A stretch of DNA of 64,000 nt, taken from NCBI GenBank assembly GCA_900545005.1, contig UQXO01000002.1, forward strand, positions 65,901-129,900. The letters run 5' to 3'. The position numbers were made by a program, and so were the translations under genes. Source of the stretch: an uncultured Mycoplasmatota bacterium (lineage in GTDB: Bacteria > Bacillota_I > Bacilli_A > RF39 > UBA660). Positions 1 to 64,000 of the stretch are shown here, piece after piece (the stretch's first letter is position 1; every line of letters begins with the position of its first letter). Below the pieces are notes generated by a model. That model was given only the letters and a program-made list of their open reading frames with translations. It was not told the DNA's origin and searched no databases.

Positions 1-537
1 CATAATCTGTCTTGAAGTTGCCGAGTCTAAATTGCCGGTTGGTTCATCAGCGAGAATAATATCGGGATTCTTAACTAGAGCTCTAGCTATAGCTACTCTT
101 TGTCTTTGACCACCGGAAAGCTCATTAATCTTTCTAAGTTTTAACTCTTCTAGGCCAACAGCTTTTAAGACTTCATCAACTTTATTTAAATTACTTTGAT
201 TACTAAGTTCTAAAGCTAGTTTAACATTATCATAAACATTATATTCTAAAAATAAATTATAGTCTTGAAAGATAAAACCAACACAAGTATTACGATATTT
301 TACGAGGTCCCTCTTGGATAAACTAGATACTTCGATATTATCTACTTTAATATGACCACTATCAATCTTATCAAGTCCTCCTAAAACATTAAGTAAAGTT
401 GATTTCCCAGAACCACTCTCCCCCGTAATAAAATATAACCCCGTACTAGGTATTTTAAAACTAACATTATCTAGTCCTAAAGTATCTTTAGTCTTCTTGG
501 CTTTATAAGTCTTTGTAACATTTACTAATTCTATCAT
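1..537 (-). CDS. ABC transporter ATP-binding protein, N-terminal 179 codons (3' end lies beyond the window edge)
   Basis: Own translation from the ATG at 535-537: [12 protein letters not shown]... with Walker [13 protein letters not shown] signature [14 protein letters not shown] and Walker B IILADEPT. Absent from the ORF track because it is truncated. Confidence 0.9.
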
Positions 538-649
538 ATATAATCCTTTACTATAAGAATAGTATACAAAAAAAATTAGTATTTGAAAACCATTCTTTTC
601 ATATAACGCTAAAAAGTTTTTTTGACCGATTGGAAAAAGTCTCAATTTT

Positions 650-683
650 AAAAAGTTTTTCCAATTGACTGGAAAAACTTTTT
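650..683. repeat. Perfect 14-bp inverted repeat AAAAAGTTTTTCCA-6nt-TGGAAAAACTTTTT, preceded by a degenerate copy at about 611-640; possible bidirectional terminator
   Basis: Read directly; the arms are exact reverse complements. It sits 5 nt downstream of the stop of ORF 688-873. Confidence 0.5.
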
Positions 684-687
684 AAAA

Positions 688-873
688 CTAAATTTCTGTT
701 TGATTTACATTTTCAATAATATTAATAAGTTCACGAGCTCTTTCATTAATCATTTTATTTAATAGACTTAATCTTTCATTGGAGACATTATATCTATCGT
801 GTTTTTTAAGCTTAAAATCTACTACTTTTCTTAAAAGAGCAGCTTGCTTTTTACTACAATAATGATTTGTCAT
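688..873 (-). CDS. Hypothetical small protein (61 aa)
   Basis: ORF track only. The strong AGGAGG upstream serves a different 12-codon frame, not this ATG, so the coding status is doubtful. Confidence 0.25.
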   Translation of the reverse strand: MTNHYCSKKQAALLRKVVDFKLKKHDRYNVSNERLSLLNKMINERARELINIIENVNQTEI

Positions 874-1155
874 AAATTTTTAATGTATACATATAGGTCC
901 TCCTGTCTTTAATTAAATATTCATTATCATCATAGTATCATTTAAGCCTAGAGAAGTAAATCTATGTTTAACCTTTCTTAATAATAGTAACTTTCATTTA
1001 CAATTTTTCTCTTTGATAAAAAAACAATTATTATACAGTTAACATTCTTATTATAGTCATTTTGTTAAAGTTAATATTCAATCGAAAATAAATCATATAA
1101 AAAAAGCTTAAATCAACTGATATTAAATAAAACTTTTTTATGTTTCTATATACTA

Positions 1156-1848
1156 TTATTTTTCTTCTTTATCTGGTCCTACATAAGTCAAAGTATCTCT
1201 ATGCTTTTTCTTATTGTTTTCAGGATTTATGGGGTGTTCTTTAAAATATTCATCGCTTCTTTTCTTAACATCATCAAACACTTTTAATAGTTCAAAATAA
1301 TAATTATGAGCTTTGTAATTGCCTTCCTCGGTGTAATCATTTCCTTTTTTTAGATTGTACCGTTCATATTTATCTATAATATAATCTTGAGCAAATTCAT
1401 AATAGCAATACGCATATCCAGGAAATCCATCGTAGCAGTGAAATTCATTTGGGTCTGATTGCATTTCATAATTTCCGATATATATAAAATTACTTAAGAC
1501 ATCTTTTCTTTGAAAATGGATAACATAAGTATAATCATAAAGAAAGCCATATTCATCTGGTACTTGTTTTACAACCTGTGGATTACAATAATTATATGAA
1601 GTAGAAACACCAACTATATATTTCAATTTATTTAAATTCTCAAGGCTCTTTGGAATATTGTTATCTTTAGTTATTTTAACTCTAAAAGCTTTTTCTTGTC
1701 TTGAAATCTTTTTCTCATCAAAAGGCATCATATTAAATATTAGATATTTTCCATTATATTCTGGATATTTGTCACTTTTTATTTTGTAAGCAAACGTATC
1801 ACCAACTACCCAATTTTTCATTCTTAATTTATCAATATCTTTTACCAT
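1156..1848 (-). CDS. Hypothetical cytoplasmic protein, possible orphan immunity protein at the distal end of the RHS cassette array
   Basis: 230-aa ORF with no signal peptide. The assignment rests on its position downstream of the toxin-tip/immunity cassettes; no motif was recognised. Confidence 0.4.
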   Translation of the reverse strand: MVKDIDKLRMKNWVVGDTFAYKIKSDKYPEYNGKYLIFNMMPFDEKKISRQEKAFRVKITKDNNIPKSLENLNKLKYIVGVSTSYNYCNPQVVKQVPDEYGFLYDYTYVIHFQRKDVLSNFIYIGNYEMQSDPNEFHCYDGFPGYAYCYYEFAQDYIIDKYERYNLKKGNDYTEEGNYKAHNYYFELLKVFDDVKKRSDEYFKEHPINPENNKKKHRDTLTYVGPDKEEK

Positions 1849-1917
1849 TCTATATCACCGACTTTAATTTCTTCACCATAGATATTTTTAGCATTAACAA
1901 ATTCGTTTTTATACTTC

Positions 1918-2364
1918 TTATTTAAAATAGCAAAAAATATAGTACAGCTTGTAACTGCTAGCATCATAGACTAATACTAGATTATTCCTTTTAGTACTTT
2001 TAATTTTGTAATATAAATTTTCATTTATTTCTTTGGGAAAATTTTCTTCAAACAAATGATAATACTCCGAATTATAATTTCTTTTACAAACTAAAATTTG
2101 ATTCTCTAAATGTTTTAAATCATCATGTTCTAATTGCTTTATTATATCATCACTATCCGATTGTTCATAATCAAAAATGTAAAATGCATCAGCCTCCTGA
2201 AACGCGTTTGGTGTTTCAAAAACACGAATTTCTCTTCTTGGCTTTTTTATTTCTATTTGTTTACTAAAAGACAAATTAACCTTATTATTGTATTGTCCAT
2301 AATAACAATTTTTCAAAATTAAAGCAAATACTATTACAAATAGACAAAAAATCATTTTTTTCAT
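1918..2364 (-). CDS. Putative immunity protein (148 aa, N-terminal signal/TM), paralogue of 3116-3553
   Basis: Start overlaps the stop of the upstream RHS fragment (TAATG). Clearly homologous to the 145-aa ORF (..DDIIKQL(E/D)HDDLKHLENQ(I/V)L(V/I)CKRNYNSE(Y/F)Y.LFEENFPKEIN..). Confidence 0.6.
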   Translation of the reverse strand: MKKMIFCLFVIVFALILKNCYYGQYNNKVNLSFSKQIEIKKPRREIRVFETPNAFQEADAFYIFDYEQSDSDDIIKQLEHDDLKHLENQILVCKRNYNSEYYHLFEENFPKEINENLYYKIKSTKRNNLVLVYDASSYKLYYIFCYFK

Positions 2365-2978
2365 TAATTATCAACACTTTCTGAATAAAAAATCATAAAA
2401 TCAACATCCCAAGCATAAGGTTGTAAAAGATTATTTTCTTGTAATCTAAGTCCAAAATTATTAGCCAAGGCTCCAAATCTGACAGAATTCTTTCGCCATT
2501 CAGTAAAATCATACACTCTATTTGTATCATAATAATATGACCTATATCTAAATGGGTTTATTAGAGCAACATTTGAAGTATCAGTTATATCTTTACCAGT
2601 AATATCTTTTATAGATAAGATATTACCATAAGCATCATAACTATAGGTACATACTTCTTTATAGTTACTATCATAGATACCAATAATATCATCAAAAGCA
2701 TTTTTCTTATAATAATATGTTTTATTATTATAAGTAAAACCTAAGAGATTATTACTGTCATCTCGTAAAAAGTATAACATATAATTTTTGTGTTTTTCAA
2801 TAACTATACTAGTATTTTCTAAGACATAAGATATTTCTTCATTATTTAATATTTTCTTAGTACGAATACCATTTCTATCATATTTATAAGATACATTTAA
2901 GTTAGTATTACTAATACTTTGTAATTCTCTACCATTACTCCAATTATAAGTAGTATTACCTATCTTTAAGGGATTACT
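2364..2978 (-). pseudogene. Orphan RHS/YD-repeat C-terminal fragment, 5'-truncated with an internally deleted toxin tip
   Basis: The frame is open from about 2975 with no start codon until the M at 2780. It reads NPLKIGNTTYNWSNGRELQSISNTNLNVSYKYDRNGIRTKK..MLYFLRDD..NPFRYRSYYYDT, then jumps straight to the last roughly 50 aa of the tip seen in 3553-4509 (VYDFTEWRKN..PYAWD.DFMIFYSESVDN). Confidence 0.7.
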
Positions 2979-3115
2979 TTTATAAATAAGAAATATACAT
3001 AAGTACCAGTATTAAATACTAAGTTTGATTAAAAAATAACCATCAGAACTAAATATCTATTTCTAATGATTACTTCTTATTTTTACATTTAATTTTTCAT
3101 TTTTTTTAATATCTA

Positions 3116-3553
3116 CTATTTAAAATAGCATCGAATATAATATAGCTTATTACTGTTTATATCGTAAACTAATATTAAATTGCCTTTTCTAGTATTCTTG
3201 ATTTTATAATATAAATTATTATTAATTTCTTTTGGAAAATTTTCTTCAAACAAGTTATAAAACTCCGAGTTATAATTTCTTTTGCAAATCAAAACCTGAT
3301 TTTCCAAATGTTTCAAATCATCATGGTCCAATTGTTTTATAATATCGTCACTATCTGACTTATTATAATTAAAAATGTAAAATTCGTCAGCATACCTGAA
3401 AGCATTTGGGGTCTTAAAAATCAACTTCTCTGCTTTTGGGCTTTTTATTCTAATTTCATTATCAAAATTTAAATTTACGAAATTATTATTTTGGAGTATT
3501 ATAAAAGCTATTATTAATACTAAAATAAATTCGAAAAACAATATTTTTTTCAT
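3116..3553 (-). CDS. Putative immunity protein for toxin tip A (145 aa, N-terminal signal/TM)
   Basis: Start overlaps the stop of 3553-4509. Paralogue of 1918-2364. Confidence 0.6.
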   Translation of the reverse strand: MKKILFFEFILVLIIAFIILQNNNFVNLNFDNEIRIKSPKAEKLIFKTPNAFRYADEFYIFNYNKSDSDDIIKQLDHDDLKHLENQVLICKRNYNSEFYNLFEENFPKEINNNLYYKIKNTRKGNLILVYDINSNKLYYIRCYFK

Positions 3554-4900
3554 TAATTATCAACACTTTCTGAATAAAATATCATAAAATCAGCATCCCA
3601 AGCGTAAGGTTCTATAAGTTTTGTAAACTGTAAAATATATCCAAAATCATTAGCAATGTCTCCAAGTCTAGCAATATTCTTTCGCCATTCAGTAAAATCA
3701 TACACATCGCTAATCCTTACTTGGACAATCCAATAATTATTTTGTTTTAATCCAGACACAGTATATCTAGCATGCTGAACAGAATAATATAAATCAGAAT
3801 CACTTATAAACTCTGTTTCTCCTCTTTCTTTGAAAGTATTTCCTGATGTTATTGATACATTTTTTTTAATAATTTCTTTCACTTCAATTGATTGTGCAAG
3901 TTTTTCTATTAATTGACGTTTAGTATCCTTATATTTATACGCATCAATGTTACTCTTTTCAAGTGCAGCTGAAAACATATTACCGGATATAGGCTTTTCC
4001 CACGCATACCCAACTAAGTGAGAAACATTAAAGATAGTTTCTCTTACTTTTGAAGTAACCATATCATAAATATAACCTAATATTCCTTTAGAACCAAATG
4101 CATCTCTATAACAGATAAAATTATTATTACAATAAGTGTATAAATTATATCCTATTACGGTTTTAGATGAGCCAATAAGACCATCACAATTAATAAACCT
4201 TCCCATCTTAGGACTATAATATCTACTATTTAAATAATAAAGATTAGTTTCTGTATCATAGTAGTATGATCTATATCTAAATGGGTTTATTATAGCAACA
4301 TTTGAAGTATCGGTTATATTTTTACCATTATTATCTTTTATAGATAAGATATTACCATAAGCATCATAACTATAGGTACATACCTCTTTATAGTTACTAT
4401 CATAGATACCAATAATATCATCAAAAGCATTTTTCTTATAATAATAAGTTTTATTTTTATAAGTAAAACCTAAGAGATTATTACTGTCATCTCGTAAAAA
4501 GTATAACATATAATCTTTGTGTTTTTCAATAACTATGCTAGTATTTTCTAAGACCTAAGAGATTTCTTCATTATTTAATATTTTCTTAGTACGAATACCA
4601 TTTCTATCATATTTATAAGATACATTTAAGTTGGTATTACTGAATACTTTGTAATTCTCTACCATTGCTCCAATTATAAGTAGTATTACCTATTTTTAAT
4701 GGATTACCTATACCATCATAAGTAATAGTAGCATTATTAAACTTAGTTAATTGGTCTTTATAATTAGCATTATCATAAGTATAAGTATCAGTATTTATTA
4801 AAGTAGTAGTATTAAGTTTATAGGTACTCTTAGATAAAATATTACCATAATTATCATAGGTATATTTATAAGTAATATCACACTCTAATATTATCCTCAT
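3553..4900 (-). pseudogene. Orphan RHS/YD-repeat core end plus C-terminal toxin tip A, disrupted
   Basis: YD repeats are present (YTYDNYGNILS, YSYDAYGNILS), as is the RHS core end YYLNSRYYSPKMGRFINCD followed by a unique roughly 210-aa tip. Relative to copy 2364-2978 there is a 1-nt insertion at 4642 (frameshift) and an in-frame TAG at 4555-4557. No N-terminal RHS body is present. Confidence 0.75.
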
Positions 4901-4923
4901 ATACTATCTATAAGGAGAGAATT

Positions 4924-5073
4924 ATGAAAAAAATATTTAGTATTATCATATGTTTAGTATTAATTTTAATGATTAGCTTACTTAGTGTTCACAATAAGAA
5001 AGATGAAGATAAGTCTTTAACGAAGGTGAAAGTTGCCGATACTACCATCACATCAAGGACATATATGAGTTAA
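4924..5073 (+). pseudogene. Truncated duplicate of the 5' end (promoter, RBS, signal peptide) of the ABC substrate-binding gene at 8823
   Basis: 4901-5036 is near-identical to 8800-8935. It reads MKKIFSIIICLVLILMISLLSVHNKKDEDKSL.KVKVA, then diverges and stops at 5071-5073. Confidence 0.85.
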
Positions 5074-5225
5074 TTCAAATTATCTATTCAAAAACTAAGG
5101 TTAATGAAGTATATAATTTAGGTAATACTACCAGTTTCAATATAGACCTTGAAATAGATGATACTTCATCATTTGGTAAACAAATAAACTATTTTAGAAA
5201 GCTTAAAAATATTAGAGCAAAAGCT

Positions 5226-5561
5226 ATGGCTAAAGCTCTAAACATTGGTTATAACACCATCTTAAGAATTGAAAATGATAATTTTAATCGGAAACTCAAC
5301 CATCAAAGTATTATAATATTAAATAAAATTATTGATTATATGGATATTAGAGATAAATTAAATTTTAGTAATAATGATTATCTTGATTTTATTTTAAACA
5401 AACAATCTAACACAATAGCGGAACTAAAAGAAAAAATAGGCAGAATAAAACTGGCTAAAGAATTAAAAGTAAGCCCTGACTCAGTTACCAGATGGATTAA
5501 CAATGAAGTCGTTATTTCAAAAGAAAATTATGCTAAATTAAAAGAGATACTTAAAAATTAA
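5226..5561 (+). CDS. XRE-family helix-turn-helix protein, apparently lacking a canonical start
   Basis: The HTH pattern FGKQINYFRKLKNIRAKAMAKALNIGYNTILRIENDN begins about 17 codons upstream of the first ATG. The frame is open back to 5013 with no ATG, GTG or TTG. Confidence 0.5.
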   Translation: MAKALNIGYNTILRIENDNFNRKLNHQSIIILNKIIDYMDIRDKLNFSNNDYLDFILNKQSNTIAELKEKIGRIKLAKELKVSPDSVTRWINNEVVISKENYAKLKEILKN

Positions 5562-5749
5562 ATAGTATCATCTTGAGATTTATGTTCTAAAATTTCAAAT
5601 ACAGCATCCAATATTTCATCTTTTGCCTTATCATCAATATTTAAGTTTTCAATACTTCTTAACAAAAGTTTAGCTTTAAAGATAGCTAAATTATCTAAAA
5701 AAAGTTTGGCACCTTCTTCGGTTGTAGGATAGTTAACAAATACTTGCAA
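5558..5749 (-). CDS. Hypothetical small protein (63 aa)
   Basis: ORF track only; convergent with and overlapping the HTH gene by 4 nt. Confidence 0.35.
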   Translation of the reverse strand: MQVFVNYPTTEEGAKLFLDNLAIFKAKLLLRSIENLNIDDKAKDEILDAVFEILEHKSQDDTI

Positions 5750-6655
5750 TTATATCCCCTCGTCCCTATATTTAATCTTATGCCAAACGATAATTTTAAT
5801 TATAAAATACTCTATTTATCTTCCTCCTTTTCAATATTTTATAAATATTTTTTTCTACTTTTTTACTTACTTTTTATACAAAATCGTGTACACTTTTATG
5901 TAACTCCTAAAAGCAGGATAACTACGGCTGACAAACAACTAGCCAGTGGCAAGTTAGCCCATAAATATAGACATTTACTTAACTTTAGATTGTCTGACGC
6001 CCTACCTGCTTGGATGACTTTTTGCTGACAAAAATTAAGCTAAATTTTACATAATTTTACGCTTTGTATGACAGTTGTTATAACAAAATCGGCTATTTTT
6101 TGCCCTAAAAATGCCTTATTTGTACATTGATTTGTGCCTAGATTCAAGTTTTTTATAAATTTTTGTGTACCTAATTAATCTGTACTTTTTTTAATTCTTT
6201 TAAGTTTTTTATTTTAAAAAGCCAACCTTTCTCACCAACTTTTTTCGTTAAAAAAAGAAATTCTAAACAACATTTCTATTGAATAAAATTTCTTTCTTTC
6301 GTTTATTAAAATGATTATATTTTTTTAAAAACTTAACCATCTTATCACATTATACTACGACTTTGTTTTTTTACAATAAACTAGATTGTACATTTTTTCG
6401 TAGTCATACAGTACATTAAACTGTAAACTTAATCGTAATTTAGCTTATTAGATATGATTTTTAGAGTAATTAATTTTAAATTCAAAAAGATTTTAAAATT
6501 GAAATATTTATGACTTTCTATTTTATAATTAACAACTTCTTAACGCTTATGCAAATATCCTATGATGATTTTTATATTATATAAGAAATATATCAAGTCA
6601 CTATTTATCACGCATAAAATTGAGTAGAGCCTTTATTTATAGATAACCAACACTT

Positions 6656-7348
6656 CTATCTTTTGTTAAATTCTATTTTTTTACCTAAAATTTTCAATTT
6701 ATAATCATCAAAATTATCAATTATTTTCCCATAATTATTATAAATTTTATAATTAGGATTATATACTAACTGTAATAATTTAAAATTTTCATTAGAATTA
6801 TCCTCTAAATCTTTAATTGATTTATCTTCATCAATTGAAATATTGATAAAATACTTATCATAAAAAGGGTATACATAAATATCATAACCATCTTTAGTAT
6901 AGTAATATATATCACTATATAAGTTTCTATCACTCTTCCATTGATTATTATCCAATGTAAAATATGAAACAAAAAATTTATTAACGAATACATATTCCTT
7001 TTCGGTAGAATAATATATAGTTTCTCCTTTACATTGGTCTGTATACTTGCACATTTCTAAAGCATTATCAAATTTACGAAACCCTGAAAATATTGGTTCA
7101 AGTAGAAGAGCAAATATTATTATCACTGGATAAGAAATTTTTAAAATTATTTTTCGTTTTTTTGACAAAAACTTGTCAGAGAAATATTTATGTATAAATA
7201 TAACAGTTAAAATGCTAACAAAAAGATCGATTGTTTGAGTATCATTAATTGTTGATGAAAATAGTAACCCAAACCTCAATGTTTCAAAACGGCTAAGCCA
7301 ATATAAAATACAATAAATAATTCCAAATATTGAATAATTTTTTTTCAT
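6656..7348 (-). CDS. Putative multi-pass membrane immunity protein for toxin tip B (230 aa)
   Basis: Lies immediately downstream of tip B. The N-terminal half contains about four hydrophobic helices (IFGIIYCILYWL, LFVSILTVIFI, ISYPVIIIFALLLEPIF). Confidence 0.55.
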   Translation of the reverse strand: MKKNYSIFGIIYCILYWLSRFETLRFGLLFSSTINDTQTIDLFVSILTVIFIHKYFSDKFLSKKRKIILKISYPVIIIFALLLEPIFSGFRKFDNALEMCKYTDQCKGETIYYSTEKEYVFVNKFFVSYFTLDNNQWKSDRNLYSDIYYYTKDGYDIYVYPFYDKYFINISIDEDKSIKDLEDNSNENFKLLQLVYNPNYKIYNNYGKIIDNFDDYKLKILGKKIEFNKR

Positions 7349-7364
7349 GTTGCCTTCCTAAATA

Positions 7365-8799
7365 TTAATAACAATTAGCAGCTGGTAATGGAACAATAGG
7401 TATTCTTTTGGTTATTCTATGACCAAAGTCCTTGATTATGTTAACGGCACTCTTTACGCCAGAAGCTACACCATTCCAGGCATATTGAAACCCGTTTACC
7501 AAGTGCTTGTTAAAAGAAAATTCATTTTGATATTCCATAGTATACACACTGTTATTTGTCATAGTAATTGAATGCGATACTCCGGTACCAATAGTGGTTC
7601 TTAAATCAAATGTAAAACCAAACGATACAGAATAATCAGTTGATTCATACTTACCATCATTTTTTGTAAATGACAAGCCAAGCTTAATTCCACTTTTTCG
7701 GTCACTAGATATAGAAACTCCAGCAGGTCCAATCTTTACCCCTCTAGTAGTTCCAGTATCTGTCTTTTCTTTTGAAAACTGAATAAAACTCTCAGAAGAT
7801 ACATCGCCTGTAGATAATTTAGCATCAACACTGCTTTGGTATCCGCCAACAAATGGAATAACATGGTTAACACCTGAATATGGGATGTCTACACTATGAC
7901 TAACATAATTGGTACTACCAAACAATCCTACTGTTTTTTCAAATACGCCAGATATTCTACTTAATAATGAGCCAATAAGTTTTCCAAATTTACCATTGCT
8001 ATCAACTTGATTTACAGGATTATTGCTGCAATATGCATATAAATTATAGTCTTTCATTTTTGCAGTTGTAGAAACTATGGTGTCACAATTAATAAACCTT
8101 CCCATCTTTGGACTATAATATCTACTATTTAAATAATAAAGATTAGTTTCTGTATCATAATAGTATGATCTATATCGAAATGGGTTTATTATAGCAACAT
8201 TTGAAGTATCAGTTATATCTTTACCAGTATTATCTTTTATAGATAAGATATTACCATAAGCATCATAACTATAGGTACATACTTCTTTATAATTGCTATC
8301 ATAGATACCAATAATATCATCAAAAGCATTTTTCTTATAATAATAAGTTTTATTTTTATAAGTAAAACCTAAGAGATTATTACTGTCATCTCGTAAAAAG
8401 TATAACATATAATCTTTGTGTTTTTCAATAACTATGCTAGTATTTTCTAAGACCTAAGAGATTTCTTCATTATTTAATATTTTCTTAGTACGAATACCAT
8501 TTCTATCATATTTATAAGATACATTTAAGTTGGTATTACTGAATACTTTGTAATTCTCTACCATTGCTCCAATTATAAGTAGTATTACCTATTTTTAATG
8601 GATTACCTATACCATCATAAGTAATAGTAGCATTATTAAACTTAGTTAATTGGTCTTTATAATTAGCATTATCATAAGTATAAGTATCAGTATTTATTAA
8701 AGTAGTAGTATTAAGTTTATAGGTACTCTTAGATAAAATATTACCATAATTATCATAGGTATATTTATAAGTAATATCACACTCTAATATTATCCTCAT
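7365..8799 (-). pseudogene. Orphan RHS/YD-repeat core end plus C-terminal toxin tip B, disrupted
   Basis: The core is the same as in 3553-4900, up to MGRFINCD. It is followed by NLYAYCSNNPVNQVDSNG and a unique roughly 200-aa Gly/Ser/Thr-rich tip. It carries the same 1-nt insertion (8541) and the same in-frame TAG (8454-8456) as the other copy. Confidence 0.75.
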
Positions 8800-8822
8800 A
8801 TACTATCTATAAGGAGAGAATT

Positions 8823-9803
8823 ATGAAAAAAATATTTAGTATTATCATATGTTTAGTATTAATTTTAATGATTAGCTTACTTAGTGTTCACAATAAGAAA
8901 GATGAAGATAAATCTTTAATGAAGGTGAAAGTTGCTGAAGTTACCCACTCAGTTTTCTATGCTCCTTGGTATGTAGCTATAGAAAATAATTATTTTAAAG
9001 ATGAAGGTTTAGACATTGAACTAATCTTAACACCAGGGGCTGATAAGGTAGCAGCAGCCGTCTTATCTAATGATGTTAATATTGGTTTTGCTGGTTTAGA
9101 AAGTACAGTCTATGTCTATAATGGTGGTGAGGATGACTACTTAGTTAACTTTGCTGGTCTTACGAAAAGAGATGGTCAATTTATTTTAAGTCGTTCTAAA
9201 GATGATAACTTTAATTTAGAAAAGTTATATGGTAAAGAGATTTTGGTAGGACGTCAAGGAGGAATGCCAGCCTTAAATTTCTTAAATGCTCTTAAGAAAA
9301 TGAATGTTGATAGTAAGAAAATAAATCTTAACTATTCGGTTGAATTTGCGGCTTTATCAGGATCATTTATTGGCGGGATGGGCGATTATGTTAATCTTTT
9401 TGAACCCACAGCAACTAAACTAGAAAAAGAATCCTTAGGATATGTAGTTGCTAGTATTGGTGCATATTCAGGAGAAATGCCATATACTACTTACTATGCG
9501 AGAAAAAGCTATATTGAAAGTAATAAAGATATAATTGATAGATTTAGGAAAGCCTTAAATAAAGGGTTAGAATTTGTTAATAATAATGAACCAGAAGTAG
9601 TAGCAGAGATTATTCATAATCAATTTAAAGATGAAAGTCTTAATAATTTAACTACAATGATTAAAAGATATAAAGATTATGATTGTTGGTATAATGATAC
9701 TCATATTAAAGAGATAGCTTATCAGAATTTAGAACAGGTTATGTTAGATAATAATCTAATAGAAAAGAAAACAGATTTTAATATTCTTGTTAATAATAAT
9801 TAA
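8823..9803 (+). CDS. ABC transporter substrate-binding protein (NMT1/THI5-like, NitT/TauT family)
   Basis: Signal peptide plus SBP-like sequence (VKVAEVTHSVFYAPWYVA..). Heads an operon with an ATPase and a permease. Confidence 0.75.
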   Translation: MKKIFSIIICLVLILMISLLSVHNKKDEDKSLMKVKVAEVTHSVFYAPWYVAIENNYFKDEGLDIELILTPGADKVAAAVLSNDVNIGFAGLESTVYVYNGGEDDYLVNFAGLTKRDGQFILSRSKDDNFNLEKLYGKEILVGRQGGMPALNFLNALKKMNVDSKKINLNYSVEFAALSGSFIGGMGDYVNLFEPTATKLEKESLGYVVASIGAYSGEMPYTTYYARKSYIESNKDIIDRFRKALNKGLEFVNNNEPEVVAEIIHNQFKDESLNNLTTMIKRYKDYDCWYNDTHIKEIAYQNLEQVMLDNNLIEKKTDFNILVNNN

Positions 9804-9822
9804 TAAATTCTAAGGAAATATA

Positions 9823-19165: not shown

Positions 19166-19704
19166 TTAACGTATCCGTTTTCTGTTTTGAGTGCTTTAGC
19201 AGCATCAACAATCATTAAGATTTCATACATAATTAAAAAGATAGTAGGAAAAATAATTAAAAACATAAATCCCCATTTAGATGTAAAAATACTATATAAA
19301 TATCCTAAATTGTGTATTATCTTAGTGCCATTAACACGCCCAATCACATAGCTTCCCGATACTTTAGTATTATTAATAGTATAGGTTGATTCTTTAGTCG
19401 AAACTGCAAATTTATCTTCAACCGCCCCTATATTAATCAAATACTCATTAGCTTTATTTCCATTATAGAAAAAAACTTCATCTTGATTAGCAATTTTCTT
19501 ATCACTTTCTCTTTTTATTAATAAAAGATCCCCGGCATAAAATTTGGGTTCCATCTCATCATTATCAACAGCTAGAATGGTAGTCTTACCAAAAGTAGGA
19601 ACATTAAATTCATTATATGATAACAAGCATACAGTTACCGTTATGGCGATAATAACCCAAACTCCAAGGAGAAAATCCTTTAAAATAATGCTTAGTTGCT
19701 TCAT
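19162..19704 (-). CDS. SipW-like pseudo-peptidase (catalytic residues replaced)
   Basis: Collinear with the two SipW paralogues, including the flanking TM helices. However, it has NDEMEP in place of SGSMEP, YLINI in place of THRI, and no GDNN box. Confidence 0.65.
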   Translation of the reverse strand: MKQLSIILKDFLLGVWVIIAITVTVCLLSYNEFNVPTFGKTTILAVDNDEMEPKFYAGDLLLIKRESDKKIANQDEVFFYNGNKANEYLINIGAVEDKFAVSTKESTYTINNTKVSGSYVIGRVNGTKIIHNLGYLYSIFTSKWGFMFLIIFPTIFLIMYEILMIVDAAKALKTENGYVK

Positions 19705-19728
19705 ACTTCCTCCATATTATTCATCTAA

Positions 19729-19757
19729 ATTATATCACGGTGCGAATAAACATTCAA
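19729..19757 (-). promoter_or_regulatory. Internal sigma-A-type promoter TTGAAT-17-TATAAT (with TG at -15/-14)
   Basis: Minus strand reads TTGAATgtttattcgcaccgTGaTATAAT. It overlaps the end of the 502-aa gene, about 25 nt upstream of the SipW-like gene. Confidence 0.5.
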
Positions 19758-19758
19758 G

Positions 19759-21267
19759 TTAAATATCCATATTCAAAATAGTTAAATAATTAAGGATATC
19801 GGTATAATTTAGATTAGCTTTTCCTAGATTATAATAATTATAAAGAATATCTACTTCTTTAATAGTACTCTCTAAATTATCTTCTTCTAAAGAAGTTATT
19901 TCTAAGTTAATATTTTCTAACTTATACTTATCAGCAATAATCATCTTCAGATTTTGTTCATCTAAAAGAGCGATATGATTAATAAAGATAAAATTGTCTT
20001 GATTAATTATATTCTGTAAGTCGATATATTCTTCATTTAAAATATTAATCGTTAGATTATCATCTTCTTTTTTTCGTTCAAAGACAAAGTATAAGAAATT
20101 ACTAGTTATAAATTTAAATACTTCTAAAATGGTAGTATCTAAAGTCAAGGAATTACTAATTCGTATATTAAAGATTTCTTCATCATAAGTATCATAATTA
20201 GTACTTAATTTTTCCAAAGACTCATTATATTTAAATAGTAGTTTATCATCTTTTTTCTTACTTTTAAAAAGTCCTATTTTAGTTTCATTCTTATTATGAT
20301 TTAATTTAATTATTTCTTTTTCTAGTTTATTTATTTCTTTTTGAAGAGTGTTTTTCTTACTCTTATAAGTATCTTTATTACTAATCTTATTTTTCATATC
20401 TTCTAAGAGGGTTATATACTTAACAATTAGATTATACTCAAGAAGAGTTTGTTTTAATTTACCTATTTCTTCTAAATTATTATTATTACCAAAGTATTTA
20501 GTTACTAGTTTTTCGATACTATTAGGAGCATAATCGCTAATACTCCATTTCTTTGTAACAAAATTATCTATTAAATAATAAGTATCTCTATTATAAATAT
20601 CATTACGTTCTTTTACTAATTCTTTTCTTAGATTAATTAAATCAGCTTCTTGATGCGTTTCTAAATACTTATTATGACGTTCTTGATAATAACGTTCTAT
20701 CCTAGATTCATTAGCTAAATAAATTCCTTTAATATTAACTTCTATGGTCTTAATAAGATTAGGACACTGCCAATATACTTCATCAAATATTTTTTTAGTA
20801 TCTTCTTTTTCTTCTAATAAAGTCTTAATATATTTTTTAGCATAAGTATTATAATTAAAATTTTCATAGGTAATATTAAGTCCTACCGTCTTAAAGGCTT
20901 TAAATATCGTTAAGAGCCATTCATTTACAGTCTTTAAGTCTTCTTTATAATAATGAGATAATAAGTATAAATAATAGTCTAAATGCATCTTTTCATAAGC
21001 TGTATTATACTTATTCCATTCATTTAAGAATTTACAAGTCTCTAAAGATTTATTAATATTATCAATTTTACTATTAGGTTTTAAAGAAGAAAAAGATTCT
21101 TTAAAAATTTTTAGTTTAGTTGTTACCTTATTTAAGAGTTGTTGTTTATTTTCTTTTTCTTCTAAAATAACCTTTTCTTTATTAGTTCTATTCTTAATAT
21201 TATTAGTAGGCATAGTCTCTAAAACAGTCTTAAAATCATTAATTTCTTTTAATAAGTTTTCTTTCAT
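19759..21267 (-). CDS. Hypothetical cytoplasmic coiled-coil protein (502 aa)
   Basis: ORF track. Lys/Glu/Asn-rich heptad-like stretches and no signal peptide. Confidence 0.6.
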   Translation of the reverse strand: MKENLLKEINDFKTVLETMPTNNIKNRTNKEKVILEEKENKQQLLNKVTTKLKIFKESFSSLKPNSKIDNINKSLETCKFLNEWNKYNTAYEKMHLDYYLYLLSHYYKEDLKTVNEWLLTIFKAFKTVGLNITYENFNYNTYAKKYIKTLLEEKEDTKKIFDEVYWQCPNLIKTIEVNIKGIYLANESRIERYYQERHNKYLETHQEADLINLRKELVKERNDIYNRDTYYLIDNFVTKKWSISDYAPNSIEKLVTKYFGNNNNLEEIGKLKQTLLEYNLIVKYITLLEDMKNKISNKDTYKSKKNTLQKEINKLEKEIIKLNHNKNETKIGLFKSKKKDDKLLFKYNESLEKLSTNYDTYDEEIFNIRISNSLTLDTTILEVFKFITSNFLYFVFERKKEDDNLTINILNEEYIDLQNIINQDNFIFINHIALLDEQNLKMIIADKYKLENINLEITSLEEDNLESTIKEVDILYNYYNLGKANLNYTDILNYLTILNMDI

Positions 21268-21374
21268 TTAGAATCCTCTACTTTCTTTTTTTCGGTATCT
21301 AAATATTCTAAATATTCTAATAATATTTTATAGATATCTAATAGTTCTTTTACTTCTAAGTCATTAACATTCAT
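21264..21374 (-). CDS. Unlisted 36-codon ORF (MNVNDLEVKELLDIYKILLEYLEYLDTEKKKVEDSK), translationally coupled on both sides
   Basis: Own translation. A GAGGT Shine-Dalgarno overlaps the TGA stop of the giant gene, and the ORF's own TGA overlaps the ATG of the 502-aa gene (ATGA). Confidence 0.45.
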   Translation of the reverse strand: MNVNDLEVKELLDIYKILLEYLEYLDTEKKKVEDSK

Positions 21375-21382
21375 ATTTTACC

Positions 21383-24300
21383 TCACTTAATTATTATATA
21401 GTTTTTAGTACCACCTATATAAGTATTATCATCATATAATTTAAATTCCAAGCGATAAGTACCTGTCTTAACATTATTTTTTAATAGAAGATTTAATTCA
21501 TTTATAGTATTAGGATCTTTTATTAAGATATATTCACAAGGATTATCGGTCTTAAAGAGAGCTTGGTCAACATAGTCATTTAAATCAACTAGTTCATAAT
21601 CGGTATCATAAATATTATCATACTTACGACGATATAGACTCATTCTTATAATAGGAGTATTTAAACCAGAGTCATAAGAAATAGTAAATTTCAGATTCTT
21701 ATTACCTTCTTCTTTAGAAGTATCAATTATAGTATTTTGGGGTTCTAAGGTTGATTTTAAACCATAAATACTATTTATAATCGTTATATTTAGTTCTTTT
21801 TTAGTAGAAACATCAGTACCATAATAAATTCCATCCACAGAGCCAAAAGTTTCTATTACTATTTTATAAGTTCCGGTAGCAATACTGGCATTTTCAGTGT
21901 TAAATTCTAACCATCTACTAACATTACCTACTTTATCGGCTATTTTTATTCTAGTGGTTCCATCTACATCAGGGTAATATCTTTTCCCATCTAGGAGAAA
22001 ATAAGCTCCAATTAGACCGTTACCAGTTACCGCGTTACCATCTTTATCTTTTAGAATTATCTTTAAACCTAATTTAGAATCAAAATATTTAGTATCATAA
22101 ATAGTATTAGATCCTACGGATAAATTTTGATAATTAGTACTTAGATTAATAATGGCATTATTACCTACATATAAAGGGTTTTTATCAATAGTGGCATTTA
22201 TATCTATTATAGAGTCTTTATTATTATAGAGGTTATAATGCATATTTTCATGTTCTATTCCTAAGACGCTATAGATAGTTTGATTATCCTTATCCCTTAG
22301 TTCAACTAATAAAGAATTATCGAGGACATCATTTTCTAAGGAAGTAGCACTAAAGTCTACTATAAAGATAAACTCTTCATCAGAATCATTATTCTTGTAA
22401 TAGATTTTATTCATTGCCTCATCATCATAATGACTATTATTACTAGTAGAACCCATAACCGTAAAAATAGAAAAATCATAAGTAGCTTCTCCTAAGGTTT
22501 GTAAATCTTGTTTAGCTTTTTCTTCTTCGGAAGTAGTTATTGTATGATAATAGTATTTAGGACTTCCTTCAATAATATCTAACATAGTTATTTTTGTATT
22601 AGCTGGTAAGGCATAAGATGATACTAAAGTACGATGATATCCTTCTTTATAAAGATTAACATTTTCTCCAAATAAAGAGTAATAAGCACTAAATTTACTA
22701 CCTGTAGTAATATTGGTCGAAGTAGATGCAAATAAACTATATTTATCGCCAGGAGTCATAGCGGCTTCATATTCATTAGTTTGATAAAGTGCAGTTGATA
22801 AATCAATATTAATTACTAATCTTTTAGTTTCATTAGTTAAAGCATCTAAGGCAGTTATAGCCATAATACTTATACTTACAGTTCCCATCTTTTTTGTTTC
22901 GGTTAAGTTTTTACTATGATATAGATAAAATAGTAAAGAAGGAACCACCGATGTATTATCACCGGCATAATAAGAAGTACCACTAATACTTGGCTCTGTC
23001 GACTTAAAGGAAGTATTTCCATTAGTTAACCAGCCTTGGTTTGAAGGTTCCATGGCTAAAGCAAAGTTATTATTAGCTTCTTCTTCCGTCTTAGCTTGTC
23101 TGGAGATGTTATTCTTATCTACAAGATTAATACCATTAGCTAAATTAGAGTAATCAAATCCTAAGATTTGGAATGAAGTATTAGGTTTAGAAAATTCTAA
23201 GAAAGTTAATTCGGTAGAGCCTAGAGTCGAATATTTACTAGCTACTAAAGAGATATTATATTCAATGACGGCTTCGCCAATAATCCACATATAAAAGTTA
23301 GAATCTTTAGGAGTAGGATCTATTATCTTAACGATATTAGTATTAGTCTCTTCGTCCATAAAATTACTATAGAAACCATCTTTATTTATATCATGATTTG
23401 TCATATGAAGTCCTAAGACATAGCTACCTTTATTAGGCATATCTTTCCAAGATAGGGTATCTCCATAATTATAAATAGAATTGTATATTCCAGTATTAGG
23501 TAATCCCTCTCGGGTATGAGTATACATTCCTAAGAAAGCTTGACCACTCATAATACCATAACTAGTAACAGCTTCATTAGTCGCAATATTTAAGTTTCGC
23601 CCTTCTAATAAGTAAATACGATTATCTACATTCCTAGTAACAGTTTTAGTATCATCATCAATACTTACCGTCTCAATATTACCATCTTTATCTAGGCTTT
23701 CTAATTTCTTCAATAGATTAGCCCCATTATCTAAATATAAACTAGAATTATTTTGAAGTTTTAAATCATCAATAATACTTAAAGAAAATAAAACATCACT
23801 ATATTCATTAGTTCTATCAGTAGCTCCACTTAACATAATACTAGAATTATCTATAGTTAAAATATTTGTCCTTTGAATAGATATATTCTTATGCGGATTA
23901 CTACTAGTTCCATAGTTTTTAATAGTTATTGTACTAAGACCATTAGTACTAGAGGCATTACCACTTCCAAAGATGGAACCATAAGTATTAAAGTTAGAAT
24001 AATCTTTACCATCAATTTTAATATTAATACCATTAGTAACGCTGATAAAAGAGTAATCGTAGTTTTCATCTCCACTAGCATTAGCTTCTCCGCCACCAAA
24101 TATGGTTCCTTTAATATCAATATCAGCAGCCGAAGTACTAGGAATATCTTGATTATCGGAGTAAAATCCTAGAATTTTAATTTTCTTAAAATCAGTAATC
24201 TGCCAGTAGCCATTTAAAGTTAAAGTGCTATTAGCATCAATGACGGTTTGACCTTCAGTATAAATATTAGGGGTTATATAAGTTAGACTACCTTCTTTAG

Positions 24301-27300
24301 TAAATTTACAGTTATAGCATTCTTTTAATTCATTATCACCGGTATCTAAAATTAAAGTAAAGTTTTTAAGTGGATTAGAAGAAGTATTAGAAATATTTAT
24401 AAAACTATTCCAATAATTGCCATTAGCATTTTTAAAGTTATCAGTATAGGTTAACTTACTAGTAGAATTACTGTAAGTAGTAGTTGCATCATCGTAATTA
24501 AGATTACTATTATTTTCTAAGACGGCATTTTTACCTATGTAAACATTAGATTTACCATAAATAGTTGAGGTATTAGCACCACCATAAACATTGCCATAAA
24601 TAGTGCCGCCGGTAATATTAACAATGGTGGTGGAATTATTGGCTTTTTCTAATCCCGTAGCCGCGGCATTACCGCCTCCAAAAAGGCTACCGGATAAAGG
24701 AGCTTTACTGCTCTCGGTTCCAATAATTGTATTACCACTAACGTTTATACTGGTATTACCTTGAACGGTGGCTAAGGAACCATTACCACCAGCATAAGCA
24801 CTACCCTTGATAGTGGCGTTGCTAATCTTAACGGTGGTATTTTGACCAACAGTACCATAATTTCCACCGCCATAAATATTGCTTGCAATAGTGCCACCAT
24901 TAATAATTAAAGAAGTAGAATTGGTAATTGCGGCCTCGTTTCCCCCACCATAGATAGTTTTAAAAATACCATCTTCAATAGTAACATTGCTTTTATCGGC
25001 ATAGGCTAAATTACCACCACCATAAACATTATCAATAGTGCCATTCATAATCTTGACAAGCGGATTTACGGTATTGCCACCTTCGTTATTACCACCATAA
25101 AGATTAGTAATATTACCCGCTGTAACGGTTATAGTTGTATTAGTTACAGTGCCACTTTTATTAGAGCCACCATAAACATTTTGAAATTGGCCGTTAACAA
25201 TATGGATAGTCGTATCATCTATTCCGGCTTCATTCCCACCCCCAAATAAATTGGCAATAGTACCATTTGTTACATCAATTGTGGAAGTGGCACTGTTAGT
25301 TTTATTACCACCACCATAAAGATTAGTCGTGGTTCCATCAAGATAATTAATCGTCGTAGTAACAGTATTACCGCCCTCGTTATTGCCACCAAAGAGATTA
25401 AGGGTTGTTCCTTGGTTGTGATTAATAGTTACTTTATCTACGCTACCGCTTTTATTAGAGCCGCCATAAAGATTAGTTATGGTGCCACCCTCCTGAATAA
25501 TACTTACATTAGTAGCATTAGCGGCATTGCCACCACCATAAACGTTAGCAATAGTATCATCATTACCACTGATAGTTAGGTTAGTAGTGGTCGTAGGAAC
25601 TTTATTGCCGCCCCCGAAAAGATTAGTTATATAACCTTTAGAAACATTTACATTAGTGGTAGTTACATTGCCTCCCTCGTTATTACCGCCAAAGACATTA
25701 TAACTATGGCCACCGGTAATAGTGATATTAGCGGTAGTAACATCACCACTAATATTGGAGCCACCATAAAGATTATTACAAGTTGTCCCCTCTTGATAAA
25801 CATTAGTAGTCGTAACGCTAGATTTATTTCCACCACCAAAGACATCACCAACCGTTCCGCCTTTTAAGGAAACAATCACTTTATTAGATAGAGATCCTGA
25901 TTTATCATGACCACCAAAAACACGACCAATATTTCCATCATTAATGGTCACGGTAACATTTCCTAAAACATAAGGGGTACTATTAGTTTCTCCTTCGCCC
26001 CCACCGAAGACATCACCAGTTATTATTCCGTTATTTACCGTAACAGAAGTATTACCGCCGGATGGATTATAACTACTAGTTCCATTAACCGTACCTAAAG
26101 CACTACCACCATAAACATTACCATTAATCGTTAAATTTTGATTTTGACTACCGATATTTACCGTACTATTATCTCTTACAAAGGTATTAGAACCTTTGCC
26201 ACCGCCATAAATATTATTATTAATGGTACCGCCTAAAATATTTAAGGTTGCATCACCATAGACTGTTCCACTGATATTGGAGCCACCATAGATATTACCT
26301 TCGACTACTCCTGATGTCATTTCGATACTAATACTGGCCGTTTTACTACTACTACCAGAACCATTCTGGTTACCGCCACCATAGATATTTTTCTTTATCG
26401 TACCCCCATTAATAGATATTTTAGTATAACTAGATGAGCTAGTACTACTAATACCAGTAGCACCGTAATTACCACCCCCATAGACGCTATTATTTATTAA
26501 AGCATTCCCGGTTATTAAAATATTAGAATTATCGCTAGAACCAATTGATGAAGTTCCTGGTCTTCCGTTACCAATTCCAAAAACACTACCCGCTTCACTT
26601 CCAAAAAGAGTGGTATTATTATTAACCAAGGTTTCATCACCAATTATGGCATTACCTCCAATATAGATGAAGCCAGTACCATTTACGGTACCATCGGAAC
26701 CGCTACCCGTTGATCCATTAGAACCAGCAAAAACACTATAATTTACCTTTCCGCCAGTTAAGGCGATAATTCGATTACCATAAGTAGCAGTTTGTCCAGC
26801 TCCCCCAGTTATCATATCAATCGTACCACCAGTTTGGTAAATATAAGTATCGTTAACATTAGAGCGATTACTAGCGCTTAAAGGACCACCAATTAGATTG
26901 TAAATCCAACCGCCTTCTACTTTTATCTGTCTTGCAGTATAATGGGTTCCACCATAACGTCCTCCAACATAAATTCCGGTTGTCAAATCATATTTTCCTG
27001 TTCCAAAGGAACCACTTTTAACAATGGTTTTCATACCAACTTCAGAAGAAGAATAAATATCTCCACCCCAAGAGCCCCCGACACAGTAATAAAATTCTAA
27101 ATTACTATTGTTGCCAGTTACCCGGTCGTAATCGGAGCCATAAACAACAGTAGCATTTACATAATCAGTATCTGAATTCCAACTATCGGTATTAGCATCA
27201 TGAGTTAGGGAAGCAGAATTATACACTCCCGATTCGATTAGCAAATTATAAGTAGAATCATTGCCACTACTACCGGTATAACTATTACCACCAACAATGG

Positions 27301-33759: not shown

Positions 33760-33838
33760 CCTTCCAAATTACTTTATGCCTTTACAGAAAACCTTAATTA
33801 ATAAACCCATAACTATTTTTTAATTATAGCATATTTTT

Positions 33839-34630
33839 CTAGTTTGTAAATTTAATATTAATACTGCCGAGACCATTATTTAAGCTAAGTGTTTTCTCTC
33901 CACTACCTAATCTTTCTTGGTCAATAGTCACACCATCAATATTTACACTGCCAAGACCATTATCAACATCAATTGTATAGTTATCTTTTTTATCCAAAAT
34001 AGTAACATTCATACCACCAAGGCCGTTATCTAGTTTGGTTTTCCCGGTTAAAGAAGCTTCCAGTTTTGTGGCTCCAAAACCGTTATCTAAATCAAGGTTA
34101 TTTAAAGTACTGTTAGTAATTTCAATAGAGCCCACGCCGTTATCAACCTTTGCTTTACCAGTAGCAGCAATATTATCAAAGGAAGCTTTAGACATACCAA
34201 GTGATATATCCCAATCTACTGACGTTATATTTTCGATATTAATATTGCCACCACCGACATTTAATTTAAATCTTTCTAAAGGTAAGTCTTGGGGAATAGT
34301 AATATTGATTATCTTATTATTTGGGTTGGAAGGAAATGGAGTTTCAGTAGAAATTTTTAATTTTCGTTCATATTCTTTGATTTCAATATTCTTAATGTTA
34401 GTTTCAACTTTTAGAGTATCACCAGCTTTAATATTTAGATTAACACTAGTAAAGTCTAAATCAAGAGCAATAATATTCTGATTATTTATTATTCTTTCTT
34501 GAAGATTAGTTTCCTTTTTATTAGCCATAAATAAGCTAACAACAAATAATAAAGAATAAACAATTATGAAGATAATAAAAGTTGCTAAGGCAATTCCTAA
34601 AGCCTTAGCGATATAAACGACTCTATTCAT
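33839..34630 (-). CDS. DUF4097-like beta-repeat protein (putative adhesin fold), membrane anchored
   Basis: N-terminal TM, then repeated DNG(L/F/V)G(S/G/A).. strands. Confidence 0.5.
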   Translation of the reverse strand: MNRVVYIAKALGIALATFIIFIIVYSLLFVVSLFMANKKETNLQERIINNQNIIALDLDFTSVNLNIKAGDTLKVETNIKNIEIKEYERKLKISTETPFPSNPNNKIINITIPQDLPLERFKLNVGGGNINIENITSVDWDISLGMSKASFDNIAATGKAKVDNGVGSIEITNSTLNNLDLDNGFGATKLEASLTGKTKLDNGLGGMNVTILDKKDNYTIDVDNGLGSVNIDGVTIDQERLGSGEKTLSLNNGLGSINIKFTN

Positions 34631-35304
34631 TTAATCTCAATCCCACCAAATAAACAGGTTGCCGTTATATAAATAGTTATTTTAGCATCTGACTTCTTTA
34701 TATATTTATTATCAATACCTCCAAAAATATTTGTAGAATTAACGACTAAGTTAACATTCTCTGGTAAATATAAAGTAATACCTCCGAAAATACTAGATGC
34801 ACTGATAAAAGCATCATTTTTCAATTTAGCATTTTTAAGATTTAAGTCAAGATTTCCAAAGACAGCATTTAATTCTGAGCCTCTAAATTCTTCTTCTATT
34901 TTCATCTTTTCCTGACTAAATACTGCATCAATATGTAAAATATCTTTATTATCTATTTTAATATTTTTAATTTTATCTTTAATATCACGACCGGTGAAAC
35001 CTTTAAAGACTAAAGAAATACCAAAAACAACAAGAATACAAGGAAATAATAATTTCCAAACAATAGTAAAATCAATAAGATCTCTAGTAGCTAACAACAT
35101 AACGATACCAATAAGAGTTAAAATAGCGGGCCAAGTTTTATCACTATCTTTATATAAGCCAGATAAACCAAAGGCAATGATAATCAAGGTCCACCAGCCA
35201 TCAAAGAAGATGTTAATTTCTGTTAAACCTAAAGCATTTAAGCCAAAAATCACTCCTAAAACTACTAATAAAACACCCCATATAATATTATCTTTATTTT
35301 TCAT
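34627..35304 (-). CDS. LiaF-like cell-envelope stress protein
   Basis: Four TM helices, followed by the C-terminal ..FGG(I/T)..repeat domain typical of LiaF/DUF2154. Confidence 0.5.
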   Translation of the reverse strand: MKNKDNIIWGVLLVVLGVIFGLNALGLTEINIFFDGWWTLIIIAFGLSGLYKDSDKTWPAILTLIGIVMLLATRDLIDFTIVWKLLFPCILVVFGISLVFKGFTGRDIKDKIKNIKIDNKDILHIDAVFSQEKMKIEEEFRGSELNAVFGNLDLNLKNAKLKNDAFISASSIFGGITLYLPENVNLVVNSTNIFGGIDNKYIKKSDAKITIYITATCLFGGIEIK

Positions 35305-35316
35305 ATAAATCTCTTT

Positions 35317-36630
35317 CTATTTTTCACTTCGATTTTTAAATTGAAGAATGATTGGTGTGCCCGTAAAATCGAAAGCTTCACGAATTTTATTTTCTAAATA
35401 ACGTTCATAACTAAAATGGACTAAGCCTTTGTTATTGACCTCAAAAGTTATTTTAGGTGGTTTGCTCCCAGTCTGATGAGTAAAATATATTTTAAGTCTT
35501 TTGCCTTTATAAGAAGGAGCTTCATGAAGATTATATGCTTCCGTTATAACATCATTTAAAACATTAGTTGGTACTTCTTTAACGGAATTATTATAAGCTT
35601 CAATGATAGCTGGTAGTAACATAGATACTCTCTTTTTGGTTTTAGCACTCAAGAAAACGGTCTTAACATAAGGAATAAATTGAAATTCATTTTTAATCTT
35701 TTGTTTCCAATCTTTTAAAGCTGTATCAAAGTCTTTAATCGTATCCCATTTATTAACCACTAAAACGACAGCTTTACCCGCATTTATCGCATAACTAACG
35801 ATATGCTTATCATGTTCAATTATACCTTCTTCGGCATTAATAACGACACAACAGACATCACTACGTTCAATAGCTTTTAAACTTCTAATCATCGAATACT
35901 TTTCAATGTTCTCATAAATCTTACCTTTTTTTCGCATACCAGCAGTATCAATAACAGTCATAACTTCGCCATTATAACGAAAATCAGTATCGACCGCATC
36001 TCTAGTAGTTCCACTAACATCTGAGACAATAGCCCGATTAGCACCCAATAAAGCATTAATTAAACTACTCTTACCTACATTAGGTCGTCCAATAATAGAA
36101 AATTTTAAATTATCGTTTACTGGGGCTATATCATCAGCCATTTCTTTAGTGATTTCATCTAAGAGATCATCAATTCCTAAATTATGTGTCCCACTAATCG
36201 GTAAAACAATGGAAAATCCTAATTCATAATAATTATAAATATTTTCTTGTTCTAATTTGGGATTATCAAGTTTATTAACGGCCACTATTACTCTTTTACC
36301 AGACTTAATTAACATATTGCGAATTTCATAATCATTTTGATTAAGTTCATAACGACCATCTACAATGAAGACAATACAATCAGACTCATCAATAGCTAAC
36401 TGTGCCTGCATTTTAATATCTTTATTAAAGTCGCCTTGACCGAGATCAATTCCCCCAGTATCGATAAGTAAAAATTTCTTATCTTTATAAGTAACATTTC
36501 CATAGATACGATCTCTAGTAATACCAGGAGTATCCATAATAATTGATTTAGCCTCTCCTATTAAGCGATTAAAAAGTGTTGATTTGCCGACATTTGGTCG
36601 TCCGATTAGACATACTGTTTGCATATACAT
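35317..36630 (-). CDS. der: Ribosome-associated GTPase Der (EngA)
   Basis: Two tandem G domains (GRPNVGKST twice, DTGG/DTAG, NKLD/NKWD) plus a KH-like C-terminus. Confidence 0.95.
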   Translation of the reverse strand: MYMQTVCLIGRPNVGKSTLFNRLIGEAKSIIMDTPGITRDRIYGNVTYKDKKFLLIDTGGIDLGQGDFNKDIKMQAQLAIDESDCIVFIVDGRYELNQNDYEIRNMLIKSGKRVIVAVNKLDNPKLEQENIYNYYELGFSIVLPISGTHNLGIDDLLDEITKEMADDIAPVNDNLKFSIIGRPNVGKSSLINALLGANRAIVSDVSGTTRDAVDTDFRYNGEVMTVIDTAGMRKKGKIYENIEKYSMIRSLKAIERSDVCCVVINAEEGIIEHDKHIVSYAINAGKAVVLVVNKWDTIKDFDTALKDWKQKIKNEFQFIPYVKTVFLSAKTKKRVSMLLPAIIEAYNNSVKEVPTNVLNDVITEAYNLHEAPSYKGKRLKIYFTHQTGSKPPKITFEVNNKGLVHFSYERYLENKIREAFDFTGTPIILQFKNRSEK

Positions 36631-36687
36631 TCTCCCCTCTAAAAAGTTTATTTATCATAACATAATACTATGTCTTTTTCAATTAAT

Positions 36688-37608
36688 TCAGGTTAGTTTT
36701 CGCCAATTTATAACGACTTTAGTAACTTTAGCAAAGGCTCCATTATCTCTGGTAGTAGAATTTAAGGCAGCTCTAAAGCTAATATCGGCATTTCCTAAAT
36801 GATTTTCGGAAAAATCAATAATCTTGGAATTACCACTCGTTAATTTTACATCAAAGTAATTACCAATACTTAGTTCGATGATAGTATGATTACCAAGTTC
36901 ATAACTAATAACAACTGTTCCAATATAGTAATTTCCCGGAATATTATCGGGTCTTATTGTCCGATAAGAATAATAATTAGACCAGCCATAAATTTCGCCA
37001 CTTTCTTTAACTTTAATTGGCTTAATGGTCACATTGAAAAAGTTAGCATCATTACTAACGGTATTCTGTACAACCCCAGCATCGGCAATTTTTTCTTCAT
37101 AAAGCATATTACTACCACAAACCCCATCAACTATTTGGGAGTCCCCCGTCTTATTGATATCACTTTCTTTATAGCGATAAGTAGCATACAATTTATTATT
37201 GGCACTCCAAATTCGAACAGTTTCATAATCCATCGAAGAAGAATCTCTAGGATCTAAAATACATTTAGAGTCAGCTTTATATAGATTACAAGTCGTGGGA
37301 TTTCCTTTATTATCAGTACCAATATTCACATCACTTTTTAAATATCCCATATTTACTAAATCCATAAGCGAGATATTATCTAAACTCACTTTATTACTTC
37401 CCGAATTTTCTTTTCCTGTAAAATAATCGTTAGCATACTCACTAGCAGCCGCCTCAATAATTTGAATTTTACTACAAAAAGACTCGGTTTTTAAGCTTTT
37501 ACCAACCTTGGTAATCGCTGGAACAGCCACGGTAATTAAAACGGCCATTAAGACAATGACTGCTAATAATTCTACTAAAGTAAAACCCTTTCTATTTAAT
37601 TTATTCAT
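36688..37608 (-). CDS. Type IV pilin-like protein with a large C-terminal domain (306 aa)
   Basis: Class III signal MNKLNRKGFTLVELLAVIVLMAVL (G-1, F+1, E+5). Paralogue of 37617-38417 (..C(I/V).DPRD.SS.D...(I/V).I(W/Y)S.NN.LY..Y.Y). Confidence 0.8.
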   Translation of the reverse strand: MNKLNRKGFTLVELLAVIVLMAVLITVAVPAITKVGKSLKTESFCSKIQIIEAAASEYANDYFTGKENSGSNKVSLDNISLMDLVNMGYLKSDVNIGTDNKGNPTTCNLYKADSKCILDPRDSSSMDYETVRIWSANNKLYATYRYKESDINKTGDSQIVDGVCGSNMLYEEKIADAGVVQNTVSNDANFFNVTIKPIKVKESGEIYGWSNYYSYRTIRPDNIPGNYYIGTVVISYELGNHTIIELSIGNYFDVKLTSGNSKIIDFSENHLGNADISFRAALNSTTRDNGAFAKVTKVVINWRKLT

Positions 37609-37616
37609 AAACCACC

Positions 37617-38417
37617 TTATTTTTCAAGACAGATAATATCAATAGATGTACTATCACTCGTTAAAGTACCACTTAAAGCAAATGTTCCGGCCTTATTACC
37701 ATAACCATATTTTTGACAGGAATAACCAGTCTTAGGACGAATATTAGTTATCCGATAAGTTTGTCCTTTTTTATAAGTATTCTCTCGGCAAAAATCATCA
37801 ACTTGAGTAGCTACTTTCTTCCCCTCAATGTAAAGATCAAAGGTAAAATGTAATTCTCCGTACCAGTTATCAGGATTAGACTCCATAGATGAATTTACAT
37901 CTAAACGACTATAGCCAGTAAAATCACCAGATTCCGTGTAGGTTCCATATTCATTAATATTATAAGTTGCTTTTTCCCCACAGACTTTATTAGTAGCATC
38001 AAGACTAGTATATAAATATCTTCCATATAATCGATTATTCTCGGAATAAATATCGATATAATTATTATCTAAAGAAGAATTATCGCGAGGATCGGTTACA
38101 CAATCAACTCCTATGGTACATTTTTCTTTATCCTTTTTTAAATATCCTTTTTCTACTAGTAAACGAAGAGGAATTTTATTAGCTACTATAGTACCATCAG
38201 TCGTAGTTAAATCGCTTAAATAATCTTGAGCATAATATTTAGCGGCAGCTTCGATACTTTCGACCTTCTTACAGAACATATTTGTCTTGCTTTTTCTTAC
38301 TAAAGAAGAAACATTAGGAACTGCTATTAAAGCTAAGATAGCTAAAATAACTATGACTGCTAATAATTCCACTAAAGTAAAACCTTTTTTCTTTTGCATT
38401 ATTATCACCATCTTCAT
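37617..38417 (-). CDS. Type IV pilin-like protein (about 260 aa)
   Basis: MQKKKGFTLVELLAVIVILAILALIAVP. The likely true start is the ATG at 38399, which has a GGTGA Shine-Dalgarno. Confidence 0.8.
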   Translation of the reverse strand: MKMVIIMQKKKGFTLVELLAVIVILAILALIAVPNVSSLVRKSKTNMFCKKVESIEAAAKYYAQDYLSDLTTTDGTIVANKIPLRLLVEKGYLKKDKEKCTIGVDCVTDPRDNSSLDNNYIDIYSENNRLYGRYLYTSLDATNKVCGEKATYNINEYGTYTESGDFTGYSRLDVNSSMESNPDNWYGELHFTFDLYIEGKKVATQVDDFCRENTYKKGQTYRITNIRPKTGYSCQKYGYGNKAGTFALSGTLTSDSTSIDIICLEK

Positions 38418-38466
38418 TATATATTATATTTAGTTTAAAGGAAAGAAAAAAAGCAATTATTTCTAA

Positions 38467-39882
38467 TCACTTTATAATTCCATCGAGACTAAAACTCTTA
38501 GCATCAGTTATGGTTACATTAACAATTTTACCAATCAAATCCTTAGAGCCAACCACATTTACTAGTTTCATAGTATCGGTATAGCCATAGACTTTATTGC
38601 TACCCTTTTCGCTTATTCCTTGGATTAAAACGGGTACGGTTTTATTTAAGAGTTTTTGATTATTTTCTAAAGAATAGCTATTTACTAACTCATTTAGGCG
38701 ATGTAATCTATCTTCTTTTTCTTTTAGAGGAGTATCATCAGGCATGGAAGCGGCGGGAGTTCCTACTCTAGGAGAAAAGATAAAAGTATAAGCACCATCA
38801 TATTTACAATGCTTAACGACTTCTAAAGTCTCTTTGAAATCGGATTCAGTCTCTCCGGGGAAACCAACAATTATATCGGTGGAAATAGCAACTCCTGGTA
38901 TCTTTTTTTTCATTTTATCAAAAAGTTCTAAATACTCTTCTTTAGTATATCTTCTACCCATTAATTTTAGAATTCTGGAAGAACCAGACTGCAAAGGCAA
39001 ATGAATATAAGGCATAATATTAGGATACTTAGCAATCGTGGTAATCATTTCATCAGTAAAATCCCAAGGATGAGAAGTAACAAAACGCACTCTTGGAATA
39101 TTAGTCTTAGCTACGGCTTCTAAAAGACCAGCAAAGGTCATTTCATTTTCTAAATCTTTCCCATAGGCATTGACATTTTGACCAAGTAAAGTTACTTCTT
39201 GATACCCTTCACTAACTAGTTTTTCGACTTCTCTTACAATTTCACAAGCTCTTCTACTTCTTTGTTTACCCCTTGTATAAGGAACAATACAATACGTACA
39301 GAATTTATCACAACCATACATAATATTTACCCAAGCCGTAATCTTGGAATCTCTCTTATAATCGATATTCTCGTAAACATTTCCTTCAATTGAATAAACC
39401 TTAATATCTTGTCTTTCTTTACCAACATTCTTAATCATCGTAGCTAGTTCATGGATATTATGAGTTCCAAAGATAATATCAACATATGGATGTTTAGTCT
39501 TTAATTCATTAACAACAACTTCTTCTTGAGCCATACACCCACCAATACAAACTATTAAATCTTTCTTAGTAGTAGCTTTAAGATGTTTACAACGACCTAA
39601 ATAGCCGAAAACTTTATCATGAGCATTTTCTCTAATCGCACAAGTATTTAAAACGACAATATCACTATCTTCTAACTCATCGGTTTCTGTATACCCTAGA
39701 TTCTCTAAAATGGCCTTTATTTCTTCACTATCATGCACATTCATTTGACAACCATAAGTTCTTAAGAAATATTTTTTACCGGCATAAAGATTACTTTTTT
39801 TCTCTTGCTCTAAATAAATAACTTTGGAATTTTTTTTACTTCTTACTTTTGCTTCTTTCATATCTGGTAACATAAGATACAC
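38467..39882 (-). CDS. miaB: tRNA-i6A37 methylthiotransferase MiaB
   Basis: UPF0004 N-domain (TYGCQMN), radical-SAM motif CDKFCTYCIVP, and a TRAM C-terminus. Confidence 0.9.
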   Translation of the reverse strand: MYLMLPDMKEAKVRSKKNSKVIYLEQEKKSNLYAGKKYFLRTYGCQMNVHDSEEIKAILENLGYTETDELEDSDIVVLNTCAIRENAHDKVFGYLGRCKHLKATTKKDLIVCIGGCMAQEEVVVNELKTKHPYVDIIFGTHNIHELATMIKNVGKERQDIKVYSIEGNVYENIDYKRDSKITAWVNIMYGCDKFCTYCIVPYTRGKQRSRRACEIVREVEKLVSEGYQEVTLLGQNVNAYGKDLENEMTFAGLLEAVAKTNIPRVRFVTSHPWDFTDEMITTIAKYPNIMPYIHLPLQSGSSRILKLMGRRYTKEEYLELFDKMKKKIPGVAISTDIIVGFPGETESDFKETLEVVKHCKYDGAYTFIFSPRVGTPAASMPDDTPLKEKEDRLHRLNELVNSYSLENNQKLLNKTVPVLIQGISEKGSNKVYGYTDTMKLVNVVGSKDLIGKIVNVTITDAKSFSLDGIIK

Positions 39883-40163
39883 CTTCTTTGCTAAGAAATT
39901 ATATCAAAAATATAGGGATTATGCTACTATTATCCGCGTATTTTTTCGTTTATTTAATTATTTTTCTCCTCCTTAGACTTTTATAGTTTCTTTGATATTC
40001 AATATCTATTTAATTAGGTCTATATATAATAAGGAAAAATTTCTTAGATAATTTTATTCTTATAGATATATATATCCTAACAAACTTTAAAATCTTAAGC
40101 AAGAAAAAAACGACTATAGTCTATTAAACAATAATCGCCTTTTATATTTATAAAGTCTTGTAT

Positions 40164-42632
40164 TTAAGCTGCTTTAGAATCATTATTTTCTATTTGATTT
40201 AAGAAATTCATTAAATCTAAATTATCATTAGGACTTAAACTTAGAGTTTTTTCTGCTTCTTCAGGATGGTTATCTTCTTTTAAAGACCCATTTAAGAAAG
40301 AATTTAAATCAATAGGAGCATTGGAGTCATTATATTCGCCCACAACTTCACTAGAAGTAGCTGGATTAAAGATAGTCTCTTTCTTTTTAGTTAAATCATT
40401 CTTTAGAATTCGTTCTTTAATTTCCGCAGCATCAGTTTTTTCTTCTGGTTTTATTTCTTTCTTAGAATTTTCTTTACTAACAACTGGTTCTATTTTAAGA
40501 ACTTTAAAGCCTCTTTTCGGTTTAACTTCCTTAGCATTTTCTGTTTCTAATTTATTATCTTCTTGAGAAATGGTTTCTAGGTACTTAGGAGTTTCTTTCT
40601 TGGTGGGTTCTAATAAATCAGCGAAGGCTTTCTTATCAGCTCGGGTAATGCCATTTTCTTCTTCATCAAAGGAAATAACTGGTTCTTCTGAGGTCAAATT
40701 ATTACTCTTAATACCAAAGATATCATCAGGATTAAAGATTTCACTAGCTTCTTTAGCTGGTTCTTCCGAAGAAATTCTTTTTTTACTTACACTTTCTCTA
40801 CTAAGAGGGGCTTCATCAGCAAAGATATCATCGGAAGATACTTCTTCCCTAGATTCGAGATTTTCTTTGGTACTTGGATTTTCTCTAAAGATATCTGACT
40901 CGTAAGAACTTTCTTCTACTGGTTCCTCCTCTTTAGAATTATTATCTAAAGAATTATTAAAATCTATAGTATTAACTTCATCGGTAGAAATTTCTTTTTC
41001 TTCAGGAATAAAAGATAAGGTATCACTAAAGAAATGATGAGTCTCTTCTTTAGGAGTTTCTTCTTCATAAGTACCATTTAAAATACTATTTAATTTCATT
41101 TTGATATTAGTATCTATGAGATTATAACCTTTATTCATAGAACTTATTATCTCGTTTTTATGACTATTAAACGCAGTTATATCTTGATTTACTAGGGATA
41201 TTTCTTTATCGATGTTATCTTGTTCTTCACTTATATACTTATTTAAAGTCTCGGAATCACGATAATCATAGATACTTACATTTATATAACAATTAACTTT
41301 TAAATAGATAGATAATACTTTATTATATAAATCATTCATTAGATATTTTAAATCGGTCTCATAGTCATTTATTTCTTTTAGAATATCTTTACTCTTAAGA
41401 GAAACATTTATTAAAGAAATGTATTTATTATTCTTAAGAAGTATTTTATCTAAAGAGTTAAGTAAAGGTTCAAAGTACTTACCAAAATATGAAGACCATC
41501 TTTCTTTGGAGAAAGGTAAATCAAAAAGACCATTACTACGAACACTAGTATATAGATATTTAGTTTCTTCGGTACTATTAGTAGAACGATTCTTATAGCT
41601 TTCTAATGTCTTTATATAAGCATATTTATCTTTTAGAGTCTCTTCAATACTCTTTAGAGTAGTATCTTCTAAATGAGGATTATCTAAGCTTTCTAGAGTA
41701 GTATTATAGTCTTCTAGGTACTTACGATAGGCTTTTTTAAGAGTTAAAGGGACTTTACTAAGATTAGCTAAGTAAGAACGATAGATTCTTATATAGTTAG
41801 CATGTTTTATTTCTTCTTTGGTTTCTAAGTAAGATTCTAAGATAAGATTTTTAACTTCATTAGTATCTAGATGCATTATTTTATATAGTTCCATTTGAAG
41901 TTTAGTTATATTATTACTAATACCTTTAAGAGAATGTTTAAGTTTCTCGGTACAGATATAAGTGAAAGTTTCGTGTTCTAAAGACTCTTTTTTTAGTCTT
42001 AAAGACTTAATTTTACTTATTACTTCTTCGTTAAGAATAAGTTCTTTATTTAAGACAGCACTCTCCATTTCTTTTATTTCTTTAGAAATAGCTTTAACGG
42101 TTAGATCTTCTTCCGTAAAGTTTCTTTCTTTTAGAAGAGTATCAGTAGTTATTTCTTTAGCTTCTTTATTAGTTTCAATGGAGTCAATGCGGTCTTTGAT
42201 ATAGCCAATTAGATGGGCACGATAATCTTCTATTTTTGATACAGGAGCTTCACTTATTAGTTTACAGACCAAAGTTACAATAGCTTGTTTTTTATCGTTA
42301 AAAGTTTGGATTAAAGTTTCTTTTTGACTATTATAGTTATCTATATTAGCATCAATCTTCGCATAATCTTCCCATAAAGAGTCAATTTCACTAGTAGGAG
42401 CATTAGTCTTTGTAGCAAAGTTAATTCTTTTATCTATATTATTTAAAGATTCTTTTAAAGAGGCAATAGCACTTTCGATATCTTTTACTTTAATTAAAGA
42501 TAAATAATCTAAGTCTACTCTTTTCTTAATATTTTCTATGACGGCTATTAAATCAATGATAGTAGCATTTTTTAAATACTCTTGTATATCCTCGATTGGG
42601 GATTTTAAAATCCAGTCTGTAGTGTATTCCAT
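40164..42632 (-). CDS. Hypothetical protein (822 aa): helical/coiled-coil N-terminal 530 aa plus an acidic Ser/Glu/Lys-rich low-complexity tail
   Basis: ORF track. No signal peptide and no recognised motif. Confidence 0.6.
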   Translation of the reverse strand: MEYTTDWILKSPIEDIQEYLKNATIIDLIAVIENIKKRVDLDYLSLIKVKDIESAIASLKESLNNIDKRINFATKTNAPTSEIDSLWEDYAKIDANIDNYNSQKETLIQTFNDKKQAIVTLVCKLISEAPVSKIEDYRAHLIGYIKDRIDSIETNKEAKEITTDTLLKERNFTEEDLTVKAISKEIKEMESAVLNKELILNEEVISKIKSLRLKKESLEHETFTYICTEKLKHSLKGISNNITKLQMELYKIMHLDTNEVKNLILESYLETKEEIKHANYIRIYRSYLANLSKVPLTLKKAYRKYLEDYNTTLESLDNPHLEDTTLKSIEETLKDKYAYIKTLESYKNRSTNSTEETKYLYTSVRSNGLFDLPFSKERWSSYFGKYFEPLLNSLDKILLKNNKYISLINVSLKSKDILKEINDYETDLKYLMNDLYNKVLSIYLKVNCYINVSIYDYRDSETLNKYISEEQDNIDKEISLVNQDITAFNSHKNEIISSMNKGYNLIDTNIKMKLNSILNGTYEEETPKEETHHFFSDTLSFIPEEKEISTDEVNTIDFNNSLDNNSKEEEPVEESSYESDIFRENPSTKENLESREEVSSDDIFADEAPLSRESVSKKRISSEEPAKEASEIFNPDDIFGIKSNNLTSEEPVISFDEEENGITRADKKAFADLLEPTKKETPKYLETISQEDNKLETENAKEVKPKRGFKVLKIEPVVSKENSKKEIKPEEKTDAAEIKERILKNDLTKKKETIFNPATSSEVVGEYNDSNAPIDLNSFLNGSLKEDNHPEEAEKTLSLSPNDNLDLMNFLNQIENNDSKAA

Positions 42633-42677
42633 ATGCGACTCCTTACTATCTATACTTCTTAATTATCTTATAAATAA

Positions 42678-42720
42678 AGAAAAAAAGCAAGGGTAATTAG
42701 CAATTTTTTATTTCCTTGCT
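42678..42720 (-). terminator. Probable terminator (AGCAAGG...CCTTGCT plus T-run) after the 109-aa gene
   Basis: Read on the minus strand: gAGCAAGGaaataaaaaattgctaattacCCTTGCTttttttc. Confidence 0.45.
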
Positions 42721-42745
42721 CTTTAGGGTATTATGATTTCTTATA

Positions 42746-43075
42746 TTAATAGATGTCTTCTTCTTTGAGTTCTATATTTAGACATGTATCTATTATCTTA
42801 TCTAAGATAGTCATATTCTTACCGATTTTTTTTACGTAATCTGGACCAGCCTTAGTCTTAAGATAAGTTAATACTTTATCTAAGGTATTCTTATCTAATT
42901 CAAATATCTCCATATAATTAATTATAATATCTTCTATAAAATAGAAGCCTTTACTCTTTAAGAGATTATATATTTCTATAAAGTTATTTTCATCAATTGA
43001 TTTTAAATAATCTAGATTATAATTACTATATAAGATATCTAAATAAGTATCATTTAAGTATTTATCAAATATCAT
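42746..43075 (-). CDS. Hypothetical helical-repeat protein (109 aa), translationally coupled to the helicase
   Basis: The ATG overlaps the helicase stop (ATGA). Its roughly 30-aa helical repeats are loosely mTERF-like (LLKSKGFYFIEDII.NYMEIF..D..TL..VL.YLK). Confidence 0.55.
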   Translation of the reverse strand: MIFDKYLNDTYLDILYSNYNLDYLKSIDENNFIEIYNLLKSKGFYFIEDIIINYMEIFELDKNTLDKVLTYLKTKAGPDYVKKIGKNMTILDKIIDTCLNIELKEEDIY

Positions 43076-52799: not shown

Positions 52800-54905
52800 C
52801 TACTTTATTTTAGTAATTATTTGTTCTAAGATTTTAGCTGTTTCTTCGACCCCAAACTTACTAGTATCAATAACAATATCATAGTTATTATAATCATCAA
52901 GATTAGTATTAGTATAATATTTATAATGTTTCTTACGTTCTTTATTAATCTTATTAATCGTACTTACAGCTTTATCTTTTTCTATATGATAATACTTAGT
53001 AACTCGGTTAATCTTATCTTCCATACTACTATATAGATAAACTCTTAAGACATCTTTCTTATCTTTTAAGATATAATTACCACAACGCCCTACAATAACA
53101 CAAGAACCTTGTTTATATAAATTTTTAATGACTTTAGTAGTAGCAATATAAAGTAAATCATCATTAGATTGAGGTCCCTCTAAAGTCTGTTCTTGTTCTT
53201 TAACATATTTTGGTGCTAAACCACTTTCTTTAGCACTTAAGGTAATTAAATTCTTATCATAGAAAGGAATTCCTAAGTTCCTAGCTAGTAACTCTCCTAC
53301 ATAACGACCACCAGACCCATACTCACGGGAAATCGTAATTACAACCTTTTGACCCATATAAGTCTTAGGAATTACTGTATCAGTTTCCTCATTTTCTTTA
53401 GCACTATAAGTACCTAGTTTTTTATATTCACTGGTAAAGATAAGCCCTGCTATTATAAAAGTTATACTATCAGCAAGACATCCTGCATATAAGATACCTT
53501 CTAGTCCTTTATTAAAGACTAGACTTAAAAGAAGAGCTAAGGGTATAAATAATATAATCTGTCTAATAAATGATACAGCAGTTGCTAATAAAACATTTCC
53601 TAAAGATTGAACAACAATCGAGGTAGTCATTTCCATCGCATTAAAAGCACATACTAAAAGAAAACTATGACACATAAGAGTTGCAAAGTCCATAAATAAA
53701 GTGTAACTAGCATCATCGGGACTTATAAATACACCGGCTATTTGGCTAGGAAAGAAAATAAATATTAAGTTAAAAATAATTCCCACAGCAAAGTTAATCA
53801 TTAAGACTTTTCGTAAGATTTCTTTAACTCTTAAAAGATTACCAGCTCCATAGTTAAACCCAATAATAGGTTGAGCCCCAATACTAACTCCTAAGACAAA
53901 AGAAATATAAAGACTATTAATCTTTGAAATAACGCCATAAACTGATAAAGGAATATCAGCTCCATAAATACTACTAGCTCCAAACTTGGTCATCATATTA
54001 TTCATGAAGACAAATAAGACTAAAATAGTAACTTGTGTAATAAAGGAAGAAAGTCCTAAAGATAAGGTTCTTTTAACACTCTTATTAATCTTATAATCTT
54101 CTTTAGTTAATTTAATACTCTTAAGTTTAGGAAGATAACAAATGGCAATTATAAAGGATATAACCTGACCAATCACAGTCGCAAGGCCACCTCCAAAAAC
54201 ACCCATCTTAAAGCCAAAGATAAAAATAGGATCTAAAACAATATTAATGATAGCGCCCACTACCAGCATAATCATTGAATACTTTGGATTACCATCTGCT
54301 CGGATAATGCTTGCTAAAACAGAATAAATAATCATAAAAGGAGCTCCAAGTAAAACGATTTGTCCGTAACTTAAAGCATAGCTATAAACATTTTCTGTAC
54401 AGCCAAACATATAAACTAATTTAGGCAAAAAAACATAAGCAACCCCAGAAAATAAAATGGCAATGATAAAGGTTAGAGTAATCGAAGAACCAACAGATTT
54501 TCGAGCTTCATTCTCTTTTTTCTCACCAAGTTTTAAGGATAGATTAGCAGCCGCCCCATTGCCAATAAGACCAGCAATGGCATTAGCTAATATAACTAAC
54601 GGGAAGATAACGTTAGTAGCAGCATTTCCTAAAGTTCCTACCCCTTTGCCAATAAATATTTGGTCAACGATATTATAAACCGAGTTAATAAGCATCGAAA
54701 TTACACAGGGAATAGCAAAACTTATTAAAAGTTTATTAATCTTATCATGACCCAAATCGAATTCTTTTTTCATATAAATAAACCCTTTCAAGCCAAGAAA
54801 AAAACGCCTAAGTAAGCGTAAATTTCTTTTGGCACTAACAAGTGTACCACAAATATTTTTTCTTTGTAAGTAAAACTTTTGGTTTTTTTTAATTTTTTTA
54901 AGCAA
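52800..54905 (-). CDS. MATE efflux transporter fused to a C-terminal cytidylate-kinase-like (P-loop) domain
   Basis: A 12-TM MATE body, then ITISREYGSGGRYVGELLARNLGIPFYDKNLI. The probable true start is MKKEFDLGHDKINK at 54773; the 44 codons upstream look non-coding. Confidence 0.75.
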   Translation of the reverse strand: MLKKIKKNQKFYLQRKNICGTLVSAKRNLRLLRRFFLGLKGFIYMKKEFDLGHDKINKLLISFAIPCVISMLINSVYNIVDQIFIGKGVGTLGNAATNVIFPLVILANAIAGLIGNGAAANLSLKLGEKKENEARKSVGSSITLTFIIAILFSGVAYVFLPKLVYMFGCTENVYSYALSYGQIVLLGAPFMIIYSVLASIIRADGNPKYSMIMLVVGAIINIVLDPIFIFGFKMGVFGGGLATVIGQVISFIIAICYLPKLKSIKLTKEDYKINKSVKRTLSLGLSSFITQVTILVLFVFMNNMMTKFGASSIYGADIPLSVYGVISKINSLYISFVLGVSIGAQPIIGFNYGAGNLLRVKEILRKVLMINFAVGIIFNLIFIFFPSQIAGVFISPDDASYTLFMDFATLMCHSFLLVCAFNAMEMTTSIVVQSLGNVLLATAVSFIRQIILFIPLALLLSLVFNKGLEGILYAGCLADSITFIIAGLIFTSEYKKLGTYSAKENEETDTVIPKTYMGQKVVITISREYGSGGRYVGELLARNLGIPFYDKNLITLSAKESGLAPKYVKEQEQTLEGPQSNDDLLYIATTKVIKNLYKQGSCVIVGRCGNYILKDKKDVLRVYLYSSMEDKINRVTKYYHIEKDKAVSTINKINKERKKHYKYYTNTNLDDYNNYDIVIDTSKFGVEETAKILEQIITKIK

Positions 54906-55467
54906 GATAATTCTTTAAGAATTCTTGTAAATTTTCTTTAGAGTAAGAGCCAACAATAGCATCTACGGCTTCTCCGTTTTTAATAACCACAATCATAGGA
55001 GTCAAACCATAAAATTCACTAATTTTACCTGTTTGGTTAGTCCCATTAACATTCTGCGTTATTTCTTTTGATAATAAACTACTAAATTTCTTAAAGTCAT
55101 CACTACTTGTATCAACTTTCGTAATATCCAAATAGTCGGTAGTAAAATTCATTTCTTTTTGAGTCTCTTGTAATCCTGGTAAGAAAGCTACACAAGCACT
55201 ACAAGTACTTCTTCCTAAATAAAGAATATGGGTCTCTTTATTACTAGTTCCTAAGAATTTTAAAATATCACTAACAGCCACTTCATTAAACATTGATACA
55301 TCATAACCCTCGAGTACTGAGCCACCATTACTGGTTGTACTACTGTTATTAGTAGTTCCTTTGGTATTACTATAATTTACTAAACCAATCATTAAACTCA
55401 TTACCGAAATTACTAATACGACGATTAACATAGTATATATCTTCTTTAAATATTCTTCTATTTTCAT
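54898..55467 (-). CDS. Membrane-anchored thioredoxin-fold protein (CxxC)
   Basis: N-terminal TM helix. LYLGRSTCSACVAFLP carries a CxxC motif. Confidence 0.6.
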   Translation of the reverse strand: MKIEEYLKKIYTMLIVVLVISVMSLMIGLVNYSNTKGTTNNSSTTSNGGSVLEGYDVSMFNEVAVSDILKFLGTSNKETHILYLGRSTCSACVAFLPGLQETQKEMNFTTDYLDITKVDTSSDDFKKFSSLLSKEITQNVNGTNQTGKISEFYGLTPMIVVIKNGEAVDAIVGSYSKENLQEFLKNYLA

Positions 55468-55541
55468 CTAAATATTTCCTCTCTTTCGGCACTATTATAC
55501 CTAAAAACACTAACAAAAGTAAATATTTTCTTAAAAAGTGC

Positions 55542-55570
55542 TTGTCAAAGTAGATTTTATGCGATATACT
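55542..55570 (+). promoter_or_regulatory. Sigma-A promoter TTGTCA-17-TATACT for tRNA-Leu
   Basis: Read directly, about 30 nt upstream of the tRNA 5' end. Confidence 0.65.
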
Positions 55571-55602
55571 TAAAAAGTCTTATGAAAAGACGTATGGTGC
55601 TT

Positions 55603-55691
55603 GCCCAAGTGGCGGAATAGGTAGACGCACAGGACTTAAAATCCTGCGAGATTTAACCCTCGTGCCGGTTCAAGTCCGGCCTTGGGCACCA
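55603..55691 (+). tRNA. tRNA-Leu (anticodon UAA), CCA encoded
   Basis: Manual cloverleaf: acceptor stem GCCCAAG/CTTGGGC, anticodon stem CAGGA/TCCTG with loop CTTAAAA, a long variable arm CGAG..CTCG, T arm GCCGG-TTCAAGT-CCGGC, and 3' ACCA. Confidence 0.95.
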
Positions 55692-55704
55692 TTTAATGAA
55701 TTAT

Positions 55705-55728
55705 CCCCCGTAATTACGGGGTTTTTTC
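55705..55728 (+). terminator. Rho-independent terminator CCCCGTAATTACGGGG plus T6
   Basis: A perfect palindrome followed by TTTTTT, directly after the tRNA. Confidence 0.85.
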
Positions 55729-55890
55729 ATACCTAAAAATAATAAATATCGCAGTAAATTACAGTATTTAGGAATAAATTTATAAGTTAAATATATACTA
55801 ATTGTATAAAAATTCGAATTTTTGCTGGGCGTACGTCCAAACGTACTAACATTAATACTAGATAGTTCATTCTGTTATCCACCAGCATAG

Positions 55891-56019
55891 GAAAAATTAA
55901 ATGGTGATTTAAACGGATTATACTTCAGAAGGATCAACAGACAACATAGAATTTTATATAGTGCCAACGAAAAAGATAAAGAAATTTATATTTTTAGAAT
56001 GGGAACATATTATGAATAG
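55891..56019 (+). pseudogene. YoeB/Txe-family toxin C-terminal remnant
   Basis: Own translation: EKLNGDLNGLYFRRINRQHRILYSANEKDKEIYIFRMGTYYE*, compared with YoeB ..LKHNLSGFWSRRITEEHRLVY... An in-frame TAG lies immediately upstream, and neither the N-terminal half nor an antitoxin gene is present. Confidence 0.6.
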
Positions 56020-56039
56020 ATAGATGATTAGTTTAAACT

Positions 56040-56492
56040 TTAGACTGATTTTTTTAAGACTAATTCTTTTCCTTTAACTCCTACTTCTTTAAAATTATGA
56101 TATTCTAAGAAGCTTATAAACTCTTGATACTTAGGATACACGGTAATATAAATAAAGTCCACCTTATTTAGGAGAGCTATATTCTTAGCTAACTTTAAAT
56201 ACCAAGAACCAATACCCTTCCCCGTACTTATAACTTTAAAGGAAGATATCTTTAAGATTTTATTAGTATGTGGATTATCTAGTCCTAAAGACAAATAATC
56301 ATCTTTAGTTTCTACCTTCCATAGAAAAAAAGAAGTCAAATGTTTATTATCATCATAAGAAACATAAGCATAGTCCCTATAAGATACTCTTCTTAAGAAC
56401 CAATTATTAAACCCAGGATAATCATTTCTTAAAGAATTAAAAAAAGAATCCTGAAGATTAATATCTTCTAAAAGAACTTTTACTATTTCCAT
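56040..56492 (-). CDS. GNAT-family N-acetyltransferase (putative)
   Basis: 150 aa. ..ISTGKGIGSWYLKLA.. resembles the acetyl-CoA binding loop. Confidence 0.5.
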   Translation of the reverse strand: MEIVKVLLEDINLQDSFFNSLRNDYPGFNNWFLRRVSYRDYAYVSYDDNKHLTSFFLWKVETKDDYLSLGLDNPHTNKILKISSFKVISTGKGIGSWYLKLAKNIALLNKVDFIYITVYPKYQEFISFLEYHNFKEVGVKGKELVLKKSV

Positions 56493-56814
56493 TATACTCT
56501 CTAATCCACTTAGGTAAAGCTTCTTTTAAAGGAACAAAACCTCTACCCTCTTCTAAATAATTACCAGCATAATTATCATCATTATCATACATTCTCTTTA
56601 AAGAACATTTGATTCTTTTTAACTTCTCATCAACCTCTAAAACTTTAACACAGATAATCTCATCAACGGAAGCATAACGCGATACATCGCGAACAAACTT
56701 TTTAGAGACCTCAGAAATATGAATTAAACCAACATAATCTTCATACTTAACAAATATTCCATAAGGAGCAAAACCGGTAACCGTAACATGAATAACATCA
56801 TTAGTCTTTAACAT
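56458..56814 (-). CDS. S1 RNA-binding domain protein (YugI/GSP13-like)
   Basis: VIHVTVTGFAPYGIFVKYEDYVGLIHISEVSKKFV..V..V.VKVLEVD. Confidence 0.8.
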   Translation of the reverse strand: MLKTNDVIHVTVTGFAPYGIFVKYEDYVGLIHISEVSKKFVRDVSRYASVDEIICVKVLEVDEKLKRIKCSLKRMYDNDDNYAGNYLEEGRGFVPLKEALPKWIREYNGNSKSSFRRY

Positions 56815-56905
56815 AAATATCCCATTCTTTCCAAACTAACTATTATTATAACAATTATCTTTACTAAACGCAAAAAATTTAGTTTAATAAGAGAGGTGAA
56901 GAAAT

Positions 56906-57154
56906 ATGAATAATGAAGAAAAAATAAGTAATGAAGAAAAAATCATCAATGTAATTAATATGTTAAGACCTTATATCAATGCCGATGGTGGTGACATTGA
57001 ATATCTTAAATATGAAGATAATATAGTCTATGTCAAATTTCATGGAGCTTGTGCTAGTTGTGGTTCTATTGACTATACTATTAAGGATGTCTTACTTAAT
57101 GCAATTCTAGATGAAGTAGCAGAAGTTAAGGATGTCATTAATGTTACTTTATAA
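56906..57154 (+). CDS. NifU-like (Nfu C-terminal domain) iron-sulfur scaffold protein
   Basis: LRPYINADGGDIEYL...V.FHGACASCGS (CxxC). Confidence 0.85.
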   Translation: MNNEEKISNEEKIINVINMLRPYINADGGDIEYLKYEDNIVYVKFHGACASCGSIDYTIKDVLLNAILDEVAEVKDVINVTL

Positions 57155-57171
57155 GAGGAGAATAATCTTGT

Positions 57172-58065
57172 TTAGGGATTATTCTTTTTTAGTAGCCACG
57201 TAATCTCAGGAATATCATAAGTCTTCTTAATCTCATAATATATATCTCTTAAGAAGTCTTCATACTCATCGACTCTTTCTAAAATATGCATTAATTCATC
57301 TTCGCATAACTTATCTTCTAAAATATACTTACTAAAGCAATCAAAAAAATAACTAGGATATAACATTCTGGCATAAAAAAGTCCTAAATCATCTTTAGTA
57401 TACTTCTTATCATTAATAATCATCTTTACAAGATTAAGTGCCTCAAAATTCTTATTTTTATAAAATACACTCTTAATATATTCCGCATAATCTCTAACAT
57501 CATAGTCTCCTAAAACATTAAGACTATTATAGTAATTAACTGGTTTATTAGGATAATACACCCGATAATGACATATAGATATATTATTACTCTTAAAATT
57601 ATTATAGTTAAGATAACTAATTGCATTCTCTCCTAACGAGGCAAAGTAAGAAAAACTTTTAATTAGGGAATTTTTTCCTACTCTAAAAGATGAGGCTTGT
57701 TCTTCTAGATAATCGATTTTTTCTTGCCAAATAAGACTCCAGTTAAGATGGGTACGATTAGTAAAAGGGATTCTTTTTGAAATTATTTCTTGGAAAGTTA
57801 TCATATCATTTAAAAGACAATTAATCTTTAAAAGACAATAAGATTCTTTATTATATTCGACAAGATAATGATTGTCTTTAGATTTAATAAGTATATGATA
57901 GTTAGTATTTACTAAAGTTTCGTAAATAGTAGTTAATTCTTCTTCGGATTTTCTAACTTTACAAAAGTAATAGATATCATCCTTAGTCTCAAGATAAAAA
58001 TAGGTATCTTGACTAAAAAAAGAAGTAACTTGAATATTATAATAATAAAGAATAAAATTTTTCAT
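57172..58065 (-). CDS. CotS/YutH-family spore coat protein (putative)
   Basis: Size and N-terminal pattern resemble YutH. It is adjacent to the NifU-like gene, as yutH is close to yutI in Bacillus subtilis. A weak call. Confidence 0.35.
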   Translation of the reverse strand: MKNFILYYYNIQVTSFFSQDTYFYLETKDDIYYFCKVRKSEEELTTIYETLVNTNYHILIKSKDNHYLVEYNKESYCLLKINCLLNDMITFQEIISKRIPFTNRTHLNWSLIWQEKIDYLEEQASSFRVGKNSLIKSFSYFASLGENAISYLNYNNFKSNNISICHYRVYYPNKPVNYYNSLNVLGDYDVRDYAEYIKSVFYKNKNFEALNLVKMIINDKKYTKDDLGLFYARMLYPSYFFDCFSKYILEDKLCEDELMHILERVDEYEDFLRDIYYEIKKTYDIPEITWLLKKNNP

Positions 58066-58556
58066 CTGATCACTACTAATATATATGTAATAGAATTTAA
58101 AAAAGAATAGATCTTATTAGATTTACTCTCTTCTTAGTATTATGATAGTTTCTTAGTGAATTCTAAAGATAAACCTGTTCTTGAGTTAACCCTATCTTTA
58201 AAAGATTTTTAGCTATCTTTTTAGCCTTTTTTCCCATAATATCCGTAGCATTTCTAAGGAAAGTTTCTTCATCATCGATGGTCATTAATAAACACAATCG
58301 GCAACTCATATTCTCTTTCATCACTTAGATGATAACATGCATTAAGTCCTAGATTAACAAAAATATTGAAAATTGTATCATCAAAGTCATAAGCTTTCTT
58401 GCCATGTACTGTTCGCATCTTCTTTATTTCCTCTTTTTAGGGTATTTGCTCCAATTAAATTGCTAAAAGCTTACCAAAAATGCTAAATTTCTTATATTTT
58501 TTTACTTTCTGATAACCAAGATTTACAAAAAAATGCGTATTTCTACACATTTACAA

Positions 58557-59807
58557 TTAATTAATTTGGTAAGGATCACTCATCGTACCATTTCCTAGTT
58601 TCAATGTTCCTGGCTTTAAATTTATAACCGGCTTCACTCCTAAAGAACAAGTTACAGTAGAGCACCCAGTACCGTAAGGAACACCATCACTAGTCAAATC
58701 GGAATTACGAGCTGTCTGAGCATCATTAAAAGCATCAACTGGAGTCAAAAGCCAAGTCCCGCTCCCATCATAAAGATAATAATTTTTATTCGAAGTCTGA
58801 TATCCTCCAGCCAGTAAAGCTTCTGTTCTAGTAAGTAAGCCTATTGGATAAGTCAAAGCTCCATTACCATTAATACCCTCAACTACAGTAAAGCTATCGT
58901 TTCGAGGACAAATTAGAACATTGTCTCCCCAATAACCGTAATACTGAGTCTTTTCCTTACTATAGCCTTTTCCACTCATCATTGTTTTATAATTACAAAA
59001 TAAAGTATCATTTAAATATTGTTCATTGCCTGTCCCTAAAATGTTACTTTTATACCAATTATCAACCATCTTTTTAATTTCCGAATCATTTATATTAGCA
59101 TGCGTTTTTTCATATGTCGTAGATCCTACCGTTCCATACATATAACCTATATAAGCATTATCATCATCCTTCGAATTAAAAGCACTTTTGCCTATGATTC
59201 TATCTGTACTACTCTCGCCATTTTGATGAGCAGTCTTACCATCATACACTAACCTTATCGAACCATCACCATTAATTCTAAGTATGCGCCAGTAATATCC
59301 TGCAAACTTCACGTAGTTATTAGTTACATTCCCACGATAATAGTAACTTGTTCCATAATTATCTGGTACCGAGCAAACTAAAGAATTTGTGTTCTCCATA
59401 GAACTTATAGTCACATAATTATTTTCTCTAACTACTGGGCACTTGCCAGTAGTATCTAAAGAAGTAATAATTTTCTTGACAATTTCATCAGTCTTAAAAT
59501 ATAAATTGCACTTAGTTCTTCGCTGAAGATTATAAATTTTAACCCCCCACTTTACATTATCCCATTCTAAACCAACTTCATTATCACAGACTGCCTTATC
59601 AAAATAATAACCAGTATTTTTAAGGGGAATTTTTTCTTGTCTAACATCATCAATATAAACCGCTAAAGTATACTTATGGTGATTATAAGCTTGAAAGCCT
59701 ACAAAAACTAGTATAAATATAAGTACTATTTGTAAGTTTCTCTTCATAATTTTACCATTTCTGACTTTTTTTAGTCTAATATGTTGTTCATTAATTATAT
59801 TAGTCAT
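58557..59807 (-). CDS. Secreted/membrane-anchored protein of unknown function (416 aa)
   Basis: TM segment LQIVLIFILVFVGF. Contains ..YYWRILRINGDGSIRLVYDG.. and ends ..GNGTMSDPYQIN. Strong RBS AAGGAGG. Confidence 0.7.
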   Translation of the reverse strand: MTNIINEQHIRLKKVRNGKIMKRNLQIVLIFILVFVGFQAYNHHKYTLAVYIDDVRQEKIPLKNTGYYFDKAVCDNEVGLEWDNVKWGVKIYNLQRRTKCNLYFKTDEIVKKIITSLDTTGKCPVVRENNYVTISSMENTNSLVCSVPDNYGTSYYYRGNVTNNYVKFAGYYWRILRINGDGSIRLVYDGKTAHQNGESSTDRIIGKSAFNSKDDDNAYIGYMYGTVGSTTYEKTHANINDSEIKKMVDNWYKSNILGTGNEQYLNDTLFCNYKTMMSGKGYSKEKTQYYGYWGDNVLICPRNDSFTVVEGINGNGALTYPIGLLTRTEALLAGGYQTSNKNYYLYDGSGTWLLTPVDAFNDAQTARNSDLTSDGVPYGTGCSTVTCSLGVKPVINLKPGTLKLGNGTMSDPYQIN

Positions 59808-59818
59808 TTTACTCCTCC

Positions 59819-59847
59819 TTTCATAGAGTATGCAACTCTATGAAAAA
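59819..59847. repeat. Palindromic element TTTCATAGAGT-atgca-ACTCTATGAAAAA, copy 1 (abuts the RBS of 58557-59807)
   Basis: Read directly. The 8-bp arms are exact reverse complements. Confidence 0.85.
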
Positions 59848-60074
59848 GCTAGGTGTATGCTGGGTTAAAAGAGCATTTGACCATAATTTTGACTAGAAAT
59901 TAATAAAATTTTTTAAGAATGTAATAAGGTGCAAAGCCCTATAAACAAAGAGAATAACCTATTTTATTTTGACTATAATTCTGACTAAGAAAATTATTAT
60001 ATTGTCTAAAATTAGTCCTTAAAATATGGTATTATCTAAGTATAATGAGAAAAAGTTAAATGAAAAATAAGCAT

Positions 60075-60100
60075 CATAGAGTTGCATACTCTATGAAAAA
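60075..60100. repeat. Palindromic element CATAGAGT-tgcat-ACTCTATGAAAAA, copy 2 (exact reverse complement of the copy 1 core)
   Basis: Read directly; 45 nt downstream of the sigE stop. Confidence 0.85.
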
Positions 60101-60144
60101 TTCTGTCAAATTAATGTCAAATAAGCCCTTATAACAAGGACTTT

Positions 60145-60831
60145 CTAAGTAAAACGTAAAAGTGTTTTTAATCTTTTGATGACTTTTTTTTCAATCCGGG
60201 AGATATAAGATTGACTAATAGATAGTTTATCTGCTACTTCTTTTTGAGTATATTCTTTTGAATTATTAAGACCATAACGCATAACCATAATCTCTTTATC
60301 TCTAGCTTCTAAATTTTTTAATTCTTTTTGGAGAAGAATTTTTTCTTCCTTACTTTCAAATTCATCAGCAACAGCATCGGTATCCGTACCCATAACATCT
60401 TCTAAGTGAAGTTCGTTACCTTCACTATCATAGTTTAGAGCATCCTCAAGACTAATTTCTGTTTTTCGACGTTTATTTTTCCGGATGAACATTAAAATTT
60501 CATTAGCAATACATCTCGAGGCATAAGTAGCAAGCTTAATGTTTTTATCAATTTTATAAGTATTAATACCTTTAATAAGACCAATGGATCCAATAGAAAC
60601 TAAATCTTCTAAATCGTATCCTGTTGATTCATATTTTTTAGCCAAAAAAACTACTAAACGAAGATTGTGTTCAATTAAGACATTACGAGCTTCTATATCA
60701 CCACTTTTAGCTTTTATTAGATAAGATAGTTCTTCTTCCCTACTTAATGGTGGCGGTAGTTTATCATCACTACCAATAAAAAAGACTTCTTGGTACTTAG
60801 CTTTTAATAAAGCAATTATTTTCTTAAACAT
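60145..60831 (-). CDS. sigE: Sporulation sigma factor SigE (pro-sigma-E)
   Basis: Pro-sequence followed by ..IGSDDKLPPPLSREEE... Region 2 IEHNLRLVVFLAKKY and region 4 ..QKEVADKLSISQSYISRIEKK... Downstream of spoIIGA. Confidence 0.9.
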   Translation of the reverse strand: MFKKIIALLKAKYQEVFFIGSDDKLPPPLSREEELSYLIKAKSGDIEARNVLIEHNLRLVVFLAKKYESTGYDLEDLVSIGSIGLIKGINTYKIDKNIKLATYASRCIANEILMFIRKNKRRKTEISLEDALNYDSEGNELHLEDVMGTDTDAVADEFESKEEKILLQKELKNLEARDKEIMVMRYGLNNSKEYTQKEVADKLSISQSYISRIEKKVIKRLKTLLRFT

Positions 60832-61573
60832 TTAATTCCTCCAATATTTCTAAATTTATAATACAATCAGTACTATTAATCATAATCTTAGAGTCCATTA
60901 AACCGACTAAAAAGTTAGTATATTCTTTATTTTCGATGACTAATTTTAAGGGTTTAATACACTCTACTAGACCTTTATTATTCAAAGAATGATATGGTAC
61001 ATAGATAGGAGTTCTAATCCTAATAACACCTTTTAGAAGTTTACGATTAACTAAAATAACCCATTTCTTAGTAACAGGGTCCCGTAATTTATTACCAGTA
61101 TCAATGAATCCTGTTAGTTTAAGACTTCTTTTATTAGGAAAATAAATAGTCAAAGGATAAGTTTTATTAATAGTAGTCTTAAGATAAATACTTTGTTTAT
61201 AATAAAGATAAAAAATAATGGGACTTATTAAGATAATAAGAAAATAAGGAAGATGATTTAATTTCAAAAAGTAAATAAATCCTCCTAGAATAATACTACT
61301 CATATAAAAATATAAAAGATTAGTAAATGTAAAAAAGATATCTTTATACTTAAAAGTAAAAATATTTAAAAGAAGACTTATTTCTAATTTTAAAAGCACT
61401 AATAACCAGGCTTTAGAAAGAAATAAGCCAAAAAGACTAATTTCTCCTAAGATAGAAACCAAAAGAATTCTTTTTAGAGTTACATTTCTTTTTAGAGTAA
61501 CATTAACTGTTAAAAGAATTAAAACATCAAAGAAGTAATTAAGTAAAATTACTAAATCGATATAAATAGTCAT
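60824..61573 (-). CDS. spoIIGA: Sigma-E processing peptidase SpoIIGA
   Basis: Five N-terminal TM helices. Aspartic protease motif GFIDTGNKLRDP. Confidence 0.85.
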   Translation of the reverse strand: MTIYIDLVILLNYFFDVLILLTVNVTLKRNVTLKRILLVSILGEISLFGLFLSKAWLLVLLKLEISLLLNIFTFKYKDIFFTFTNLLYFYMSSIILGGFIYFLKLNHLPYFLIILISPIIFYLYYKQSIYLKTTINKTYPLTIYFPNKRSLKLTGFIDTGNKLRDPVTKKWVILVNRKLLKGVIRIRTPIYVPYHSLNNKGLVECIKPLKLVIENKEYTNFLVGLMDSKIMINSTDCIINLEILEELNV

Positions 61574-61793
61574 AAAAAGTCACCTATAACTACTATATAT
61601 GGTGACTTCTAAATAATTTGTCATTTTGTGTTTTTCTTATCTTTGAACTATAATTTTTGCATTTAATGATGATTACACATTTTTCTTACTATTTTAAGCT
61701 ATATTTACACATTTTTCCTAAAAGTTTGCCTTGTGTTAATATCTTTGCACTAAAATGCTATTTCTAATCAGACTTAAAAAGCAAAAATCATAA

Positions 61794-64000: not shown

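Follow-up and report, generated by a model that had tools for sequence, protein, structure and literature searches.

A large serine recombinase attachment-site remnant separates two slots of an orphan Rhs tip and immunity array in an uncultured Mycoplasmatota bacterium

The stretch of DNA analysed here, referred to as the window, comprises 64,000 nucleotides of contig UQXO01000002.1 (positions 65,901 to 129,900 of the forward strand) in assembly GCA_900545005.1 of an uncultured Mycoplasmatota bacterium. The locus under study is a hypervariable island of Rhs leftovers in this genus, situated between an ABC-transporter gene and the operon of an NMT1-type substrate-binding protein (SBP). In it, an rhs fragment that has lost its 5' part adjoins the SBP promoter and is followed by toxin tips and immunity genes. 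The left anchor of this variable region is the ABC-transporter gene, of which the 5' part lies at 1-645 (minus strand); in sister strains the full gene codes for 823 amino acids with fused ATPase (ABC_tran) and FtsX permease domains. A 61-aa reading frame (688-873, minus strand) is conserved beside it and its remnant marks an empty site in relatives, with only 57 bp between that remnant and the SBP promoter in genome G016 (L038). On the right, the region is anchored by the ATPase and permease genes that follow SBP in its operon (9823-11347, plus strand).

Between the anchors, the minus strand codes for an immunity-like 230-aa protein of the p230 family (1156-1848), which has no Pfam or NCBIfam match and has paralogues in Rhs-downstream arrays and in recombinase-element cargo, for the putative immunity protein immB' (1918-2364, 148 aa), and for an orphan, B' (2364-2977), in which an Rhs fragment (2523-2977) is fused to a tipB-like toxin tail with the toxin domain mostly deleted. 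The following cassette consists of immB (3116-3553, minus strand), a putative immunity gene of 145 codons whose start overlaps the stop codon of tipB, of tipB itself (3553-4182, minus strand; homologue P0125), a variable C-terminal region of 209 amino acids with no Pfam match and no PDB sequence match, and of the Rhs part of copy B (4184-4896, minus strand), a 5'-truncated YD/core fragment with a TAG in frame (plus-strand C at 4555) and, through an extra G at 4642, a +1 frameshift. Adjacent on the plus strand lie the promoter, ribosome-binding site and codons 1-38 of an SBP gene (SBP', 4897-5038), then an arm of 5039-6463 with an XRE-family gene (reading frame 5226-5561, HTH_3 domain E = 2.5e-6), with orf63 converging on it (5558-5749, minus strand), and with non-coding DNA. 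In the XRE-family gene, whose frame is open from 5039, TTA has taken the place of the ancestral TTG start at 5070. The second cassette begins with immA (6656-7348, minus strand), which codes for a hydrophobic 230-aa putative immunity protein for tipA and starts 16 nt after it; tipA (7365-8081, minus strand) is a Gly/Ser/Thr-rich variable C-terminal region of 238 amino acids with no significant PDB or Pfam match. It adjoins the Rhs part of copy A (8083-8795, minus strand), the same truncated fragment as in copy B with the same lesions (TAG, plus-strand C at 8454; extra G at 8541), of which an intact 477-aa version (P0121) occurs in other strains. The SBP promoter and the intact NMT1-family SBP gene follow on the plus strand (8796-9803; gene 8823-9803), the protein having its full 326 amino acids and NMT1 domains being recorded on its orthologues.

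The initial annotation had described an approximately 856-bp block that recurs at an offset of exactly 3899 bp and had staked its reading on that identity, which self-alignment recovers: positions 4184-5036 match 8083-8935 over 853 bp, ungapped, at 98.7% identity and precisely this offset. The content given for the block is likewise correct, as it contains the Rhs core end (...YYLNSRYYSPKMGRFINCD) on the minus strand, the abrupt 5' edge at which Rhs homology stops (about 4877 and 8776) and the SBP upstream region with codons 1-38 (4897-5038 matching 8796-8937). A third, shorter copy had been placed at 2522-2978 and was found at 2523-2977 (456 bp, 95.6-96.1% identical to copies A and B). On its left, the repeat stops at the boundary of Rhs core and tip, where two different tips begin, the sequences of tipA and tipB diverging after ...FINCD. 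That each copy is followed by a different tip and a different small gene is true of A against B, but not of B', which is a decayed paralogue of B with 78% DNA identity between the two cassettes (1906-2516 against 3103-3705), an internal deletion in the toxin part and an immunity protein 65% identical to immB. Of the 3899 bp no more than 853 recur, the 3046 bp that separate copies A and B having no second copy in the genome, so that a whole unit present twice head to tail, as in a tandem segmental duplication, is not what is found.

The Rhs assignment is carried by a match to Rhs_assc_core (TIGR03696) at the end of the conserved part, scoring 76.7 bits for copy A and 65 bits for copy B in the genome search (cut-off 32.5) and 72.7 and 61.2 bits on the proteins. 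YD repeats lie upstream of the core; the YD_repeat_2x match to the fragment itself is weak (16.3 bits), but the fragment shares 93% identity with residues 381-459 of an 823-aa Rhs reading frame in genome G007 that matches RHS_core and YD_repeat models. That the tips are variable ends of Rhs proteins is indicated by a tipA-like sequence terminating Rhs proteins of 2046 and 2063 amino acids elsewhere, both of which match RHS_repeat. For immA and immB the profile searches gave no family match, and their role in immunity, like that of immB', is putative. An N-terminal body, which the initial annotation had reported missing from the window, is missing also from the rest of the 1.2-Mb assembly (93.5% complete): profile searches of the whole assembly gave two core and three YD matches, all inside this array, and tblastn with the G007 Rhs protein recovered the array fragments only. 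A full-length rhs gene contiguous with the fragments, looked for as a sign against the annotation, was not found, nor was a clearly full-length and deliverable one in the genomes examined. The array of orphan tip and immunity cassettes thus stands as described, made up of 5'-truncated Rhs fragments, tips and small immunity-like genes. Since the genome holds no rhs body, the tips would be undeliverable, and the immunity genes are probably what can still act.

On comparative sequence grounds, an element of a large serine recombinase (LSR) inserted into the SBP gene, and the right edge of the repeat (5036-5039) is its attL crossover. In the sister strain contig L065 the order is ABC-transporter gene, SBP'/XRE, orf63, cargo and a 582-aa LSR (Resolvase E = 8e-37, Recombinase 1e-16, Zn_ribbon_recom 2e-10) joined to the SBP gene from about codon 36. 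Its element arm is 95.0% identical to that of the window, a value similar to those of the ABC gene flank (95.8%) and the SBP flank (95.5%), for which reason the arm looks co-inherited with its flanks. Aligned at the crossover, attB reads ...AAGGTGAAAGTTGC / TGAAGTTACC, attL ...GTGAAAGTAGC / CGATACTACC and attR CGAGGTGATGGTAGC / AGAAGTAACTC. In L069, which derives from a different host, the junction falls at the same codon (...LTKVRVA/DTTITSRKYMS) with homologous XRE and orf63 genes at the left end of the element, and among contigs L069-L075, from other hosts, LSRs 82-85% identical abut 5'-truncated NMT1 SBP genes that are followed by the same ATPase and permease genes. Independent ENA and Logan assemblies of many samples contain the exact 49-aa SBP'/XRE junction reading frame, on at least 21 contigs in all (29 index blocks). 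A complete element in this lineage is found on one contig only (L065), in the cargo of which the p230 and immA genes of the island have paralogues, with DNA patches of 74-90% identity. The window has attL and, within the intact SBP gene, an unoccupied attB (about 8923-8945, codons about 34-41), but no attR, while in L065 and L069 both junctions are present, at the same codon; the window therefore contains a remnant of such an element rather than a member. No LSR homologue was found in the window or its genome, and with recombinase and attR gone and attB intact 3.9 kb away the remnant would be immobile.

These junctions bear on the initial annotation's model, in which recombination at the Rhs core enlarged the array and dragged the 5' end of the SBP gene along. 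Spelled out, one event anchored in the core (unequal crossing-over or homology-facilitated illegitimate recombination) would have duplicated a 3.9-kb segment in situ, without a mobile element, its other end falling by chance in the SBP gene. In favour of this, the left repeat edge falls where core and tip meet, tips do get displaced at this locus, and illegitimate recombination could in principle end within a neighbouring gene. However, the repeated part of the segment is too short for such a duplication and its right edge is attL, at the same nucleotide position as the element joints of L065 and L069; the DNA to the right is the conserved left arm (XRE, orf63) of LSR elements; and SBP'/XRE is found in strains without any Rhs DNA beside SBP' (L058, L059, L061, L063, L064). 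We consider the model very unlikely.

The mismatches between copies A and B are unevenly distributed, with ten of the 13 in 4183-4396, none in the 616 bp of 4397-5012 (P = 7e-8 under uniform mismatches) and three in 5013-5037. Strain L062 is 99.73% identical over 8282 bp, and 17 of the 22 differences fall within 4537-4838 (P = 8e-21); its copy B is without the extra G and has TAT instead of TAG, giving an open reading frame of 448 amino acids. None of the eight other copies compared has the frameshift, and the four of them that keep the flanking bases of the window lack the TAG, the other four differing across the codon; orphan B' carries neither. As far as the aligned copies tell, both lesions are private to this lineage and were copied from A to B by gene conversion, through a tract that lies within 4397-5012 and covers at least 4537-4838 (302-616 bp). 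Copies A and B of L055 equally share private variants. All these sequences are metagenome assemblies, in which variant phasing inside the 853-bp repeat can be wrong.

An assembly artefact, with two co-existing strains of different tips concatenated or the repeat mis-phased, has to be weighed at this point, as the genome is a 25-contig metagenome-type assembly, the middle 616 bp are identical between the copies, and the MEGAHIT contig L093 (4007 bp) starts and ends inside the repeat. Yet independent assemblies of L062 (99.7% identical over 8.3 kb), L066 and L097 arrange the parts alike, and so does the 304-kb scaffold L055, on which both copies and the SBP gene lie; the 5038/5039 junction recurs across the contigs counted above, and mis-phasing could touch the conversion claim only, not the architecture. 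An artefactual origin is hardly credible.

The locus is probably best explained by LSR insertion, allelic replacement and later conversion. In a first step, an LSR element would have inserted site-specifically at about codon 37 of the ancestral SBP gene, producing attL (SBP codons 1-38 joined to XRE, orf63 and beyond) and attR (LSR joined to the rest of the SBP gene). Both junctions can be read directly from the aligned sequences; a single ancestral insertion is suggested, but identical junctions do not prove it because site-specific integration gives the same junction each time. In a second step, most likely by homologous recombination, a double crossover between the element-bearing and an element-free allele would have replaced the LSR half and attR, a step deduced solely from its end product. 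The incoming allele would have carried an uninterrupted series of immunity gene, tip, rhs fragment, SBP promoter and intact SBP gene, with one exchange in rhs/immunity homology common to element cargo and chromosomal island and the other in the SBP gene or downstream. Element-free alleles with the same junction of rhs fragment and SBP promoter exist in G011, G013 and G005. The Rhs remnant next to the promoter in G002 is another, shorter one (from about 8413); SBP'/XRE is absent from all four in the DNA examined. The left exchange point may lie in 6463-6655 or in the rhs core, where no diagnostic sequence is found. The result would be a fossil attL arm and two paralogous slots of rhs fragment, SBP promoter and 38 codons, between which the copies afterwards recombined, with the conversion from A to B and movement of cassettes from slot to slot. 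This model makes no specific prediction of the three mismatches found in the repeat's last 25 bp.

Unequal sister-chromatid exchange followed by LSR excision leads to the same product as the second step. Starting from the same attL, the intact SBP gene could thus have been regenerated in one cell: the slot-1 Rhs island would recombine with the homologous cargo to give two attL sites, upon which the LSR would excise the distal attL-attR interval, rebuild attB and remove itself. This yields exactly the observed architecture without DNA uptake, cargo and slot 1 do share immunity-gene homology, and precise excision is known for gene-intervening LSR elements such as gin/GirC in gerE (PMC5595907) and skin in sigK (PMC5025042). 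On the other hand, the rebuilt 5' end of the SBP gene should equal SBP' up to the crossover, where A and B differ at three of the last 25 bp; no recombination directionality factor was identified; and the divergence of A and B before conversion, about 3.3% from copy B of L062 against copy A of the window, favours an imported allele, being similar to the distance to G002, another species (3.4%). Regeneration in one cell is accordingly judged unlikely, and allelic replacement is preferred.

Cassettes have moved at this locus as units. The pair of tipA and immA travels together (L055, L063, L093, L097, L098) and is found in different slots, beside SBP' in L098 and beside the intact SBP gene in L097, and in L055 tipA has been displaced to an orphan position by another tip, which bears out the reshuffling of tips by recombination at the core that the initial annotation had proposed. 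It is conceivable, though rather doubtful, that the fossil attL created a two-slot cassette exchanger, with the repeat copies as portable homology arms by which strains of this gut lineage would shuffle tip/immunity cassettes between slots and cells, an array maintained and renewed for defence alone, as a stock of immunity genes, and allelic-replacement repair of an LSR-split gene as a recurrent route to duplication. Site-specific insertion, homologous replacement and gene conversion can together give a repeat that passes for a simple segmental duplication, and lesions common to paralogues do not date a duplication. Rhs tip/immunity cassettes are still exchanged long after loss of the delivery gene in this small-genome, uncultured lineage of human-gut Bacilli, which fits the idea of immunity-only 'defensive' islands, and a possible fate of gene-intervening elements other than excision is loss of the recombinase half, most likely via allelic replacement.

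Concerted evolution of dispersed repeats by gene conversion is known from, for example, rRNA operons and tuf genes. As there, copies in one genome share private variants (A and B of the window, A and B of L055), whereas in the present case it is two inactivating lesions that conversion carried from one pseudogene copy to another. SPbeta in spsM is a gene-intervening element moved by an LSR. Further such elements are gin in gerE of Bacillus cereus, with GirC and GirX (PMC5595907), and skin in sigK (PMC5025042). Like gin, skin and SPbeta, the element in L065 and L069 is a non-phage element with the LSR at one end and a fixed site inside a coding sequence, and its excision could rebuild the target; unlike them, the window keeps the attL arm only, and it is a transporter gene that was hit, in a gut lineage of small genome size. 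We know of no sporulation link for the SBP-targeting LSR element. C-terminal displacement, and orphan modules of the rhs-CT/rhsI and cdiA-CT/cdiI types downstream of rhs genes, are described in PMC3150448 (Poole et al., 2011; Jackson et al., 2009, cited there), which also reports a retained core piece with an in-frame stop in Y. pseudotuberculosis IP32953. The array resembles such orphan modules in its retained core coding pieces, some with in-frame stops, followed by unrelated tips and small immunity genes, and recombination at the core displaces tips here too (L055). It differs from them in that the genome has no full-length rhs anywhere, that the 'head' gene is a 5'-truncated stump fused to the neighbour's promoter, common to species of the genus, and that the array is split in two slots by a mobile-element scar. 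In the T6SS immunity arrays of Vibrio cholerae, immunity genes and effector remnants equally pile up at a single locus via homologous recombination with incoming alleles, by sequential effector displacement (PMC5361080), and the benefit would likely be a defensive one; from these, the present case is set apart by its host among the Bacilli, its Rhs-type cassettes, the lack of an evident delivery apparatus and the duplication of the array. Seen beside these systems, the locus is a clear and instructive but ordinary new case of known processes.

All Rhs sequence in the array lies on the minus strand. Its highest-coordinate part is the intact gene for an NMT1-type ABC substrate-binding protein (SBP; 8823-9803, plus strand), followed in descending order by Rhs fragment A (8795-8083, minus), the toxin tip tipA (8081-7365, minus), its putative immunity gene immA (7348-6656, minus) and 1.6 kb of unique DNA that contains orf63 (5749-5558, minus) and an XRE gene (5226-5561, plus). 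Beyond this unique DNA follow a copied SBP promoter with codons 1-38 (SBP'; 5038-4897), Rhs fragment B (4896-4184, minus), tipB (4182-3553, minus), immB (3553-3116, minus), Rhs fragment B' with a tipB-like tail (2977-2364, minus) and immB' (2364-1918, minus), and finally a 230-aa gene, a 61-aa gene and an ABC transporter gene. Self-alignment recovers the repeated block that the initial annotation had described with an offset of 3899 bp, positions 4184-5036 recurring at 8083-8935 as 853 ungapped bp with 98.7% identity; equally, the shorter third copy it had noticed is present at 2523-2977 (456 bp, approximately 96% identity to either long copy). Copies A and B exceed the cut-off of TIGR03696 (Rhs_assc_core). 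The source genome (1.2 Mb in 25 contigs, approximately 27-29% GC) was searched for a full-length rhs gene, the check proposed at the outset, and neither such a gene nor any further Rhs core or YD-repeat match was found in the assembly of 93.5% completeness. Rfam families (E <= 1) and tRNAs were not found in positions 1-12000. A near-perfect 34-bp palindrome (94%) at 11363-11396, between the permease gene and its convergent neighbour, is probably a bidirectional terminator, and a 64-nt inverted repeat (41-104/10223-10286, 77% complementary) is not considered a structural element, as its arms lie inside oppositely oriented ABC ATPase genes, in conserved ATPase motifs.

Exact-sequence lookup for the 49-aa ORF leading from SBP codons 1-38 into unique DNA located it in many independent assemblies (at least 21 contigs, 29 index blocks), which demonstrates that the junction 5038/5039 is real and common. 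In the sister strains L058, L059, L061, L063 and L064 the fusion of SBP' to the XRE region stands directly after the ABC gene with an identical 57-bp 'empty' junction, and the junction is thus independent of Rhs DNA. A reading of 5039-5230 as a diverged continuation of SBP was rejected, since similarity stops at codon 38. The complete arrangement can be seen in sister strain L065, whose ABC gene, arm and SBP gene each share approximately 95% identity with the window. Here SBP' and XRE are followed by orf63, a non-coding stretch, immunity-like genes and the genes for a 1353-aa protein and a 582-aa large serine recombinase (LSR) with Resolvase, Recombinase and Zn_ribbon_recom domains, after which SBP resumes from about codon 36. 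When the SBP gene of the window is aligned with both L065 junctions, attB, attL and attR all contain ...GTGA..GT.GC at the crossover; the reconstructed circular attP junction of the L065 element joins ...GGTGATGGTAGC to CGATACTACC... at this point. In other hosts, 82-85% identical recombinases abut 5'-truncated NMT1-type SBP genes followed by ATPase and permease genes. The left junction in contig L069 reads ...LTKVRVA/DTTITSRKYMS-stop versus ...LTKVKVA/DTTITSRTYMS-stop in the window; a 140-aa XRE protein starting with TTG and a homologue of orf63 come next, and at the right junction of L069 SBP resumes at VRVAEVTHS. Judged by these junctions, SBP' is the attL scar left by an element family that integrates site-specifically at this SBP codon, with window positions 5039-6463 identified as the left arm of the LSR element. 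The TTG start of XRE is gone in the window (TTA at 5070-5072), and the same G-to-A change converts the stop codon of SBP' from TGA to TAA.

The 1353-aa ORF adjoining the recombinase (L065 3825-7886, equivalent to L068 5180-9241) was considered as an rhs body and rejected, having neither YD repeats nor a Pfam match; a 73-aa ORF comes next in the complete element, and the two may form another kind of toxin/immunity pair. In many sister strains (L057-L060, L064, L066, L097 and L098), XRE and orf63 homologues are separated by an inserted cluster of 8-10 kb. Its products are an RsgA-like GTPase, a radical SAM enzyme, an arginase and two ATP-grasp enzymes, in some cases joined by an Orn/Arg decarboxylase and a PALP enzyme; in L059, YcaO and a C39 peptidase take their place. 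These inserts have the appearance of biosynthetic cargo for the modification of peptides or amines. A family-wide DNA search with 5039-6655 returned mostly AT-rich noise with the exception of one 240-bp patch. Located in the element arm at 5887-6125, the patch is non-coding and relatively rich in GC. It matches an unrelated site of genome G010 (C2:14341-14579) at 84%, its core (5908-5963) recurs at 80-87% identity in about 10 genomes of other genera of the family, and no Rfam match was found for it; possible roles are those of an oriT, a regulatory site or an RNA borne by the element. Positions 6491-6530 are a 40-bp dispersed repeat (85-97% identity) found in the same genome on contigs C5 (twice), C12, C23 and C24 and also in other genera. 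A ToxN-family toxin gene (PF13958) lies just past the ABC transporter gene in L061 (1788-2312) and L063 (1750-2274), without counterpart in the window.

The genus comprises uncultured human-gut Bacilli, including 'Mycoplasma sp. CAG:956', with genomes of approximately 1.0-1.9 Mb, most of 1.1-1.4 Mb. The SBP gene is present in all 17 species representatives, with differing upstream content. In genome G016 the site is empty, the SBP promoter following the ABC-side remnant at a distance of 57 bp, while in the closest species, G002, a 93-aa stump is the sole Rhs part, accompanied by immB-, p230- (an immunity-like 230-aa family) and immA-like genes. The junction of rhs fragment and SBP promoter seen in the window occurs also in G011, G013 and G005, so the truncated rhs stump at the SBP promoter predates the species of the window.

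How, then, did the repeat arise? No recombinase homologue was found in the genome of the window, attR is absent as well and attB is intact; excision of a complete element alone cannot explain this combination. The simplest route would be a double crossover between two alleles, one bearing the element and one free of it, of the kind present in G002, G011 and G013. One exchange would have taken place in sequence common to element cargo and chromosomal island, the L065 cargo containing p230 and immA paralogues and DNA patches of 74-90% identity to the island, with the Rhs cores as an alternative candidate site; the second would have occurred in SBP or downstream. The product would retain attL and the left arm, with immA, tipA, rhs stump, SBP promoter and SBP supplanting the recombinase half. 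Such a double crossover would account for only 853 of the 3899 bp being repeated, for the coincidence of the repeat's right edge with the att crossover and for its left edge being the point of tip divergence. Within one cell, unequal exchange between sister chromatids and subsequent excision by the recombinase would deliver the same product and is rated lower, as copy A and SBP' mismatch at 3 of the 25 terminal bp and the divergence of A and B before conversion, approximately 3.3%, resembles the distance to another species.

Copies A and B share two lesions, one additional base (G on the plus strand, at 4642 and 8541) and TAG replacing TAT (4555 and 8454), neither of which is present in copy B'. 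Inactivation before duplication, as suggested by this sharing, is contradicted by strain comparison. Over 8282 bp, strain L062 shares 99.73% identity with the window; 17 of its 22 differences fall within 4537-4838 (P = 8e-21), where it has neither lesion and consequently a 448-aa open ORF. The extra G is missing in all eight other copies compared, which are those of G007 and B' and, from four to five strains, copies in slot 1 (beside SBP') and slot 2 (beside intact SBP), and TAG is missing in the four of the eight that retain the flanking bases of the window, the other four varying across the codon. At a different locus, G007 encodes an 823-aa Rhs ORF that shows the uninterrupted reading ...ELQSISNTNLNVSYKYDRNGIRTKKILNNEEISYCLENSS... 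for the stretch broken in the window, other strains encode an intact 477-aa protein of stump and tipA (P0121), and the lesion-bearing 87-aa ORF occurs in just two further assemblies. Mismatches between A and B are concentrated at both ends with 616 identical bp in between (P = 7e-8), and their polarisation against outgroups gives mixed signals. Strain comparison and mismatch clustering together indicate that the lesions are recent and that a conversion tract of 302-616 bp carried them between the copies, most simply from A to B, with the reservation that short-read phasing within an 853-bp repeat can err. Derived variants private to the strain's copies in 8436-8737 (and 4537-4838) are mostly AT-to-GC (three A>G, two T>G, one A>C, one inserted G), an excess unusual for ordinary mutation bias in an AT-rich genome; repair by an error-prone route or import of an allele not yet sampled may lie behind it. 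Private variants of L055 are likewise common to its two copies. Exchange of cassettes between the slots is also seen, as tipA-immA adjoins SBP' in L098 and intact SBP in L097. The initial interpretation of array growth by recombination at the Rhs core, with flanking DNA dragged along, can thus be maintained in part: Rhs C-terminal displacement is supported by L055, where tipA occupies an orphan position, displaced by another tip, while the SBP 5' end is to be read as the attL scar instead.

By homology, the tips are genuine Rhs tips, as Rhs proteins of 2046-2063 aa elsewhere end in tipA-like sequence and tipB homologues occur among orphans (P0125); among proteins of 190-607 aa, no other homologues of the tipA domain were found. 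No significant Pfam, NCBIfam or PDB sequence match assigns a toxin type to the tips, and the best match, of tipA to an ADP-ribosyltransferase (E = 0.075), was disregarded. The Gly-, Ser- and Thr-rich composition of tipA and its hydrophobic partner immA (230 aa) may point to a toxin that acts on the membrane and is countered there by its immunity protein. Approximately 50 of the 150 best representative matches are ORFs of about 200-350 aa (most 300-350) with a common Met start (MLYFLRDD/MIYYIRDE). Orphan expression from a conserved internal start is nevertheless unsupported, because about 130 aa upstream are without Met and any 5' truncation makes gene callers pick the same ATG; neither the ATG of the stump nor the internal one at MLYFL is preceded by a ribosome-binding site or Shine-Dalgarno sequence. 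As the genome has no rhs body, the tips are undeliverable, and we infer that the immunity genes are the part of the locus still able to act.

The locus does not represent a new kind of system; it is a well-documented combination of processes already known, namely Rhs C-terminal displacement, a gene-intervening LSR element, probable allelic replacement and gene conversion. If the immunity genes alone act, it would resemble the orphan modules described for Rhs and CDI systems (PMC3150448) and the immunity arrays described for T6SS (PMC5361080).
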